Shown here: positions 1-64,000 of the stretch, one piece after another
How positions within the stretch are numbered: the first letter of the stretch is position 1
Layout of the letters: each line of letters begins with the position of its first letter
NCBI GenBank assembly: GCA_041486045.1
Contig: JBGPKR010000003.1
Coordinates: forward strand, 4,295 to 68,294
Direction: 5' to 3'
From: Chitinophagaceae bacterium
GTDB lineage: Bacteria; Bacteroidota; Bacteroidia; Chitinophagales; Chitinophagaceae
DNA: 64,000 nt
The notes under the pieces: generated by a model
The model's database searches: none
What the model was told of the DNA's origin: nothing
The model's input: only the letters and a program-made list of their open reading frames with translations
Position numbers and translations under genes: made by a program

Positions 1-199
1 CAGCAGCATTGGGTGTATAGCCTTTCAGGTTTTCAGCATACCAGTGAAAGGAAGTATCATTCAGCAATACCTCATGGGAAATAATTCCCTTCAGGCTTTT
101 CTCATTCGGTCTTTCCACCAGCACCTGGTACTGATTTTGAGCCAGGGCTACACTGCCGGATAAAAGGGCAAGGATAAAAACGGGCATTAATTTCTTCAT
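1..199 (-). CDS. Exported protein, 5' part only (runs off window); possibly thioredoxin-like family
   Basis: ATG at 199; MKKLMPVFILALLSGSVALAQNQYQVLVERPNEKSLKGIISHEVLLNDTSFHWYAENLKGYTPNAA, open to the window edge; signal peptide visible; family call is recollection only. Confidence 0.55.
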   Translation of the reverse strand, partial: MKKLMPVFILALLSGSVALAQNQYQVLVERPNEKSLKGIISHEVLLNDTSFHWYAENLKGYTPNAA

Positions 200-219
200 T
201 AGAGTTGTATTAAGTGTGG

Positions 220-227
220 CAAATGTA
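220..227 (-). promoter_or_regulatory. Bacteroidota -7 promoter element (TACATTTG)
   Basis: Matches TAnnTTTG, ~20 nt upstream of ATG at 199. Confidence 0.6.
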
Positions 228-232
228 CAAAG

Positions 233-259
233 CCTGCCCGACTGAGTCATTCAGGCGGG
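233..259. repeat. CCTGCCCG...CAGGCGGG palindromic miniature repeat
   Basis: cctgcccg-actgagtcatt-caggcggg; same termini as the copy at 22123-22143. Confidence 0.6.
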
Positions 260-303
260 GGTGCAGGCAAATGATGAAGGAAGTGATGTTAAAGTTGCAG
301 GGA

Positions 304-430
304 GCAATGGGCAATTTGCAATAGACAATAAGTAAAAGAGTCTTTCAATGTATTAGAAAACGGAAAAATTGCGAAAATTCCCAAACTACAGGTTCAAATT
401 GCCAGTTGTAAATTGTCTATTGCCGGTTGA
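304..430. repeat. Inverted pair of 7-bp tandem arrays
   Basis: gcaatgg gcaattt gcaatag acaataa (304-331) and aaattgc cagttgt aaattgt ctattgc (396-423). Confidence 0.7.
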
Positions 431-988
431 TCACAGATTAGCCCTCAGTTCCAGCAAAAATCCTTTGATCTTTTCCAGCGACTGCATCATCGCAAATTTC
501 TCTTCCGCTTTTTTATTTTTCTTCAGGTAATCTTTTGCTCCCTCAATGGTGAATTTGCGGCGACGGAGCAGATCATAAATGAGCACCAGGTTTTTTATAT
601 CAATGGGGCGGAAAAAGCGGTCTCCTTTCCGGTTCTTGCGGGGTTGCAGGATGTCAAATTCTGTTTCCCAGTAGCGGATCAATGATTGATTTTCCCTGAA
701 CATGGCAGCCACCTCACCAATGGAATAATATTGCTTCTGAAAAAGAATATCATCGGGAGGAATATTGATCAGGTCAGCATGAATGGCAATCTCTTTTAAT
801 GAACGTCGCCCCCGTTTGCCCTGGGCAGAAACCTGCTCCTGCTTTTCATTTTTTATTTTAACAACCGGTTCATTCATTTCAATTGTCTTTTTTTTATCTG
901 CTATAACGGAAGAAGTAACTGCCGGGGTGATTTTTGTTTCCTCAGTTGCGACAAAATCAAAAGTAATTTGCGATAATGATTTTTCCAT
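431..988 (-). CDS. MerR-family transcriptional regulator with N-terminal extension
   Basis: YYSIGEVAAMF...SLIRYWE...RKNRKGDRFF MerR HTH motif. Confidence 0.9.
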   Translation of the reverse strand: MEKSLSQITFDFVATEETKITPAVTSSVIADKKKTIEMNEPVVKIKNEKQEQVSAQGKRGRRSLKEIAIHADLINIPPDDILFQKQYYSIGEVAAMFRENQSLIRYWETEFDILQPRKNRKGDRFFRPIDIKNLVLIYDLLRRRKFTIEGAKDYLKKNKKAEEKFAMMQSLEKIKGFLLELRANL

Positions 989-1067
989 ACATGTAAAGGT
1001 ACGATGCCTTCAGCCATCATAAACAAGCCGGGACATATTGTGGAAAAAAGAAAAGCTTCGGGTCACC

Positions 1068-1130
1068 AGCTACGAGTTACGAGATAAAGGAATTTAGCTG
1101 CTCGTAGCTCACAGCTCAAAACTCATAGCT
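1068..1130. repeat. Inverted pair of 7-bp tandem arrays
   Basis: agctacg agttacg (1068-1081) vs ctcgtag ctcacag ctcaaaa ctcatag (1101-1128). Confidence 0.65.
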
Positions 1131-1136
1131 TTCTTA

Positions 1137-2108
1137 TTAATCAAAACTTTGATTGGAAGCCGCTGCTTTTTTCAATATCAGGTCAAACTGTTCGGGAGTA
1201 AGGTCGTTGTAGAAGAAATATATTGGATCAATTTTCTCACCGTTTTTATGTACTTCATAATGGCAGTGTGGCCCTGTTGATTTTCCGGTGCTGCCCACCC
1301 AGCCGATCACTTCTCCTCTTTTCACCAACTGCCCGTTCCTTGCTTTCACCCGAACCATATGGCCATACAATGTTTCATATCCATATCCATGATTGATGAC
1401 CACATGATTGCCAAAACCATTGCCGGTGATGCCTGCTGTAGTTACTGTGCCGTCAGCCGTTGCATAGATGGGAGTGCCCTGTGGCGCTGAAAAATCGAGA
1501 CCGGCATGAAATTTTGTGGTCTTGTACACCGGGTCAATGCGATAACCAAATCCTGAAGCAATACGATTGAGGTCTTTATTGCTTACCGGTTGAATGGCGG
1601 GAGTATGAGACAGTAGCTGCTCTTTATTTTTTACCAGGTCATCTACTTCGTCATAGGATTTCTGTTGCGCTTTTATCCTGCTGTTGAGATTATCTAATGT
1701 ATTGGTGATAGCAGCAACAAGTTGCTGGTCTTTAAGTTTTTCAACAGTTGCAACTTCCAGTTTGGTTTCAATTTCTTTTGCCCTCGCGCTGTCCGGGATG
1801 GGGGTAGCTTCAAAAATGGCACGGTAAACATCATTATCTCTTTTCTCTAATTCCTTCATCTGTTGCTGTACAGATTTCAATGAATCTGCCAGGTCATAGT
1901 AATTATCTTTCAGCGCCTTGTTCCGCTGCTCCAGAATTTTTTCTTTGGGAGAACCAATAAACTGAAAAGCGGCATAGGAAATCAGGGCTGCGGTAACAAG
2001 AGCCGCCGCAATAAAACCAAAAATGCGCAGCAGTTTTACCCGGAACGGTATCTCCACCTTTTCGTAGCGAAGCGTACTGGTGTTATAGTAATATTTTATT
2101 TTCTTCAT
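1137..2108 (-). CDS. M23-family metallopeptidase (peptidoglycan hydrolase)
   Basis: HAGLDF (HxxxD), GFGNHV, GKSTGPHCHYEV (HxH); N-terminal TM and coiled coil. Confidence 0.93.
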   Translation of the reverse strand: MKKIKYYYNTSTLRYEKVEIPFRVKLLRIFGFIAAALVTAALISYAAFQFIGSPKEKILEQRNKALKDNYYDLADSLKSVQQQMKELEKRDNDVYRAIFEATPIPDSARAKEIETKLEVATVEKLKDQQLVAAITNTLDNLNSRIKAQQKSYDEVDDLVKNKEQLLSHTPAIQPVSNKDLNRIASGFGYRIDPVYKTTKFHAGLDFSAPQGTPIYATADGTVTTAGITGNGFGNHVVINHGYGYETLYGHMVRVKARNGQLVKRGEVIGWVGSTGKSTGPHCHYEVHKNGEKIDPIYFFYNDLTPEQFDLILKKAAASNQSFD

Positions 2109-2158
2109 GAAGAAGGCCTTAAACCTGTTTCAGGCAAGCAAATGCCACCTGAATATTT

Positions 2159-2166
2159 TACCTTTG
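2159..2166 (+). promoter_or_regulatory. -7 promoter element for alaS (TACCTTTG)
   Basis: TAnnTTTG match; implies a ~245-nt alaS leader. Confidence 0.55.
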
Positions 2167-2185
2167 CCCGGCTTTCGGGAGCTAA

Positions 2186-2193
2186 CAAATATA
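2186..2193 (-). promoter_or_regulatory. -7 promoter element for the M23 gene (TATATTTG)
   Basis: TAnnTTTG match on - strand, divergent from the alaS promoter. Confidence 0.55.
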
Positions 2194-2307
2194 GCTCCAT
2201 AAACTGCAAAAATCAACCCAATCTGTTCCGGCATTGCCGGGATAAAAAATGAGATAAATACTTATGGTACCAGCTATAGTACTACTATCATCGTCCCTTG
2301 CAGTTTA

Positions 2308-2326
2308 CCCTGAGTTTATCGAAGGG
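2308..2326. repeat. CCCTGAG-N-TCGAAGGG REP-like short repeat
   Basis: ccctgagtttatcgaaggg resembles the ccctgagcttgtcgaaggg intergenic repeat type; single copy here. Confidence 0.4.
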
Positions 2327-2383
2327 CACACTTGTGCTGCAGGAATTCTGCTGGGCAACAAAGGCACATGCTTGATTGATACC

Positions 2384-2414
2384 CCATTCACCACTCACCA
2401 CTCACCACTCACCT
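2384..2414 (+). repeat. 7-bp tandem array directly before alaS start
   Basis: ccattca ccactca ccactca ccactca cct, then t-ATG. Confidence 0.8.
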
Positions 2415-2415
2415 T

Positions 2416-5109
2416 ATGATGACCAGCGCAGATATACGAAATGCTTTTATGGATTTTTTCCGGTCAAAAGGACATGAAATTGTTCCCTCAGCCCCGATCG
2501 TGATAAAGAATGACCCTACGCTGATGTTCACCAATGCAGGGATGAACCAGTTCAAGGATTATTTTCTCGGGAATAAAAAGGCGCCAAACCCAAGAATAGC
2601 CGACACCCAAAAATGTTTACGGGTAAGCGGAAAGCACAACGACCTGGAAGAAGTGGGAGTGGATACTTATCATCACACCATGTTCGAGATGCTGGGCAAC
2701 TGGAGTTTTGGGGATTACTTTAAAAAAGAAGCCATTGCCTGGAGCTGGGAATTATTGACAGAAATTTATAAAATACCCCGGGACAGATTATATGTAACCG
2801 TTTTTGAAGGGGATAAAAAAGAAAAACTTCCAAAGGATGAAGAAGCGATCAGTGAATGGGCAAAATGCGTAGCCAATGACAGGATACTTCTGTTTGGCAG
2901 AAAAGATAATTTCTGGGAAATGGGAGACAGCGGTCCCTGTGGCCCCTGCACAGAGATACATGTGGATTGCAGGAGCGATGAAGAAAGAAAAAAAGTGGAT
3001 GGAAAAACACTGGTGAATAAAGATCATCCTCAGCTGATTGAAATTTGGAACAATGTATTTATCCAGTTCAATCGCTTAAAGGACGGCAGCCTTGAACCCT
3101 TACCTGCCAAACATGTGGATACCGGGATGGGCCTGGAAAGATTAGTAAGGGTATTACAGGGAAAGACTTCCAATTATGATACGGATATGTTTTCAGGTAC
3201 CATTGCTGAAACAGGTAAAATAGTAAATAAAGAATATAAAAGTGGCGATGATAAAACGAGTATTGCTTTCCGGGTTATTGCTGACCATATCCGCGCAATC
3301 AGTTTTACCATTGCTGATGGTCAATTGCCTTCTAACACCGGTGCAGGCTATGTGATACGTCGCATTCTGAGAAGGGCCGTTCGTTATTATTATTCTTACC
3401 TGGATTATAAACAGCCGTTGCTGCACCAGTTATTGCCCGGTTTGGCAAAACAATTTGAAAATGTGTTCCCTGAATTGCAGAAGCAGGTTGATTTTGTTGA
3501 GAGAGTAATAAAGGAGGAAGAAGAAGGTTTTTTGAAAACTCTGGAAGCGGGGTTAAAACGATTCGATAATTATTTCAAAGAAGAAGGGGTTCCTTCAATT
3601 GCTAATTCACCCGAAGATTTAGAAAAATTAATGGGAGATAGATGGGATAATTCAAAAAGTATTTCTAAAAAGGAGATTTCTGGGAGTTTTGCTTTTGAAT
3701 TACATGACACATATGGTTTCCCAATCGATTTGACACAATTAATAGCAAAAGAAAAAGGGTGGACGGTCAATATGGAAGATTTTAATAAAGAATTAGAACA
3801 ACAAAAAATCCGTTCTCGAGCAGCCACTTCTGTTGATGCAGAAGACTGGATTGTTTTAAAAGAAGGGTCTAATAAGTTTGTTGGTTATGATTCTTTTACA
3901 GCCCAAAGCGAAGTAATAAAATATAGAAAAGCGACATCAAAAGGCAAAGAAGCTTTTCAAATTGTGCTAGATACAACTCCATTTTATGCGGAAAGTGGAG
4001 GGCAAGTTGGCGATACAGGGCTCTTGTTTTTTGGAGATGAAGAAATTGAAATATACGATACTAAAAGAGACAATGATTTAATCATTCATTTTACAAATAA
4101 ACTCCCCAAAAAAATTTCCGGTATAGTTACAGCAAGAGTTGATATTCTTAAAAGAGCTTTTACAACGTATAATCATACGGCTACCCATCTTTTGCATGCT
4201 GCATTGCGTAAAATTCTTGGTACTCATGTAACTCAGAAAGGGAGTTTAGTAAAAGATGAATATCTCCGGTTTGATTTTTCTCATTTTGCGAAAGTAACCG
4301 ATGAAGAAATAGCAGCCGTTGAAAAAATGGTAAATGAAAAAATAAGAGAGAATATTACGGTTGAAACGCCATCGATGCCCAAAGATGAAGCTTTGAAACT
4401 TGGAGCGATGGCTTTGTTTGGAGAGAAGTACGGAGATTTCGTGAGAGTAGTTATTGTAGATCGCAAATATTCAATAGAATTATGTGGAGGAACACACGTA
4501 AAAGCTACAGGTCAATTAGGTTTATTTAAGATTATTAGTGAAACTGCAGTAGCAGCAGGTATAAGACGTATCGAAGCAGTTACTGGATATGCTTCAGAAG
4601 AACATGTAAATAAGAGATTTGGTTTAATTGATTCAATTAGTGAAGCGTTAAAGAACCCAAAGGATATTCAAAAAGCGGTAGAGGATCTGCAGGCAGAAAA
4701 TACTGAACTGAAGAAGCACCTGGAATCAATGGAGGCAAGGCAGCTTGTTGCAATCCGCAATGAATTACTGCAAAAAGATGAGATCATCAACGGCGTAAAT
4801 TTTGTCGGTGATATTATTGAAGTAAATAATCCTGATTCGTTGAAAAAACTTTGCTTTGATTTAAAAAATCACCTCCGGGATCATGTAGCAGTTCTTTGTG
4901 TTAACATAGATGGAAAACCCTTTGTAGCAGTTGGTATTTCAGAAACAGTTGTTGCCGCTAAAAATTTAGATGCCGGGAAAATTATAAAGGAACATATTGC
5001 TCCGTTAATTAAGGGCGGTGGAGGTGGACAAAAAACATTGGCAACTGCCGGGGGCCAGGACCCAAGTAAACTGAAACTGGTAATAGAAGCAGTTAGGAAG
5101 TTATTATGA
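2416..5109 (+). CDS. alaS: Alanine--tRNA ligase
   Basis: LMFTNAGMNQFK, HHTMFEMLGNWSFGDYFK, HTATHLLH and ELCGGTH editing motifs, C-terminal GGGG. Confidence 0.98.
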   Translation: MMTSADIRNAFMDFFRSKGHEIVPSAPIVIKNDPTLMFTNAGMNQFKDYFLGNKKAPNPRIADTQKCLRVSGKHNDLEEVGVDTYHHTMFEMLGNWSFGDYFKKEAIAWSWELLTEIYKIPRDRLYVTVFEGDKKEKLPKDEEAISEWAKCVANDRILLFGRKDNFWEMGDSGPCGPCTEIHVDCRSDEERKKVDGKTLVNKDHPQLIEIWNNVFIQFNRLKDGSLEPLPAKHVDTGMGLERLVRVLQGKTSNYDTDMFSGTIAETGKIVNKEYKSGDDKTSIAFRVIADHIRAISFTIADGQLPSNTGAGYVIRRILRRAVRYYYSYLDYKQPLLHQLLPGLAKQFENVFPELQKQVDFVERVIKEEEEGFLKTLEAGLKRFDNYFKEEGVPSIANSPEDLEKLMGDRWDNSKSISKKEISGSFAFELHDTYGFPIDLTQLIAKEKGWTVNMEDFNKELEQQKIRSRAATSVDAEDWIVLKEGSNKFVGYDSFTAQSEVIKYRKATSKGKEAFQIVLDTTPFYAESGGQVGDTGLLFFGDEEIEIYDTKRDNDLIIHFTNKLPKKISGIVTARVDILKRAFTTYNHTATHLLHAALRKILGTHVTQKGSLVKDEYLRFDFSHFAKVTDEEIAAVEKMVNEKIRENITVETPSMPKDEALKLGAMALFGEKYGDFVRVVIVDRKYSIELCGGTHVKATGQLGLFKIISETAVAAGIRRIEAVTGYASEEHVNKRFGLIDSISEALKNPKDIQKAVEDLQAENTELKKHLESMEARQLVAIRNELLQKDEIINGVNFVGDIIEVNNPDSLKKLCFDLKNHLRDHVAVLCVNIDGKPFVAVGISETVVAAKNLDAGKIIKEHIAPLIKGGGGGQKTLATAGGQDPSKLKLVIEAVRKLL

Positions 5110-5262
5110 TCAGCGGCGAAAACGAATTTCATCTTCGTCGTCATCAAAGCGTTGTCCTTTTTTGGGACCCAGTTTTTTGTTTTCTTTATACACCCGGATT
5201 GTAAAGATGATAACTGCAATACAAAAGACGGCAAAAACACCTGCTACAATATAATAAAACAT
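5110..5262 (-). CDS. Small single-pass membrane protein (50 aa), not in the ORF track
   Basis: MFYYIVAGVFAVFCIAVIIFTIRVYKENKKLGPKKGQRFDDDEDEIRFRR*: TM helix, basic then acidic tail; fills the alaS-GNAT gap. Confidence 0.65.
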   Translation of the reverse strand: MFYYIVAGVFAVFCIAVIIFTIRVYKENKKLGPKKGQRFDDDEDEIRFRR

Positions 5263-5363
5263 AAATCGTTGTGTTTCGTTAAAACACATTTCAAAAATCC
5301 GTATTTATAATTCATATATCAATACCATTTTCGGGTTAGTAAAAATACTGCAGGTTTATCATT

Positions 5364-5879
5364 ATGAATATTGTTATAGAAACAGAAAGGTTATTGCTTC
5401 GCACTTTTACAGTGGAAGATGCACCGCTTATTTACGAACTGAATCTTGACCCTGAGGTTATCCGCTACACCCTTGACCCCATCAAAGATATTGACCATGC
5501 GGGGCAGGTACTAGAACAGGTTATTTTACCCCAATATGCTTTATATAATCATGGCCGCTGGGCAGTGCATACTAAGCCCGGGTTGGAATTCATAGGCTGG
5601 TGTGGTTTAAAGGCAAGACCGGAACGTAATGAAATTGATCTCGGTTACAGGTTTATTAAATCCGCCTGGGGCAGGGGCTATGCAACCGAAGCAGCCTGGG
5701 CCTGCATTCAATACGGGTTTGAAAAACTGCAGCTGCAGCGTATCATTGGCCGGGCAATGCCGGAAAACATAGGCTCTCTGAGGGTATTGGAGAAATGCGG
5801 GATGACCTATATCGGCGAAGGGATAGTGGATGGCCACCCGGCCAAAACCTATGAAATGCTGAATCCGTCTATCCATTGA
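5364..5879 (+). CDS. GNAT N-acetyltransferase (RimJ/RimL type)
   Basis: ETERLLLR, EIDLGYRF, WGRGYATEAA, SLRVLEKCGM. Confidence 0.92.
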   Translation: MNIVIETERLLLRTFTVEDAPLIYELNLDPEVIRYTLDPIKDIDHAGQVLEQVILPQYALYNHGRWAVHTKPGLEFIGWCGLKARPERNEIDLGYRFIKSAWGRGYATEAAWACIQYGFEKLQLQRIIGRAMPENIGSLRVLEKCGMTYIGEGIVDGHPAKTYEMLNPSIH

Positions 5880-5945
5880 TATTGCCTCTCAAAAATCAAA
5901 TGCTTTTAACATTTCCGAAACATTTCGTATTTCAGAAAATGTCAC

Positions 5946-5953
5946 TATATTTG
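5946..5953 (+). promoter_or_regulatory. -7 promoter element (TATATTTG)
   Basis: TAnnTTTG ~40 nt before ATG 5993; argues against the 5876 start in the ORF track. Confidence 0.6.
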
Positions 5954-5992
5954 GCTACGAAACTTAACGTAGATAATCAAAAAAATCAGATT

Positions 5993-7018
5993 ATGAAAAA
6001 GAACTGGATAAAACTCTTTGCTTTTTCCTTTGCCATTGCATTATTAGCTCCGGCTTCTTTGCTGGCACAAAAAGAAGAGAAAATTAAAGAGACGAAAGAA
6101 AAAAAAGATGTTCAGCAAATTATCATCACCCGTAAAAATGATAAGGCTGACAAAATAGTCGTTGAAATTAACGGCGATAAAATCACAGTTAACGGGAAGC
6201 CGCTGGATGAATACAAAGACAAGGATGGCGATATAAGTGTACGGCTTCAGAAATTCAAAGAATTGGAAGCGCTGGCAAGAATTCCCGGCATGGGCAATAA
6301 CTGGAATTTTAACGGTAATGGAGATAATAATTTCCGTTATTTCAGTGAAGATACCAACCAGGCCATGCTCGGGGTCACTTCTGAAAAAGTTGAACAGGGC
6401 GTGGAAATTCAGGATATAACCAAGGAAAGTGCAGCAGAAAAAGCCGGGCTGAAAGAAAATGACATCATTACAAAAATTGATGATACAAAAATTGAAGACC
6501 CTGATGATCTTTCTTCCGTTATTAAAAAACATAAACCGGGTGATAAAGTAACAGTTACTTACCTGCGGGATAAGAAAGAACAAAAAGCTACAGCTGAATT
6601 GACCAAATGGAAAGGAGTAAATATGTTTACAACAACTCCTGGATTTAAGATGGATATGGGCGATATGAATTGGGAAAAGATCATGCCCAAAATTCAGACC
6701 ATGCCCCGTATGAATCAGAATTGGAATTGGGTAAGTGGCGGACCCAAATTGGGATTATCTGTTCAGGACACCGACGACGGCAAGGGCGTTAAAGTAATTG
6801 AAGTGGATGAAGAAAGCAATGCCGAAAAAGCCGGGATCAAAGAAGATGATGTAATTACTGATGTGGATGGTAAGGCAGTAAATGGCGCCGATGAAATGGC
6901 AAAGATCATCCGTGAAAGCAAGGACAAGATTTCAGTAATGATAAAACTGCAGCGTAGCGGAAAAACCCAGAATATAGAAGTAAAAATGCCGCGAAAATTA
7001 AAGACAGCCGACCTGTAA
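5993..7018 (+). CDS. Exported tandem-PDZ-domain protein (no protease domain seen)
   Basis: Signal peptide MKKNWIKLF...LLAQ; two PDZ repeats (LGV..GVEI..SAAEKAGLKENDII; LGLSV..GVKVI..SNAEKAGIKEDDVI). Confidence 0.88.
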   Translation: MKKNWIKLFAFSFAIALLAPASLLAQKEEKIKETKEKKDVQQIIITRKNDKADKIVVEINGDKITVNGKPLDEYKDKDGDISVRLQKFKELEALARIPGMGNNWNFNGNGDNNFRYFSEDTNQAMLGVTSEKVEQGVEIQDITKESAAEKAGLKENDIITKIDDTKIEDPDDLSSVIKKHKPGDKVTVTYLRDKKEQKATAELTKWKGVNMFTTTPGFKMDMGDMNWEKIMPKIQTMPRMNQNWNWVSGGPKLGLSVQDTDDGKGVKVIEVDEESNAEKAGIKEDDVITDVDGKAVNGADEMAKIIRESKDKISVMIKLQRSGKTQNIEVKMPRKLKTADL

Positions 7019-7045
7019 TATTTTTTAGTTTTTTCTTTGGTGAAT

Positions 7046-7082
7046 AAGCCCCTGGTTTCAACCGGGGGCTTTAACTTTTTTG
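7046..7082 (+). terminator. Intrinsic terminator
   Basis: 11-bp stem aagcccctggt-ttca-accgggggctt followed by a T-rich tail. Confidence 0.75.
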
Positions 7083-7108
7083 GCAAACAGGTAGTGCGGC
7101 AAATGGTC

Positions 7109-7116
7109 TATTTTTG
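7109..7116 (+). promoter_or_regulatory. -7 promoter element for gatB (TATTTTTG)
   Basis: TAnnTTTG 14 nt before ATG. Confidence 0.55.
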
Positions 7117-7130
7117 CGGCTTTATAAATA

Positions 7131-8612
7131 ATGACTGCTGTTGATTCATACGAAGTAGTAGTAGGGCTGGAAGTGCATGCACAACTGCTTACACAAAGCA
7201 AATTATTTTGCGGTGACAGTATTGCTTTTGGTGCAGAGCCCAATACGCATGTCAGCCCCATTACTCTCGGCCACCCGGGAACATTACCAAAAATGAACAA
7301 AAAGGCAATTGAGTTTGCCATTAAAATGGGCCTGGCCTGTCATTGTGAAATTGTAAAGCATAATTATTTTGTCCGTAAAAATTATTTTTATCCCGACCTC
7401 CCTAAAGGATACCAGGTGTCACAACACAGCACACCCATTTGCAAGGGAGGGTTTATAAAAATTAAAACAAATGCCGGTGAAAAAAGTATCCGGCTAAACC
7501 GTATTCACCTGGAAGAAGATGCGGGTAAAAGCCTGCATGATGCTGACAGCAGCAATACCTGTATTGATTATAATCGTGCCGGCACCCCTTTGATCGAAAT
7601 CGTAACGGAGCCGGACCTCCGCAACGGGGAAGAGGCATTTGCTTATTTGATGGAGATCAGGAAAATGGTCCGCTACCTGGAAATATGCGATGGCAATATG
7701 GAAGAAGGAAGTCTTCGCTGTGATGCGAACATTTCTGTACGTAAAAAGGGTGAAACAGGATTAGGTACAAAAGTAGAAGTAAAGAATTTAAACTCGATCC
7801 GGAATGTAAAAAGAGCTATTGAGGCAGAGGCAAAAAGACTGATTGATAAAATGGAACAGGGGGAAATTATCAGCCAGCAAACAAGAAGCTTTGATGCAAA
7901 TAACGGAACAACCTTTACCATCCGGGATAAAGAAGATGCTGATGATTACCGGTATTTTGCCGAACCTGATCTTACTCCCTTTCACCTGCAGGATGAATTC
8001 ATTGAGAAAATACGCCGCAGCATTCCTGTTTTACCCGAAGAAAGGACAAAAAAATATATTTCAGAATTTCAGCTTTCAGAATATGATGCCAGCGTACTGA
8101 CAGAAGAAAAATATTTTGCGGATTATTTTGAAAATGTGATTTCCTTTCTCCCCTCTCCACGGAGTGGAGAGGGGTCGGGGGTGAGGTATAAGGCGGCGGC
8201 CAACTGGATGCTGGGCCCGGTTAAATCATGGCAGAATGAGAACAATAAAGAAATTGGTGAATTTCCCATAAGCCCTGAACAGCTTGCTTCGGTAATTAAG
8301 CTGGTTGATTCCGGGAAAATCAGCTTTTCGGCAGCCTCCACAAAATTATTTCCCCGGGTATTACAAAACCCTGGCAGGGATCCGGAAGAAATTGCAACAG
8401 AACAAAACCTTATTCAGCAGTCTGATCTGTCAGATATCCGACCCATTGTTGACAAGGTGCTGGAGAAATTTGCAGATAAAGTGCTTGAATATAAAAAAGG
8501 AAAGAAAGGGCTGCTGGCTTTGTTTGTCGGAGAAGTGATGAAACAGTCAAAAGGCAAAGCTGATCCGAAGATCACCAATAAGTTATTACTGGAAAAATTA
8601 AAATCAAAATAA
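7131..8612 (+). CDS. gatB: Asp-tRNA(Asn)/Glu-tRNA(Gln) amidotransferase subunit B
   Basis: VGLEVHAQL, RKNYFYPDLPKGYQ, DYNRAGTPLIEIV, GSLRCDANIS, DYRYFAEPDL. Confidence 0.98.
   Translation: MTAVDSYEVVVGLEVHAQLLTQSKLFCGDSIAFGAEPNTHVSPITLGHPGTLPKMNKKAIEFAIKMGLACHCEIVKHNYFVRKNYFYPDLPKGYQVSQHSTPICKGGFIKIKTNAGEKSIRLNRIHLEEDAGKSLHDADSSNTCIDYNRAGTPLIEIVTEPDLRNGEEAFAYLMEIRKMVRYLEICDGNMEEGSLRCDANISVRKKGETGLGTKVEVKNLNSIRNVKRAIEAEAKRLIDKMEQGEIISQQTRSFDANNGTTFTIRDKEDADDYRYFAEPDLTPFHLQDEFIEKIRRSIPVLPEERTKKYISEFQLSEYDASVLTEEKYFADYFENVISFLPSPRSGEGSGVRYKAAANWMLGPVKSWQNENNKEIGEFPISPEQLASVIKLVDSGKISFSAASTKLFPRVLQNPGRDPEEIATEQNLIQQSDLSDIRPIVDKVLEKFADKVLEYKKGKKGLLALFVGEVMKQSKGKADPKITNKLLLEKLKSK
8148..8186 (+). 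repeat. Palindromic repeat element inserted in frame in gatB
   Basis: ctcccctctcc-acggagt-ggagaggggtcgggggtgagg = LPSPRSGEGSGVR; perfect 9-bp stem cccctctcc/ggagagggg. Confidence 0.8.
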
Positions 8613-8616
8613 ACGA

Positions 8617-9798
8617 ATGAAAAAAATAATAAGTGTAATCACGTTTGCAACGGTGCTGGCGGCCTGCAACAGTAAATCAACCGGTAAAAAATTTGAAGTA
8701 GCTGGTACTATCAGCAACAATCCTGCAAAAATAATTTACCTCGAAGAAGTCCCGATGACCACCATGCAGCGTATTGTGGTGGATTCTGCAGTTATCGGGA
8801 AAGGCGGAAAATATTTACTGAAAACAGATAGCAAAGAAGCGTCTGCCTATACGTTGCGGCTGGACCAGAGCACCTATCCCCTGGCTGCTGTTATCAATGA
8901 TGCTTCAAGGATCACGTTGGATGCCAGCTTTAATAAAGAGAATAGCCAGTTTGCAGAAAGCTATGAGGTAAAAGGTTCGGAAGCCAGCCGGCAAATGAAA
9001 GATTTCATGGTTACATTGAATAGCAAATTGCAGGCTATTTTTTTTAATGATAAAAAAACAGACAGCCTTCAAAGAGCGGGAGCCACGGACAGTATCATTT
9101 CCGGTTTGCAAAAGGAAAGAACACAGCTTGCAGCCGAAGTAAGAAATTTTATAACAAGTTCTGTCAGCCAGTCGGCCAATCCTGCGCTGACCATGTTTGA
9201 ACTGGGAAATTACCAGACCACGGCCAATAATCCCGGCTTCAAACTGGAACCGGTATCCATGGAGGAAGTGATCAAGATAGTGAATGAAACCGCATCAAGA
9301 TTTCCTGCGCACCAGGGAGTGGCGGCCATAAAAAGAATGCTGGATGGGCAAATGACTAAAACCGAAGGCTGGGTAGGGAAGGAAGCCCCGGAGATTGCCA
9401 TGCCGGATGTAAACGGGAATGAGATCAGGCTAAGCTCTTTCCGGGGAAAATATGTACTTGTTGATTTCTGGGCCAGCTGGTGCAGGCCCTGCCGCCTGGA
9501 AAACCCCAATGTGGTGGCGGCGTATAATAAGTTTAAGAATAAAAATTTCATGATCCTGGGAGTTTCACTCGACTACCCGGATGGGAAGGACAAATGGTTG
9601 AAGGCAATAAAGGATGATAATCTTACCTGGACACAGATCAGTGATCTGAAAGCATGGGAAAGCGCAGTGGTTCCTGTGTATAATTTTGGTGAAACCGGTA
9701 TCCCTTACAACATACTGGTGGACCCGCAGGGAAAAATTATTGCTGAAAGATTAAGGGGAAGTGAACTGGAGTCCAAACTGGCGGAAGTATTAAAATAA
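8617..9798 (+). CDS. TlpA/ResA-type thiol:disulfide oxidoreductase lipoprotein
   Basis: Lipobox LAAC; C-terminal DFWASWCRPCRLENP thioredoxin fold. Confidence 0.92.
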   Translation: MKKIISVITFATVLAACNSKSTGKKFEVAGTISNNPAKIIYLEEVPMTTMQRIVVDSAVIGKGGKYLLKTDSKEASAYTLRLDQSTYPLAAVINDASRITLDASFNKENSQFAESYEVKGSEASRQMKDFMVTLNSKLQAIFFNDKKTDSLQRAGATDSIISGLQKERTQLAAEVRNFITSSVSQSANPALTMFELGNYQTTANNPGFKLEPVSMEEVIKIVNETASRFPAHQGVAAIKRMLDGQMTKTEGWVGKEAPEIAMPDVNGNEIRLSSFRGKYVLVDFWASWCRPCRLENPNVVAAYNKFKNKNFMILGVSLDYPDGKDKWLKAIKDDNLTWTQISDLKAWESAVVPVYNFGETGIPYNILVDPQGKIIAERLRGSELESKLAEVLK

Positions 9799-9815
9799 AA
9801 AGTATTTGTATACAT

Positions 9816-9852
9816 AAAAAAATCCCCCGATAGTTATCGGAGGATTTTTTTT
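9816..9852. terminator. Bidirectional intrinsic terminator
   Basis: A-tract, aatcccccgat-agtt-atcggaggatt, T-tract; between convergent genes. Confidence 0.8.
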
Positions 9853-9871
9853 ATACATGTTCTTTAATATA

Positions 9872-11644
9872 TTAATTATCCCAGAATGGTTTTCCACTCT
9901 GCAGATTGGCGGCTTTTTGGCCGGGACAGTGCAAATTATTATCAAGCTCTGATTGAGGATAAAACAGGGTTCTTGGAACCGCAGTAACGGTATTAATGTT
10001 ATTAACAGGAATAGAAAGAACAGGAAAACCTGTTCTCCTCCAATCGTTCCAGGGTTCAACAGACACGCCAAACAACGCAATATATTTTTCTTCAATGACC
10101 TGTTGAATCTGTTGTGCAGTAGTGCCGCTTAATGTACCATAAGAAGCCAGGTAAGTAGCTATATCAACTGCGGCCACACCAGCCTCCTGCATGGAAGCAG
10201 TGATACCGGCAGTAAAGAATGCCTGGGCGCTGCCGGGCGCACCTCTCAAAGCAGCTTCGGCACGGATAAAATTATATTCGGCAAAAGTGATCATGCGCTG
10301 GGCAGCAGCTCCTGTATAAGTAAACGGTTGTACGTAGGGTAGTGTTGGGCTTGCATATCCCGCCGGTGTGGCGGCACCTCCAACAGTAGCACCACGAAGA
10401 AATGTATGAATACGGCTGTAATTACTGTTGGCAGCAAGGGGGGGCTTTACAGCAGATACACCTCTGTACGCAGGTGAAAATGTGATTGAATTGCCTGAAG
10501 GAATAGAGGCAAAACTATATCCAGCAGTTTCATCATCATTAACAGTTATACTTGAGTCTGCGTTAATGGCTTTAACTATAGTAAATACGGGTATACCTGG
10601 TCCGCTTACAGTCATACCTGCACGAATTCCAAAAATAATAGGAGTAGCAAAAGGAATTCTGATACCTCCGGCTATAGCAGAGGTTGCGCCATTTGTTGTT
10701 TGGCTAAAAGAGGTAAAAGGAAACGGGAAAATGGCAAAATAAAATGGCCTTCTCGGATCTGATTTTGTATTCATCCTTTCTGTCATATTCCGGTCAGAAA
10801 ATAAATAATTGGGCCTGCTGACTTCAAACTGGGAAATGGGGTTACGTTGGTTGGCCACATCAAAAAAAGGAGTGGAGAAATTATCAGCATTGGAAGCTAA
10901 AAATGTAATACCGGCAGTGTTTACCAGCGTTGTTATTTGCGCTACACAAAAAGCAGGGTCTATTTTGCTGTAATGCAATAATAAGCGCAGCTTTAGTGTA
11001 TTGGCCAGCTTTATCCATTGGGGTTTTGCGGCGGCAAAACTTCCGCCATTAGTATAGATCATTGAATTGGTGCCTGGTGAAAGAAAACTGGCTGGCTGGT
11101 TCAGGTCAGCTATCCCGTCTGTCAGCAATTGGATAAGCTTAGGGTAAATAGTGGCATCATCATCATAATGCGGCTGTGAATTGGCAGTTAATAGTTGTGC
11201 TTCAGAATAAGGCACTTTGCCCCATACATCCACTACTAATGAATACTCGTAAGCTTTCATGATCTTGGCAACACCTGTATAATAAGGGCTGGCTGCTCCC
11301 TGGTTGATGATTAACTGCAGGTCGCTTAATGTTGTGGCATTAATACTTGACCATACATTGTTCTGGTCGGTCGGGGAAATATTATACCTGTAATATTCGA
11401 AGGTCTGGTTGGGCGATGAAGCTTCCCCCGACATCATCTGCATAATAACAGTCGCGTACCTGAACAGGTCACTGCCCCCTTCAAAGCTCAGGTTCACCTG
11501 TGTTGAAGTAAGCAACTGGGCTAACGGGCTGTTGGAGTCAGGAAGGGCTTCCGGATTCTTATTTACATCCAGAAATTTTTTACAGGAGCTTATGCCGATT
11601 ATCCCTGCAAAGAAAATGATCAATTTAAAATATCTGAGTTTCAT
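9872..11644 (-). CDS. SusD/RagB-family outer-membrane lipoprotein with ~80-aa internal insertion
   Basis: Lipobox ISSC; DVWGKVPYSEA, SDPRRPFYF, FAEYNFIRAEA, WNDWRRTGFP, PRTLFYP; directly downstream of susC. Confidence 0.93.
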   Translation of the reverse strand: MKLRYFKLIIFFAGIIGISSCKKFLDVNKNPEALPDSNSPLAQLLTSTQVNLSFEGGSDLFRYATVIMQMMSGEASSPNQTFEYYRYNISPTDQNNVWSSINATTLSDLQLIINQGAASPYYTGVAKIMKAYEYSLVVDVWGKVPYSEAQLLTANSQPHYDDDATIYPKLIQLLTDGIADLNQPASFLSPGTNSMIYTNGGSFAAAKPQWIKLANTLKLRLLLHYSKIDPAFCVAQITTLVNTAGITFLASNADNFSTPFFDVANQRNPISQFEVSRPNYLFSDRNMTERMNTKSDPRRPFYFAIFPFPFTSFSQTTNGATSAIAGGIRIPFATPIIFGIRAGMTVSGPGIPVFTIVKAINADSSITVNDDETAGYSFASIPSGNSITFSPAYRGVSAVKPPLAANSNYSRIHTFLRGATVGGAATPAGYASPTLPYVQPFTYTGAAAQRMITFAEYNFIRAEAALRGAPGSAQAFFTAGITASMQEAGVAAVDIATYLASYGTLSGTTAQQIQQVIEEKYIALFGVSVEPWNDWRRTGFPVLSIPVNNINTVTAVPRTLFYPQSELDNNLHCPGQKAANLQSGKPFWDN

Positions 11645-11662
11645 AATTACTTTTTTTATTAA

Positions 11663-14600
11663 TTAAAAGCTGAGGTTTAATCCTACTCCAATAGAACGTG
11701 TTTGTGGTAAAGCGTTAAACTCTATGCCCCCTGCATTGCTGATACCCTGAACATTTTGTTCCGGGTCCAGGTGCGGATAGAACGGAGCATTCAGGTAAAG
11801 GTTGCGCCCAAACACATTCAATGAAGCGCTGCTAAAAGGTGTTCTTTTCAGGAAATCTGAAGGCAATGTATATGAAACAGATGCTTCCCTTATCCGGAAC
11901 CAACTGGTTTTAAACATAAAGCCTTCTGCAGCGGCATATTTTCCGGCATTGCCAAAATATTGCTCCGCTGAAAGATAAGTGGTGTTTGGCTGGCCATTGG
12001 CATATACTGCATCAAAAATATAGGGCTTCTGCAATACACCGGCAGCATCATACCTCGGGTATTTGGCTGTTTCAATCGCTGCACCATTCCGCTGCAGGTC
12101 GGCTACGTTCCGGCTGTACAGATCACCGCCTTCCTTAATCTCCATCAGGAAAGACATAGTAATTGCTTTAAAGGTCATGGTATTAGTAATGCCCATTGTA
12201 TATTTAGGGTTCTGATTTCCAATCTTCACATTACCCGTGGTAACAAGTGGAAGACCATTGGCGCCAACAACTATCTTATTGCCTTTGTTGGGGTCTCTTA
12301 CATAAGCGTTGCCATATAACTCTCCGTATTCCTGACCAACAACCAACCGGGTATTAGGAGTTACAAATGAACTAATAGAGATATTGGTAAGGCCTTCTGC
12401 CAGTGAATTCACGACAGCTTTAAACTGAGTATAAGCAAGGTAAATGTTCCAGTTAAAGGATTTTGTTTTGAATGGTGTAACGCCAACACCAAGCTCCACT
12501 CCATTGTTGGTAAGGTCGCCGGCATTTTTTACCTGAGAGGTTATACCTGTAGTGGCGGAAACGCCTGCTGCAAAAATTAGTTTTTTTGATTGTTGTTTGT
12601 AGCGGGTAGCCTCAATGGTCAGGCGGCCTTTAAAAAATGACAGCTCAGCGGCGATCTCTCTATTCTTGGTAAACTCAGGTCCAAGGGCGGGGTTACCTGC
12701 AGAATTACCCAACGAATAACCCACCTGGCTATTAAAGGGGTAAGCAATAGAAGGTCCGAAGCCATCAGCAGAACTGGCAACAAAAAAGTAAGAGTCGGTG
12801 GCATATACAAAATCGCCTGCCTTACCTACGGATGCAAAATTACCCCTGATCTTAATTGATTCAATGATTTTACTTTTCAGCTTGGGAAATAGTTCAGTGA
12901 TATTAACGGAGCCTCCCGCACCATAGTACAAGTAAGAGTTTTTATTAACCTTGAAAGTGGAGGCCCAGTCATTTCTGAGGGTACCACTCAAAGTGAAAAT
13001 GCTTTTATAACTTACATCAAGGTTGCCATACAAACCTAAGAACCTTGTTTTTGAAGAATTGTTTTGAGGGGCAGGGCTGAACGTGGTTGTATTGCTTAAT
13101 TGTTCAAAATCCCGAACAATAACTCCTTTACCATCCAGTTGTGATGCATTGCTATAGATCTGCTGGAATTCTGTGCCTCCTATAAACGTCCCGCTCCAGC
13201 TTTTGATCCTCTTGCTGGCCGTGATAAATGCATTGGAGTTCAGGCTGCGGTAATTGCTTCTTGTTTCCCGAACAGCACCTGCTCCATTTGCAGTGGTATT
13301 TCCCTGTCCGCGGTCCCCGATCTGGTCATAAGCGTGCTGAAAAACAGAATAAACATCAGCACCTACTTTATAATCCGCCTGTAACCATTTAGTGAGTTTG
13401 AAATTAAAGGAAACATTTCCAATGAACCGGTTGATCTCATCACGGTAACGGGTATTCTTTATGGCCCAATATGGATTATCAGCAGCGGCAATTGTAGCAG
13501 GATTTAAATATCGTTGATTGCCTGTTGCAGGATCTTCCCATTGCAGACCACTTAGGTTATAACTTCTTGGTATGAACCATCCACGGAATAATGGGTTGCT
13601 CAACTGGTTTCCCTGTTGTGTTCTCCTGGAAGCATTATTGGAATAATTCCCGCTTGCAGTAACAGTCAGGTAGTTATTGACTTTTGAACTTGTATTTAAT
13701 GATAAATTATGACGGATCAATTCATTATTTTCCAACACTCCTTTGTTTTTCAGGTAGCCATAAGAAAAACGAAAAGTGTTTTTATCGGATCCACCTGAAA
13801 AAGCAATATTGTTTTGCCAATTCATTCCCTGGCGGAAAATATCCTTCACATTGTTAGGGTAAGCCTGCAGAACCTCAGTTCTATCATTTATGTTTGTTAG
13901 GGGATTATAGGCAGTTGTAACAGTTTGTCCCGTGATGCGTGGCCCCCATGATGATTCTGTGGAGGCGGAAAAAACTCCACCAGTTCCCTGGGCATACTCA
14001 TTTTGGAAAGACGGCATGCGGTCCACACTTTCAAGCTGGTAAGTGGTGGAATATTGAATCGCATTTTTTTGACCGGCTTTACCCTTTTTCATTGTAATTA
14101 GTATAACTCCGTTTGCTGCCCTTGATCCATATAATACAGCAGCAGAAGCGCCTTTCAGTACACTGATGCTTTCAATATCATCCTGGTTCAGGTCAATAGC
14201 CCTGTTGGAACGGGGCACACCATTTTGAACTGCAAAACCACCACCGCTGTTATCAATGGGAATGCCATCCACCACAAACAAGGGCTGGTTGGAACCAGTG
14301 AAAGTAGTATAGCCGCGGATAAGGATGCTGGAGCCGGTAAAAGAACCTCCACTACCACTAATCCTTACACCGGGTATTTTTGACGCCAGGGCATTGGTAA
14401 TATTGGTAGTGTGGGCCTGCGTCAGTTCGGTAGCGCTGAGTTGACTTACACCATAACCCAATGTCTTTCTATCTTTTTTAATACCAAATGCAGTCACCAC
14501 TACCTCCGACATTGTTTTGTCCTCATTTTTCAATGTCGCATCAACAACTGCTGATGTTCCAATTGCCATTTCAACAGGACTCATGTCAACTGCTGAAAAA

Positions 14601-14809
14601 ACAAGTGCTTTAGCATTTGCCGGAACAGTAAGGGAGTATGTCCCGTCTGCTTTTGTAATTGTACCGGTAGTTGTTCCTCTTACCATTACCGATACATTCT
14701 GAAGAGGAGTGCCTTTATCATTGGTAACCTTACCGCTGATTGTGCGTTGTGCAATTGCCTGGGCGGCGAAAAACACAACTCCCCAAAGGAGTAAAAACAA
14801 TTTTCTCAT
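11663..14809 (-). CDS. SusC/RagA-family TonB-dependent receptor
   Basis: EVVVTAFGIKK, PLFVVDGIPI, DIESISVLKGASAAVLYGSRAANGVILIT, C-terminal SF; start taken as ATG-AGA-AAA at 14809 (alternative ATG at 14815). Confidence 0.96.
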   Translation of the reverse strand: MRKLFLLLWGVVFFAAQAIAQRTISGKVTNDKGTPLQNVSVMVRGTTTGTITKADGTYSLTVPANAKALVFSAVDMSPVEMAIGTSAVVDATLKNEDKTMSEVVVTAFGIKKDRKTLGYGVSQLSATELTQAHTTNITNALASKIPGVRISGSGGSFTGSSILIRGYTTFTGSNQPLFVVDGIPIDNSGGGFAVQNGVPRSNRAIDLNQDDIESISVLKGASAAVLYGSRAANGVILITMKKGKAGQKNAIQYSTTYQLESVDRMPSFQNEYAQGTGGVFSASTESSWGPRITGQTVTTAYNPLTNINDRTEVLQAYPNNVKDIFRQGMNWQNNIAFSGGSDKNTFRFSYGYLKNKGVLENNELIRHNLSLNTSSKVNNYLTVTASGNYSNNASRRTQQGNQLSNPLFRGWFIPRSYNLSGLQWEDPATGNQRYLNPATIAAADNPYWAIKNTRYRDEINRFIGNVSFNFKLTKWLQADYKVGADVYSVFQHAYDQIGDRGQGNTTANGAGAVRETRSNYRSLNSNAFITASKRIKSWSGTFIGGTEFQQIYSNASQLDGKGVIVRDFEQLSNTTTFSPAPQNNSSKTRFLGLYGNLDVSYKSIFTLSGTLRNDWASTFKVNKNSYLYYGAGGSVNITELFPKLKSKIIESIKIRGNFASVGKAGDFVYATDSYFFVASSADGFGPSIAYPFNSQVGYSLGNSAGNPALGPEFTKNREIAAELSFFKGRLTIEATRYKQQSKKLIFAAGVSATTGITSQVKNAGDLTNNGVELGVGVTPFKTKSFNWNIYLAYTQFKAVVNSLAEGLTNISISSFVTPNTRLVVGQEYGELYGNAYVRDPNKGNKIVVGANGLPLVTTGNVKIGNQNPKYTMGITNTMTFKAITMSFLMEIKEGGDLYSRNVADLQRNGAAIETAKYPRYDAAGVLQKPYIFDAVYANGQPNTTYLSAEQYFGNAGKYAAAEGFMFKTSWFRIREASVSYTLPSDFLKRTPFSSASLNVFGRNLYLNAPFYPHLDPEQNVQGISNAGGIEFNALPQTRSIGVGLNLSF

Positions 14810-14840
14810 GAGCATTTAGTTTTAGTATATAATTGAAATC

Positions 14841-14880
14841 AAGTCCCTCCTGATCCTCTCGAAGAGACCAAAGGGGGCTT
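14841..14880. promoter_or_regulatory. GC-rich hairpin just upstream of susC (terminator or leader structure)
   Basis: aagtccctcc...agggggctt outer stem enclosing ctctcgaagag; function unknown. Confidence 0.35.
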
Positions 14881-15060
14881 GAAATTAAAGAACCTTATAC
14901 AAAAAAGTCAAAAAAACATTCAGTTTTTGAAAAACAGCCTGTTAATTGAAATTTTAGCCTTTTCCTTCCTTAATATCGGACAATTTCCCGGAACGGTTTG
15001 CTGCTTTAAAAACTAGCAGCCTGCCACCTGTTTAATATACTGTAAAAGTAATGAAATCAG

Positions 15061-17378
15061 TTATTTCTTTATCCGGATTATCGAAATTAAAATAGAGGGC
15101 AGCAATACCAGGTTGGTAAGGGTGGCTGTAATGAGTGTAAGGGAGGTTAGCCAGCCCAAAGCCTTGGTACCATCGAAACCACTAAAACAGAAGATAATGA
15201 AGCCGGCAATCAGCACTAATGATGTGTAAATAATACTGATACCGGTGCTGTGGATGGTGTCAATCACGGTTTGTTTCATATTGAAATTGTTCCGGGGCAG
15301 TTCCTGTTTATAATTAACAAGAAAACGGATCGTTACATCTATTGCAATACCAAGTGCAACACTGAAAACCAGCACAGTAGAAGGTTTTAACGGAATTCCC
15401 GCCCAACCCATTATGCCCGCCGTGATCAGCAGCGGAATAACATTTGGAATAAGAGAGCAAACTAAAATCCGGGCCGAACGAAAAAGATACAACATACACA
15501 GGGCTATCAGCGAAAAAGCCCAGAGAATACTGTCCTCCAACCCATGGATAATATACCGGCTGCCTTCCAGGAAAGTTACACTGGTGCCGGTAAGCTGCAC
15601 ATTATACTTGTCTTTCGCAAAAAGCTGGTTTACCCTCACAGAAATGCTGTCGAGGATAACCGGCAGCCGTTTGCTGCCAACATCTTTCATACTCACACTG
15701 ATCCGGGCCTGCTGGCGGGAGATGTCCATGAAGGTGGATGCCAGTTTTTCAAAAGAATTTTTTGTCTTGACTGAATCTTTACCGGGATTGAGGTATTGTG
15801 ACAAGGCGGGCAATGCATATTCGCCGGGCATAATGTAATAAGAACTATCTCCATCATTAAATGACTGGTTGGCAAATTTCAATCCGTCGGTAATACTGAG
15901 AGGGCGGCCCACATCCTTAAGGCTGGCCAGAAATTGTGACAGGGAATCAATACGTTCAAGGTTATTTAAATTGACGACCCCTTTTTTCTTTTTTGTATCC
16001 ACTACGATCTCCAGCGGCATTACTCCTTTAAAATTATCTTCAAAAAAACGCAGGTCAGTATAAAGTTTGTCCGACTTGGGCAGATCATCCACTATGTACC
16101 CAAGGGTTTTTAATTTGAAAATGCCGGCAACTGAAAGGGCGACAATACAGATAGTAACAGTGTAGATAAGCTTACGATGATTAAGCGACCATCTTTCCAA
16201 CCCGTCCAGCATGCGGTTCAGCCCAGGGTTTTGAAGGTATTTGGTATGCCGGCTTTTCGGCGGCGGTAAAAAACTAAGTACTGCAGGAATAAAAATTAAT
16301 GAAATAAAAAACAGGGCAATAATGTTGATACCTGCCACGATGCCAAACTCTTTCAGTATCTGGCTTTGCGTTAATGCAAACACGGCAAAGCCAATAGCAG
16401 CTGCCAGGTTGCAGAATAGGGTCACAATACCCATCCGTTCCACCATCATCTCCAGGGATTTTCTCTTATCGCCTGTTTCGTTATAAGCAGTATGAAATTT
16501 ATTGAGAAAATAAATGCAGTTTGGAATGCCGATCACAACAATTAAAGGGGGTATCAGTGCATTCAGGATACTTATTTTAAAACCAAACAGCTGGATGGTG
16601 GCAAAACTCCAGATCACCCCAAGCATGACTACGGTTAAGGAGAGCGACATGGAACTGAAGCTGCGGAAAAATAATAATAAAATGATAGCGGAAAGAATAA
16701 AGGATGCCAGGATGAACATCCGCATTTCTTTTACGATCCTTACCGACAATTCTGTGCGGATATGCGGTAAGCCGCTTTTATACACGGTAAGATCATTGGC
16801 TTTGCCAAAATCATCGGCCAGCTTGCTGATGTTGTGCACAATGTCTATGCGGTCTTTGGATGCCATCAGGTTCTTATTGATGCGTACACCCATCAGCCAG
16901 GCATGTGTGACCGGGTTGTATAAAATTTGCCGGTAAAAAGGGAGATTTAAAAATATCTTTTTGCCGCTGTCAATCTCTGCCTGTGTAAGTATCCTTTCGG
17001 CGAAAATCGTATCGGCTTTTAATTTTTCTGTTTCCGGAAGTTTTACAAGATTAACGGCTGAGGTAACAGCAATAATATCATCCACCCCTTTTACTTTTCT
17101 CAGGCTGCGTTGTAGGGAGGCATAGTCATTAAATAATTTTTCTTCAAAAAGTTTATCGGTTTGTATGCCGATAACAAGAAGGTTCCCGTCCTCACCGAAT
17201 TTTTTCGGAATTCCTGGTAAGCCTTGTATTTGGGATTATTGATGGGGATCGCCCTGGAAAAATCATAACTCAATTGCACCTTGCTGGCATGCCAGGCCAT
17301 AAAACCGGTGGCAACTGCAAGAACCAGTAACAGCGGTAAACGATATTTCAAAATAAATTTTCCGAGGCTATGCCACAT
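15061..17378 (-). pseudogene. MMPL/RND-superfamily transporter split by a 1-nt frameshift (or sequencing indel)
   Basis: N-terminal ORF 17100-17378 joins 15061-17085 if one A is added to the A6 run (T6 at 17200-17205), giving EFRKKFGEDGNLLVIGIQTDKLF...; two SSD-like TM halves. Confidence 0.85.
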
Positions 17379-17431
17379 AAGCAGTAGGGGAATTGTAAGG
17401 TTGCAAAGAAACGTAAAAACAGGGCAAAAAG

Positions 17432-17520
17432 GTCAAATAAGTCAAAGCAGTTAAATGAGTCATAATAGTCAGATAAATCACGTATGACCTATATGACTTA
17501 TCTGACATTTCTGACTTTAG
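17432..17520. repeat. Inverted pair of 9-bp tandem arrays
   Basis: gtcaaataa gtcaaagca gttaaatga gtcataata gtcagataa // tgacctata tgacttatc tgacatttc tgactttag. Confidence 0.8.
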
Positions 17521-17534
17521 AATACTTTTGAAGA

Positions 17535-19835
17535 GTGAGACACATATTTTTTATCACATCTTTTTTTGTAACCATTGCAGGCACAGCTCAACAGCCGCTG
17601 CCACCGATCGGCCAGTGGAGAGAACATTTGCCGTATAACAGCGCCATTGATGTAACAGCAGGTGACGGTAAAGTGTATTGCGCAACACCCTATAGTTTAT
17701 TTTCAGTGAATACCCCGGATAATACGGTCGAAAGACTTAGTCGTGTGACCGGGCTTAATGAAACAGGGATAAGCGCCATAAAATATGATGAGGCAAACAG
17801 CAAACTTTTTATTGCTTACAGCAACAGCAATATTGATATTATTTACCGGAATGATATTTATAATGTACCCGATATAAAGAGGGATAATATAATCGGCGAT
17901 AAAAATATTTATGGCATTTATCCGCTGGGTAAAAATTATTACCTCTCTACCGGTCTTGGCATTATTGTTATTGATGGGGACCGTTACGAGGTAAAAGACT
18001 CCTGGTTTATCGGCAATGGCGGCAACCAGGTAAAAGTGAATGGCTTTACGAGTGATGGAACTTTTTTTTATGCTGCCACGGAAGAAGGGCTGAAAAAGGT
18101 GCTCATGAATTCTTCCAATCCTGCCAACTATGCCAACTGGCAGGTCGTAAGTGGCAGCAATGGTTTGTCAGCCGGAGCCTGCAAAAATGTGCTGAATGTT
18201 CAGAATAAAATCGTCGTACAAAAAAATGATTCATTGTTTGTACAGAATGGAACTGCCTGGACCCTGCTTTATGCAGATGCATGGCCATTTGTAAGCAGCA
18301 ATACGACAGAAAATAAAATTCATTTGTGCGAAAGGCAGCTAAATGGCATCAGCAGGGTAGTGATATTGAATGGAGATGGAACTGTTTTCCGGACACTGGC
18401 CAATGTTGGCGCTGTTTCATTTCCGCGAAAGGCTATGTTATATAAAAATGATCCCTGGGTGGCCGACCAGTTTGCCTGTTTGTCGCATTTCGGCGCTTCA
18501 TTAACGTATCAGCAATATATTCTTGATTCACCACAGGCAACAGCAAGCGGTGAGATGCTTGTTTACAATAATATATTTTATGCTACCGCCGGTTCAGTAA
18601 ACGATGCCTGGAATTACCAGTATAATGGCGATGGAATTTTTGCTTTCTCAGCAGGAAGCTGGAATAATGTCAACAGGTACCGGTATGCCCCGATTGATTC
18701 GTTGCTGGACTATCTAACCATTGCTATTGATAAAAGGGATGAAACGATCTGGGCTGGTTCGTATGGCGGTGGATTGCTGCATGTAAAACCCGGCCCGGTA
18801 TTTGAAATTTTCAAACAAAACAATTTAGGATCAACGGTGGGTGATCCCACAAGCTACCGGGTGGCCGGTTTGGCATTTGACCCCGATAATAATTTATGGA
18901 TATCCAATTTTGGTTCTTCGCAACCATTAAGGGTTCGTAAAAATGATGGCAACTGGAAAAGTTTTTCACTGCCCTATACTTTGTATGGCAATGCGCTGTC
19001 CCAGATCATCATTGATGATAACAATTACAAATGGATCGTGTCTCCGCTGGGCAATGGATTGATTTGTTATGATCATGGCATATCCGTTGATAACACCGGT
19101 GATGACAGGTGGAGAAGATATGGCCCCGGTGCGGCCAATGGAAATTTGCCCGGTGCTGAGGTGCTGTGCCTGGCAAAAGATAAAAGCGGGTTCATCTGGG
19201 TGGGAACCTCGGATGGCATCGGGGTGATTCAATGCCCCGAACAGGCATTTGGAACAGCAGCCTGTGATGCTATCTGGCCCATTGTTCCCAATGGAAATTT
19301 TGCCGGTTATTTATTTAAAGGACAGGGAGTAAACAGTATTGCAGTGGATGGAGCCGACAGGAAATGGGTGGCTACAAAGAATGGTGTATTCCTTATCAGC
19401 AGTGAGGGAGAAAAAATTATTTACCGGTTTACAGAAGATAACAGCCCTTTATTAAGCAGCGATGTAAAAAAGATAACCATTGATGGCAAAACCGGGGAGG
19501 TATATTTTGCTACGCTAAAAGGTATTTGTTCATTCCGCAGCACAGCAACTGAGGGAGGAGAAACAAATGAAGATGTGCTGGTGTTTCCCAATCCCGTGCC
19601 GCCGGATTTTACAGGCACTATTGCCATTCGTGGCCTGGTCAATAACGCCATAGTGAAGATCACAGAACTGGACGGAAGATTGGTTTACCAGACAAGGGCC
19701 CTGGGGGGGCAGGCTGTGTGGGATGGGAAAAATTACAAAGGCCAAAAAATTTCCAGCGGTGTTTATTTAGTATTGGTGAATGATGATGGTAAAAAAGAAA
19801 GAATGGCGACAAAGATCTTTTTTATCAGTAAATAA
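17535..19835 (+). CDS. porZ: T9SS component PorZ (beta-propeller protein with C-terminal sorting domain)
   Basis: IGQWREHLPY N-terminus, propeller repeats, VFPNPV...SGVYLV CTD, position upstream of recO. Confidence 0.8.
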   Translation: MRHIFFITSFFVTIAGTAQQPLPPIGQWREHLPYNSAIDVTAGDGKVYCATPYSLFSVNTPDNTVERLSRVTGLNETGISAIKYDEANSKLFIAYSNSNIDIIYRNDIYNVPDIKRDNIIGDKNIYGIYPLGKNYYLSTGLGIIVIDGDRYEVKDSWFIGNGGNQVKVNGFTSDGTFFYAATEEGLKKVLMNSSNPANYANWQVVSGSNGLSAGACKNVLNVQNKIVVQKNDSLFVQNGTAWTLLYADAWPFVSSNTTENKIHLCERQLNGISRVVILNGDGTVFRTLANVGAVSFPRKAMLYKNDPWVADQFACLSHFGASLTYQQYILDSPQATASGEMLVYNNIFYATAGSVNDAWNYQYNGDGIFAFSAGSWNNVNRYRYAPIDSLLDYLTIAIDKRDETIWAGSYGGGLLHVKPGPVFEIFKQNNLGSTVGDPTSYRVAGLAFDPDNNLWISNFGSSQPLRVRKNDGNWKSFSLPYTLYGNALSQIIIDDNNYKWIVSPLGNGLICYDHGISVDNTGDDRWRRYGPGAANGNLPGAEVLCLAKDKSGFIWVGTSDGIGVIQCPEQAFGTAACDAIWPIVPNGNFAGYLFKGQGVNSIAVDGADRKWVATKNGVFLISSEGEKIIYRFTEDNSPLLSSDVKKITIDGKTGEVYFATLKGICSFRSTATEGGETNEDVLVFPNPVPPDFTGTIAIRGLVNNAIVKITELDGRLVYQTRALGGQAVWDGKNYKGQKISSGVYLVLVNDDGKKERMATKIFFISK

Positions 19836-19840
19836 AGCCA

Positions 19841-19959
19841 GGAAGTCCGAAAGTCGGTAAGACCGGAAGTCGGAAAGACGAGTCTTCAAAACGAAATGAC
19901 TTTACAGCTATCCGGAAAAGTTCTTTCTGACTTCCGGACTTTCGGTCTTTTTCAACTTA
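19841..19959. repeat. Inverted pair of 8-bp tandem arrays
   Basis: ggaagtcc gaaagtcg gtaagacc ggaagtcg gaaagacg // tgacttcc ggactttc ggtctttt tcaactta. Confidence 0.8.
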
Positions 19960-19966
19960 ACAAAAC

Positions 19967-20713
19967 ATGCCCGATAAAGTACATAAAACAAAAGGCATTG
20001 TACTTCGTACAGTGAAATATGGAGAAACGAGCATCATCGTCACCATCTTTACAGAATTATTTGGTGTGCAATCCTATTTGGTTAATGGGGTAAGAACCTC
20101 CACCAAAAAAGGAACAGGGAAAGCAAATTTATTTCAGCCAACTGCCATTCTTGACCTGGTGGTTTATCACAATGAACTAAAAAACCTGAACCGGATCAAA
20201 GAATTTAAATGGAGCTGTATATACCAACATATTTTGTCGGATGTAAGAATGAATGCGGTTGCATTATTTATGGTAGAGTTGCTGACAAAATGTTTGAAGC
20301 AACCGGAAGGAAATTCCGATCTTTTTCATTTTGTGGAAGATGTTTTTATAAAACTGGATGAAAGCAACAGCACCGTGATGGCAAATCTTCCTTTGTTTTT
20401 TGCTTTGCACCTGCCTTTCCATTTTGGTTTCCGGATTGCGGATAATTACAGCGAAGGAGATCCTTTTCTTGATCTGCAGGAAGGAAAATTTGTTGCGGAG
20501 CAGCCCCGGCATCCGCATTTTTTGGAAGGCAAGCAGTCTGCGGTGACTTCTCAACTATTAAAAGTTATGCAGCCCGATGAACTGGAGGACATAAAACTCA
20601 ATCATGATTTCCGGCGGAACTTATTATTTGTGTATGAAACTTATTATGCCCTGCACATACCCGATTTTGGAACAATGAAGAGTTTGCCGGTGCTGAGGGA
20701 GATACTGAGTTAG
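19967..20713 (+). CDS. recO: DNA repair protein RecO
   Basis: KTKGIVLRTVKYGETSIIVTIFTELFGVQSYLVNGVR, FLDLQEGKF, MKSLPVLREIL. Confidence 0.95.
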   Translation: MPDKVHKTKGIVLRTVKYGETSIIVTIFTELFGVQSYLVNGVRTSTKKGTGKANLFQPTAILDLVVYHNELKNLNRIKEFKWSCIYQHILSDVRMNAVALFMVELLTKCLKQPEGNSDLFHFVEDVFIKLDESNSTVMANLPLFFALHLPFHFGFRIADNYSEGDPFLDLQEGKFVAEQPRHPHFLEGKQSAVTSQLLKVMQPDELEDIKLNHDFRRNLLFVYETYYALHIPDFGTMKSLPVLREILS

Positions 20714-21423
20714 ATTTTGAATGTAACTGTTAATGGAGAGTGGTCGCTTAACTCCGCCCACTTTTTATGTGTTCCAATATTTATGTCAGTAATTTTTTTT
20801 ACGAAATCTAATGAAGCAAAACAATAATCAATATGATAAGCTTTGTCCTTATGACGATACATGAAAAGAGTATTATGTTTTTCCCGCCCTTGCTGCTGGT
20901 TAAAAAATCTGTGATAAGCGCTGTAAATTTTTTTACTTTCCAGCAAAGCCACAACTGCTGAATGATTCCCTTCACGGCGTGGTTTATCCCAGATTGTATT
21001 GCTGTTAAGATCTCCCATCAGAATTGTTTTTTGACCTTCCAGTAAATCGTTGTAAAAATTTAATGCTTTCCAAACTTGGCCTATGTATTCATAACCTTTG
21101 TCATGAGGGTTATTTGCCCAGATCGCAAAAAGAGTAAAATCAGTTTTTCCACCGGTTACTGTAATTGGTAAAATATTCCGAAAATCAGATTGGTAATGAT
21201 CGTGAAGTTGGAATTTGTAATGGCTGTATGAAAATATGCCTAATCCCTTATTTGGATTCTTTCCGGACCAAAGGATATCCTTAGGTAACGGAACTCCGGA
21301 GTTGAATTTTAGTTTATCCGGATGTTCACATTCAGGAATAATAACAATATCGGGTTGTTGTGTAAGAATGAAACCGGCTTTTTTTCTGTAAGCCATATTG
21401 CAATTCCAGGAAATAATTCTCAA
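20710..21423 (-). CDS. Endonuclease/exonuclease/phosphatase (EEP, ExoIII-like) protein
   Basis: ISWNCN, PDIVIIPECE, GDLNSN, YHIDYCF, SDHSPL; TTG start. Confidence 0.9.
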   Translation of the reverse strand: MRIISWNCNMAYRKKAGFILTQQPDIVIIPECEHPDKLKFNSGVPLPKDILWSGKNPNKGLGIFSYSHYKFQLHDHYQSDFRNILPITVTGGKTDFTLFAIWANNPHDKGYEYIGQVWKALNFYNDLLEGQKTILMGDLNSNTIWDKPRREGNHSAVVALLESKKIYSAYHRFFNQQQGREKHNTLFMYRHKDKAYHIDYCFASLDFVKKITDINIGTHKKWAELSDHSPLTVTFKI

Positions 21424-21456
21424 AATAATTTAACTGTTTAAAAAAGGTTCAAAAAA

Positions 21457-22653
21457 TTATATTATCCTTTTTGACACATCAAGTATTGAATTAATTAGCA
21501 TCACTCCCGGCTTCTTTCCCTTTCCAAAACTCCCCAATTCGTCTTCCCATCCCAAACCTTTCGCCCCATTACTGGTAGCCCATTGCAGAATCATTTCAAG
21601 GGGTATATGAGGAAAATGTTTATGAATAGCTTCCATTTCCCTGGCAATACTCAGTTGCCAGTTGCTGCTATAGCTGTCGGTGCCGAGAACAATATGACAA
21701 TTATGTTTCATCAGCATATCAATCGGCGGCACTTTGTTTTCAATATAAAGATTAGCATTGATGCATAAGCAATACAGCAGTTTCAACCCGTTAGCAGTTG
21801 CATATTCGTTGGCCCAAACCAAATCTTCTTCTGGCATAAATGTGTTATGGATCAGCAGGATTGTTTGTCCATTATTAAAATAAGGTAACACAGACCGGAT
21901 GCAGCTTTTGCCTGTTACAGGAAACGGTGATTTATCAATACCGAATATCTTAAACAGTTTCAGGTAGTCGCCCCCGCCGGTTTTATACAATTCATCTTCA
22001 GCCGGGTGTTCCTGGTTGTGGATGGAGATAATTTGTTTATTGGTTAATTGGTTAATTAGTTTAAAGGTTAGAGGCGAGATACTGTAAGGTGAATGAGGAA
22101 CCAGACTTGTGCGTTGATTATTCCTGCCCGTCCGGGAGGCGGGGATTATTGATTGTTGATTATTAAAAGCTGAAACAACATTCATATAGTGTTGTATGTT
22201 TTCCTCAGCTTTTTCGTCCGTAAAACTCAGCACTTCCACAAAATTATGCCAGCGTATCCTGCTTTTACTTTTTACATCGGCTGTATCGGCAGTGTTCCCA
22301 ATATCTCCAACGGCCACGATGCCATTGTCATACATTTCTTTTTCTGCCTTTATAATTTCCTGTTGAATAATTTCCGGGTCGAAATCCCTTTTGGTTACCA
22401 CCGAACACAAAAACTCAACCAGTCCGGTATGTGGCGGGATCACATTTTTCAAATGACTTAATTCAAGGTGACAATGGCAATTGATCAGACCCGGAGTAAG
22501 GATGCCATCAAATGACTGTACATCATCGCCGGCGTCACTAACTGAAATAATATCTTCAATTACTCCTTCTTCACCAGTCACCAATACTTTATCATCTTCC
22601 AGGAAACGATACCCGTCAAATAGTTTATCTGCTTTGAATTTCTCAAAACCCAT
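21457..22653 (-). CDS. Metal-dependent amidohydrolase
   Basis: [13 protein letters not shown] (HxH), [32 protein letters not shown]. Confidence 0.92.
22116..22164. repeat. 7-bp array plus CCTGCCCG element, in frame in the amidohydrolase
   Basis: gattatt [cctgcccgtccgggaggcggg] gattatt gattgtt gattatt; encodes [16 protein letters not shown]. Confidence 0.75.
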
Positions 22654-22700
22654 GCAGGCAAATTACAAATTTCATCCCGCCAATAGCGGGACCAAATCAT

Positions 22701-22708
22701 TAAATTTG
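22701..22708 (+). promoter_or_regulatory. -7 promoter element for prfA (TAAATTTG)
   Basis: TAnnTTTG; TAAATTTGCG is identical to the 10-mer at 24112. Confidence 0.6.
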
Positions 22709-22754
22709 CGACCTTATTGGGATTTGTAATTTATTATTTGCGATTTATCACATT

Positions 22755-23819
22755 ATGCTGGATCGTTTAGAAGCCATAAAAGCAAGATTTGACCAGTTGG
22801 GAGTGGCCCTTACCAACCCTGCCGTTGTAGGCAACAATAAAAAATTTGCTGAAACCAGCAAGGAATACCGGAGTCTTGAGAAAATTGTAATTGCGTATAA
22901 TGATTATAAGAAGCTGCTGGATGATATCAGTTTTTACAAAGAAGCGCTGAACGGTGATGATGAAGAAATGAGGGAACTGGCCAAAATGGAAGCGCCTGCA
23001 TTGGAAGAAAGGAAAACCCAAATGGAGGCATATATCAGGCAGTTGCTGATACCGAAAGATCCGCAGGATGAAAAGAATGCTATTCTTGAAATCCGGGCAG
23101 GTACAGGGGGTGATGAAGCCAGTTTATTTGCCGGTGATTTGCTGAGAATGTATATGAAATATTGTGAAAAAAGAGGATGGAAAACTGCATTGCTGAGCGA
23201 GAATGAAGGAAGTGTTGGTGGCTATAAGGAAGTGCAATTAGAGGTTACAGGCGAGGATGTGTACGGCACTTTAAAATTTGAAAGCGGTGTGCACAGGGTA
23301 CAGCGGGTCCCGGACACGGAGGCATCGGGAAGGGTGCATACATCTGCGGCCACCGTTGCGGTGATGCCGGAAGCAGAAGAGGTGGATTTTGAATTAAATC
23401 CTGCGGATGTAAAAATGGAAACAGCCCGGAGTGGCGGCGCCGGTGGTCAGAATGTAAATAAAGTGGAAACCAAAGTATTGCTGACACATATACCTACCGG
23501 AACCGTGGTCGTTTGCCAAACCGAAAGGTCACAATTGGGCAACCGGGAAAAAGCCATGCAGATGCTTCGCACCAGGCTATATGAAGAACAGGTAAGGAAA
23601 CAGGAGGAAGAAATTTCCCGTCACCGGAAAAGCCTGGTAAGTACCGGCGACCGCAGCGCCAAAATAAGAACGTATAATTTTCCACAGGGAAGGGTTACGG
23701 ATCACCGCATTGGTCTTACACTTTACAACCTGGATGACATATTGAATGGGAATATCCAGGAATTGATCGAATCCTTACAATTTGCTGAAAATTCTGAAAA
23801 GCTTGCCAAGCAGAATTAA
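22755..23819 (+). CDS. prfA: Peptide chain release factor 1
   Basis: [26 protein letters not shown] (PxT), [11 protein letters not shown] (GGQ), [15 protein letters not shown]. Confidence 0.97.
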
Positions 23820-23880
23820 GACAGGAGTTTAGCCTGAAAAAATAGCCTTAATCCCTCTTTTTGGCATGATTTTTTAAAGG

Positions 23881-23951
23881 TGTTATATGAACCTGTTTTC
23901 TACTATAAATAGAAAAGTTCTTTGTCAGATACATGTCAGGTTTATATAACA
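23881..23951 (+). other. Long intergenic RNA hairpin of unknown function
   Basis: 15-bp stem tgttatatgaacctg/caggtttatataaca enclosing a second hairpin ttttcta-ctataaa-tagaaaa. Confidence 0.5.
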
Positions 23952-24111
23952 GACACGTAAGGAAAGTAAGATTTGGGTATGGAATACTCTGAATTATAGC
24001 ATCGTAGAGTTACAAAACAGCTACTGAGCTTTTACGAAGAGAAGATTAAGTGGAATTACTAAAGTTGAGCTTTTAAACTTTCATTAACAGCAAACATCAT
24101 ACTTCCGGCAG

Positions 24112-24119
24112 TAAATTTG
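24112..24119 (+). promoter_or_regulatory. -7 promoter element (TAAATTTG) with no downstream ORF
   Basis: TAnnTTTG match; no clear -33 TTTG seen. Confidence 0.6.
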
Positions 24120-24124
24120 CGTTA

Positions 24125-24227
24125 TACTTACAGAAAAATAATTTGAACTCATTATAAAGACAGTCAATTTTCTCATAAGCAGTTAGTTTTGGTTGCGACC
24201 CCTGTTTCTACAGGGGTCTATTTTTTT
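24125..24227 (+). ncRNA. Candidate trans-acting small RNA antisense to susC-type translation-initiation regions (5' end approximate)
   Basis: Promoter at 24112, terminator at 24197-24227, no ATG on + strand; 24165-24191 matches 14798-14824 at 24/27 nt, so it is complementary to susC mRNA across the AUG. Confidence 0.65.
24197..24227 (+). terminator. Intrinsic terminator
   Basis: 9-bp stem gacccctgt-ttct-acaggggtc then tattttttt; U-tract on + strand only. Confidence 0.85.
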
Positions 24228-24601
24228 ATATACCTCTTAGTACTAAAATAAACACCCAGGGCACAACCCAGCGCATCGGCAATAATATCCCCCACATCAA
24301 AAGAGCGGTTTTTAATTAAGTATTTCTGAACGAACTCCATTCCGATGCCATAAGCAAGGCCCATGAGGCCAACCCATATAAACAAGGTTCTTAACCTTGT
24401 GTCAACAGTATATTTTTTCAGTATTGCCCAACAGAACAATGTTACCATGATGGCAAACATGCCGATATGCACCCATTTGTCTAACCAGATTTTATCCAGC
24501 CAGTCTTCTTTTGGAAATGATGAACCCGGTAATGTCAATAATATTGTTGAAATGATAAACCAGGCAATGGCGGGAGTAAAAGAAGGTTTTATTGTTTTCA
24601 A
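24218..24601 (-). CDS. VanZ-family membrane protein
   Basis: DKWVHIGMF, GIGMEFVQ, RSFDVGDIIADALG. Confidence 0.92.
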   Translation of the reverse strand: MKTIKPSFTPAIAWFIISTILLTLPGSSFPKEDWLDKIWLDKWVHIGMFAIMVTLFCWAILKKYTVDTRLRTLFIWVGLMGLAYGIGMEFVQKYLIKNRSFDVGDIIADALGCALGVYFSTKRYIKK

Positions 24602-24800
24602 TGATATTGTTTCTGCAATATTAAGGCAGGCGCAGCAAACTAAAGTATCAGAAATAAATACCCGGGATTGGATATGCTTCTTTGAAAAAGCTACCCGTTC
24701 CCTTCGAGGGATAGATCTTTGATTTCAAATGGTTGATTAAAATCCAATGATAATATAATTATTACATCGGCTGCAATACCAACGGAATGTAAAAACAGGG

Positions 24801-25178
24801 TTAAGCTATCATGGCTTCATAAGCGGCAGCATCCATCAGCACTTCTATAGCAGCGGGATCATTTACCGTCATTTTCACCATCCAGCCTGAGCCATAGGGA
24901 TCGTTATTGACAGATTCAGGCGAGTTGGCAAGGGCAGTGTTTAGTTCAGTAACAGTTCCTGCTACCGGCAAAAAAAGATCGGAAACAGTTTTTACTGCTT
25001 CTACGGTTCCAAATACAGCGCCGGCTTCCAGTTCTTTGCCAATTGTTTCTACTTCTACATATACAATATCACCCAGTTCCCGCTGGGCAAAATCGGTGAT
25101 CCCGATAGTGGCCACATTGCCATCCAGGCTTATCCATTCATGGTCTTTTGTGTAACGCAGATTGGCAGGAAAATTCAT
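24801..25178 (-). CDS. gcvH: Glycine cleavage system H protein
   Basis: YTKDHEWI, GITDFAQRELGDIVYVE, VEAVKTVSD lipoyl lysine, NNDPYGSGWM. Confidence 0.97.
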   Translation of the reverse strand: MNFPANLRYTKDHEWISLDGNVATIGITDFAQRELGDIVYVEVETIGKELEAGAVFGTVEAVKTVSDLFLPVAGTVTELNTALANSPESVNNDPYGSGWMVKMTVNDPAAIEVLMDAAAYEAMIA

Positions 25179-25197
25179 ATTTATTGATTTTGAGTTG

Positions 25198-25205
25198 CAA
25201 ACCTA
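25198..25205 (-). promoter_or_regulatory. -7 promoter element for gcvH (TAGGTTTG)
   Basis: TAnnTTTG 20 nt upstream of ATG. Confidence 0.6.
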
Positions 25206-25359
25206 AGGGAAAATGCTGGAAATACATTTGAAGACATAATGTTCTGGTTTTAGCTAATTAACGATTTTGTTTTTGCATTTCGCCGGAATTTTAGTGCCGT
25301 TCATGGCATCTTTTACACCATTGGTCGGGAATCACTTTTACAATTGTATGACATAGGGC

Positions 25360-25367
25360 TATTTTTG
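25360..25367 (+). promoter_or_regulatory. -7 promoter element (TATTTTTG)
   Basis: TAnnTTTG 28 nt upstream of ATG 25396. Confidence 0.55.
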
Positions 25368-25395
25368 TGCACCTTATCTAAAAAAAGGATATATC

Positions 25396-27855
25396 ATGAG
25401 AAAATTATTTGTATTTATTGCGGTTTTTGGCCTTTCTTTTTCAACTATCCAGGCTCAAAAAATTTCAGGGATGGTGAAAGATGAATTGGGAAAAGGCATG
25501 GAAAAAACAACGATCTCCCTGCTGCGGGCAAGGGATTCTTCAGTCGTAAAACTTGCCGTGTCAGGCTCTGACGGGCGGTTTAGTTTTCAGTCTTCTTCCG
25601 GTAAATTCCTGGTTAGTGTGTCACATGTTGGCTACATGCCCCGGTATTCGGCGAGTTTTGAAGTGTCGGGGGATGTAGAGATTCCGGTTATTCAAATGAC
25701 AAAAGCTGCCACTAATCTCCAGGGCGTTAGCGTAAGTTCCGTAAAGCCAATGGTAGAAGTAAAGGCTGACAAAACCATTCTGAATGTGGAAGGAACTATC
25801 AATTCTGTGGGTAGTGATGCGTTGGAGTTGCTTCGCAAATCTCCAGGGGTAACGATTGATAAGGATGACAACGTGAGCCTGTCCGGAAAGAATGGTGTTC
25901 AGATTTATATTGATGGCAAACCAACGCCTCTATCTGGTGCAGATCTGACTGCTTTTCTTAAAAACCTTCAATCATCCCAGATAGAAGCTATTGAGATCAT
26001 TACAAACCCTTCTGCAAAATATGATGCTGCGGGCAATGCAGGTATCATTAATATCAAATTGAAAAAAAATAAGGCTTTTGGTACCAATGGTTCCGTAAAT
26101 GCCGGGTATGCAATCGGGATCTATCCAAAATATAACGGGGGGATCTCTCTTAATAACAGGGGTAAAAAAGTCAATGTATTCGGAAACTTTAATTACAATA
26201 GGGGGACCAGTGCTAATATATTCAAACTGCACAGAGAACAGTTGGACACAGTTTTCGACCAGGTGAATAATGTGACCATGCATAACGAAAGCCAGGGATT
26301 TAAGGCGGGTCTTGATTATTATGCAGATAAGAAAAACACATTCGGAATTCTTATCAATGGAAATTTTGCTGATAACGAATTTAAGACCAATGGGAAAACA
26401 CCGATTGTTTATAAACCTACCGGAATAACTGACAGAGTACTCACGGCCAACAATAGCACTCAGGCAGAAAGAAATAATATGAATTTCAACCTGAACTATC
26501 ATTTTGCTGATACAGCAGGACATGATTTGACCGTGGATGCAGACTATGGCCTGTACAGAACCAAGACAGACCAGATGCAACCCAATATTTATTACAATGC
26601 TGCCATGACAACGGAATTAAGCCGGACAATCTATAATTTCATTTCACCAACTGATATTGATATTTATACCCTGAAATCAGATTATGAACAAAACTTAAAA
26701 GGCGGCAAACTTGGACTTGGATTTAAAACATCTGTTGTCAACACGGGTAATAATTTTGGCCGATATAATGTATTTGGCAATACAAAAACACTTGACGTAA
26801 CAAGAAGTAACCAGTTTGATTACAAGGAAAATATCAATGCCTTTTACCTGAATTATAACAAGGCATTTCCGAAGAAGGGCTTTATGATACAGGCCGGCCT
26901 GCGGGTGGAGAATACCAATAACAGGGGGGATTCATACGGGTTAAATAGTGACGGATCTGTAAATACTGCAAGCAAGCAATCAATCAAACGTAACTACACA
27001 GGACTGTTCCCAAGTGGTTCTCTTACTTTCAACAAGAATCCCATGAAACAGTGGAGCTTTTCATATAGCCGCAGGATAGACCGTCCGGCTTACCAGGACC
27101 TGAACCCGTTTGAATTTAAACTGGATGAGTATACTTTCCAGAAAGGAAATACGAACCTGAGACCGCAATACACGAATAGTATTTCGGTGACCAATATTTA
27201 CAAATACAAGCTGACATCAACACTGAATTACAGCCATGTGGCAGATGTGTTTACACAGTTAGTTGATACTGCTGAAAAATCAAAAGCTTTTATCACTAAA
27301 AAGAATCTGGCCACCCAGAATATTGTCAGCCTGAATATAAGTTACCCGTTCATGTATAAGAATTACAGCATGTTTGCCAACCTGAATACCTATTACTCGA
27401 TGTATAAGGCTGATTTTGGCGGTGGGAACAGGGTGATAAACCTGAATGTATTTTCTTATAATATTTACATGCAGCACAGCCTGAAGCTTGATAAGAAGAA
27501 AACCTGGACGGCTGAATTAAGTGGTTTTTACAACGCACCAACTGTATGGCAGGGAACATTTAAGAGTAATGCTATATGGGCTATTGATGGTGGTTTTCAG
27601 AAAACAATTCTCAAAGGAAAAGGAAACCTGAAAGCATCGGTGAGTGATATATTCAAAACACTCCATTGGACAGGTACCAGCAATTTTGCAGGACAAAGCC
27701 TCACGGCCAGTGGTAACTTTGAAAGCAGGCAGTTTAAATTGAATTTTACCTACCGTTTTGGAAACAGCCAGGTAAAAGCTGCGAGGAACAGGAAATCTGC
27801 CTCTGAAGAAGAAAGCAAACGCACGCAAGGTGGTGGCCAGGGGATAGGACAATAA
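25396..27855 (+). CDS. TonB-dependent receptor-like outer-membrane beta-barrel protein
   Basis: Signal peptide, CarboxypepD_reg-like N-terminus, plug (IEAIEIITNPSAKYDAAGNAGIINI), barrel ending LNFTYRFG; starts ATGAGAAAATTA. Confidence 0.9.
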   Translation: MRKLFVFIAVFGLSFSTIQAQKISGMVKDELGKGMEKTTISLLRARDSSVVKLAVSGSDGRFSFQSSSGKFLVSVSHVGYMPRYSASFEVSGDVEIPVIQMTKAATNLQGVSVSSVKPMVEVKADKTILNVEGTINSVGSDALELLRKSPGVTIDKDDNVSLSGKNGVQIYIDGKPTPLSGADLTAFLKNLQSSQIEAIEIITNPSAKYDAAGNAGIINIKLKKNKAFGTNGSVNAGYAIGIYPKYNGGISLNNRGKKVNVFGNFNYNRGTSANIFKLHREQLDTVFDQVNNVTMHNESQGFKAGLDYYADKKNTFGILINGNFADNEFKTNGKTPIVYKPTGITDRVLTANNSTQAERNNMNFNLNYHFADTAGHDLTVDADYGLYRTKTDQMQPNIYYNAAMTTELSRTIYNFISPTDIDIYTLKSDYEQNLKGGKLGLGFKTSVVNTGNNFGRYNVFGNTKTLDVTRSNQFDYKENINAFYLNYNKAFPKKGFMIQAGLRVENTNNRGDSYGLNSDGSVNTASKQSIKRNYTGLFPSGSLTFNKNPMKQWSFSYSRRIDRPAYQDLNPFEFKLDEYTFQKGNTNLRPQYTNSISVTNIYKYKLTSTLNYSHVADVFTQLVDTAEKSKAFITKKNLATQNIVSLNISYPFMYKNYSMFANLNTYYSMYKADFGGGNRVINLNVFSYNIYMQHSLKLDKKKTWTAELSGFYNAPTVWQGTFKSNAIWAIDGGFQKTILKGKGNLKASVSDIFKTLHWTGTSNFAGQSLTASGNFESRQFKLNFTYRFGNSQVKAARNRKSASEEESKRTQGGGQGIGQ

Positions 27856-27876
27856 TAGTTTTTTGTAATTTAATAC

Positions 27877-27911
27877 AAAGATGCCCTTCAATTCTGAAGG
27901 GTATCTTTTTT
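27877..27911. terminator. Intrinsic terminator overlapping the cyclophilin stop codon
   Basis: 14-bp stem aaagatgcccttca-attc-tgaagggtatcttt plus T-tract. Confidence 0.75.
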
Positions 27912-28664
27912 AGCAGGAGAAGTTAGCCTTCCGCTTTTAAGTCTCTTCGTTTTTATCTTCATTCTTTTGATCAGGGTTGCCTTAATTATCCTAACATCTT
28001 CCAAAGGCCTGTCACGGTCTGCTCCAATGCTGGTTTGAACGACGGCAATTTTATCCACAACCTCTATCCCTTTTATCACTTCACCAAACACGGTATAGCT
28101 TTCATCAAGATGAGGGGTTCCACCGATGGTTTTATACACTTCCCTTTTATCTGCAGAAATTTTTCTTCCATTCATACGGGCCAATTCAAGAGCATCTAAC
28201 TCCGGGTCAGTAAAAATTTTACCCTGCACGATATAAAACTGGCTGCCACTGCTTGCTTTTTGAGGATTTACATTGTCTCCCTGCCTGGCAGCAGCAATCA
28301 CTCCTTTCTTATGAAATAATGTTGTTCTGAATTCAGCCGGCACCGTATAACCGGGTCCGCCATTACCTAAGGATATTCCTCCCGGGGCATTTTTACTATC
28401 CGGGTCGCCGCTTTGTATCATAAAGTTTTTTATAACCCGGTGAAACAAGACACTGTCATAGAAACCAACTTTCACCAGCTTCAGAAAATTATCCCGGTGC
28501 AAAGGAGTGGAATCGGACAGGCGGATAATTATATCTCCCATATTTGTTTGCAGCAGCACATCCCTTTTCCGGTCTTTCTTTTTAACGGTAGAATCTTTTT
28601 GCGCAGTGCCGGTCAAAACCCATGCGATACAAGATGCGAGTATAACTATCTTTCTCATGTTCAT
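27888..28664 (-). CDS. Exported cyclophilin-type peptidyl-prolyl isomerase
   Basis: TPLHRDNF, FHRVIKNFMIQSGDP, SSGSQFYIVQG, YTVFGEV. Confidence 0.95.
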   Translation of the reverse strand: MNMRKIVILASCIAWVLTGTAQKDSTVKKKDRKRDVLLQTNMGDIIIRLSDSTPLHRDNFLKLVKVGFYDSVLFHRVIKNFMIQSGDPDSKNAPGGISLGNGGPGYTVPAEFRTTLFHKKGVIAAARQGDNVNPQKASSGSQFYIVQGKIFTDPELDALELARMNGRKISADKREVYKTIGGTPHLDESYTVFGEVIKGIEVVDKIAVVQTSIGADRDRPLEDVRIIKATLIKRMKIKTKRLKSGRLTSPAKKDTLQN

Positions 28665-29005
28665 ATATTATTGTTTTCAAAATATAGCAATACATGGTCT
28701 TTCAGGAAATTTTCCTGTTCAACTGCATTCATATCCGGCATGGGCTTTAGTTGTTTGAAATGCGGCCAGCCGTCGGCATCAACTCCCTCTAATTCATAAT
28801 AGCTGCTGTGGGATAGCAAAGAACAAACAGCGATGTGCATCAGGTCCTGCTTTTGTTCTTTCGTAAATTTTTCTTTGATGTCACCAAACTCCTGGACACC
28901 TATCAGGAACAAAATGGTTTCCAGATCAGGTTTTTTACCAAAACGTTCCGCCAGTTTGGCCTCTAAATTCCACCAACGCTGTTGCAGATCATCCTTTGCA
29001 TTCAT
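28661..29005 (-). CDS. Conserved hypothetical protein
   Basis: MNAKDDLQQRWW...ILFLIGVQE...KEQKQDLMHIAVC; overlaps the downstream start (operon). Confidence 0.8.
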   Translation of the reverse strand: MNAKDDLQQRWWNLEAKLAERFGKKPDLETILFLIGVQEFGDIKEKFTKEQKQDLMHIAVCSLLSHSSYYELEGVDADGWPHFKQLKPMPDMNAVEQENFLKDHVLLYFENNNI

Positions 29006-29030
29006 GGCGGCAAAGATAGCCATCCGCTTA

Positions 29031-29366
29031 TTATGCATTTCTATCCGCTATAACGGCTGTACCATAGGCAAGTACTTCCGTTACACCGCCAATCACTTCA
29101 TTGGCATCATAGCGCATATTGATGATAGCATTGGCACCCCGTTGTTCAGCATGTTGTATCATCTCCTGGAAGGCCTCTTCTCTTGTCTTTTCACAGAGTT
29201 CTTTATAGATGGAGATCTTTCCGCCAAAAAGTGTTTGAAACCCGCCGGCGATATTTCCAAACAAGCTTCTTGAACGAACGATGATTCCTCTGACAACTCC
29301 CAGGTTTTTGGTAACCCTGTAACCGTCAAGACTGATACTGGTAGTAATCATTGATTGATCAATCAT
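29031..29366 (-). CDS. YbjQ/UPF0145-family protein
   Basis: GVVRGIIVRSRS, AEQRGANAIINMRYD, TEVLAYGTAV; start at 29366 or 29351. Confidence 0.9.
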   Translation of the reverse strand: MIDQSMITTSISLDGYRVTKNLGVVRGIIVRSRSLFGNIAGGFQTLFGGKISIYKELCEKTREEAFQEMIQHAEQRGANAIINMRYDANEVIGGVTEVLAYGTAVIADRNA

Positions 29367-29424
29367 AATATTAATTTTAATAAAGGTAAATAAATCCTTC
29401 GTTGCGGGTATGCTGCTCAAAAAC

Positions 29425-29432
29425 TACCTTTG
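29425..29432 (+). promoter_or_regulatory. -7 promoter element for serS (TACCTTTG)
   Basis: TAnnTTTG 16 nt before ATG 29449. Confidence 0.6.
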
Positions 29433-29448
29433 CGAAAATCAGTATTAC

Positions 29449-30720
29449 ATGTTGCAGCTACAGGCATTAAGACAAAATCCGGAATGGGTGAAGGAAAGAC
29501 TGGCAATAAAAAATTTTGCTCAAATTAATCTTGTTGATGAAATAATTGAATTAGACGCAAAAATTCGAAATTTAAAAGTCGAAAGCGAAAAAATACAAGC
29601 CTCTATTAATGGAGCTAGTAAAGGAATTGGTATTTTGATGAAAGAAGGCGATAAAGAGGGCACTGAGAAAATGAAGAAAGCAGTAGCTGATCTAAAGGAG
29701 AATTTAGCTGGCCTGCGGGGAGATTTGTTTTTAACGGAATCAGAGTTGGAAGAGAAAATTATTCTTCTTCCCAATCTTCCTTCTGATAAGGTACTGGCCG
29801 GAAAAACACCTGCCGATAATGTTGTGGTAAGAGAAGGGGGCAGCAAACCAAAACTTCCTGCTGATGCCATTCCTCACTGGGACCTTATAAAAAAATATGA
29901 TATCGTTGATTTTGAAACCGGCGCCAAAATAACCGGCAGCGGCTTTCCTTTATACAAAGGCAAAGGCGCCAAACTGCAGCGGGCATTGATCCAGTATTTT
30001 TTGGATTACAATACCGCGGCCGGGTATACAGAATATCTTCCTCCATTTATGGTCAATGAAGCCAGCGCTTATGGCACCGGGCAGTTGCCCGATAAAGAAG
30101 GGCAGATGTATTACATGCCCGCAGATAATTTTTATATGATACCGACATCAGAAGTGCCGGTAACGAATATATACAGGGATGAAATAGTGAAGGAAAATGA
30201 TCTGCCCATTAAAATAACAGCCTATTCTCCCTGTTTCAGAAGAGAGGCGGGAAGTTTTGGCAAAGATGTACGTGGACTGAACCGCGTACACCAGTTTGAT
30301 AAAGTGGAGATCGTTCAACTGGTTTACCCGGAAAAAAGCTATGATGTGCTGGAAGAAATGGTCAATCATGTAGAAAAACTATTGCATACACTTGAATTGC
30401 CTTACCGCATTTTAAAACTCTGCGGTGGCGATATGAGTTTTGCGTCAGCGCTGACTTACGATTTTGAAGTGTACAGCGCAGCACAGGATAAATGGCTGGA
30501 AGTAAGTTCAGTTTCAAACTTTGAGACTTTTCAGACCAATCGTATGAAAATCCGGTTTAAGGATAGTAATGGAAAATCACAATTAGTGCATTCCCTTAAC
30601 GGAAGTTCTCTTGCTTTGCCAAGGATTGTTGCCTGCCTGCTGGAAAATAACCAGGCACCCGATGGAATAATTTTACCGGCTGTATTGCACAGCTATTTTG
30701 GAGGATCAGTTATTTCCTGA
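29449..30720 (+). CDS. serS: Serine--tRNA ligase
   Basis: GTGQLP, IPTSEVP, PCFRREAGS, GLNRVHQFDKVE, EVSSVSN, SLNGSSLALPR. Confidence 0.97.
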   Translation: MLQLQALRQNPEWVKERLAIKNFAQINLVDEIIELDAKIRNLKVESEKIQASINGASKGIGILMKEGDKEGTEKMKKAVADLKENLAGLRGDLFLTESELEEKIILLPNLPSDKVLAGKTPADNVVVREGGSKPKLPADAIPHWDLIKKYDIVDFETGAKITGSGFPLYKGKGAKLQRALIQYFLDYNTAAGYTEYLPPFMVNEASAYGTGQLPDKEGQMYYMPADNFYMIPTSEVPVTNIYRDEIVKENDLPIKITAYSPCFRREAGSFGKDVRGLNRVHQFDKVEIVQLVYPEKSYDVLEEMVNHVEKLLHTLELPYRILKLCGGDMSFASALTYDFEVYSAAQDKWLEVSSVSNFETFQTNRMKIRFKDSNGKSQLVHSLNGSSLALPRIVACLLENNQAPDGIILPAVLHSYFGGSVIS

Positions 30721-30754
30721 AAAACTGTATATTTATTTTTCAAATTGAACCAAA

Positions 30755-31168
30755 ATGAAAAAATGGATAGTCTTATCAGTAATTTGTGCAGCGGGAGCTA
30801 TTGGCTGTGGTAAAAAAATCATGCCCGAATCTGATGCAAATAATCAGTCAAAGCCGGCAAATGATAAAGAGGCTAAGGCTGCAACACAATCAGCTAATAC
30901 AAATACTTCGTCCAGTTCTACACCTTCATTTAATAATATGCAGAGATCGGTACTGCCCGTTCAGGATGGACCCAGGTCCGTTTCTATGGAGAAGGGAAAA
31001 ACTGTTTATGTTACTAAATGCAACGGTTGCCATGCACTTAAAAACCCCAGCGATTATACAACTGACCAGATGAGCAATATCCTGAAAACCGAGATACCTA
31101 AGGCAAAATTAGACAGTAAGGAAGCGGAACAGGTAACTGCCTATTTACTGGCAAATTCAAAAAAATAA
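30755..31168 (+). CDS. Lipoprotein with a single c-type heme motif
   Basis: Lipobox AIGC; KCNGCH (CxxCH). Confidence 0.8.
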   Translation: MKKWIVLSVICAAGAIGCGKKIMPESDANNQSKPANDKEAKAATQSANTNTSSSSTPSFNNMQRSVLPVQDGPRSVSMEKGKTVYVTKCNGCHALKNPSDYTTDQMSNILKTEIPKAKLDSKEAEQVTAYLLANSKK

Positions 31169-31300
31169 AATGCTGCATTGCTGTTTTTATTTTTGAAAGT
31201 GTTTGTATAATTATTCGTTAAAGGAATTCTGGTCATCGCTTTTCTTCCATTTGCATTTCATATTTGCTGGAATGTTTTGATAATCACTAAAACCAGCAGC

Positions 31301-31969
31301 ATGAGAAAACATACAATCATAATTGTTATCACTACTTTGATTTTTGCCAAAAATACAGAGGGACAAATAAGGAAAGGATCAGTTTTTCTCGGCGGTGATT
31401 TGGCTTTTTCATCAGAAAAAGGAACCAGCAGCAATAATAACAACTATAAAACGGGGGGCTTCCATTTTTTACCGGTTTTCGGAAAGGCTGTAAAAGAAAA
31501 CCTCATTGCCGGCTCTGATTTACTTTATTATTACCAGAACAATGATGTTTCATTGGATTTCAATGACAATAAACAATGGATCTATGGTGCAGGATTTTTT
31601 ATCAGGCAATATCAACAAATAGCACAAACCAGGTTTTCCCTTTTTTTACAGGGTCATTTGGGTGCTGAGGTTGACAAAATAAAACAGGCATTTAATACAC
31701 CGGATAAAATAGAAATAAGAACATTTTCCTTAATCTTAAGCATCTATCCCGGAATATCCTACTACATCAGTAGAAAGTTGCAGATCGAAACGGGGTTCAA
31801 TAACCTGGTTGGTGCAAGATATTTTCACCGAGAAACTGTTTCAGGAACAATAAACCCGGTTACAAGTTCAGCAAATGGATTTAATTTGTATGCAAGTCTT
31901 GAAAACCTGACCAGGTTCTACGTTGGTTTCAGGCTTCTTATCAATAAAAAAGGGGATAGGGGTAAATAA
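31301..31969 (+). CDS. Outer-membrane beta-barrel protein
   Basis: Signal peptide MRKHT...TEGQ, QIRKGSVFLGG, amphipathic strands; starts ATGAGAAAA. Confidence 0.75.
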   Translation: MRKHTIIIVITTLIFAKNTEGQIRKGSVFLGGDLAFSSEKGTSSNNNNYKTGGFHFLPVFGKAVKENLIAGSDLLYYYQNNDVSLDFNDNKQWIYGAGFFIRQYQQIAQTRFSLFLQGHLGAEVDKIKQAFNTPDKIEIRTFSLILSIYPGISYYISRKLQIETGFNNLVGARYFHRETVSGTINPVTSSANGFNLYASLENLTRFYVGFRLLINKKGDRGK

Positions 31970-31974
31970 TGGTT

Positions 31975-33027
31975 TTATTTTTCCAGCTTATTTAATTTCT
32001 TAATTCTACAATTCATCACATAAAACCATGCTGGCGGAATTAATGACAGGATCATCATGCCTGGATAACCCGTTGGCATCTGCGGCGAATGGTCATGATG
32101 ACGGAGGACCTGGTATTTGCGGCTGGCCAGGTAATGATGATCACTGTGCCTGCTTAACTCAAACAGCATTAATCTACCGATCACATGATCGCTGTTCCAG
32201 CTATGTTCCGGCATGGCTCTTTCATATTTTCCATCAGCAGTTGATCTGCGCTGTAATCCGTAATGTTCAATGTAATTGACTGTTTCAAGCAATAATATCC
32301 CGATTAATGCTGCAGCTGAAAAATATAATGTAACCAATCCTCCAGAAGCAAAAAAGATCAATACCAGGAGAGCAACCTGGATAAAACTAAATTGGATCAT
32401 TTCGTTCTGCAACGATAAAACAGGCTTACCCTTTTTCCCGGTTTCATCATTGGCAATATGCCAGGCGCTGATATAACTGAAAATGATGGTGCGGAAATAA
32501 AAAGTATAAACAGGTTCGTCCAACCGGGCGCTGCTGGGGTCTTCGGGGGTTGCCACTCTTTTATGATGCCCTTTGTTGTGCTCGGTAAAAAAGTGCATGT
32601 ATAAAGATGTAAGTAAAAGAGCTTTGGCCAATACCTGTTCAATCTTGTTTGCCCGGTGTCCCAGCTCATGCCCCACATTGATACCAAATACACCACAAAG
32701 CATTCCCATCACCAGTATCCTGCCGGTAGTTTCATGCCAGGCGAGGGTATCATTTTTCATGGAGGAAAGGAACTCATACAAAGCCAAATATTGTACGGCA
32801 ACGACCAGGTATAATAAAACATCATAACCCTTATTCTTTTTAGCCAGTTCTTCTTCGGTGGCGCTCATATTGGCCGGGTTGGGCTTGATAAAAACCTCCA
32901 TCAGGGGAATAAAAAGCCAGGCAAAGAAAAGCGGTAACCAGATCTCCCATCCATGCGCATGAAAGGACCGGATGGATCCAAAAAAAATAGTAAAAGGAAT
33001 AAGAAATTTAAGAAACCGGACCTGCAT
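31975..33027 (-). CDS. alkB: Alkane 1-monooxygenase (membrane di-iron)
   Basis: His boxes HELGH, EHNKGHH, NYIEHYG, LSRHSDHH. Confidence 0.88.
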   Translation of the reverse strand: MQVRFLKFLIPFTIFFGSIRSFHAHGWEIWLPLFFAWLFIPLMEVFIKPNPANMSATEEELAKKNKGYDVLLYLVVAVQYLALYEFLSSMKNDTLAWHETTGRILVMGMLCGVFGINVGHELGHRANKIEQVLAKALLLTSLYMHFFTEHNKGHHKRVATPEDPSSARLDEPVYTFYFRTIIFSYISAWHIANDETGKKGKPVLSLQNEMIQFSFIQVALLVLIFFASGGLVTLYFSAAALIGILLLETVNYIEHYGLQRRSTADGKYERAMPEHSWNSDHVIGRLMLFELSRHSDHHYLASRKYQVLRHHDHSPQMPTGYPGMMILSLIPPAWFYVMNCRIKKLNKLEK

Positions 33028-33149
33028 ACATATTGAATTGCTCAAATTTAAAAAATAAGAAGGTAGTTTTAACGTTTTACGTCTGTTATTATGGCCCGGT
33101 TTTTAAACCTGTTACCTGTATACCGGTCTGAAACCTAAATGTTAGCCTC

Positions 33150-34625
33150 ATGTCGTTGACCAACCAGATCAAAAACCAGCACCTGATGTGGCGTGCCGGA
33201 TTCGGCCCTGCTGTGGAACAGCTTGGCGATCTTACAAAATTTTCACCCAAACAATTTTATAAAGCCCTTGTAAAAGCTTCGGACAAAAAACCGGAATATA
33301 TCAATGTGGCAGATGACTACCTGCAGGGACTTTATATGGGTATTGAGGAAGCAGGCCGCCAGCAGCAAAGAAAAGAACTGAGCGCCGATGAAAAGAAGAT
33401 GATCCAGCAGAAAAGCCGGGAAGGTATTCGCAACCTGAACCTTTTCTGGCTGCATGAAATGGTGAACAGCGGGGCGCAATTGCGGGAAAAAATGGCTTTC
33501 TTCTGGCATGGACATTTTGCCTGCCGCAACCTGAATGTTTTTTTCCAGCAGGGTTTATTGGATGTAATAAGAAGGAATGCACTCGGAAATTTCGGAACCT
33601 TATTGAAAGAAGTTTCCAAAACAGCAGCCATGCTGAATTTTTTAAATAACCAGCAAAACAAGAAAGATCATCCCAATGAAAATTTTGCACGGGAAGTGAT
33701 GGAACTTTTTACACTGGGCCGGGAAAATTATACAGAACATGATGTAAAAGAAGCCGCGAGAGCTTTTACCGGGTGGAGTGCCACGATAAAAGGAGAATTT
33801 ACTTTTCGCCGGTTCCAGCATGATTATGACAGCAAAACTGTTTTGGGAAAAACGGGAAATTTTGACGGCGATGAAGTGCTCGACATTTTATTGCAACAGA
33901 AACAAACAGCAAAATTTCTTACACAGAAGATCTATAAATTTTTTGTAAACGAGCAGCCGGATGCTGAAAAAACAGAATGGCTTGCCGAACGATTTTACAA
34001 AAACGACTATGATATTTCAAAATTGCTGGAGGATATTTTTACCAGCGAGTGGTTTTATGATGAGAAAAATATTGGGGCCAAAATTAAATCCCCCATGGAG
34101 TTAATGGTGGGCATACAGCGGATGCTACCCATGAAGTTTGAACGGGATGAAGCCTTGCTGCTGCTGCAAAGGGCATTGGGGCAGTTACTTTTTTATCCAC
34201 CCAATGTGGCCGGCTGGCCCGGCGGTAAAACCTGGATTGACAGTTCTACGCTGATGATGCGGATGCGGATACCACAAATGCTCAATGACAGGGATGAATT
34301 TAATGTGAAACCCAAAGATGATGATGACCAGATGATGGGAAGAAAGAATGACCCGGATGAAGATCCAAAGGCAACAGCCATGAAGTCGCTAAAGAGGTTG
34401 GGCAAACCAGTGATGGTAAATATTGACTGGAGTTTATACACAAAAAACTATGAATCAGTTCCGAGAGAATCATTGCAGGCAAGTATCAACAGCATTTTGC
34501 TGCAAGCTAAAAGCCAGGTGAACCCGGAGGTTATAAAACAATATTCAGATAACAACGGGAGGGAGAATTTTATTAAAACGGCTACGCTGCAGGTAATGAG
34601 TACACCGGAATATCAATTATGTTAA
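33150..34625 (+). CDS. DUF1800-family protein
   Basis: HLMWRAGFG, LREKMAFFWHGHF, PNENFARE, YPPNVAGW. Confidence 0.92.
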   Translation: MSLTNQIKNQHLMWRAGFGPAVEQLGDLTKFSPKQFYKALVKASDKKPEYINVADDYLQGLYMGIEEAGRQQQRKELSADEKKMIQQKSREGIRNLNLFWLHEMVNSGAQLREKMAFFWHGHFACRNLNVFFQQGLLDVIRRNALGNFGTLLKEVSKTAAMLNFLNNQQNKKDHPNENFAREVMELFTLGRENYTEHDVKEAARAFTGWSATIKGEFTFRRFQHDYDSKTVLGKTGNFDGDEVLDILLQQKQTAKFLTQKIYKFFVNEQPDAEKTEWLAERFYKNDYDISKLLEDIFTSEWFYDEKNIGAKIKSPMELMVGIQRMLPMKFERDEALLLLQRALGQLLFYPPNVAGWPGGKTWIDSSTLMMRMRIPQMLNDRDEFNVKPKDDDDQMMGRKNDPDEDPKATAMKSLKRLGKPVMVNIDWSLYTKNYESVPRESLQASINSILLQAKSQVNPEVIKQYSDNNGRENFIKTATLQVMSTPEYQLC

Positions 34626-34632
34626 TAAAGCC

Positions 34633-34681
34633 GTTAGCTGTTAGCCATTAGCTAATAGCTAACAGCCAAAAGCTAATAGCT
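34633..34681. repeat. Palindromic 7-bp tandem array ending at the DUF1501 ATG
   Basis: gttagct gttagcc attagct aatagct aacagcc aaaagct aatagct ATG. Confidence 0.8.
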
Positions 34682-35881
34682 ATGTATATAAAACGTAAAG
34701 AATTCATTCAGATCGGTTCGCTGGCTACAGCTGCCGTCATGCTGCCCAAATTCCTGAAAGCATTTGAAGGAAGTATGATGGTGCCTGAAGGGAATAAAGT
34801 GGTGGTGATACTTCAACTCAGTGGTGGCAATGATGGCCTGAACACCGTGATACCGGTTAGGAACGATTTGTATTACAAGGCAAGACCCAGGTTAGGTATT
34901 GAAAAAACAAAAGCCCTTTCCATTACTGACGAAGTAGGTTTGCATCCTGCACTGACCGGGTTCAAAGAATTATATGATGATGGAAGTTTGGGGATCATGA
35001 ATGGGGTGGGTTATCCCAATCCTGACCGTTCTCACTTCCGCAGTATGGACATCTGGCACACAGCGAGCCAAAGCAGCGAGTACCTGACAACCGGCTGGGT
35101 AGGACGTTATTTAGATGCCCAATGTAATGGTTGTGACAGACCAACACAGGCAATCGAAATTGATGATATTCTCAGCCTCTCCATGAAAGGTGAACATATA
35201 AAAGGAATTGCAGTTAAAGATCCGCAACGTTTATATGGAACTGCCAATGAACAATTTTTCCGGGATGTATTGAAAAATCATACCGATGAAGCAGGGGAGC
35301 AGCCGGTGGACTATTTATATAAAACAATGGCGGAAACATTGTCAAGTGCAGATTATATTTTCAAGCAAAGCAGGCTTCACCCGACCAGGGCTGAATACCC
35401 GAAGACTGACCTGGGCAACAGTATGAAAACAATCGCTTCATTGATCTTCTCAGATATCAATACAAAAGTTTATTATGTGTCGCTGGGAAGTTTTGACACA
35501 CATATTAACCAGGATGCACAGCAGCAACGTTTATTCACGGAGATGAATGATGCGGTAAAAGCATTTGTAAAAGACCTGAAAGCCAACAACCGTTTTAATG
35601 ATGTGATGCTCTTTACTTTTTCTGAATTTGGCAGAAGGGTGGAACAGAATGCCAGTGGAGGCACTGATCATGGTACGGCCAACAATATGTTTTTGATCAG
35701 CGGCGGGCTGAAACAGAAAGGCCTGATCAATGAATTGCCTGACCTCGGCAACCTGGATGAAGGCGACCTGAAATATAAAGTTGATTTCAAGAACGTTTAT
35801 GCTACCGTATTAAATAAATGGCTGAATGCGGACGACAAATCAATACTGAACAAACAATACGAGCTCCTGAATTTCATATAA
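34682..35881 (+). CDS. DUF1501-family protein (Tat-like N-terminus)
   Basis: KRKEFI, LQLSGGNDGLN, RSHFRSMDIW, GSFDTH, SEFGRR, GTDHG. Confidence 0.92.
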   Translation: MYIKRKEFIQIGSLATAAVMLPKFLKAFEGSMMVPEGNKVVVILQLSGGNDGLNTVIPVRNDLYYKARPRLGIEKTKALSITDEVGLHPALTGFKELYDDGSLGIMNGVGYPNPDRSHFRSMDIWHTASQSSEYLTTGWVGRYLDAQCNGCDRPTQAIEIDDILSLSMKGEHIKGIAVKDPQRLYGTANEQFFRDVLKNHTDEAGEQPVDYLYKTMAETLSSADYIFKQSRLHPTRAEYPKTDLGNSMKTIASLIFSDINTKVYYVSLGSFDTHINQDAQQQRLFTEMNDAVKAFVKDLKANNRFNDVMLFTFSEFGRRVEQNASGGTDHGTANNMFLISGGLKQKGLINELPDLGNLDEGDLKYKVDFKNVYATVLNKWLNADDKSILNKQYELLNFI

Positions 35882-35946
35882 CAAAGAGGCCACAAATCAA
35901 TAAACCCTTTTTGCTTTATTAATAACAGGCAAAACGCTTTGTTGAT

Positions 35947-37308
35947 TTATTGTTTTACCAGTTTTACCGTTTTTAATCTTCCATCCGGCCAGCTTACCAC
36001 CAGGTTATAAACACCCCCGGCTGATACCCCTAAATTCATGATCAATTGATTCATGCCAGGATGAAGGGTTTCTTTCTGTTGCTTTACCAATGCTCCTTTA
36101 TTATCATATAAACGAAACCATACTTCTTTGTCAGTTGCGGCGGCGAAAATGGCAACAATCACATCGCTTTGTATAACAGGATTGGGATATACATTGAAAA
36201 ATTCTTTTTCACTACAACTGTTGCGTAATACCGGCGAAATGGTTTTGCGGCCATCAAGATCAATTTGCACTATCCGGTACAAAGCGGAAACAGTTTGCTG
36301 GTCTGTATAGCTGTAATCAACAGGGTTATTACTTTGCCCGGCTGCTGGAAGGGTGGTTAAAGTTGTCCAGTTGTTCCCATTGCTGCTACCCTGTATAATA
36401 AAGAATTCTGTATTAAATTCCTGGAGCGTTTTCCAACTGATAACAATCTTGTCATTTACGCATTTTGTGTTGAATGAGCCCCACACCAGCGGCAATGCAT
36501 TGCCGGGTGAAGAAAGTGTCCATCTCGAGAAATCGGGTATTCCGGTTTTCTCTACATAATTGGCAGATATATCACGGGAGGTAAAACCCTGGCTGCTCCA
36601 GTGAATAGCATCCGGGCTCTTCCATATCTGCAGGTTATTTTCGGTAAGTCCGTTTAATTCCGCATCAAAATACCCGAATCGAAGCGTGGCATTCAGGCTT
36701 GAATTGTTAGCCGGGACAATATCAAAATACCTGAAAATGGAATTGCCGCCGCCTACGCCATTTGTTTGAGATTGATGCCCCCTCCGTATAAGTGTACTGC
36801 CTAAGTTTTGGGAAGAACTGATAATGGCTCCCAGGTTACCCGGATTTTGTGAAACAGGCGCATTTAATGTATTTGTAATTTCCACAAAACCGCCATTTAT
36901 ACTGCTGATGCGGCTTGTTTCTGATTCATTATTCAGTAAAGCATTTGATTGCAGCAGTATATTGTTATTATTTAAATAAATCAAACCCGATGTAAAATTA
37001 ATGGAGGATCCAATACTGATATTTCTGTTTAAGGAAAGCCTGGCACTCCCTGTTTTGGCAATTTCCAACACATCAAACAAAGGCAGGCTGGCGCCTGATA
37101 TACTGTTATTCTGGCTACCGGTAAACTTAAAAACCCCTTCCCCGGGAGCCTGAGTGATGGTGCCGTCATTATCCAGGTCCATGTCCTGCAACGTGATCAC
37201 AACAGCCCCGGTGGTTTTGAGAATTGCACCAGGAGTAATTTTTACAACATTCTGGGCCATCCCTAAAACCGGAAACACGGCGATTAACACGAAAAGAGTC
37301 TTTTTCAT
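35947..37308 (-). CDS. T9SS type-A sorting-domain protein
   Basis: Signal peptide MKKTLF...GMAQ; ALPLVWGSF linker; C-terminal VYPNPV...GVYNLVV...VKLVKQ. Confidence 0.88.
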   Translation of the reverse strand: MKKTLFVLIAVFPVLGMAQNVVKITPGAILKTTGAVVITLQDMDLDNDGTITQAPGEGVFKFTGSQNNSISGASLPLFDVLEIAKTGSARLSLNRNISIGSSINFTSGLIYLNNNNILLQSNALLNNESETSRISSINGGFVEITNTLNAPVSQNPGNLGAIISSSQNLGSTLIRRGHQSQTNGVGGGNSIFRYFDIVPANNSSLNATLRFGYFDAELNGLTENNLQIWKSPDAIHWSSQGFTSRDISANYVEKTGIPDFSRWTLSSPGNALPLVWGSFNTKCVNDKIVISWKTLQEFNTEFFIIQGSSNGNNWTTLTTLPAAGQSNNPVDYSYTDQQTVSALYRIVQIDLDGRKTISPVLRNSCSEKEFFNVYPNPVIQSDVIVAIFAAATDKEVWFRLYDNKGALVKQQKETLHPGMNQLIMNLGVSAGGVYNLVVSWPDGRLKTVKLVKQ

Positions 37309-37362
37309 AAAAAGAATTTGATGCATGAAGTTATTCATGGTTTTGGGACATCATTCCCTTCA

Positions 37363-37394
37363 TTTAGTAAAAGGCATGAACGATTGAGTAAATG
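37363..37394 (-). promoter_or_regulatory. Candidate LytTR-binding direct repeat
   Basis: tttagtaaaag (37363) and ttgagtaaatg (37384), 9/11 identical, 21-bp period, upstream of the T9SS gene. Confidence 0.4.
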
Positions 37395-37422
37395 GTAATG
37401 CTGCCATTGATTAAACAAAGAC

Positions 37423-38163
37423 TTAATGTCCTATTACTTTCAAAAACTCTTCTTTCTTTCTTCTTGCCACATCCACATAATTGCCATTCTGCATTTCAAT
37501 CTGGCCGCCATCGCCCTTCAGGTAGCGTTTAATATAGTTGAGATTGATAATATGTGAATGATGTGTACGGAAAAAAATATTGGCGGGCAGCAACTCTTCG
37601 AAATCTTTAAGCGTTTTACTGGCCGTGAGCTTGGGATGATCTTTGAAATAAATTGTAGTGTAATTGCTGCTGGCCTCAAGATGTATGATATCCCTGATAT
37701 TAAAAAACAACAAACCATCCAGAGTGGGGATAGCAATTTTACTAAAAATATTTTTACTATCCAGGTTTTGCTCCAGTACTGCCAGTTTTTTTTCAGTAAT
37801 GACAGGAGACTGGTTATAAATTTTTGAAACAGCGGATTTCAATTCCTCAATGTCAATAGGTTTCAGCAGGTAATCAAAAGCTGCAACTTTAAAGGCTTTT
37901 ATGGCGTACTGGTCATAGGCCGTAGTAAAGATGAGATGAAATTTTTTTTCAGGCAGCCGGTGCAGCATTTCAAAGCCATCCATCCGCGGCATTTCAATAT
38001 CAAGAAATACGATATCAGGCTTATTTTTTTCAATAAGCCTGATGCCGTCTTCGCCGTTTTCTGCTTCGCCGGTCAATCGCACCGCTGCACAATAATCCTG
38101 CAATTTTTGCCTGAGTGCAATTCGTCCCTTTTGTTCATCATCTATAATAATGGCGGTTAACAT
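37423..38163 (-). CDS. LytTR-family response regulator
   Basis: IIIDDE, FLDIEMP, YLLKP receiver; LEASSNYT, FFRTHHSHIINL LytTR domain. Confidence 0.96.
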   Translation of the reverse strand: MLTAIIIDDEQKGRIALRQKLQDYCAAVRLTGEAENGEDGIRLIEKNKPDIVFLDIEMPRMDGFEMLHRLPEKKFHLIFTTAYDQYAIKAFKVAAFDYLLKPIDIEELKSAVSKIYNQSPVITEKKLAVLEQNLDSKNIFSKIAIPTLDGLLFFNIRDIIHLEASSNYTTIYFKDHPKLTASKTLKDFEELLPANIFFRTHHSHIINLNYIKRYLKGDGGQIEMQNGNYVDVARRKKEEFLKVIGH

Positions 38164-41100
38164 TATTGAATTTTTAATAATACTTCCACTTTTGTTCCGG
38201 CAGGTTTATCCTTGTCATATAAATCAGTTATTTGCACCGAAGCTTTTTCTTCATTATTAAAAAGTTTCACCCTGGAGTTACTCATACCAATGCCATAGGA
38301 AAGTTTTTCATTTTGAGCCGGGTTCCTGAAGGTTGCCCTGCCTACGCCATTGTCTTCAATAATAAACTGGATAAAGCCATTTAGCTTATGAACAGAAACA
38401 CTTAGTACTCCTTTATTGTCAGGCCTGTATCTTATTCCGTGTAAAATAGCATTCTCTACGAAAGGTTGTATGATCAGCGACGGCACCTTATAATCATCCT
38501 GCAATAACGAATCATCGGCCCTTATCTCTGCTGTAAATTTGTTTTCATGACGGAGTTGTTCCAGTTCAATATACAGCTTCAGCGTATCTAAATCTTTTGC
38601 AAGCGTAACTGTATTTTGTTTTGAACTATCCAGTATGTTGCGGATGAGCTTGGCAAACTTAGTCAGGTAAACAGTTGCATGGTATTTATCATTGCTCTGT
38701 ATCAGCGCATCAATGCTGTTGATGCAATTGAAAATAAAATGCGGGTTCATCTGTGCCCGTAATGCCATCATTTCTGTCTCAGCTATCTTTTGTTTCATCT
38801 CTGCCTCATGACGGATAGATTTAATTCTTTTTCTAAACAAAAAATAAATAAACGCAGCTGCCAGCATGAGAAGGATCAGCCTGAACCATGTGGTTTCCCA
38901 GAATGGAGGTGTAATTATTATTGGAAATGAAGTAATGGCCGGAGTATTTCCTTCATCATCAGTTTTGACACGAAAAGTGTATTCCCCCGGCTCCAGGTTA
39001 GTATAATTTGCGAAACGTTTTGAACCGGCATACACCCAATCCTTATCAATTCCTGTCAGTTGGTAATAATACTTTGTTTCCTGCAGGTCTGAATAACTCA
39101 GTGCGCCGTATTCGATGGAAAGAAAATTTTTCCTGTGCGGCAACTTTACAGGGTTGCCGGTATACAGAAGGGAGTCAATAAAAATATCTTTATCAAATAT
39201 TTTAAACCCGGTTATGTCAACATGCGGGTTAGCCGCTTTCTGTTTTTGAAGACTGTCAGGATCGAAACAAATGATCTCTGTTGCTGTATTGGCAAGCCAC
39301 CTGCCGTCTTTCAGGCAATAAAAGCTGCTTGCTTTAAAAGAAGAGTTGATAACACCGGGATCAATATTATACCGGGTAAATTTTTTACTTCCGGGAACAT
39401 ATTTATATAAGCAATAATCAGTGATAAACCAGAGATTATTTGCTGCATCTTTTTTTACATTATTAATGGTGCCGGAGGGTAATCCATCATCTGAAACGAG
39501 ATGGAAAAATGTTTTTGTTTTGGTATTTAATAAATTAATACCCCCGTAAAGAGTTCCTATTACCAGGGTACTGTCATCAAAATTATCTATACTCAGGATG
39601 GTATTGGCTGAAAGGGAATAAGGATTGTTTTTATCAGCAGTATAATTGGCTGAATAGGTCATCTTTCCCATGTCAAATTGCTTCAGCCCGTTCTCGGTGC
39701 CGGCCCAGCAACGCTGTTGATTATCAATAAAGATTTCAAAAACGGGGGCAAACGTTAGTGGAATACCCGGGAGACTATCATTGTAAGAATAGAATTTTTG
39801 CTGAAGCTTGTCCCATTTAGCAATCCTGCCATTATGTAGTCCCATCAGGATATTCCCATTCATGTCTTTTGCCATGCAGCGAATCGTAAAATTATTAAGT
39901 TCCGGGGGGTGAATGGTACGTATGCTCCCTTTTACGGGGTCATAAATGTGAATATACCCGTGCTGGCAGCCCGCCCATATCGTTCCGTCGTCATTTTGAA
40001 TAAAACTCCATAATAAATTATATTCTTCCGGACCCGAAGTGAAATGAATATTTTTTTTGAAATGCCATTGATGATCAAACACGGTAATGCCTCCTCCCCA
40101 GGTCCCCGTCAGTATATCACCGTTGCGGGTTTCTATACATTGCTGAATCTCATATTCAGGAAGTGACAGGGTATTATTTTCATCATGGCAAATGGACTGA
40201 AAGTATTGCCGGTATGGATTAAAGAGGGTGATCCCTTTATCAGTTCCCAGCCAGATATTTTCTTCCTTGTCCTGGAAAATGCAATTAATGCTATAATTAT
40301 ATTGAATGCTGTTTTTGGTCTCTTTTTCTGTGGTGATGGCGGTGAAATTATCTGTTTCATTATTGTACTTCAGTAAGCCGGCATTTTGTGTGCCCAACCA
40401 CAAGCCATGATGATCATCTTCAAAAAAACAATTCACCACCAGGGTATAACCATTCTGTTTGCTTTTCCCTTTAGTTTGATTGATAACGGATAATGAATAG
40501 GTAGTAATTTTTTTTGTGGCGTAATGGTATTGATAGAATTCAGGTCCGCTGGAACTGATCCATATGTTATGCTTACTGTCTGCGAAAACGAAAAATAATT
40601 GTTTTTTATCCATTAACTGCAACAGCGGATGATGAAACGGGTTGTAGTTGTGTGAATAGATTCTTTTTGTTTTTTTATCAAACAGTAATAATCCTGTTCC
40701 CCATTTTACGAACCAGGCCTCGTCCTTCCCGGGGTCAATAACAAAAGGATAGCTTTTGTTCGGGCTGAGAAAAGAGGCGGTCAAAAAAACGGGTATCGGT
40801 TTTTTAGGAGAACTATCATAGGGAAAAACCCCAAAATTCCCGGCAAGCCAGGGGTTGTTAAGAGAATCAATATAGGGCTCGAACCCGAAAAAAGGGTCTT
40901 TTACTAATTGTTCCCTGTGGTATAAAGTAAAATTATTTTTTTGGAGATCCAGCATTTCAATATGTTGACTGGTGACCCAGAGCCGGTTATTTTTTTTGTC
41001 TGCAAATAATGAATAATCTGATGAATAGGCTGCTCCCCCGGACCTGGTTACATCATAAGGATAGTTTACAAAACGGGAGCCGTCATAACGCTGTAGTCCG

Positions 41101-41282
41101 TTGCGGGTAAGTATCCATATAAAACCTTTACCATCCTGCACAATGGAGAAAACGAGGTTGTGCAACAAACCATCCGATTGATCCATGTGACGGAAAGCGA
41201 ACTTATTATCAGGCTGTGCACACAAATCAAGTGGAATAAAAACAGATCGGATAAGCAATATGGCCATTACGGCATAACGCAT
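38163..41282 (-). CDS. Beta-propeller/Y_Y_Y sensor histidine kinase (LytS-like HisKA)
   Basis: Reg_prop repeats, YTNLEPGEYTFRV, TM, LRAQMNPHFIFNC, QPFVENAILHG, GIGMSN. Confidence 0.95.
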   Translation of the reverse strand: MRYAVMAILLIRSVFIPLDLCAQPDNKFAFRHMDQSDGLLHNLVFSIVQDGKGFIWILTRNGLQRYDGSRFVNYPYDVTRSGGAAYSSDYSLFADKKNNRLWVTSQHIEMLDLQKNNFTLYHREQLVKDPFFGFEPYIDSLNNPWLAGNFGVFPYDSSPKKPIPVFLTASFLSPNKSYPFVIDPGKDEAWFVKWGTGLLLFDKKTKRIYSHNYNPFHHPLLQLMDKKQLFFVFADSKHNIWISSSGPEFYQYHYATKKITTYSLSVINQTKGKSKQNGYTLVVNCFFEDDHHGLWLGTQNAGLLKYNNETDNFTAITTEKETKNSIQYNYSINCIFQDKEENIWLGTDKGITLFNPYRQYFQSICHDENNTLSLPEYEIQQCIETRNGDILTGTWGGGITVFDHQWHFKKNIHFTSGPEEYNLLWSFIQNDDGTIWAGCQHGYIHIYDPVKGSIRTIHPPELNNFTIRCMAKDMNGNILMGLHNGRIAKWDKLQQKFYSYNDSLPGIPLTFAPVFEIFIDNQQRCWAGTENGLKQFDMGKMTYSANYTADKNNPYSLSANTILSIDNFDDSTLVIGTLYGGINLLNTKTKTFFHLVSDDGLPSGTINNVKKDAANNLWFITDYCLYKYVPGSKKFTRYNIDPGVINSSFKASSFYCLKDGRWLANTATEIICFDPDSLQKQKAANPHVDITGFKIFDKDIFIDSLLYTGNPVKLPHRKNFLSIEYGALSYSDLQETKYYYQLTGIDKDWVYAGSKRFANYTNLEPGEYTFRVKTDDEGNTPAITSFPIIITPPFWETTWFRLILLMLAAAFIYFLFRKRIKSIRHEAEMKQKIAETEMMALRAQMNPHFIFNCINSIDALIQSNDKYHATVYLTKFAKLIRNILDSSKQNTVTLAKDLDTLKLYIELEQLRHENKFTAEIRADDSLLQDDYKVPSLIIQPFVENAILHGIRYRPDNKGVLSVSVHKLNGFIQFIIEDNGVGRATFRNPAQNEKLSYGIGMSNSRVKLFNNEEKASVQITDLYDKDKPAGTKVEVLLKIQ

Positions 41283-41321
41283 AGTTTAAAGCTAACAATT
41301 TTTTTAAGTCTGCGATGGCTT

Positions 41322-42815
41322 CTACTTCTTTTCCAGTGCAGCCAGTCTTTTTTCCAGCAAATCAACCTGCTTCTGCAACGTTTCTATAATTGCCTGCTGC
41401 TCCTGTACAGCTTTCACCAGTGGCATCACAAAGGAGGCGTAAGAAATACTGTAGTGATCGGTTTCATTGCGGGGTGTATTTACTCCGTCAAAATCATAAC
41501 CCAGTTCCCTGGCATCCCGTTCCACTTCCTGTGCCACAAAACCTGTAAATCTTTTTTGATACAGGGCGGCATATTCTGCATTTGTTTTTTTGTAACGGGA
41601 AGCAACGGAATCGGGCATCAGGTGAGTGATGTGATTTACCAGTTTTTGATTGTCGATCTGGTAAGTAACTGGCCTTAATTTGCTGATGAAGGACAAACCC
41701 GGCACATCTTCCTGAATATTTTCTTTAAACCGGCCGTCAGAAATATTACTCCAATTGGCATAGCCACCGATAACTAATATGCCTGGATACGGACCACCGA
41801 TCATCACTCTATCATCCGAAGTGACTACTGCGTTAGCACCGATTGCTGTTGCATCACCCCAGTAAGAAGCACTTACATTGGCATTAGCACCCAGGGCTGT
41901 ATTATAATTTCCGTCAATGTTAGTATAGAGCGCCGAAATTCCAATACCTACATTATGATGACCTGTGGTGTTGTAGTAAAGGGACTGATTGCCTAACGTC
42001 GAATTAGAATGACCTGAAGTATTGAAGTAAAGAGATTCAAAACCTTCCGCGGAATTTGCATCTCCGGTAGTATTGTTGAAAAGGGCACTATATCCCATCG
42101 CAATATTACCAGTTCCTGTGGTATTGAAGGTAAGGGCATCATGGCCCATTGCACAATTATAATATCCTGTGGTATTGGAGTAAAGCGCATAACCCCCCAT
42201 TGCAGAATTAAAACCTCCCGTGGTATTGGAGTAAAGGCTATTATATCCCATTGAAGCATTGGCAATTCCGGTAGTATTTGAAAAAAGGGCACCATATCCC
42301 ATTGCAGAATTATAATTTCCTGAGGTATTCCAGTAAAGGGACCGAAAGCCTATTGCAGAATTGGAATATCCTGTAGTATTCGATAAAAGGGTGCCATGAC
42401 CCATTGCAGTATTATTATACCCGGTGGTATTCGAATAAAGGGCACCATTGCCCATTGCAGAATTTGAATATCCTGTGCTGTTGGAAAAGCCTGCGCTGCT
42501 CCCGGTAAAAGTATTAGCAACTCCTCCTCCTCCTGCATTATTCACTCTTCCGGCACTTAGTCCCACAAAACTATTACTGAAGTCATCAGAATGAATCCAC
42601 ATCAGATCAATACCACTGCTGTTGCGGAGTTTGATGAGAGGGTTTGTATTGCTTTGTGTGCTGTTGGCTTCAATGATAAGTTGGGTGGCATCTGCTGCTC
42701 CTTTAACATGCAGTTTTGAAGCAGGGATTACAGTTCCAATGCCCACATTTTGTGCAGCCATTATATTACTGATGGCGATAAAGCCTGTGAATAAATGAAT
42801 TTTTTTCATAATCAT
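41322..42815 (-). CDS. Secreted trimeric fibre-like protein with C-terminal peptidase S74 intramolecular chaperone
   Basis: AQNVGIGT N-terminus; 17-aa GxxNxAxGxxALxxNTT repeats; SDGRFKENI...LRPVTY; coiled-coil tail. Confidence 0.9.
   Translation of the reverse strand: MIMKKIHLFTGFIAISNIMAAQNVGIGTVIPASKLHVKGAADATQLIIEANSTQSNTNPLIKLRNSSGIDLMWIHSDDFSNSFVGLSAGRVNNAGGGGVANTFTGSSAGFSNSTGYSNSAMGNGALYSNTTGYNNTAMGHGTLLSNTTGYSNSAIGFRSLYWNTSGNYNSAMGYGALFSNTTGIANASMGYNSLYSNTTGGFNSAMGGYALYSNTTGYYNCAMGHDALTFNTTGTGNIAMGYSALFNNTTGDANSAEGFESLYFNTSGHSNSTLGNQSLYYNTTGHHNVGIGISALYTNIDGNYNTALGANANVSASYWGDATAIGANAVVTSDDRVMIGGPYPGILVIGGYANWSNISDGRFKENIQEDVPGLSFISKLRPVTYQIDNQKLVNHITHLMPDSVASRYKKTNAEYAALYQKRFTGFVAQEVERDARELGYDFDGVNTPRNETDHYSISYASFVMPLVKAVQEQQAIIETLQKQVDLLEKRLAALEKK
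41880..42524 (-). repeat. Coding tandem repeat, 51 bp / 17 aa, 12 full units plus a partial
   Basis: GYSNSAMGNGALYSNTT, GYNNTAMGHGTLLSNTT, ... GHHNVGIGISALYTNID. Confidence 0.9.
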
Positions 42816-42836
42816 TGATTTGGGTAATGAACAGGA

Positions 42837-42926
42837 TTATTTCAGTTTATCTTTAATTTGTTTTATTTCTTTCACCAGCATCTCGATCTTTTTATTTTGA
42901 TCTTCTATAATTGATTGTTGCTTCCC
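42837..42926 (-). pseudogene. 3' remnant of a second S74-fibre gene
   Basis: GKQQSIIEDQNKKIEMLVKEIKQIKDKLK* parallels QEQQAIIETLQKQVDLLEKRLAALEKK* of the intact gene. Confidence 0.65.
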
Positions 42927-43031
42927 GGTTTGCATCGGGATTTCGGTCTTTGAAAAAGCAATGCGGACCAGGGATTGCTTTTGCCATCCGGTTGATGAAT
43001 CAGAAACGTTTCCGGGTTTCTTCAAACAGAT

Positions 43032-45014
43032 TTATTGCACATTAAAACCCCCGTCAAAATAAAATTCCTTGCTGTTTTTTTCGGGGTGATCGTTCATCTC
43101 AGAGATCCGGAAATTACCGACTGAAATTAATTTCTGAAGGGAGGTTCCTTTCTGGCTCATGAAATTCAGCGTGAGTGTTAGTGAGCCAAAGTCCCAGTCA
43201 TCATGCCAATGATTATGCTGAATAAGCTTCAAAGTAAACATTCCCCCGCTTTTGAATGATCCCAGGTTTACGCCGTCAAAATAGGAGTCGCTTTCAACTT
43301 TACTGAATTTCGCCAGGTTCTCCTCATAATGATGCTTGATGTTTACGGTGTACGGGTTCCCTTCTTTTTTAAATTCAGAAGAGTTATCATAAAACTGGGC
43401 CACCCAGTGGAGGCTATTTGGGTTCCCGTATCCAAGTGTCAGCCAGAATTCCGAATCATTATTCTTGCTGTCGTTCCCGGTTGTAAAGTTTGCCAGCACT
43501 GATTGCAGCCCGAACACTTCGTCAGCCGGTGTGCAATTGCGGACGTTGAATTTATCCGTTGCGCTTTCCACGCCAAGGAGATTGCCTTTCATATCAACAA
43601 AACTGTATTGAATGGGTTTGGCTGAATTATAATCGCATTTGGAAAAAAACTGGTCCAGTATCGTAAAGAAGTCATCCCGGTTGGCGGCGAAGGAGCCCTG
43701 TATATTGGACGGGAACCCGATCAGGTATCCATTGATGGTGATCTTGATCGAATTATTCTTAAACAGGGTTTTAAAATCAAAGCTGGCGCTTCCGAAGCCC
43801 GCATTGTAATTGAGGTTTATTCCCCCCATATCGCTTTTGTCATTGATTTCGATATCCATATTGGCCAGCACGCGGGCTCCGTAGGTGACATTTTGTATCA
43901 TGACAAGCGGGGAATTGGAGGCAGGGACTTCATTCGTAAATACGGGAGATGACATTTCCACATTAATGGTATAAAGGGTTTTGATGGCATCGATAGTGTA
44001 GTAAATATGATGAGAACTTTCATCATGGGTAAAATTTGTATTGATCGAAAAACCACCAAAAGCCCCGCCTGCACTGGCCACAAGGTTCAATACATTCTGG
44101 TTGTCCACCATCGTTGTGTTGATCTGGTAGTCGGCTCCCGCCTGCCCGGGGGAAAATGACTTTACGATCGAATCCAACCCGGTACGAATGTTCGACAGTC
44201 CCGGATCAGACACCGTTGATGTTATTTTGCCCGCATTATACACATCGCAGGATAATTTCAGCGGATTGCGGTTCTTGTTAAATTGCTCATTAAAATTTCC
44301 CGAAGAATAATCATCGAAGCTGTAAACCATGCCCGGTACCAGGTACGAAGCCTGCCAGCCGGGGAGCGCATTCATAAAACTGCTGCTGCGTGCATTTACA
44401 TTAATGGTGCTGTTGACGCAATTCCAGCTGGGATTACTCTTGTCATTTGTCTTATTAGCTTGCTTGGCATCTATCTGTGGTTTTGCATCCCAGCTGCCGA
44501 TTTCGGAAGTGAGTATAAATTTTGTCAAATGCCCGTCACTGCTTTTCTTGGTGACGGTGTAATTATTCGTGAACGCCGGGGCTACTGTTTCTTGGGTTAG
44601 GCCGGGCTGAATGTTATTTCCCTGCATATTACGAAGGTTGCTGACTTGCTGGTTATTGACACGGGAGCTGTTCACCTGCCTGTTATCCGGTGCAGCCTGG
44701 TTAATGGTATTGGCCTGGTTGGTCAGACCAATTACGTTGTTTTGTACCGGCATCTCAATACCGTTACCTCCCTCAGGGGGTGATGTATGAGTGGGAAGAT
44801 TTGCCCGGTACTCCATGAAATTCACATTTTTTCGAACCGGTACATAGAAGTGATTAATGGCCGCAATATTATTATTATTATTAACGACCCCATTATTGTT
44901 TTGCTGATTAACGGGTTGCGTCGTATTGTTCCGGTTTTTGAACAACTTAATAATCTGCCCCTGTGAAACAGAACAAGACAACAGGGCTGCGATAAAAGGA
45001 AGTATCTTTTTCAT
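43032..45014 (-). CDS. Cholesterol-dependent-cytolysin-like (thiol-activated cytolysin family) protein
   Basis: LVPGMVY, RNPLKLS, VSDPGLSNIR, KTLYTI, IQNVTYGAR, KPIQYSF track the CDC core; no ECTGLAWEWWR; N/Q-rich N-terminal arm. Confidence 0.8.
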   Translation of the reverse strand: MKKILPFIAALLSCSVSQGQIIKLFKNRNNTTQPVNQQNNNGVVNNNNNIAAINHFYVPVRKNVNFMEYRANLPTHTSPPEGGNGIEMPVQNNVIGLTNQANTINQAAPDNRQVNSSRVNNQQVSNLRNMQGNNIQPGLTQETVAPAFTNNYTVTKKSSDGHLTKFILTSEIGSWDAKPQIDAKQANKTNDKSNPSWNCVNSTINVNARSSSFMNALPGWQASYLVPGMVYSFDDYSSGNFNEQFNKNRNPLKLSCDVYNAGKITSTVSDPGLSNIRTGLDSIVKSFSPGQAGADYQINTTMVDNQNVLNLVASAGGAFGGFSINTNFTHDESSHHIYYTIDAIKTLYTINVEMSSPVFTNEVPASNSPLVMIQNVTYGARVLANMDIEINDKSDMGGINLNYNAGFGSASFDFKTLFKNNSIKITINGYLIGFPSNIQGSFAANRDDFFTILDQFFSKCDYNSAKPIQYSFVDMKGNLLGVESATDKFNVRNCTPADEVFGLQSVLANFTTGNDSKNNDSEFWLTLGYGNPNSLHWVAQFYDNSSEFKKEGNPYTVNIKHHYEENLAKFSKVESDSYFDGVNLGSFKSGGMFTLKLIQHNHWHDDWDFGSLTLTLNFMSQKGTSLQKLISVGNFRISEMNDHPEKNSKEFYFDGGFNVQ

Positions 45015-45073
45015 AAAGAAAATTTTAAAGGTTTACAATTTTCCGGGTGTAAAGAAATTACATGTAAGGCCTG

Positions 45074-45172
45074 TTAGGGCGCTAACGCCTCTGTATTACC
45101 GCTACCTGTATTTTGTGCCATACACCATGCAGCATGAACAACCAGTATCGATACCAGGGATGTCCGGCGCAT
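45074..45172 (-). pseudogene. Possible 5' remnant of an S74-fibre gene
   Basis: MRRTSLVSILVVHAAWCMAQNTGSGNTEALAP* resembles signal peptide + AQNVGIGT..P. Confidence 0.4.
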
Positions 45173-45260
45173 AGAATAATTTTTACAAAATTTATTCTAT
45201 TGCCTTCAATTAGTAAATCATAATTAGCTGTTCACAGGTTTGGGTGAGCCGGAGGAAAGA

Positions 45261-45371
45261 CTCAAATATGACCTTACAGATAAAGTGGATCTTAAAAATG
45301 TGTATGCCAGGGTACTGAATAAATGGCCCCATGCAGATAAGGTGGCCATATTGGGAAAGAAATACGATTAC
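45261..45371 (+). pseudogene. Diverged duplicate of the DUF1501 3' end
   Basis: LKY(DLTD)KVDLKNVYARVLNKWPHADKVAILGKKYD vs LKYKVDFKNVYATVLNKWLNADDKSILNKQYE (35768-35863): 22/32 aa identical. Confidence 0.8.
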
Positions 45372-45449
45372 CCGGCTTTGTATAAAATATCCGATGACCC
45401 GTACCCGGGAACCGGAACAGGTGATGTTCTTTTATGAACATCGCCTGTA

Positions 45450-46934
45450 TTATTTTACTTCTTGCATTAGTTTTCTTACCAATGGCGAAATGATTAAGAG
45501 TACCACCCCGGCAATCAATGCATAAATAGCTAATTGTTTATAGCCAGAAGTATATAAGAGTAACTTTTCAGTCAACGGTGCATTTTGATCAGGCGATGCC
45601 ATCCCGGCCCCCAATATCCCGGCCACATATTGTCCATAGGCGCTGGCCAAAAACCACATCCCCATCATCATACCCTGTAAAGGTTTAGGCGAAAGTTTAG
45701 TCATGATGGAAAGCCCGATTGGGGATAAGCATAATTCGCCGAATGTGATAACGAGATAGGCAAGCGTAAATACATCTAATGAAGTTATCCCCTGCGCATT
45801 TGCAAAGAAAATCGTTGCATAAAAAATATAGAAAGCCAGGCTGAGAAACAGAAATCCCATTCCGAATTTTACAACGGTGTTGGGCTCTTTCTTTCTTTTA
45901 TTTAACCAGATCCAGATGATGCCGATAATAGGTGCAAAAATGATTACAAAAAGCGAATTGGCTGAATTGTTTACTCCGTTTGGATCGAGCGGAATAAAAC
46001 CCAGCAGTTTATGATTAAGATTATTGGCTGCAAACAAACTCAGTGAGCCTCCGCTTTGTTCAAAAAAAGCCCAGAATAAAATAGAGAAAATGATAAACAC
46101 AAGGGCAGCTACCAGTTTTTTTCTTTCTACTGCAGAAAATTTCGTCATCTCATAAAGCAAATAAAGTAAGGCAGCCGGGCCAATGATGTACATAAACCAG
46201 TCGGTATATTCGGTTTTGGTAACCATTTTCATAATAACGGGGATAATAAGCAGGGAACCGAGGTAAACCGCATACTCATACCATTTCCTTTTTTTATTAT
46301 CATTGTTTAACGGTGAAAGCCCGATCGGCCCCATTTTTTTTTGTGTAAAAATGAATGTGAGCAAACTGATGGTCATTACAATGGCTGCTAAACCAAAGGC
46401 AAGATTCCAGGAGTAATTCTTGCCAATGGCTATACAGGCATATCCTCCCAGCAAGGCCCCGATATTAATACCTGAATAGAATAATGAAAATCCTGCATCT
46501 CTTCTGCCGTCTCCGGTTTTATACAGGCTGCCCACCATAGTGGAAATATTGGGTTTGAAAAAACCGGTACCAATGATATTAAAACTGATACCCAGGAAGA
46601 AAAATTCTTTGGGGTCAATGGACAGGATCAGGCTGCCGGTTATCATGAGCAGGCCGCCCCAGAACAATGATTTTCTGAAACCAAGAATTTTATCAGCAAA
46701 CAATCCGCCAATGAAAGTAAAGGCATATACAAAAGCCTGCGTTGCACCATATTGTAAATTTGCCACATCATCCTTCATCATCAATTGATTCACCATGAAA
46801 AATGTCAGCATCCCTCTCATTCCATAAAATGAGAACCGCTCCCACATTTCAGAGAAGAACAGGGACCAGAGTTGTTTTGGATATTTTCCCTGAAAGGATT
46901 GTATTTCTTCCAGTGTTGCCTGTTCGTTTGCCAT
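45450..46934 (-). CDS. POT/PTR-family peptide:H+ symporter (copy 3 in transcription order)
   Basis: EMWERFSFYG, GGLFADKILG, GTGFFKPN, GELCLSPIGLS. Confidence 0.95.
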   Translation of the reverse strand: MANEQATLEEIQSFQGKYPKQLWSLFFSEMWERFSFYGMRGMLTFFMVNQLMMKDDVANLQYGATQAFVYAFTFIGGLFADKILGFRKSLFWGGLLMITGSLILSIDPKEFFFLGISFNIIGTGFFKPNISTMVGSLYKTGDGRRDAGFSLFYSGINIGALLGGYACIAIGKNYSWNLAFGLAAIVMTISLLTFIFTQKKMGPIGLSPLNNDNKKRKWYEYAVYLGSLLIIPVIMKMVTKTEYTDWFMYIIGPAALLYLLYEMTKFSAVERKKLVAALVFIIFSILFWAFFEQSGGSLSLFAANNLNHKLLGFIPLDPNGVNNSANSLFVIIFAPIIGIIWIWLNKRKKEPNTVVKFGMGFLFLSLAFYIFYATIFFANAQGITSLDVFTLAYLVITFGELCLSPIGLSIMTKLSPKPLQGMMMGMWFLASAYGQYVAGILGAGMASPDQNAPLTEKLLLYTSGYKQLAIYALIAGVVLLIISPLVRKLMQEVK

Positions 46935-46965
46935 ACAAGTATTTTAGATTTGAAAGATATATAAA

Positions 46966-46995
46966 AAAAGCTGACGGATAATACCGCCAGCTTTT
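46966..46995 (-). terminator. Intrinsic terminator
   Basis: - strand aaaagctggcgg-tattat-ccgtcagctttt followed by U-tract. Confidence 0.75.
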
Positions 46996-47011
46996 CAGCA
47001 ATTTTAATAAA

Positions 47012-48724
47012 CTATTTCACTCCTTTTTCCTTCATGACCCGGTTAAGCCATCGCAACAGTAAGAAAAGAGCAATCGCCGGTACTATAACAATAAAAAAAT
47101 TGGTTAAAAAGAATTTTGATTTATCGGCATATCCTTCCCACATGCCGGATAAGATACCTGAAAGTTTATTACCGATACTAACTGATAAAAACCATCCACC
47201 CATCATTAAGGAAGTGAGCCTGGGTGGGCTCAATTTTGAAACCAGCGACAAACCCATCGGGGAAAGGCAAAGTTCACCAATAGTGATCACACCATAACTG
47301 GCCAGGAGCCATAAAGCAGAAGCTTTATCAGCAGATGTATTTATTGATTTTACAGCTGCTACCATTACTAACGCCGATAAAGCTGTAATGAAAAGACCGA
47401 TAGCAATTTTGGACGGCGTGGAAGGTTCTTTTCCCTTTCTTCGCAGGAAGCCAAATATTCCTACAACAATGGGTGTAAGTACAATTACCCAAAATGGATT
47501 GATAGATTGAAACAATTCAGTGGATGCCAGTTTCAGGTCTTTCCCGGCAGCGGGTCTTTTTGATCCGGGAAGATTGGTGAAATATTTACGGGATTTGTCC
47601 CGGATCGTAATTGTTTTACCCAATTCTTTTGCAGCCACTTTGTTCCCGGCTTTTTCTAAAGAATCCTGTTGAACTTTTAATCCGCCCAGGTAGCTCTTCA
47701 TCTGTGCATCATCATATGATACAGATTCATGATAGTTAACCGTTTGAGCCAGGCCAACCGTATTAGCCGCTTTAGCTACTGCCGGTGATAATTTCCGGTC
47801 TGTATTATTTTCAGCCCAAACAGTGAGCGCATCGCCATTCTGGTGAAAAATGGCCCAGAAAACAACAACACATCCCATAACGGTAAGCAAGGCTGCCAAT
47901 GGTCTTTTATCCGTTACGCTGGCCCTGTACCATAGTGAGATATAATAAAAAACAACAGGCAAACTGCCAATAAGGAAAGCATCATTGCCATCTGAACCGA
48001 AAATATTGCCGGGTATTATCCAGCCTAATATGCCAAATATAAAAACAGGGATAAAGACTGTTGCTAAAACTTTATATAGCGGTAAATCTTCTTTTGTTGT
48101 GGGTTTGATAATGTCAACGTCTTTTACATGTTTCATGCCTCTTAAAAACCAAAGCAAGCCGATCAACATACCCACCCCTGCTGCTGCAAATGCATAACCC
48201 CACCCGTAATTGATCCGCATATAGGCCGCAACAAAATTGCAGATAAAGGCCCCGACATTGATACCCATATAAAAGATATTGTACCCAGCATCTTTTTTGC
48301 TGGCATACTTAGGATTGTTATAAAGATTACCGACAAGCGTAGAAATATTAGGTTTGAAAAAACCATTGCCAACAATGATAAGTAGCAGCGAAACATAAAA
48401 AGCTGTTTCACCGTGTATGGCCATACCTAAATAACCGGCAGCCATTAAAATAGCGCCAATGATAATGCTCCGGCGATAGCCTAATATCCGGTCGGCCAGT
48501 AAACCCCCAATAAAGGGCGTTAAGTAAACAAGGCCAAGATAGGTACCATAGATATCCGACTTTTTACTGGCGGAGAACCCCATGCCACCATTTTGAGTGC
48601 TATCGAACATGTACAGGGAGAAAATACCCAACATCAGGTAATAACCAAACCGTTCCCACATTTCAGTAAAGAATAAAATATAGAGTCCTCTTGGATGTGA
48701 GGTGGATTGATTAAGATTTTCCAT
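47012..48724 (-). CDS. POT/PTR-family peptide:H+ symporter (copy 2)
   Basis: EMWERFGYY, GNGFFKPN, ELFQSINP, GELCLSPMGLS. Confidence 0.95.
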   Translation of the reverse strand: MENLNQSTSHPRGLYILFFTEMWERFGYYLMLGIFSLYMFDSTQNGGMGFSASKKSDIYGTYLGLVYLTPFIGGLLADRILGYRRSIIIGAILMAAGYLGMAIHGETAFYVSLLLIIVGNGFFKPNISTLVGNLYNNPKYASKKDAGYNIFYMGINVGAFICNFVAAYMRINYGWGYAFAAAGVGMLIGLLWFLRGMKHVKDVDIIKPTTKEDLPLYKVLATVFIPVFIFGILGWIIPGNIFGSDGNDAFLIGSLPVVFYYISLWYRASVTDKRPLAALLTVMGCVVVFWAIFHQNGDALTVWAENNTDRKLSPAVAKAANTVGLAQTVNYHESVSYDDAQMKSYLGGLKVQQDSLEKAGNKVAAKELGKTITIRDKSRKYFTNLPGSKRPAAGKDLKLASTELFQSINPFWVIVLTPIVVGIFGFLRRKGKEPSTPSKIAIGLFITALSALVMVAAVKSINTSADKASALWLLASYGVITIGELCLSPMGLSLVSKLSPPRLTSLMMGGWFLSVSIGNKLSGILSGMWEGYADKSKFFLTNFFIVIVPAIALFLLLRWLNRVMKEKGVK

Positions 48725-48756
48725 TGTTCTGCTTTTAGTGGAAGATGAAAATAAAT

Positions 48757-48787
48757 AAAAAAGGTGACTATTCCAGCCACCTTTTTT
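48757..48787 (-). terminator. Intrinsic terminator
   Basis: - strand ggtggct-ggaat-agtcacc then tttttt. Confidence 0.7.
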
Positions 48788-48807
48788 TGGACAAAGGATG
48801 AATAAGG

Positions 48808-50595
48808 TTAATCAAACCCTGTTTTGTCTTTTACGATTTTATTCAATGATTTTATCCTTGAATAAATAAGGATACCACCAATAAAGGCAGCCACAACAAG
48901 GATAAGGAAAAACATTTTCTTATCAGTAAAATCATCCCAGAAACTCGTCATTACTCCCGCTACTTTACCACCGATAGACGTTGACAAGAACCATCCTCCC
49001 ATCATCAGCGCTGTTAGACGGGGTGGTGCTAATTTAGAAACTAATGATAATCCCATCGGGCTGAGGAATATTTCGCTGACTGTAAATACAAAATAGGTAC
49101 CCCATAACCATACCTGGGAAGCTTTATTTGTGTAAATGGAAGGCACAGACATAATAGCGAATACCATTACCAAAGCTGATAGACCTGAAATGAATAATGC
49201 CATTCCAAACTTGGACATGGTAGTTGGTTCTTTTCCTCTTCGTCGCAGGAAACTGAAGAAAGGAACAAAGAAAAGTGTCAGTAGTACAATAAATAAGGGG
49301 TTGATAGATTGAAACAATTCAGTATTCGTCAGTTTTAGATTTTTACCACCCGGCCATTGATCTTTTGGCACATTATTAAAATAGGGGTCAGGTCCCATCA
49401 CTAATACAGTTTTTGAAGAGGGGTCTACCTTATTTCCTGCAGCGGTTATTCCAAATACCCGTTGGGTTGTATCAGATTTATTGCCCTCCTTTGTTATTGT
49501 TACTACACTATCCTTCGCAATGATGGCGCTTGTATCTTTCACATCCACAAAATATTCATTCACTTTATTCACAAGCCGGGGGGTATCATTTACTTCCTGT
49601 AGGGGATATATTTTCCCTGTAATTTTTGCCGTTAAAGGCGAGGCAACTCTGTCGGTATGTTTTTCTGCCCATAGGGTAAGTCCCGTTGAATTTTGATTGT
49701 AGATCGTCCAGAAAGCAACAGCAATAACAAAAATGAATAACAAGGCACCTATTCCTTTTTTGTCCTGCCCCTTAGCTCTTATCCACAATGAAATGTAAAA
49801 AGCAATGATTGGTAAACAGGCAAAAATAAAAGCGTCATTGGCTTTGGTTCCCATAATAGAGGTGCCAAAAACTTTCGTGGGCAAAAACCAACCAATTACT
49901 GCTGCTATTATAGCAGGCAGGAATACAGTTGCCAAAATTTTGGAAAGAGACATATCCTCAGCCTGTACCGGTTTTCTTACATCTGCTTCCTTTATTTCCT
50001 TATTTTTTAATGCGGTACTGAGGAGAATCAAACCTATAATAAGACCAACGCCTGCTGCTGCAAAGGCGTAGCCCCATCCATATTTATTTCTCAGGTAAGC
50101 GGCAACAAAATTGCAAAAAAAGGCGCCAATATTGATGCCCATATAAAAAATATTATAAGCATTATCCTTTAATGGTTTGAGGTCTTCCCGGTTATAAATA
50201 TTTCCAAGTAAAGTGCTGATATTAGGTTTAAAAAAACCGTTGCCAACTATGATCATGCCAAGCGCCACAAACATGGCCGTATCGCCCGGAATAGATAAAC
50301 ACAGGTAACCGGCCGCCATTAATGAACCACCAATAAAGATGGATTTAATATAGCCCAGGTACCTGTCGGCAATCAAACCGCCGATAAATGGCGTCAGGTA
50401 AACAAGGGCAATGAAACTGCCAACTATATCAGCCCCGATCTTTCCGGAAAAGCCTTTCCCACCGGTAGTGGTATCAGTCATGTATAATAATAAAATACCT
50501 ACCATTAAATAGTAAGCAAAGCGTTCCCACATCTCCGTGAAGAACAATACATATAACGCTTTCGGGTGTTTGCCGGTTTTTGCAGGTTGATTCAT
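48808..50595 (-). CDS. POT/PTR-family peptide:H+ symporter (copy 1) with long extracytoplasmic loop
   Basis: EMWERFAYY, GNGFFKPN, ELFQSINP, SEIFLSPMGLS. Confidence 0.95.
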   Translation of the reverse strand: MNQPAKTGKHPKALYVLFFTEMWERFAYYLMVGILLLYMTDTTTGGKGFSGKIGADIVGSFIALVYLTPFIGGLIADRYLGYIKSIFIGGSLMAAGYLCLSIPGDTAMFVALGMIIVGNGFFKPNISTLLGNIYNREDLKPLKDNAYNIFYMGINIGAFFCNFVAAYLRNKYGWGYAFAAAGVGLIIGLILLSTALKNKEIKEADVRKPVQAEDMSLSKILATVFLPAIIAAVIGWFLPTKVFGTSIMGTKANDAFIFACLPIIAFYISLWIRAKGQDKKGIGALLFIFVIAVAFWTIYNQNSTGLTLWAEKHTDRVASPLTAKITGKIYPLQEVNDTPRLVNKVNEYFVDVKDTSAIIAKDSVVTITKEGNKSDTTQRVFGITAAGNKVDPSSKTVLVMGPDPYFNNVPKDQWPGGKNLKLTNTELFQSINPLFIVLLTLFFVPFFSFLRRRGKEPTTMSKFGMALFISGLSALVMVFAIMSVPSIYTNKASQVWLWGTYFVFTVSEIFLSPMGLSLVSKLAPPRLTALMMGGWFLSTSIGGKVAGVMTSFWDDFTDKKMFFLILVVAAFIGGILIYSRIKSLNKIVKDKTGFD

Positions 50596-50741
50596 AAATT
50601 ATTTTTAGTTTTTAAATCAGAGTCCTTGTAAATATAGGAAATCCCAATACAGAAATTTAACCATTCAAATATTTTTCGGTTTATCTTTAACGGATACACC
50701 CGATATTCGCAAGTCATTAAAATCCAACAACCCAATTAATC

Positions 50742-52022
50742 ATGCGTATCCTTTTATTAGGCTCTGGTGGCAGGGAACATGCCCTTGCCTGGAAACTTTC
50801 CCAAAGTCCCCTTTGCGAAAGCCTCTTCATTGCCCCGGGCAATGCAGGCACAGCACAATGTGGTGTCAACCTGAATTTTGGGGTTACCGATTTTGAATCC
50901 ATTAGAAAAGCCTGCATCGAAAAAAAGATCGATCTCGTTCTTGTCGGGCCGGAAGAACCATTGGTAAAAGGAGTTACCGATTTTCTGATCAGCAGCCCGG
51001 CTTTAAAAAATATGGATGTGATCGGCCCGGGAAAACATGCTGCCCAACTGGAAGGCAGTAAAGCTTTCGCCAAAGCATTTATGATGCGGCATCATATTCC
51101 CACCGCGGCTTACAAAGAATTCACTTTGGATAATTACCAGGAAGGAGTTCAGTACCTGCAACAACACGAATTGCCAATTGTATTGAAAGCCGATGGCCTC
51201 GCTGCAGGTAAAGGCGTGGTGATTTGTGGAAATCACCTGGAAGCTATAGCAGAGTTTGAATTGATGATTCAAAGGGCCAAGTTTGGAGAGGCGGGTAAAA
51301 AAGCGGTGGTAGAACAATTTCTCAAGGGGAATGAGATCTCTGTTTTTGTTTTAATGGATGGCAAAAATTATGTGCTGCTGCCGGAAGCAAAAGATTATAA
51401 AAAAATAGGAGAGAAAGATACGGGCCCTAATACAGGCGGCATGGGAGCCATAAGCCCGGTACCATTTGCCAGTGAAGCATTGATGAAGAAAATAGAAGAG
51501 AAAGTGATCAAACCAACCGTCAAAGGACTTCTTAAAGAAGGGCTTGAATACAGGGGCTTTATTTTTTTCGGGTTAATGATAGTGAATGATGAGCCATATA
51601 TGATAGAATATAACTGCCGTATGGGCGACCCGGAAACAGAAGTAATGATGCCAAGATTAAAAAATGATTTGGTTGAGTTGCTGACTGTTGCCGCCAGTCA
51701 GAACCTTGATACAGTAAAAATTGAAACTGATCCCAGGACAGTTTGTGCAATTGTGGCAGCAAGTGGTGGTTACCCCGGGGAATATAAAAAGGGATATGAA
51801 ATAACGGGATTAACGGATATTGATCCGGCTGATAGCATTCTGTTTCACATGGGCACTGCAACTGAAAATGGAAAAGTGGTGACCAGCGGTGGCCGGGTTT
51901 TTTGCATCGCATCTTACGGGAGATCTGTTTTTGACGCCCTCGAAATATCAAAAGAAGAAATGCAGAAAGTTTCCTTTGCAAAAATGCAGTACCGCAATGA
52001 TATTGGTTATGAATTCGCGTAA
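50742..52022 (+). CDS. purD: Phosphoribosylamine--glycine ligase
   Basis: LLGSGGREHALAW, LEGSKAFAK, LKADGLAAGKGV, DTGPNTGGMG, EYNCRMGDPE. Confidence 0.98.
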   Translation: MRILLLGSGGREHALAWKLSQSPLCESLFIAPGNAGTAQCGVNLNFGVTDFESIRKACIEKKIDLVLVGPEEPLVKGVTDFLISSPALKNMDVIGPGKHAAQLEGSKAFAKAFMMRHHIPTAAYKEFTLDNYQEGVQYLQQHELPIVLKADGLAAGKGVVICGNHLEAIAEFELMIQRAKFGEAGKKAVVEQFLKGNEISVFVLMDGKNYVLLPEAKDYKKIGEKDTGPNTGGMGAISPVPFASEALMKKIEEKVIKPTVKGLLKEGLEYRGFIFFGLMIVNDEPYMIEYNCRMGDPETEVMMPRLKNDLVELLTVAASQNLDTVKIETDPRTVCAIVAASGGYPGEYKKGYEITGLTDIDPADSILFHMGTATENGKVVTSGGRVFCIASYGRSVFDALEISKEEMQKVSFAKMQYRNDIGYEFA

Positions 52023-52076
52023 CAGCAATTATTGCTAATTTGCAGTTATTCATTTTTTAGTAATCAAGCACAGCGT

Positions 52077-53075
52077 ATGGAAGTACATTATCATGACTAT
52101 CTGCAATTGGATAAAATCCTGAATGCTCAATTTCCTGAAAGTGATAAGCATCAGTTACCCGCACATGATGAAATGCTTTTCATTGTTATTCACCAGGCGT
52201 ATGAACTATGGTTCAAACAACTGCATCATGAAGCTGATTCCGTTGTAGCTATAATGGGTAAGCCCACGCTGAATGATAATTCACCCGAATTGCAGACAGT
52301 TGTCCATCGCCTGAATCGCAGTGTAACGATCCTCCGGGTACTGGTTCATCAGGTAGACATCATGGAAACGATGACACCGATGGATTTCCTGGATTTCAGG
52401 GATATGCTCCGGCCTGCATCGGGTTTTCAAAGCTGGCAATTCAAAGAACTGGAAGCCAAACTGGGATTGAAATTTGATCAGCGCCACGGCAAAGAATATT
52501 ACACGTCACAATTGAAGAAAGAACATGTTGAGATAATAAAAAAAGCAGAAAGGAATAAATCCTTACTGGAATTATTGAATGGGTGGCTGGAAAGGATGCC
52601 TTTTTTAAAAGAAGGAGCGGACATTTTATTCTGGAATAATTACCAGAAAATTTACGGAACCAGCCTGGCCGATGCAGAAAAAAATAATATAGCTGCTTTT
52701 GAAGAAATTTTTAGTGATCATTCATCGGCTGCTGATCGTTCATTATCACCTGCAGCCTGCCGTGCCGCATTATTTATCATGTTATACCGGGGTTACCCGT
52801 TATTGCAACTGCCTTTTCAGTTACTCAACTGTTTATTGGAAATAGATGAACAATTAAGTTCATGGCGCTACCGGCACATGAATATGGTGCACCGGATGAT
52901 CGGGACGAGGATCGGCACCGGCGGCAGCAGCGGCAAAGATTACCTGAAAGCCGCAGCCGAGAAGCATTATATTTTTAAAGAAATTGCACAATTGAACAGT
53001 TTCCTTATTGAAAGGAGAAAACTTCCGGCACTTTCCGGCGAAATTGAAAGGCAATTAGGTTTTGGATCGGTTTAG
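52077..53075 (+). CDS. kynA: Tryptophan 2,3-dioxygenase
   Basis: YHDYLQL, HDEMLFIVIHQAYELWFK, ASGFQSWQF, RIGTGGSSG. Confidence 0.93.
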   Translation: MEVHYHDYLQLDKILNAQFPESDKHQLPAHDEMLFIVIHQAYELWFKQLHHEADSVVAIMGKPTLNDNSPELQTVVHRLNRSVTILRVLVHQVDIMETMTPMDFLDFRDMLRPASGFQSWQFKELEAKLGLKFDQRHGKEYYTSQLKKEHVEIIKKAERNKSLLELLNGWLERMPFLKEGADILFWNNYQKIYGTSLADAEKNNIAAFEEIFSDHSSAADRSLSPAACRAALFIMLYRGYPLLQLPFQLLNCLLEIDEQLSSWRYRHMNMVHRMIGTRIGTGGSSGKDYLKAAAEKHYIFKEIAQLNSFLIERRKLPALSGEIERQLGFGSV

Positions 53076-53953
53076 AAAAATCTTCCTTCACCGTCAATGG
53101 TCCTGTAAGGGGAAGAAAAGAAACGATCCACTACTTTATTAAAATCATCTTTAAAAACCACAGGGGTGCTGTGGCCTGAGCCCGGTAAGATCCATAAATA
53201 GGATCGGGGGATATTTTTATAAATCAGCATCGTGTGTTCTTCCTTTATTACATCATGATCGCCGCCAATAACCAGGGTGGGGCATGATATCTTATGCAGA
53301 TCAGTTAGTGATATGTGCGGCTGCTCCGCCAGAAGCCGGTATAATTTAAGCGCATTTTTTTCGGGGTCAGTTTTTGCCGGCTTGTTTTTTAGTTCAGTAA
53401 GTGTTGGCATCACCATGTCCCATATTTGTTGGGGAACGGCTGTTGTATCGGGAACCAGGTTAGCTCCGGTAACTGCCAGTTTTTTTACTTTTTCCGGATG
53501 CCGGATAGATAATAATAACCCGTTGATACCTCCGTCACTCCAGCCGATAACATATGCAGAATCTATCTTCATCGCGTCAAGTAATGCTGCATAATCATCG
53601 GCCATCATTTCATAAGTAAGGCTGTCGTTTTTGTCAGTTGATTTTCCCTGTGACCGGCTGTCGGCAATAATCACTTTGTACTTTTTACTGAAATAAGGGA
53701 TCTGGTATACAAAATTATTGATCGAACCGCCATTGCCATGTATGATTAAAAGCGGTTGACCCTTACCATACACTTCAGCATACATCTTAAAACCACGGAT
53801 GTCATAATATTTTCCAACCAGTTTGTTTTTCCCGTAAGGACTTTTGGGGTCGGCCATTAATTTTTGAAAATCATCGGATATCTTTTTTAAGTCCTGAGTT
53901 GATGCACTTGTTAAAATGAAAAGACTAAGTAGTACAGCAATATATTTTTTCAT
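53072..53953 (-). CDS. Exported alpha/beta hydrolase
   Basis: IIHGNGGS, GWSDGG nucleophile elbow, GDHD, GHS. Confidence 0.92.
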   Translation of the reverse strand: MKKYIAVLLSLFILTSASTQDLKKISDDFQKLMADPKSPYGKNKLVGKYYDIRGFKMYAEVYGKGQPLLIIHGNGGSINNFVYQIPYFSKKYKVIIADSRSQGKSTDKNDSLTYEMMADDYAALLDAMKIDSAYVIGWSDGGINGLLLSIRHPEKVKKLAVTGANLVPDTTAVPQQIWDMVMPTLTELKNKPAKTDPEKNALKLYRLLAEQPHISLTDLHKISCPTLVIGGDHDVIKEEHTMLIYKNIPRSYLWILPGSGHSTPVVFKDDFNKVVDRFFSSPYRTIDGEGRFF

Positions 53954-54035
53954 ATCCCTGGTTTTTTTGCCAAGATATGAAAAAAGCCGGGAGCCTTGTC
54001 TTCAAAACAAGCGCACAAACTAAAAAGGCAAACAA

Positions 54036-54506
54036 TTAAAAGGTATACCGGATACCAAGACCACCCCAACTGCCCACGAAACCACGGGTATCTCCGAATT
54101 CAAAAGAAGGCTGCCAGTCCAGCGACAAATTAATAGGAGCGCCATTAAATTTATAATCAAGTCCAAGGACGCCATCAATGCCGGCAAAAGAGCCATTGCC
54201 GAATTTTGTATTATAAAAACCGATATGTGCACCCGGACCAATATACCATTTCAATCCGGCTGCTCCTGAAATTTGTCCATGTATTTCATAAAGACCGGTA
54301 ATCCGGACGCCCTGGTTCCAGAAATAACCGATTAACTCACCGGCATTATTGTCATTGAAAAAATGTTTTAAAGTCAGGCCACCCCCGTCCCACACTTTAA
54401 CACCTAATGCGGTTGTGTACGATGAATTATCAGAGCCCCGGTTTTGGGCTTGCAAAAATGTAACCGCAAATGATCCTGCTAATGTCAGTACAAAGATCTT
54501 TTTCAT
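54036..54506 (-). CDS. Small outer-membrane beta-barrel-like protein
   Basis: Signal peptide MKKIF...LQAQ; amphipathic strands; C-terminal GIRYTF. Confidence 0.8.
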   Translation of the reverse strand: MKKIFVLTLAGSFAVTFLQAQNRGSDNSSYTTALGVKVWDGGGLTLKHFFNDNNAGELIGYFWNQGVRITGLYEIHGQISGAAGLKWYIGPGAHIGFYNTKFGNGSFAGIDGVLGLDYKFNGAPINLSLDWQPSFEFGDTRGFVGSWGGLGIRYTF

Positions 54507-54591
54507 ACAATGACTTTTAATTGAAAAATCAATCGCAAAACATCTGACCATTATTGTGCCAAAGTCAGCGGTGGAGTAAAAAATAAATAAA

Positions 54592-55797
54592 TCAGGCTTG
54601 TTTGTCTTTGACTTTCAGCATAAAGTAAATACAAACAATTATTGCAATGAATGCGGTAGTAATAAAAGTGCTGCTGCTGCCGAAATTTACCCATAATGCA
54701 CCGGCAATAATACTGGCCAGCAAACTGCAGATACTTTCGCAGGAGGTATAAAAGCCAATAGCTGTAGCGGTGTTTTCGTTGTGAGCTAAATTGGTGATCC
54801 AAGCCTTGATAACTCCTTCTGTAGCGGCTGCATAGAGGCCATAAATAAAAAAGAGGACAAAAATTGCGGGGATAGATGGAGTAAAAGCAAATCCTCCGTA
54901 AACAATGACGAATAGTGTAAAACCAAACAGGATCATTTTTTTAAAACTAAATTTATCAGCCAGAGCGCCTAATGGGTATGATGCGCCGGCATAAATAAGA
55001 TTGTAAAACACATAGGCTGCGATTGTGATCGTATCGGCATTAAAAGTGGCCCCCAGGATGGTAATTGTGTCATGGCCGATTGTTTGTTTCGTTATCAGTA
55101 ATAAAAAAATATCCGAGCTGTTAAACAGGGCAAACAATAGTAATCCTGTGGATACTTTTTTGAATCCGGGTGAAGCAATTTTCCAATATTTAAAAAAGGA
55201 AAAAAAATTTCCTTTCCCCAATGTTGAAACGGGTTGCTTTTTTTCTTTCAATAAAAAAATAAACAAAATAGAAAGGATACCCGGGATAAAGGCGAGATAA
55301 AAAAGTGTTTTGTATTTACCGGGGAAGAAAAGTAAAAATAATAAAGCCAGTATGGGTCCGATGGCTGCACCAACGGTATCCATACCACGATGAAAACCAA
55401 ACACTCTTGCTTTTGTTTCTTTTGTTGCTTCCTGGGATAATAATGCATCTCTTGCAGCAGTGCGGACGCCTTTTCCTAACCTGTCAACTGTTCGTACAAA
55501 GAAAACCCAAAGCGGGTAAACAAATGTTGCGATCAATGGTTTTGAAACAGCGCTTAACAGGTAACCCAGTTTTACAAATGGCAAACGAAGACCCTTTTCA
55601 TCACTTAATTTTCCAAAGTAACCCTTGCTGATGCCTGCCGTAAAATTTGCCACAGCCTCTAACAAGCCGATCAAAAAAACACTAAACCCGATTTCTTTTA
55701 AATAGACAGGGATAACCGGATACAGCATTTCACTGGCAATGTCTGCCAGCAAACTAACTACTGATAAAATCAAAACGGTTCTGGTAATGATCCGCAT
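54592..55797 (-). CDS. MFS transporter
   Basis: 12 hydrophobic segments, DRLGKGVRTAARDAL, GFHRGMDTVGA. Confidence 0.92.
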   Translation of the reverse strand: MRIITRTVLILSVVSLLADIASEMLYPVIPVYLKEIGFSVFLIGLLEAVANFTAGISKGYFGKLSDEKGLRLPFVKLGYLLSAVSKPLIATFVYPLWVFFVRTVDRLGKGVRTAARDALLSQEATKETKARVFGFHRGMDTVGAAIGPILALLFLLFFPGKYKTLFYLAFIPGILSILFIFLLKEKKQPVSTLGKGNFFSFFKYWKIASPGFKKVSTGLLLFALFNSSDIFLLLITKQTIGHDTITILGATFNADTITIAAYVFYNLIYAGASYPLGALADKFSFKKMILFGFTLFVIVYGGFAFTPSIPAIFVLFFIYGLYAAATEGVIKAWITNLAHNENTATAIGFYTSCESICSLLASIIAGALWVNFGSSSTFITTAFIAIIVCIYFMLKVKDKQA

Positions 55798-55987
55798 GGC
55801 GTGAAGTTAATTGAAAAATCGGCTAGGGTTTTTACTGAAAAATTCCGGGATGGCAACAGCAAAAATTCTTTTAACCACAATTTGTCAAAATCGGAAATAT
55901 AAAAAAAGTCCTTGCCCCGCAAGGTTTTGCTTTGATAATTCAAATTATTTACTCCACCTTTGCCTCCAATAAATCCAAGAATAATTA

Positions 55988-57013
55988 ATGGGACTTTTTA
56001 ACTGGTTTACACAAGAAATAGCCATCGACCTGGGTACGGCCAACACCCTCATCATACATAACGACGAAGTAGTGGTAAATGAACCGAGTATTATAGCCTT
56101 AAACCGGAATAACCCGAAAGAAGTGCTGGCTGTCGGGAAAAAGGCACTGATGATGCATGAGAAAACCCATGAAAGCATCCGCACTGTTCGTCCCCTGAAA
56201 GATGGTGTGATAGCGGATTTCAACGCTGCCGAGTTGATGATACGGGAGCTTATCAAGCTGGTTTATCCTAAAAAGAAACTTTTTCCTCCCAGTTGGCGGA
56301 TGATGATTTGCATCCCCTCCTCTATTACGGAAGTGGAAAAAAGAGCTGTTCGTGACAGTGCTGAACAAGCAGGAGCCAAGGAGGTATATTTGATTCATGA
56401 ACCCATGGCAGCTGCACTGGGTATAGGTATTGATGTGGAAGAGCCGGTAGGCAACATGATCATTGATATTGGAGGAGGCACAACCGGTATTACTGTTATT
56501 GCACTGGCAGGCATTGTTTGCGATCAGTCTATCCGCATCGCCGGAGACGAATTTACCGCTGATATTATGGAGGCTCTCCGTCGCTATCATAGTTTACTGA
56601 TTGGTGAGCGGACAGCCGAGCAGATCAAAATACAGGTGGGAGCCGCCATGAAAGAGATTGAAAACCCCCCGGATGATTTTCCGGTCAATGGACGGGACCT
56701 GGTAACCGGTATCCCCAAGCAGATCATGGTGAGCTACCAGGAAATTGCCGAAGCATTGGATAAAAGCATTTTTAAAATTGAAGAAGCTATCCTGAAGGCG
56801 CTGGAGCAAACTCCCCCGGAACTGGCTGCCGACATTTACCGCCGTGGCTTATACATCACAGGAGGTGGCGCTTTGTTGAGAGGTTTGGATAAAAGGTTAG
56901 GCAATAAAATCAAGCTCCCGGTGCATATTGCCGATGACCCGCTGAAAAGTGTCGTAAGGGGAACCGGCATTGCCTTAAAGAATTATAGCAGGTTTCCTTT
57001 TGTGATGAGATAA
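55988..57013 (+). CDS. mreB: Rod shape-determining protein MreB
   Basis: AIDLGTANT, PLKDGVIADF, IDIGGGTT, TGGGALLRG. Confidence 0.97.
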   Translation: MGLFNWFTQEIAIDLGTANTLIIHNDEVVVNEPSIIALNRNNPKEVLAVGKKALMMHEKTHESIRTVRPLKDGVIADFNAAELMIRELIKLVYPKKKLFPPSWRMMICIPSSITEVEKRAVRDSAEQAGAKEVYLIHEPMAAALGIGIDVEEPVGNMIIDIGGGTTGITVIALAGIVCDQSIRIAGDEFTADIMEALRRYHSLLIGERTAEQIKIQVGAAMKEIENPPDDFPVNGRDLVTGIPKQIMVSYQEIAEALDKSIFKIEEAILKALEQTPPELAADIYRRGLYITGGGALLRGLDKRLGNKIKLPVHIADDPLKSVVRGTGIALKNYSRFPFVMR

Positions 57014-57014
57014 G

Positions 57015-57188
57015 GCCTCCCCAAACCCCTCCGAACGCTTACGCCAAAGCTTCAGCGTCGGCGCAAGGAGGGGCTTTAAGAAGACCCTGATAATTTTTTC
57101 GAATCTTTTTTAATGTAATTCAATCTTGACAAGAATATTTCTATAATGACTCTTGCTAAGCCTCCCCTTCGGGGAGGTTGGAGGGGCT
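57015..57188. repeat. Inverted dyad of GC-rich palindromic elements between mreB and mreC
   Basis: gcctccccaaacccctcc[...]aaggaggggcttt (57015-57077) and aagcctccccttcggggaggttggaggggc (57158-57187). Confidence 0.7.
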
Positions 57189-57191
57189 TTT

Positions 57192-58070
57192 ATGCGTAAC
57201 ATATTTCTCTTCATCCGCCGGTATTTTACCTTTTTCACTTTCCTTGTGCTACAGGTAGTGTCATTGTGGTTTTTGTTTAATTATAACCGGTTTCACAGGG
57301 CTAAATTTTTAGGTGTCGCCAATGAAATGACCGGCCGCATCAATTCACAGTATAATAAGGTGGAAGATTTTTTCAACCTGAAAGAAGAAAACCGCAGGGT
57401 ACACCGGTTTAATGATTCTTTACTGAATTTACTCCCGCGGAACTTCATGCAAAGGGACAGCAGCACTCAATTTGTGAAGGATTCAGTTCCCTATGATACA
57501 GCGGGGCATTTCCGTCGTTATTTCCTGAGAACAGCAACAGTGGTTTATAATACAGTGAATGCCCAGAAGAATTATATACAGATAAACAGGGGCGCCAACC
57601 AGGGAATAAAAGATAAAATGGCTGTAGTAGGTTCTGACGGCTGCGTAGTTGGGGTGGTAGAAAATGTCAGCCCTAATTTTAGCCAGGTAATGAGTTTGCT
57701 GCATGTGCAGAGTACCGTCAGCGTAGCGTTAAAAAAGACAGGTGATTTAGGTACGGTGGAGTGGGATGGCAGAGATCCCCGGTATCTGCTGCTAAAGAGA
57801 ATTCCCAAAACGGTAGAGCTGGTTCTTGGTGATACCGTATTGACCAGTACAGTTTCTTTCAATTTTCCTCCCGGCTATCTGGTAGGAACTATTGCAGATA
57901 TAAAGCTGGACAATACATCAGGTATGTATATGTTAAAAGTGAAAACAGCTGCCAATTTTTACAATCTGCAGCAGGTACATGTAATTGAAAATATCGATTA
58001 TGAAGAGCAGACCAGGTTAAATGCCGAGACTAAAAAGAAAATTGAAGAAGTTAAAAAGAAACCCAGGTGA
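57192..58070 (+). CDS. mreC: Rod shape-determining protein MreC
   Basis: INRGANQGIK, GDTVLTS, FPPGYLVG; ATG at 57192 (upstream in-frame codons are repeat DNA). Confidence 0.95.
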   Translation: MRNIFLFIRRYFTFFTFLVLQVVSLWFLFNYNRFHRAKFLGVANEMTGRINSQYNKVEDFFNLKEENRRVHRFNDSLLNLLPRNFMQRDSSTQFVKDSVPYDTAGHFRRYFLRTATVVYNTVNAQKNYIQINRGANQGIKDKMAVVGSDGCVVGVVENVSPNFSQVMSLLHVQSTVSVALKKTGDLGTVEWDGRDPRYLLLKRIPKTVELVLGDTVLTSTVSFNFPPGYLVGTIADIKLDNTSGMYMLKVKTAANFYNLQQVHVIENIDYEEQTRLNAETKKKIEEVKKKPR

Positions 58071-58600
58071 GTAATTATTTAAAACATTTTTTCCGCTTTG
58101 CGATCTTCATTTTGATCCAGGTGTATGTGCTGAACAAAATCCCGCACCTCCACCGGTTTATCACACCTTATCTATATTATCTGCCTTTACTGTGGCTGCC
58201 ATTTTCTGTTTCAAGGATCTGGGTGCTTATAATAGGTTTTATTACCGGGCTCGTCCTGGACTTTTTTATGATGACCCCGGGGCTCCATGCAGCGGCCTGC
58301 GTTCTGGTAGCTTATGCCAGGCCTTTTGTCATCAGCGTTCTTACACCAAAAGACAGTTCTGAATTCAACTACAGGGAGCCATCGCCAAAAGCCATACAAT
58401 GGACACCCTATGCTATCTATGTCTTTGTTCTTACCCTCCTGCATCATGGTTATATGGTGTTCCTGGAGTGGCTGGATTTTGGCAGTTTCCTGGATTTCAT
58501 AATTAAAGTAATTGCCACCACCGGCATCAGCTTGTTACTCATTTTTACAGTGGAATTATTATTCCCGAGGAGTTTAAAATTCCGTACAAATACTCCGTAA
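58067..58600 (+). CDS. mreD: Rod shape-determining protein MreD
   Basis: Hydrophobic, GFITGLVLDFF, GLHAAACVL; GTG start overlapping mreC stop. Confidence 0.92.
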   Translation: MSNYLKHFFRFAIFILIQVYVLNKIPHLHRFITPYLYYLPLLWLPFSVSRIWVLIIGFITGLVLDFFMMTPGLHAAACVLVAYARPFVISVLTPKDSSEFNYREPSPKAIQWTPYAIYVFVLTLLHHGYMVFLEWLDFGSFLDFIIKVIATTGISLLLIFTVELLFPRSLKFRTNTP

Positions 58601-58712
58601 GAAATTCATGAGAAAGAATCTGGTGACTGAAATTATTCTTAAACCAAATTTTATGATCAAATAGATTTGGAATCCCTCTTTTGTAATTCGTATTTTGCAT
58701 AACATAGTTAAT

Positions 58713-58754
58713 CTTTCATCTTCTTACTTCATACTTCTGACCTTGTACTTCTGA
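58713..58754 (+). repeat. 7-bp tandem array directly before mrdA start
   Basis: ctttcat cttctta cttcata cttctga ccttgta cttctga at-ATG. Confidence 0.7.
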
Positions 58755-58756
58755 AT

Positions 58757-60874
58757 ATGCCTGTGTTTAACCAATCAAGAAGCCGTATCATCCGCCTCAT
58801 TTTCCTGGCTGCCTTTATTGTTATCGTCGCCCAGTTATTTTATTTACAGGTTATTTCAGGCAAATACCGGCGGATGGCCGATGAAAATGCCATTCTCCGT
58901 AAGACAATTTATCCCCCGAGGGGCCTTCTTTTCGACAGGAAGAAAAAAATTGTTCTTAATAATACTGTTACGTATGACCTGATGGTGACCCCGGCGCTTG
59001 CAAAGGGGATCGATACAGCTTTTTTCTGCCGGTTGATGGAAATAGATACCGCTGAATTCAGAAAGAGGATAATTAATGCAATTGTAAAAAACAGCTCTCA
59101 AAAACCATCTGTATTTGAAGCTTCGCTGGTTCCCCAAAAGTATGCCCGTATCCAGGAGAATCTGTGGAGGTTTCAAAATGGGTTTTACATACAGGACAGG
59201 CCGATCCGGTCTTATCCATTTAATGCAGGGGCAAATATTTTAGGATATCTTGGAGAAGTTGATACCAATTACCTGAAGAAACATGCGGAAGATGGATATG
59301 TAAGCGGTGACTATGCAGGAATGACAGGAATAGAAGCCAGTTATGAAAAAGTTTTGATGGGAGAAAGGGGCGTACAGGTATTGATAAAAGATAATTTCAG
59401 CCGTATCCAGGGGTCGTATGAAAATGGTGCAATGGACAAAGAAGCGGTGGCCGGCAATAACCTTTATACCAGCCTTGATATTGAGCTGCAGCAATTGGGG
59501 GAAAAGCTGATGAATAACAAAGTGGGTTCCATCGTTGCCATTGATCCTAAATCCGGTAGCATAATAGCCATGATTAGCAGCCCGACTTATAACCCGGGCC
59601 TGTTGACCGGTGCAGAGAGAAGAAAAAATTTCTCTGAATTATATACCGACCCCCGGCTTCCCTTACTGAACAGGGCGGTGAACGCCAATTATTCCCCCGG
59701 CTCCACATTCAAAACATTGCAGGCATTGGTTGGCCTGCATGAAGGAGTGATTACTACAAACACTACGTTTAGCTGCTCAGGAGCTTTTTATGGTTGTGGT
59801 AGCGCCAAGCCAATGAAATGCCTTGACCCCGGAACTTTTTTCTTACGAACAGCCATCACCCATTCCTGTAACACTTATTTTGCCAATGTGATGCAGCGTA
59901 TAATTAATAACCCAAAATTTCCAAGCCAGGACAGCAGCCTGAGAAGCTGGGATAATTATATGTATGCATTCGGATTGGGTAGACGACTTGGTGTAGATGT
60001 GCCAACGGAACAAAAAGGAAATATTCCCACACCTGCAGATTTTAATAAACTTTATGGAGAAGGGCATTGGAACTACTGCACCTATCGTTCAGTGAGCATC
60101 GGACAGGGCGAAGTAAATGCCACGCCGCTGCAGGTAGCCAATGAAATGGCTTATATAGCAAACAAAGGTTGGTTTATTATCCCCCACATTGTAGATTCTA
60201 TTGAAGGGGGTGATGAGTTCGGGTTGCTTGAAAAGTATAAAAAGAAAAATGTACCTATTCCGATCCCCGACAGCATTTTTGAAGCCGTGCATGATGGTAT
60301 GGAAGGCGTAATAGAGACGGGTACTGGTCGTGGAGCTAAAGTGCCCGGGATTATTATGTGCGGAAAAACAGGAACAGTTGAAAATTATTACCGGGGTGTC
60401 AAGCAACCCAACCACTCTTTTTTCTGTGCTTTTGCGCCAAGGGAGAATCCAAAAATTGCCATTATGTGTGTGGTTGAAAATAGTGGACGCTTCGGGGGCA
60501 CTTATGCAGCGCCAATTGTAAGCCTGATGATAGAAAAATACCTGAATGATACGATTGCCGAAAACAGGAAGGCTTTGGAAGAAAGAATGGCTGGCATCAA
60601 TCTTATTCCTCCATTGATGATGCAGAAGATGAGATCAAGAGATTCTTTGCAAAGGGCAAAAGAAGAAAAACAACTCAGGGATGATTTGAAAAATATTAAA
60701 GACACCCTGCAATCAGATGAAAATTTAACTGATGCTGAAATAGGGTCCGGGAAAACAAAAAACAATTTGCCATCGAATGACAGCCAAGATAAAAAAGAGA
60801 TAAAAAATGAGATGCTGGCGCCCGACAGGCCGCGACAACCAATACCCAATACAAAAGACTCTGTCAAAAAATAA
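58757..60874 (+). CDS. mrdA: Penicillin-binding protein 2
   Basis: YPPRG, SPGSTFK (SxxK), SCN (SxN), GKTGT (KTG). Confidence 0.95.
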   Translation: MPVFNQSRSRIIRLIFLAAFIVIVAQLFYLQVISGKYRRMADENAILRKTIYPPRGLLFDRKKKIVLNNTVTYDLMVTPALAKGIDTAFFCRLMEIDTAEFRKRIINAIVKNSSQKPSVFEASLVPQKYARIQENLWRFQNGFYIQDRPIRSYPFNAGANILGYLGEVDTNYLKKHAEDGYVSGDYAGMTGIEASYEKVLMGERGVQVLIKDNFSRIQGSYENGAMDKEAVAGNNLYTSLDIELQQLGEKLMNNKVGSIVAIDPKSGSIIAMISSPTYNPGLLTGAERRKNFSELYTDPRLPLLNRAVNANYSPGSTFKTLQALVGLHEGVITTNTTFSCSGAFYGCGSAKPMKCLDPGTFFLRTAITHSCNTYFANVMQRIINNPKFPSQDSSLRSWDNYMYAFGLGRRLGVDVPTEQKGNIPTPADFNKLYGEGHWNYCTYRSVSIGQGEVNATPLQVANEMAYIANKGWFIIPHIVDSIEGGDEFGLLEKYKKKNVPIPIPDSIFEAVHDGMEGVIETGTGRGAKVPGIIMCGKTGTVENYYRGVKQPNHSFFCAFAPRENPKIAIMCVVENSGRFGGTYAAPIVSLMIEKYLNDTIAENRKALEERMAGINLIPPLMMQKMRSRDSLQRAKEEKQLRDDLKNIKDTLQSDENLTDAEIGSGKTKNNLPSNDSQDKKEIKNEMLAPDRPRQPIPNTKDSVKK

Positions 60875-60889
60875 ACAGCAAACAAACTT

Positions 60890-62230
60890 GTGAACCAACG
60901 GAACCCCGCGATATCAAAAGGAATAGACTGGAGCCTGGTTGGCATTTACCTGCTGTTGGTGTCCATTGGCCTGACGGCTATTTTCGCAGCTACCTATAAG
61001 GAAGGGGATTCAGTAATTCAGAGTTTTTTAAAATTCAAAACAGATTACAGCAAACAGTTTTATTTTTTTGTGATCGGGTCCTTGCTGGCTTTTTTTATTT
61101 TATTGACGGATAGCAAATTTTTTGCTGCAACGGCCAACCTGGGCTACCTGTTTGGGATATTCCTTTTGTTATTGGTTTTCCCTTTCCACTCCCGGATCAA
61201 AGGCACGGAATCAATTATCAAACTGGGGGCTTTTAATTTTCAACCAGCGGAATTTTGCAAAATTTTTGTAGCGTTAGCGCTGGCTAAATACCTCTCGCGG
61301 CCTGAAACGGATTTTTCCAAAACCCGTTCGCAATTAATTGCTGCAGCTATTGCCTTTTTCCCTGCCGCTTTAACATTGCTTCAAAATGAAACAGGGCTGG
61401 CGTTGGTATATTTTTCCTTTTCAATTGTGATGTACCGGGAAGGGCTTCCCTCTGTAATTCTGCTGGTTGGCTTTGCCATTGCTGCATTAATAGTTGCCAC
61501 GATTGTAATAGACCCAAACATATTAGCCCTCACTCTCACCATTATTGCCTCCATTGTCATTTATATATTCCGGCGGCAAATAAAACGACAGAAAGGTATC
61601 CTGGTAACTGTAATTTTTCTTTGGGCGCTTTGTGTAGGGATTCAGCGGTTTGCTGTTCCGTATATTTTTAAGAATGTATTACAAAAACACCAGGTAGAAC
61701 GTATCTATGATCTATTTGGTAAAGACAACCCCTACCTTAAAAAAGGAGAAAAAGAAACTGTTGAAGAAACCAAAAAGAAAAAAGAGAGTGGGAGCAGTTA
61801 TAATGTCAGGCAATCAAAAATAGCTATTGGCAGCGGAAGAATTTGGGGAAAAGGCTTATTGAAAGCAACCCAGACCCGGTATGATTTTGTACCCGAACAG
61901 CGAACTGATTTTATTTTTTGTACCGTGGGAGAAGGATTTGGCTTTTTGGGAACAATAGTTTTATTGGGTTTGTATCTTATCCTTCTTTTTCGCATTGTCA
62001 CCATCGCTGAACGACAGCGAAGCACTTTTAGCCGCTGCTATGCTTATGGAGTAGCTTCCGTGTTTTTCTTTCATATCGCCATCAATGTTGCTATGACGAT
62101 TGGTCTGGCACCGGTAATTGGTATTCCGCTTCCCTTTGTCAGTTATGGAGGAACATCTTTGCTGACTTTCACTATAATGCTGTTTATTTTAATTCGCCTG
62201 GATGCTGACCGGCAGATGGTTGTCAGGTAA
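60890..62230 (+). CDS. rodA: Rod shape-determining protein RodA
   Basis: FQPAEFCK, QSKIAIGSG, PEQRTDFIF, PFVSYGGTS; GTG start. Confidence 0.95.
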   Translation: MNQRNPAISKGIDWSLVGIYLLLVSIGLTAIFAATYKEGDSVIQSFLKFKTDYSKQFYFFVIGSLLAFFILLTDSKFFAATANLGYLFGIFLLLLVFPFHSRIKGTESIIKLGAFNFQPAEFCKIFVALALAKYLSRPETDFSKTRSQLIAAAIAFFPAALTLLQNETGLALVYFSFSIVMYREGLPSVILLVGFAIAALIVATIVIDPNILALTLTIIASIVIYIFRRQIKRQKGILVTVIFLWALCVGIQRFAVPYIFKNVLQKHQVERIYDLFGKDNPYLKKGEKETVEETKKKKESGSSYNVRQSKIAIGSGRIWGKGLLKATQTRYDFVPEQRTDFIFCTVGEGFGFLGTIVLLGLYLILLFRIVTIAERQRSTFSRCYAYGVASVFFFHIAINVAMTIGLAPVIGIPLPFVSYGGTSLLTFTIMLFILIRLDADRQMVVR

Positions 62231-62337
62231 GGCCCACCTAAATCCTTCCTAGGGGAGGACTTTAAACTTCTAAATTTGAGAGCTCAATCATTTGTTCAGT
62301 ATTTTCAAACTAAATTTCCCCTTTAAGGGACAGGGGC
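62231..62337. repeat. Degenerate inverted dyad of palindromic elements between rodA and the MBL gene
   Basis: ggcccacctaaatccttcctaggggaggacttt (62231-62263) and tttcccctttaagggacaggggc (62315-62337), same layout as the mreB-mreC dyad. Confidence 0.6.
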
Positions 62338-63078
62338 ATGAAGATCATTCCGCTTTCCGAAGGCACATTTACCATTGATAAAACCAAACTCTTTGTCCCT
62401 TTTGATAATCAGAGCCATGATTTACAGAAAAGAACGATTGGAAGTTTACTGGTGGAAGTGCAGCCATTTGTTGTCATTACCTCAAAGGACATCCTTTTGC
62501 TGGATACCGGGCTTGGTTTTGAAAAGAATGGAGCTTTACAATTGCATCGGAACCTGATGGATGCCGGAATTAATCCCTCCGAAGTAACTAAAGTGCTCGT
62601 TAGCCATTTGCATAAGGACCATGCAGGTGCAATATGTATTGAACGGGAGGGATCGGGGGTAAGACTTTCTTTCCCCAATGCCCGGTATTATATACAGCGG
62701 AAGGAATTAGCTTTTGCATTTGAAAAAGGGTTTCCGTCTTTTATCACGGAAGAGTTGGTCTGTCTTCAAAATGCAGCGCAGGTGGTATTGCTGGAAGACA
62801 ATGGTGTTATTGATGAGTATATCCATTATGAAGTTACAGGTGCACATTCGCCGTATCACCAGGTATTTTGGATAAAAGAAGATGGTGAAACGATTTTTTT
62901 TGGCGGGGATGATGCGCCGCAATTGCAACAGATGAAACACAGGTTTGTGGCTAAATATGATTTTGACGGGAAAAAGAGTATGGAACTTAAGAGAAAGTGG
63001 TGGGAGAGAGGAAGAAAAGAAAAATGGACTTTTCTGTTTTATCATGACGTGAAAAATCCTGTTTGGAGATTCCAATGA
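62338..63078 (+). CDS. MBL-fold metallo-hydrolase
   Basis: LLDTGLG, SHLHKDHAG (HxHxDH), GAHSPYH, FLFYHD. Confidence 0.93.
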   Translation: MKIIPLSEGTFTIDKTKLFVPFDNQSHDLQKRTIGSLLVEVQPFVVITSKDILLLDTGLGFEKNGALQLHRNLMDAGINPSEVTKVLVSHLHKDHAGAICIEREGSGVRLSFPNARYYIQRKELAFAFEKGFPSFITEELVCLQNAAQVVLLEDNGVIDEYIHYEVTGAHSPYHQVFWIKEDGETIFFGGDDAPQLQQMKHRFVAKYDFDGKKSMELKRKWWERGRKEKWTFLFYHDVKNPVWRFQ

Positions 63079-63095
63079 AACAGCCGGCTGTTTCA
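63076..63095. terminator. Perfect 20-bp palindrome at the MBL stop (probable terminator hairpin)
   Basis: tgaaacagcc|ggctgtttca between convergent genes. Confidence 0.55.
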
Positions 63096-63132
63096 CATAT
63101 AAAAAAATATCAGGTTTAAGTCTTTAAAGGGT

Positions 63133-63546
63133 TTAATTGACCATAAGCCTGGTACGGCGGATAGGTCTTCGGTTTATTTGTTCCTGTCGCAGCGTTCGCA
63201 ATTCTCTGATGAATATCTCCTGGTGTTCATAAATCTGGTTACACCTTTTTTCTCCAACAATATCTTTGAATTCATTTCTGTAACGTATTCGCAATTCAGC
63301 AATTCTAAGTTGCAACAGGGGCTTATCATTTCTGTTTGTTTGAAGCGTCATCTTCCATTCCCTGAAATAGCGGAAAAAAACAGGGTTAAATCTTTCTGCT
63401 TCTGCTCTTGAAAGACCCATTCTTCTTTGAATGAACTCACTCATCTTTTCACGGATCTTGTCATTATTGTTATTTTCATCCTCCTGTGCAAAACAAGAGA
63501 AAGATGTATAAAGAGTTAAACCTAATATGATAAAAATTTTTTTCAT
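63133..63546 (-). CDS. Exported helical hypothetical protein
   Basis: Signal peptide; MGLSRAEAERFNPVF helical hairpin. Confidence 0.8.
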   Translation of the reverse strand: MKKIFIILGLTLYTSFSCFAQEDENNNNDKIREKMSEFIQRRMGLSRAEAERFNPVFFRYFREWKMTLQTNRNDKPLLQLRIAELRIRYRNEFKDIVGEKRCNQIYEHQEIFIRELRTLRQEQINRRPIRRTRLMVN

Positions 63547-63556
63547 CTTTAACCAA

Positions 63557-64000
63557 TTAATTCATCACGCTGTTATCGTTGGTTTCAGGATCAGGAGCCG
63601 CATCGAGAAAATCCTGAATTTCTTTATCTGAAACATCTTTCATCAATTCTTTGATCTCTTCGGGCCTGACGGGACTGGTAGCTACCGCAGCCTGGTTAGT
63701 AAGTTCTTCATCCGCTAGTTTTACAAAAGCATCAATATCTGCTTTGTCAATCTCCTTGATGCTTTTCTTGACCCATGCATAAGGTTGTTCCACGGGGTCA
63801 ACATTATTCCGGGAAATAAAATAAATAAATCCTGCTAACACTATCACGCCGGTTACAACAGCCGCCGCTGCATAACGGAACCATTTACGGCTTGTGATTG
63901 AAATAATTCTGGCTGCTGGTTTATTTCTTTTTTCGCCAAGGCTTTCAAAATATCCCTGCGGAACAGAATAAGGCATTGTTCTTTTCAATCCACCCAGCAA
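63557..64000 (-). CDS. Single-TM hypothetical protein, 3' part (anti-sigma-like; 5' end outside window)
   Basis: YSVPQGYFESL, WFRYAAAAVVTG TM segment; anti-sigma role is inference. Confidence 0.65.
   Translation of the reverse strand: MLGGLKRTMPYSVPQGYFESLGEKRNKPAARIISITSRKWFRYAAAAVVTGVIVLAGFIYFISRNNVDPVEQPYAWVKKSIKEIDKADIDAFVKLADEELTNQAAVATSPVRPEEIKELMKDVSDKEIQDFLDAAPDPETNDNSVMN

Follow-up and report, generated by a model that had tools for sequence, protein, structure and literature searches.

A solo triplex-motif repeat read through in frame within gatB of a Chitinophagaceae bacterium, probably derived from a DUF559 cassette

The gatB gene in a 64,000-nucleotide stretch of a Chitinophagaceae genome (the window) contains a 39-base element that, judged by its covarying arms, belongs to the G/C-rich intrastrand triplex-motif class (BoxC/PIT/TM), with a predicted triplex fold. 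We conclude, at a probability of about 0.8, that it is a solo TM repeat that is read through as a tolerated loop, and that it derives from a cassette carrying a DUF559 gene. TM repeats were described some thirty years ago, and no origin, mobility mechanism or function is known for them; the gatB locus shows that they can be carried in frame inside essential enzymes.

Results

The gatB element and its fold

The gatB coding sequence (7131-8612, forward strand; taken from the open reading frame list) is intact and encodes 493 amino acids, with full Pfam matches to GatB_N (residues 9-292) and GatB_Yqey (352-490) and matches to GatB entries of the PDB at E = 1e-136. It is read through a G/C-rich element of 39 bases at 8148-8186 on the same strand (CTCCCCTCTCCACGGAGTGGAGAGGGGTCGGGGGTGAGG), which encodes LPSPRSGEGSGVR in frame between ...YFENVISF and YKAAANW which is matched by the family profile and covariance model (CM), and which is delimited by a spike in read depth. 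The sequence-only reading had described this in-frame insertion correctly, but as a palindrome with a perfect 9-bp stem. Folding shows that the stem has 11 perfect base pairs, formed by a pyrimidine arm (CCCCTCTCCAC, 8150-8160) and a purine arm (GTGGAGAGGGG, 8164-8174) around a 3-nt hairpin loop, GGA (8161-8163), and the element folded as DNA has an energy of -12.8 kcal/mol (z = -3.2). Beyond a 3-nt spacer, TCG (loop 2, 8175-8177), lies the conserved tail, which is not an appendage to a palindrome: it is a third arm (GGGGTGAGG, 8178-8186), which a custom triplex scan showed to mirror the purine arm, and it covaries with the stem. All of these parts lie on the forward strand.

Members of the TM class consist of a pyrimidine arm, a loop, a complementary purine arm, a short loop and a third arm that repeats the purine arm in mirror order, with arms of at least 8 nt and triads restricted to G*G-C, A*A-T or T*A-T. 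The triplex parts of the gatB element (CCCCTCTCC at 8150-8158, GGAGAGGGG at 8166-8174, and GGGGTGAGG) give nine allowed triads out of nine (seven G*G-C, one T*A-T and one A*A-T), with loops of 7 nt (3 nt with the 11-bp stem) and 3 nt; loop 2 of the E. coli repeats (TMECO) is also 3 nt long (PMC4666352). No such element arose in 100 shuffles of the sequence, which, together with the genomic copies and metagenome depth described below, excludes chance. An Rfam search (evalue mode) of 8100-8240 returned only sub-threshold chance matches to hairpin families, so the element is not a described RNA family.

A repeat family in housekeeping genes

Searching this genome with nhmmer yielded about 27 copies of the gatB-element family, 33-59 bp in length, and a family CM was built on an alignment of the 12 that align well. 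The triplex scan of the genome gave 86 matches compared with 15-25 in Markov controls, and all of its perfect G/C-rich matches belong to two families. The three arms covary: among 18 copies compared, a variable position is C-G*G in 12 and T-A*A in three, all three arms are shortened jointly in three, and the gatB copy of one relative is itself a T-A*A variant. This three-way covariation lends indirect support to the predicted triplex. Sequence conservation of the element thus tracks the DNA arms through triad covariation, and not the peptide.

Nine of the copies are translated in frame inside housekeeping enzymes. Eight of these hosts were verified with Pfam (GatB, an XDH-like FAD/2Fe-2S subunit, PurH, a CN-hydrolase, AroC, an amidohydrolase, AsnB and NadB) and the ninth, LeuS, was identified from its translation; in alignments to solved GatB, PurH and NadB structures the gaps coincide with the repeat-encoded peptides. 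The expectation of a repeat that enters coding sequences much as Rickettsia palindromic elements (RPEs) do is therefore borne out. Its presumed restriction to Bacteroidota is largely refuted by sequence matches, as the exact motif also occurs in Chloroflexota, Cyanobacteria, Proteobacteria, Planctomycetota, CPR and other groups.

Read-level support for the junctions

This genome is a metagenome-assembled one of 308 contigs, one contig (C194) begins within a repeat copy, and the gatB site of relative G002 contains a gap of 100 Ns, so that wrong joining of a repeat into gatB during assembly deserves consideration. However, both gatB/element junctions are covered, with no differences, by independent Logan contigs assembled from three runs, and an insert is present at the same codon in dozens of independent assemblies; these observations refute an artefact, the chance of which we regard as negligible. 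Depth in four sediment metagenomes rises 6-20x exactly over 8147-8187, and the edges of the spike at 8147/8148 and 8186/8187 fix the element boundaries.

The insert as a loop of GatB

Relative to orthologues, about 17 nt (5-6 codons) of gatB are replaced by 47 nt, a net gain of 30 nt or 10 amino acids, and solved GatB structures show a 10-residue gap at the insert position. A gap of roughly 10 to 13 residues had been expected in relatives, and the lower figure is the one found; 13 is not. An AlphaFold2 (AF2) model of the protein has a helix at residues 327-338, a loop at 339-348 and a helix at 349-371, with pLDDT below 50 at 345-349. The insert is thus modelled as a Pro/Ser/Gly-rich, low-confidence loop that joins a pair of helices in the GatB helical domain. 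Its position, in the half of the protein that handles tRNA and immediately ahead of the GatB_Yqey region, agrees with its earlier placement in a loop near the tail domain.

Two ways in which the peptide might be absent from the mature protein were considered. An intein or spliced homing element is ruled out, since the splice-junction residues (an N-terminal Cys or Ser, and a C-terminal His-Asn followed by Cys, Ser or Thr) are absent at the GatB junctions ...VISF|LPSP and GVR|YKAA; the AroC and LeuS cassette junctions likewise lack them. Alternatively, the ribosome might skip the element, or it might be cut from the mRNA, as with the GC-rich 'byp' elements of yeast mitochondria and T4 gene 60, and the strong hairpin in gatB mRNA would suit such a process. 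We rejected this as very improbable: the net length is divisible by three, none of the nine host genes has an in-frame stop, every variant at the gatB site stays in frame although their lengths differ greatly, and there is no evident pair of take-off and landing codons.

Instability of the gatB site

Alignment of GatB orthologues shows that the insert is missing from all GatBs outside one Chitinophagaceae group, and it is absent from 19 of 23 orthologues (31 relatives examined). Among the 120 closest GatBs it is found in 75, always in frame, although it varies widely in sequence and in length (12 to more than 45 amino acids) and takes the form of single repeats, tandems of two or three, arm duplications, nested inserts, truncated copies and decayed remnants. 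A search for related loci on metagenome contigs gave only distant GatBs among the matches listed, with no orthologous filled sites there.

A GatB tree requires 15 changes between presence and absence, at least eight of which are forced by well-supported branches, and close relatives with 98% protein identity differ in whether they carry the insert. In one pair of filled and empty alleles the flanks are identical, 17 nt are exchanged for 47 nt, and there is no target-site duplication. In most sister pairs the flanks of the site are more diverged than the remainder of the gene, and both filled and empty alleles have clade-specific derived residues (...RP versus ...NN). Because of these residues and the diverged flanks, we prefer allele exchange to recurrent independent insertion at one codon, which we rejected as the cause of the tree incongruence. 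By sequence comparison, then, this site is a hot spot among related species, at which repeats are duplicated, nested and decayed and alleles are exchanged.

These data also bear on whether the element is a domesticated palindrome particular to Bacteroidota, as the sequence-only reading proposed, with a loop that serves GatB, perhaps in contacts with tRNA or with GatA/GatC. Its retention in 75 of the 120 closest GatBs, its invariable maintenance of frame and its position in the tRNA-handling half would all be consistent with such a role. We nonetheless consider it improbable: the exact motif is spread over many phyla, the insert is of highly variable length and form and is polymorphic between close relatives, conservation follows the DNA arms, the loop is predicted with low confidence, and we see no sign of a function. 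At least eight switches and such varied forms fit an unstable passenger rather than a domesticated part. As a tolerated loop, the insert would be kept because a flexible surface loop accommodates it, and not through any need of GatB.

Association with DUF559 cassettes

This genome has three DUF559 genes, all of which lie between inverted TMs; one of them, the trpB|trpA copy, encodes a free-standing protein. None of these three cassettes has main-family ends. The inverted TMs that form the cassette ends are each complete, not split. Around 40 DUF559 genes of relatives, TM density is 1.26/kb within 150 nt compared with 0.023/kb elsewhere, an enrichment of 37-55 fold in strict and relaxed scans; a TM was detected within 150 nt of eight of the 40 genes in the strict scan and of 19 in the relaxed scan. 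In E. coli, the DUF559 gene ycjD adjoins TMECO number 9. DUF559 genes are also inserted in frame in AroC and LeuS of relatives, where they are bracketed by repeats of the gatB-element family. In AroC, a cassette with the arrangement LIPVPSPQAEKGA-DUF559-PLSTRGEGLGVR stands exactly at the codon where this genome's AroC has the solo repeat LIPGPSPQVEKGV, and at LeuS site B there is a full cassette in relative G016, a solo TM in relative G001 and an empty site in this genome. The occurrence of full cassette and solo TM at identical sites suggests from sequence that solo copies are probably cassette remnants. Moreover, a single DUF559 clade with a single type of end is found in cinA, metH and an adenine-deaminase-like gene.

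The gatB locus itself is a solo TM, with no inverted TM pair bracketing a DUF559 open reading frame. A chimeric query of GatB plus cassette recovered many LeuS::DUF559, AroC::DUF559 and MetH::DUF559 proteins, with no GatB bearing DUF559 (PF04480) among its top matches, and a cassette origin of the gatB copy is therefore argued by analogy. On this analogy the repeat probably derives from a small selfish cassette with a putative nuclease. Such a cassette would consist of an inverted TM pair around a DUF559 gene encoding a putative nuclease of the Vsr-like PD-(D/E)XK type, with a conserved E-x-D-G...H motif, and would enter genes without breaking the frame; the TM may have come to gatB as a cassette end or as a derivative lacking the open reading frame, and an internal deletion of a cassette would leave a solo repeat. 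Neither a target-site duplication nor a cut site is known for it.

It is also possible, if unlikely, that solo TMs spread without DUF559, by template switching, by repair at structured DNA or with the help of another enzyme, DUF559 being a passenger or an enzyme that targets TMs. Solo copies exceed cassettes by about 10 to 1 (some 27 against three in this genome), no TM is detected near about half of the DUF559 genes, a main-family cassette is absent from this assembly, and Holder et al. report no mobility genes near E. coli TMECOs (PMC4666352). The nuclease could thus be a mere passenger of the repeats. Four of the observations above speak against such spread: the completeness of the inverted TMs at cassette ends, the pairing of one nuclease clade with one end type in three host genes, the coincidence of full cassettes and solo TMs at the same codons of AroC and LeuS, and the enrichment of TMs beside DUF559.

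Discussion

Derivation of the gatB repeat from a DUF559 cassette may be one instance of a wider phenomenon, and more tentatively we suggest that BoxC/PIT/TM repeats in general could be the folded ends, and the solo or ORF-less derivatives, of pan-bacterial selfish cassettes of about 0.45 kb that spread in a homing-like fashion. The sole gene of these cassettes would be that for the Vsr-like DUF559 putative nuclease, which would drive homing-like conversion between alleles, and entry would be in frame into surface loops of essential genes. A cassette in frame in an essential gene is expressed within the host protein, and simple disruption cannot remove it. The gatB site, with its switches of at least eight, its flanks that look co-converted and its replaced 17-nt target, would then be a footprint of this process. 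In the literature we found no report of in-frame colonisation of genes by TMs or of a link between TMs and DUF559; papers on DUF559 contained nothing that we could find on mobility or repeats, and those on cyanobacterial 'small dispersed repeats' nothing relevant.

RPEs, reportedly described by Ogata et al. in 2000, are 100-150 bp long and confined to Rickettsia and its relatives. Like the gatB element they are repeated hairpin DNA carried in frame in housekeeping genes as a tolerated surface peptide, and to our knowledge no transposase is known for either. The gatB element shares with them in-frame insertion that is absent from orthologues, but it is unrelated in sequence, shorter (39 bp, in a family of 33-59 bp), pan-bacterial in occurrence and equipped with a third mirror arm that RPEs lack; by size and sequence family it is not an RPE.

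Elements of the BoxC type were reportedly described by Bergler in 1992 and by Bachellier in the 1990s. PIT (potential intrastrand triplex) elements were described by Hoyne & Maher (2000/2002), and the triplex motifs, in E. coli as well as further bacteria, by Holder et al. 2015 (PMC4666352). All share with the gatB element the order of C-rich arm, loop, G-rich arm, 3-nt loop and mirror G-rich arm, a G/C-rich length of about 35-39 nt, multiple copies whose number is patchy among close relatives, local genome instability, and the core CTCTCC/GGAGAG/GTGAGG. The gatB element does not match the strict TMECO pattern of CCCTCNCCC-N3-6-GGGNGAGGG-N3-GGGNGAGGG (PMC4666352), its arms being shifted one position in register (CCCCTCTCC versus CCCTCNCCC), and it is a relative of TMECOs and not a copy. 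Single strands of the E. coli TM form a triplex in vitro, with none detected in vivo, and its copies are reported to be always intergenic, with no associated mobility gene found (PMC4666352). Here, in contrast, one copy in three is translated as part of an essential gene, and DUF559 genes adjoin the repeats both here and in E. coli, unlike the published picture.

REP/REPIN-RAYT systems, in which a single-copy nuclease gene is flanked by inverted repeat copies (PMC3116915, PMC3733652), resemble the TMs in being short structured repeats that are perhaps mobilised in trans. However, REPs are extragenic whereas TM copies here are also inside genes, their GTAG/CGTC tag is absent from the family consensus (CTCCCCTCTCCAC...GTGAGG), and their partner is a Y1 (HUH) transposase, compared with the Vsr-like PD-(D/E)XK candidate here. 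The exchange of 17 nt for 47 nt without duplication differs from the terminal inverted repeats and target-site duplication of MITEs. The DUF559 putative nuclease shares its Vsr-like fold class with EDxHD/Vsr-fold homing endonucleases of the I-Bth0305I type (cited in PMC3424549). Enzymes of that type are housed in group I introns or inteins, which are removed by splicing, whereas the cassettes here are not spliced and stay in the protein. By analogy, a homing-like process would be in keeping with the conversion of gatB alleles whose flanks have diverged.

The gatB site provides a natural series of 75 independent variants for studying mutation of DNA that is predicted to form a triplex, including single-arm duplication, nesting and decay. 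Taken with the sites in AroC and LeuS, it also links solo repeats to a candidate partner, DUF559 (including E. coli YcjD), which makes the old question of these repeats testable at the bench. In practical terms, the inserts yield spurious 'domain fusions', cause assemblies to break where repeats occur and make the proteins of metagenomes look more diverse than they are.

Other elements in the window

Two intergenic elements at 57015-57188 and 62231-62337 had been called relatives of the gatB element. Neither matches it at three or fewer mismatches or with nhmmer or the CM, and they are of a different sequence family, although both appear to belong to the broader TM class. The first lies between mreB and mreC and is an inverted pair without an open reading frame, comprising a second-family left TM in reverse orientation with a nested insert in its loop (57015-57081) and a second-family right TM on the forward strand (57162-57186; CCTCCCC ttcg GGGGAGG tt GGAGGGG). 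The left TM has its 5' end (GGCCTCCCCAAACCCCTCCGAA ... CTTTAAGA..CTGATAATTT) in common with the DUF559 cassette that contig C174 carries in cinA. The element at 62231-62337 was recognised by eye as two short, decayed TMs in inverted orientation (CCACCTAAATCCTTCCtagGGGAGGA ... TCCCCtttaAGGGAcAGGGG) and gave no match in the strict triplex scan; it is likely an ORF-less remnant of the same TM class. Finally, a forward-strand segment at 62641-62664 (GGGAGGGATCGGGGGTAAG, encoding EREGSGVR) in an MBL-fold hydrolase gene is possibly the decayed right half of another TM, to judge from its sequence.

A triplex-motif repeat read in frame in gatB

The 39-bp element at 8148–8186 on the forward strand (CTCCCCTCTCCACGGAGTGGAGAGGGGTCGGGGGTGAGG) is translated as LPSPRSGEGSGVR within the gatB open reading frame (7131–8612, forward strand), whose 493-residue product has complete GatB_N (residues 9–292) and GatB_Yqey (352–490) Pfam domains and aligns end-to-end with solved GatB structures. 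Independent Logan contigs from four sediment metagenomes span gatB and the element with no differences, and summed depth in these metagenomes rises 6- to 20-fold precisely over 8147–8187. The spanning contigs and the depth step thus confirm both junctions and fix the repeat boundaries, bearing out the in-frame element and its coordinates as proposed in the sequence-only reading. The stem pairs perfectly over 11 bp around a 3-nt loop (DNA fold −12.8 kcal/mol, z = −3.2) rather than over the 9 bp reported there. No second copy of either half of the element with three or fewer mismatches is present in the window, and none is expected by chance.

An AlphaFold2 model of GatB (50-sequence alignment, mean pLDDT 76) predicts helices at residues 327–338 and 349–371 separated by an irregular segment at 339–348, with pLDDT of at least 90 in the flanking blocks and below 50 at residues 345–349. 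In this model the insert forms a loop between the two helices, where the GatB_Yqey region begins, in keeping with the loop position near the GatB tail domain suggested previously.

Three-arm architecture and genomic copies

The conserved tail of the element (GGGGTGAGG) mirrors the purine arm (GGAGAGGGG) across 3 nt, and the whole has the architecture of a class II purine-motif intrastrand triplex with seven G*G-C triads, one T*A-T and one A*A-T. The repeat is genome-wide, as anticipated: in the source genome (3.87 Mb, 308 contigs, 41.5% GC) a pattern search finds five near-identical copies, an nhmmer profile 27 full-length copies, and a covariance model 49 matches, with both strands of the palindromic part counted. 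A custom scanner for the triplex design gives 86 matches versus 15–25 in Markov-shuffled genomes, and all of the perfect G/C-rich matches belong either to this main, gatB-type family or to a second triplex motif (TM) family with the arms TCTCCCCT/AGGGGAGA/AGAGGGG and CCTCCCC/GGGGAGG/GGAGGGG.

The three arms of the main-family repeat co-vary. The variable arm position is C-G*G in 12 of 18 copies and T-A*A in three (arms CCCTTCTCC/GGAGAAGGG/GGGATGAGG), with a mismatch in only three, and in three copies every arm is shorter by one base. Copies at C110:5721–5769 (in leuS), C149:6032–6083 and C64:14668–14716 carry an 18-nt perfect palindrome (TCCCGATAGCTATCGGGA) inside the hairpin loop and are repeats within a repeat; in leuS the nested palindrome is translated as ...PDSYRD.... 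One contig of the source genome also begins within a repeat copy (C194:1–25), and assemblies break at these repeats.

Relation to the TM class

Holder et al. (2015) equated the TMECO motif with the earlier BoxC and PIT elements, defining it as CCCTCNCCC-N3-6-GGGNGAGGG-N3-GGGNGAGGG with 3,610 occurrences across 262 proteobacterial genomes (PMC4666352). All 23 copies in Escherichia coli K-12 are intergenic; single-stranded TMECO forms a triplex in vitro, with none detected in vivo; copy number varies patchily from strain to strain, and variability of the surrounding genome is raised (PMC4666352). No mobility gene was found nearby and no associated genes were reported (PMC4666352). The gatB element shares the design and core of TMECO but is one position out of register, and is therefore a relative rather than a copy. 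An Rfam search with the element region returned no family. When one genome per species was scanned for the exact pattern, at least 120 loci were found to have the gatB-type motif, the matches listed including Chloroflexota, Cyanobacteria, beta- and gamma-Proteobacteria, Acidobacteriota, Planctomycetota, Nitrospirota, Verrucomicrobiota, CPR and Bacteroidota, so that the repeat is not the Bacteroidota-specific family first envisaged. The gatB element belongs to the known TM class and occurs in a new setting.

Copies read through in housekeeping genes

Nine copies in the source genome lie well within long open reading frames and are read through. Pfam verifies eight hosts, namely GatB, a xanthine-dehydrogenase-type FAD/2Fe-2S subunit, PurH, a CN-hydrolase, chorismate synthase (AroC), an amidohydrolase, AsnB and NadB; the ninth, LeuS, was identified by translation. 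Of these copies five are forward, and the four reverse ones are all translated in the LTPNPSP frame. TGA occurs in one of the repeat's six frames. Gaps in solved homologues coincide exactly with the repeat-encoded peptides of GatB (3H0L and 3AL0, 10 residues), PurH (4EHI, 11 residues) and NadB (1CHU, about nine residues), and the proposed parallel with the in-frame insertion of Rickettsia palindromic elements is thus real. Among the pan-phylum loci (at least 120, screened for long open reading frames spanning the motif), in-frame copies are present in Dus of a CPR bacterium, MnmE of a cyanobacterium, CarB and UxaC of Bacteroidota, and DNA methylases, and in several of these genes a DUF559 domain adjoins the repeat.

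DUF559 cassettes

Of the 120 pan-phylum loci listed, nine contain DUF559 (PF04480, a Vsr-like nuclease), which in seven cases lies no more than 117 nt from the repeat. Inverted second-family TMs flank each of the three DUF559 genes of the source genome: two sit between genes, argF/argB and trpB/trpA respectively, and the third is in frame inside cinA (C174:1930–2470), where a cassette of about 150 residues with inverted TM ends lies in a 597-residue open frame. In the 31 relatives, DUF559 genes often lie inside open frames of 400–1,500 residues, and around 40 of these genes TM density within 150 nt is 1.26 per kb versus 0.023 per kb elsewhere in the same loci by a strict scan, and 2.10 versus 0.056 per kb by a relaxed one. 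In-frame cassettes occupy one site in cinA in four genomes (the source and three relatives), one site in metH in three genomes, an adenine-deaminase-like gene, and two sites in leuS. The same well-supported DUF559 clade, with a single end type, is found in three different host genes, so the cassette has moved as a single piece. The Vsr/DUF559 fold class includes a homing endonuclease (PMC3424549). Predicted inversion targets are enriched in DUF559 genes (PMC9881135), as a position between inverted repeats would lead one to expect.

Main-family repeats bracket DUF559 in LeuS of G016, a relative of the same genus, and in AroC of several relatives (LIPVPSPQAEKGA…DUF559…PLSTRGEGLGVR); AroC of the source genome has a solo repeat (LIPGPSPQVEKGV) at precisely the codon of the relatives' cassette. 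At site B of LeuS, G016 has a full cassette, the related genome G001 a solo repeat, and the source genome nothing. The G001 leuS gene (L286) has a full cassette at site A and three solo repeats in other loops, all in frame, including a C-terminal site also filled in the source genome. In E. coli K-12 (L251, NC_000913 1351040–1351840) the stop codon of the DUF559 gene ycjD lies within a degenerate TM, a remnant duplicated from the ycjD 3' end lies about 100 nt downstream, and TMECO no. 9 follows directly, about 170 nt downstream of ycjD.

The gatB site among relatives

Nineteen of 23 full GatB orthologues from the 31 related genomes have six residues (xHTxNY) where the source genome has sixteen, a difference of 10 residues that agrees with the gap expected in relatives. 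Within the genus, the site is filled by the T-A*A variant in G013 and by a tandem double in G016, and in G002 a 100-N assembly gap falls precisely on it (C59:2215–2314). Among the 120 closest GatBs of a large protein collection, an insert at this codon is present in 75 and absent from 45. The inserts are single, tandem (two or three copies), duplicated in the third arm alone (GVRMGVRS), nested with a second element (…GLSAEALAKAGVR), double-sided palindromic (LTPNPSPRSEEGQGMRMGVK) or truncated remnants (ISFLPSY). Five GatBs (P0012, P0026, P0030, P0054 and P0113) have a second short element (LPAEALAKAG or LSTEASAKVG) between the purine and third arms, and sequence encoding the same peptide lies directly upstream of purH in the source genome (C13, about 6600). 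With the site so varied in form and in presence among relatives, domestication in GatB, as once suggested, is not supported.

With the insert columns left out of the alignment, the GatB tree requires 15 changes between presence and absence (36 with shuffled labels), of which well-supported branches force at least eight. In most sister pairs of unlike state, divergence is higher across the 40 residues on each flank than elsewhere in the gene. One filled and empty allele pair, with 98% protein and 91.7% nucleotide identity, has identical flanks and differs by the exchange of 17 nt (CAAAATACAAGCAATAA) for 47 nt, with no target duplication. Filled and empty alleles of one clade each have their own derived residues (…RP versus …NN), which points to exchange of old alleles by recombination and away from repeated new insertion.

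The most likely history is that a cassette-derived solo repeat entered gatB, would have been tolerated in the flexible loop, and was later reshuffled through TM-caused instability. The nuclease may be carried along rather than drive the movement, since the top matches of a chimeric GatB-cassette query included no GatB carrying a full cassette, about half of the DUF559 genes examined in relatives are without a detectable TM, and solo repeats far outnumber cassettes.

Other elements of the window

The intergenic elements at 57015–57188 and 62231–62337 are each an inverted pair of second-family TMs spaced 55–80 nt apart with no open reading frame, and the left end of the former is nearly identical to that of the cinA cassette. 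Both are likely to be cassette derivatives that lack the gene; it is in this sense, within the TM class but in another family, that they are related to the gatB element. Within an MBL-fold hydrolase gene, 62641–62664 (GGGAGGGATCGGGGGTAAG, EREGSGVR) resembles the purine and third arms of the gatB element with the pyrimidine arm missing, and may be a decayed copy.

Follow-up and report, generated by a model that had tools for sequence, protein, structure and literature searches.

The window, by which we mean the whole analysed stretch of 64,000 nucleotides (contig JBGPKR010000003.1 of GenBank assembly GCA_041486045.1, from a Chitinophagaceae bacterium), contains a 400-nt gap between the release factor gene prfA and a convergent VanZ-like gene, and in this gap sits a short + strand element that is predicted to encode a small RNA (Table 1). 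The stop codon of the VanZ-like gene (TAG, 24220-24218) shares the last base of the element's hairpin; past that gene lie one for GcvH and then one for an 819-aa TonB-dependent-receptor-like protein. A susC/susD pair, the putative target, is encoded on the opposite strand, 9.3 kb from the element, with unrelated genes between the two; in other genomes the two lie on different contigs. The remaining genes of the window, including the neighbours of the susC/susD pair, are housekeeping genes, and three genes for peptide transporters of the POT/PTR2 family stand in tandem on the - strand at 45450-50595.

Table 1. Features of the window that bear on the predicted sRNA and its putative target
Feature	Position	Strand	Remarks
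SusD-like lipoprotein	9872-11644	-	Pfam SusD-like_2; follows susC
SusC-type TonB-dependent transporter	11663-14815	-	Pfam CarboxypepD_reg, Plug, TonB_dep_Rec barrel
Target operon susC + susD	9872..14815	-	stand-alone pair; no glycoside hydrolase genes nearby
Predicted sRNA binding site on susC mRNA	14798..14826	-	-17 to +12 relative to ATG 14809; includes in-frame ATG 14815
prfA (RF-1)	22755-23819	+	upstream neighbour of the sRNA element
Promoter block cTTTAAACTTTCATTAACAGC...ATACTAnnGGCAGTAAATTTGCGTTATA	24070..24125	+	conserved; TTAACA at 24084-24089
Sigma-54-like -24/-12 element GGCAG-TAAAT-TTGC	24107..24120	+	GG 24107-8, GC 24119-20; encloses TAAATTTG
Predicted sRNA	24132..24227	+	about 92-104 nt; no ATG; family covariance model
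Variable A/U-rich 5' part	24148..24168	+	degenerate second seed copy CTCATTATAAAGACAGTCAAT; in relatives TTCTCACATAAAGCAGTCAAT; from alignments
Invariant seed TTTCTCATAAGCAGTTAGTTTTGGT	24169..24193	+	25 nt; includes CAU, complementary to the start codon
Intrinsic terminator	24197..24227	+	9-bp stem, loop TTCT, U tract 24219-24227
VanZ-like gene	24218-24601	-	convergent to the sRNA element

The first-pass annotation had described the element as a -7 box followed by a transcript with no ATG and by a terminator, and these pieces lie where it placed them: TAAATTTG at 24112-24119, a + strand free of ATG from 24120 to 24227, and a stem of GACCCCTGT and ACAGGGGTC (24197-24205 and 24210-24218; nine pairs, six of them G-C) that closes a TTCT loop and is followed by the tail TATTTTTTT. 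This stem is the sole terminator-like site on the + strand between 23000 and 25600. The 3' end of the RNA is placed in the U tract, and the 5' end would lie near 24132 with a sigma-54 promoter or near 24124 with a sigma-A promoter. Searches of the window against Rfam, at the gathering score and at E <= 10, gave no relevant family (at E <= 10 there was snoRNA noise only), and a literature search found no description of the seed sequence or of any Chitinophagaceae sRNA. In the closest relative (L001, 4089-4757), prfA and the sRNA are separated by a 222-aa Gly/Asn-rich ORF that the window lacks; 23820-24070 holds only non-coding remnants there.

The evidence for a gene comes from comparison among relatives. 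Eighty prfA loci were fetched from related genomes, all Chitinophagaceae, with prfA proteins 75-94% identical; the element lies downstream of prfA in 60 of them, TTTCTCATAAGCAGTTAGTTTTGGT is identical in 60/60, and its flanks can barely be aligned among these relatives. A scan for the core through one genome per species (185,579 species) returned at least 120 loci, and among the matches listed the seed is invariant in 117 of 120, the remaining three showing a one-base difference, while the order of core, hairpin and T tract is kept in all 120. Upwards of 140 distinct loci from several Chitinophagaceae genera share this 25-nt core unchanged. Carriers include the cultured Terrimonas ferruginea DSM 30193, Puia dinghuensis CGMCC 1.15448, Flavisolibacter ginsengisoli DSM 18119, Sediminibacterium salmoneum NBRC 103935 and Niabella drilacis DSM 25811, and the complete chromosomes OZ252003.1 (Flavisolibacter) and OY730416.1 (Ferruginibacter). 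By column, 22 of the 25 seed positions are identical in 120/120 aligned distinct units and the other three are at least 90% identical. The hairpin, by comparison across 120 distinct sequences, covaries: 97% of cells are paired, double compensatory changes occur in eight of the nine pairs (135 cells), none of 500 shuffles reaches the observed pairing values, and slid registers drop to 22-57% paired. Since the T tract lies on the + strand side only, the transcribed strand is +, and coding on that strand is excluded by stops in two frames within the core and by indels of 1-4 nt ahead of the hairpin. RNAalifold places a possible weak stem inside the seed, where the columns are invariant and so give no covariation signal.

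Searched with a covariance model of the family, the window yields exactly one copy (95.3 bits, E 2e-20); the second-best match is to the susC start, in antisense and without the hairpin (32.6 bits). The third match, at 7020-7087, was rejected as a second copy: it is the terminator after a PDZ gene and lacks the seed, and it scores 24.6 bits because its stem and loop (7043-7087, GCCCCTGGTTTCAACCGGGGGC) are much like those of the sRNA terminator. As far as sequence can tell, 24132-24227 is an independent + strand sRNA gene, made of a conserved single-stranded seed and a structurally conserved intrinsic terminator, and it belongs to a family that is spread through the Chitinophagaceae and is apparently undescribed. 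The stand-alone RNA gene of the first-pass annotation is in this respect borne out by the alignments and the covarying terminator; the seed is kept in relatives, so that the sRNA reading survives on this point, and orthologues and paralogues widely keep seed, hairpin and T tract together, although not the TA of the promoter. In four relatives (L028, L039, L130 and L187), TTCTCACATAAAGCAGTCAAT directly precedes TTTCTCATAAGCAGTTAG as a degenerate tandem copy of the seed, almost exact in L130 and L187, and a copy of this kind may be a second seed module.

Upstream of the transcribed part, 22 prfA-linked relatives could be aligned; TTAAC, GGCA and TTTG are invariant or nearly so, the sequence farther upstream cannot be aligned, and the conserved order is TTAACA, about 17 nt, and TGGCA-N6-TTTGC. 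The TAnnTTTG -7 box that had been proposed is present in the window and its closest relatives, but in more distant ones its TA is lost whereas TGGCA-N6-TTGC is kept, and both the sequence and the 12-bp GG-to-GC register of the latter match sigma-54 promoters (TGGCAC-N5-TTGC). Matches at eight or more of the nine positions occur in 85 of 143 distinct units (54 of them perfect), against 4/143 for the reverse complement and 0/143 for shuffles; a good motif of this type is absent from 58 of the 143, and some copies unlinked to prfA look sigma-A-like instead. The end of the motif lies 30-54 nt ahead of the seed. The window promoter, cGGCAG-TAAAT-TTGC, is an 8/9 match, and a motif match only; within the window alone the motif is not significantly enriched (4 found, 3.4 expected), so that support for sigma-54 comes only from conservation across the homologues. 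Going by this motif, we would lean towards sigma-54-dependent transcription of the sRNA. In Flavobacterium psychrophilum there is experimental support for promoters of this type, which drive genes for chaperones, envelope stress and gliding (PMC9723704), and a comparative study finds the same chaperone/protease theme of sigma-54 across Bacteroidota (PMC12316311). Farther upstream, at 24000-24070 of the window, a pair of TTAC(G/T)AA-like motifs with a spacing of about 20 nt (ttttacgaag ... gtggaattactaaag) is common to close relatives and may be an activator binding site.

The putative target of the seed is the start of susC. The match of 24165-24191 to the + strand at 14798-14824 was confirmed at 24 of 27 positions, with none of 100 shuffles as good, and the complementarity is slightly longer than had been claimed, at 26 of 29 identical positions (24165-24193 against 14798-14826). 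The predicted duplex with the susC mRNA has 26 Watson-Crick pairs, one G-U pair and two mismatches, 27 of the 29 positions being paired. Two in-frame ATGs, at 14809 and at 14815, where the ORF finder starts the protein (MLMRKL, a correction to the start given earlier), fall inside this duplex, and homologues keep both. In RNAduplex calculations the susC start, at -32.9 kcal/mol, is the best of 47 gene starts in the window, the next reaching -23.4, and tiles across the window average -14.5 (sd 3.8); in 1.46 Mb of related DNA it is the best complement, sRNA genes aside. One result counts against the pairing reading: part of the predicted target site is itself paired when the susC leader is folded.

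Target-type SusC genes (window 14809-14815, L201-L280) have in-frame ATGs six bases apart, in the arrangement ATG-CNC-ATG-AGA-AAA; the upstream A of ATG-CNC-ATG is a conserved mismatch with the sRNA and creates the upstream in-frame AUG of susC. On the - strand of the susC leader (window 14830-14900), a long hairpin lies upstream of the conserved tTGATTTCaatTATATACTAAAAC leader, its sequence varying and its presence being kept in SusC homologues, and this hairpin may either terminate the MMPL gene upstream or be a structure of the leader itself. The susC leader region contains no recognisable TAnnTTTG promoter.

The complementarity extends to other SusC proteins of the family. We gathered 21 Chitinophagaceae SusC homologues (31-84% identity) by protein similarity alone, which leaves the sample unbiased with respect to the leader, and nearly all of them keep tatatACTAAAACTAAATGC[T/A]CATGAGAAAA, the leader farther upstream being variable. 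With the 25-nt seed, 17 of the 21 reach -20 kcal/mol or lower, while 55 other gene starts from the same loci average -8.9 kcal/mol and none of them reaches -20. The reverse approach, in which the 185,579 species genomes were scanned for AAAACTAANTGCNVATGAGAAA, chosen so as not to match the canonical sRNA, gave 63 loci, among them about 40 starts of SusC-like ORFs in Chitinophagaceae, about 12 seed variants of the sRNA, and about seven chance matches scattered over other phyla, which is in line with a pattern of 19 fixed bases. The roughly 40 target ORFs are about 1040 aa long and come from Terrimonas, Sediminibacterium, Flavihumibacter and others, and their signal peptides and upstream contexts are of six or more unrelated kinds; in a sample of ten, nine were SusC-type transporters and one was a type IX secretion cargo protein. 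The latter, with SprB repeat and CHU_C (L273 1539-3524, in the genome of L002), has a target-type leader, and on this evidence the predicted targets may not be limited to SusC. Several genomes have two target-type SusC genes, sometimes adjacent.

A search for the motif at gene starts, which the first-pass annotation had proposed as a check, hence finds matches almost only at SusC-like starts of Chitinophagaceae, and the broader regulon of MRK-start outer-membrane genes that it had drawn does not hold. Its two further candidates do carry ATGAGAAAA, at 25396 and 31301, but orthologues of gene 25396 share only ATGAGAAA with the target and pair with energies at background level; ATGAGAAAA itself occurs 8 times in the window against 1.4 expected. 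For gene 31301 there is no firm support as a target, although it stands as a weak bipartite candidate (-21.1 kcal/mol, rank 3), with ACUAAAAC and AUGAGAAAA separated by a 7-nt instead of a 9-nt spacer. The gene encodes a 222-aa secreted, beta-barrel-like protein and reads ACTAAAAC-N7-ATGAGAAAA at 31285-31309 of the window, its spacer being 2 nt shorter than that of the target motif. A multi-gene SusC regulon is plausible, and the predicted regulon would be refined to a SusC subfamily marked by the leader motif ACTAAAACTAAATGCNCATGAGAAA, rather than to MRK-start genes in general.

Some genomes hold two or more copies of the sRNA, or seed variants. Paralogues with variant seeds occur as CATGAGCAG (L173, L182, L241, L278), CATTTGCAG (L230, L270) and CATTAGCAG (L098, L244, L265, L272), and also in L263, whose seed is the exact complement of AAAACTAAATGCACATGAGAAAA, the common SusC leader. 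The variation falls on the two bases 3' of CAU, which correspond to the positions (-1/-2) at which SusC leaders differ from one another, and in MAG_AAO_AS.8, the sole genome in which seed and target variants were compared, the variant seed repairs one mismatch. The variants suggest either that they co-evolve with SusC leaders or that sRNAs arise from susC 5' ends through inverted duplication. At the same time, the seed is invariant over 25 nt although pairing at the SusC sites is interrupted by two or three retained internal mismatches, and this length exceeds the apparent need of such imperfect pairing. Some further constraint may act, whether a large number of targets that differ in their mismatches, a protein that binds the RNA, or the weak internal stem. 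The susC complementarity could stem in part from an origin of the sRNA by inverted duplication, which would explain the similarity and not its maintenance.

This surplus of conservation leads to the question of whether the sRNA, if real, has another main partner. The seed might be kept for a protein (of RRM type, for example), for some other RNA, or as a sponge or decoy, the last by pairing with perfectly complementary read-through transcripts of the convergent vanZ gene. Invariance beyond what the imperfect SusC sites need, together with RNAalifold's possible weak stem, fits a reading of this kind; read-through is conceivable, as the hairpin shares sequence with the vanZ stop codon and is not followed by a U tract on the - strand, and among the matches listed a vanZ-like gene adjoins the sRNA in 63 of 120 loci, which leaves about half of the copies without such a neighbour. 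The complementary site is, however, kept specifically at the SusC starts of paralogues with unrelated flanks and is nearly absent elsewhere in the 185,579 genomes, and we regard a main partner other than the susC start as unlikely. Chance similarity, arising from shared A/T-rich initiation regions and the common Met-Arg-Lys start of signal peptides, is hardly credible at all: ATGAGAAA is indeed common at gene starts and is the only part that orthologues of gene 25396 share, yet the shuffles never gave the 24/27 match and the background gene starts never reached the -20 kcal/mol that 17 of the 21 SusC homologues reach.

Other readings would do without a separate sRNA gene. The element could act in cis, as the terminator of a long prfA 3' UTR (possibly with a processed RNA derived from it) or as a bidirectional terminator shared with vanZ. 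Among the matches listed, prfA does adjoin 50 of the 120 copies, always on the same strand and 89-2814 nt upstream of the element, and in two relatives (L018 and L019) the seed begins only about 85 nt past the prfA stop and the promoter motif is degenerate; but of the loci with enough upstream sequence, 41 of 77 are unlinked to prfA (none within 2.5 kb), a conserved promoter block lies 30-54 nt upstream of the seed, and the closest relative has its 222-aa gene in between, all of which makes a cis element quite improbable. Very improbable, in our judgement, is a coding remnant or small protein on the - strand, where the locus reads like a susC start (a 5' UTR followed by ATGAGAAAATTG) and where a 30-aa ORF beginning MRKLTVF (24176-24084) exists, or a relic of a susC 5' end. 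We rejected the ORF as a gene: in 151 homologous units it is 3-55 aa long, with stops from codon 4 on, and nothing beyond MRK is conserved. Conservation ends at the ATG-proximal codons, and decay of a relic would not leave 25 nt invariant amid diverging flanks. The sRNA reading survives this alternative too, which the first-pass annotation had itself named.

We therefore prefer to read the element as an sRNA of about 95 nt that acts in trans by base pairing, is part of a Chitinophagaceae family and is predicted to occlude the susC start, and give this reading a probability of roughly 0.7. Of the original proposal that an sRNA masks the start of susC, the conservation of the gene, the covariation of its terminator and the conserved complementarity to SusC starts have stood, and the MRK regulon and the -7 box have fallen. 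A sigma-54-type promoter (-24 GG / -12 GC) would drive the sRNA, the 25-nt seed beside the terminator would pair with the initiation region of the susC mRNA, and the duplex would bury both susC AUGs and the A-rich region from -17 to -1. Bacteroidota mRNAs lack Shine-Dalgarno sequences, and initiation on them depends on an A-rich upstream region (PMC11697453, PMC7366714). A steric block of SusC translation initiation would be the most likely action, as was shown biochemically for FopS-10, and expression of the co-transcribed susD would probably drop too. We infer that the sRNA is expressed and, by analogy, that the direction of regulation is repression.

The closest analogy is found in Bacteroides thetaiotaomicron, and it shows that the premise of the first-pass annotation, by which only cis-encoded PUL antisense RNAs had been described, is outdated. 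The FopS family, with 14 paralogues, and GibS are trans-encoded and prevent the translation of susC homologues by base pairing with their initiation regions (Ruttiger et al. 2025, PMC11697453; Ryan et al. 2020, PMC7366714). For FopS-10 acting on the susC gene BT_3983, a block of initiation by pairing beside the start codon was shown biochemically, and FopS and GibS are bound and antagonised by the RRM protein RbpB (PMC11697453). These RNAs come from the same phylum as ours and share with it trans-encoding, a length of roughly 65-145 nt, an unstructured U-rich seed with CAU, several targets, and paralogous copies, one FopS member being derived from a 3' UTR; the pairing at susC starts is found here in silico, at 27 of 29 positions in the window and in 17 of 21 homologues. 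The 5' seed of FopS and GibS, GUGUUUUUCAUAGUAUUAG (R1/R1'), which we took from the T7 primers in the supplement, aligns on our seed UUUCUCAUAAGCAGUUAG in 14 of 18 columns with two gaps, centred on CAU. The resemblance is nevertheless not significant (341 of 2000 shuffles, 17%, score as well), and homology of the seeds does not follow from it.

There are also differences from FopS and GibS. Their seed stands at the 5' end, whereas here it lies about 19-42 nt from the predicted 5' end, beside the terminator; FopS has the canonical sigma-ABfr TAnnTTTG and GibS has PM2, and the promoter here probably differs in type, with TAAATTTG, whose TA is not kept in relatives, and a -24/-12-like motif; and they belong to Bacteroidaceae, with 14 copies, as against mostly one or two in Chitinophagaceae. 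By analogy, then, the sRNA would work like FopS, yet it is not assignable to the FopS family. The DonS-type cis-antisense sRNAs of Bacteroides resemble it in that PUL expression is repressed by an RNA, but they are encoded antisense inside their own PUL and not, as here, at a distance from susC.

More distant parallels can be drawn. MicA, RybB and MicL of the enterobacteria belong to sigma-E, and the scheme is similar, in that a stress sigma factor drives an sRNA which stops the synthesis of abundant outer-membrane beta-barrels by acting at the initiation region, although there is no sequence or Rfam relationship and the sigma factor differs. These three depend on Hfq; Bacteroidota, to our knowledge, have none. 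In the Bacteroidota the parallel would lie in sigma-54, which drives a regulon of chaperone and envelope-stress genes (PMC9723704; PMC12316311). For the Chitinophagaceae sRNA we infer a link to stress from the promoter motif only. Qrr1-4 of Vibrio, GlmY/GlmZ and NrsZ likewise have a sigma-54-type -24/-12 promoter, while their sequence, phylum and targets are unrelated. The Qrr RNAs have a long, absolutely conserved single-stranded stretch that serves several mRNAs.

It is tempting to go further and speculate, with rather more doubt than conviction, that the RNA belongs to a sigma-54 proteostasis and envelope-stress regulon and shuts down the SusC set under stress, as the phylum's counterpart of sigma-E with MicA and RybB; that its CAU-centred seed is an ancient relative of the R1 seed of FopS and GibS, which would make anti-susC sRNAs a deeply conserved, phylum-wide tier of outer-membrane control; and that seed variants and the start regions of SusC paralogues evolve in step.

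Work on RNA-based regulation in Bacteroidota has so far dealt almost exclusively with Bacteroides of the gut. If the reading proposed here is true, environmental Bacteroidota of soil, freshwater and activated sludge possess a family-wide sRNA that acts on a defined, conserved class of targets, which suggests that occlusion of the susC start by an sRNA is a general strategy of the phylum and not a peculiarity of Bacteroides. The 25-nt seed and the equally conserved SusC motif offer a clean system for compensatory mutations in a setting without Hfq and without Shine-Dalgarno initiation, and through the sigma-54-like promoter a link from stress signalling to the synthesis of outer-membrane transporters becomes open to test. 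The family could also enter Rfam and so serve the annotation of several hundred genomes.
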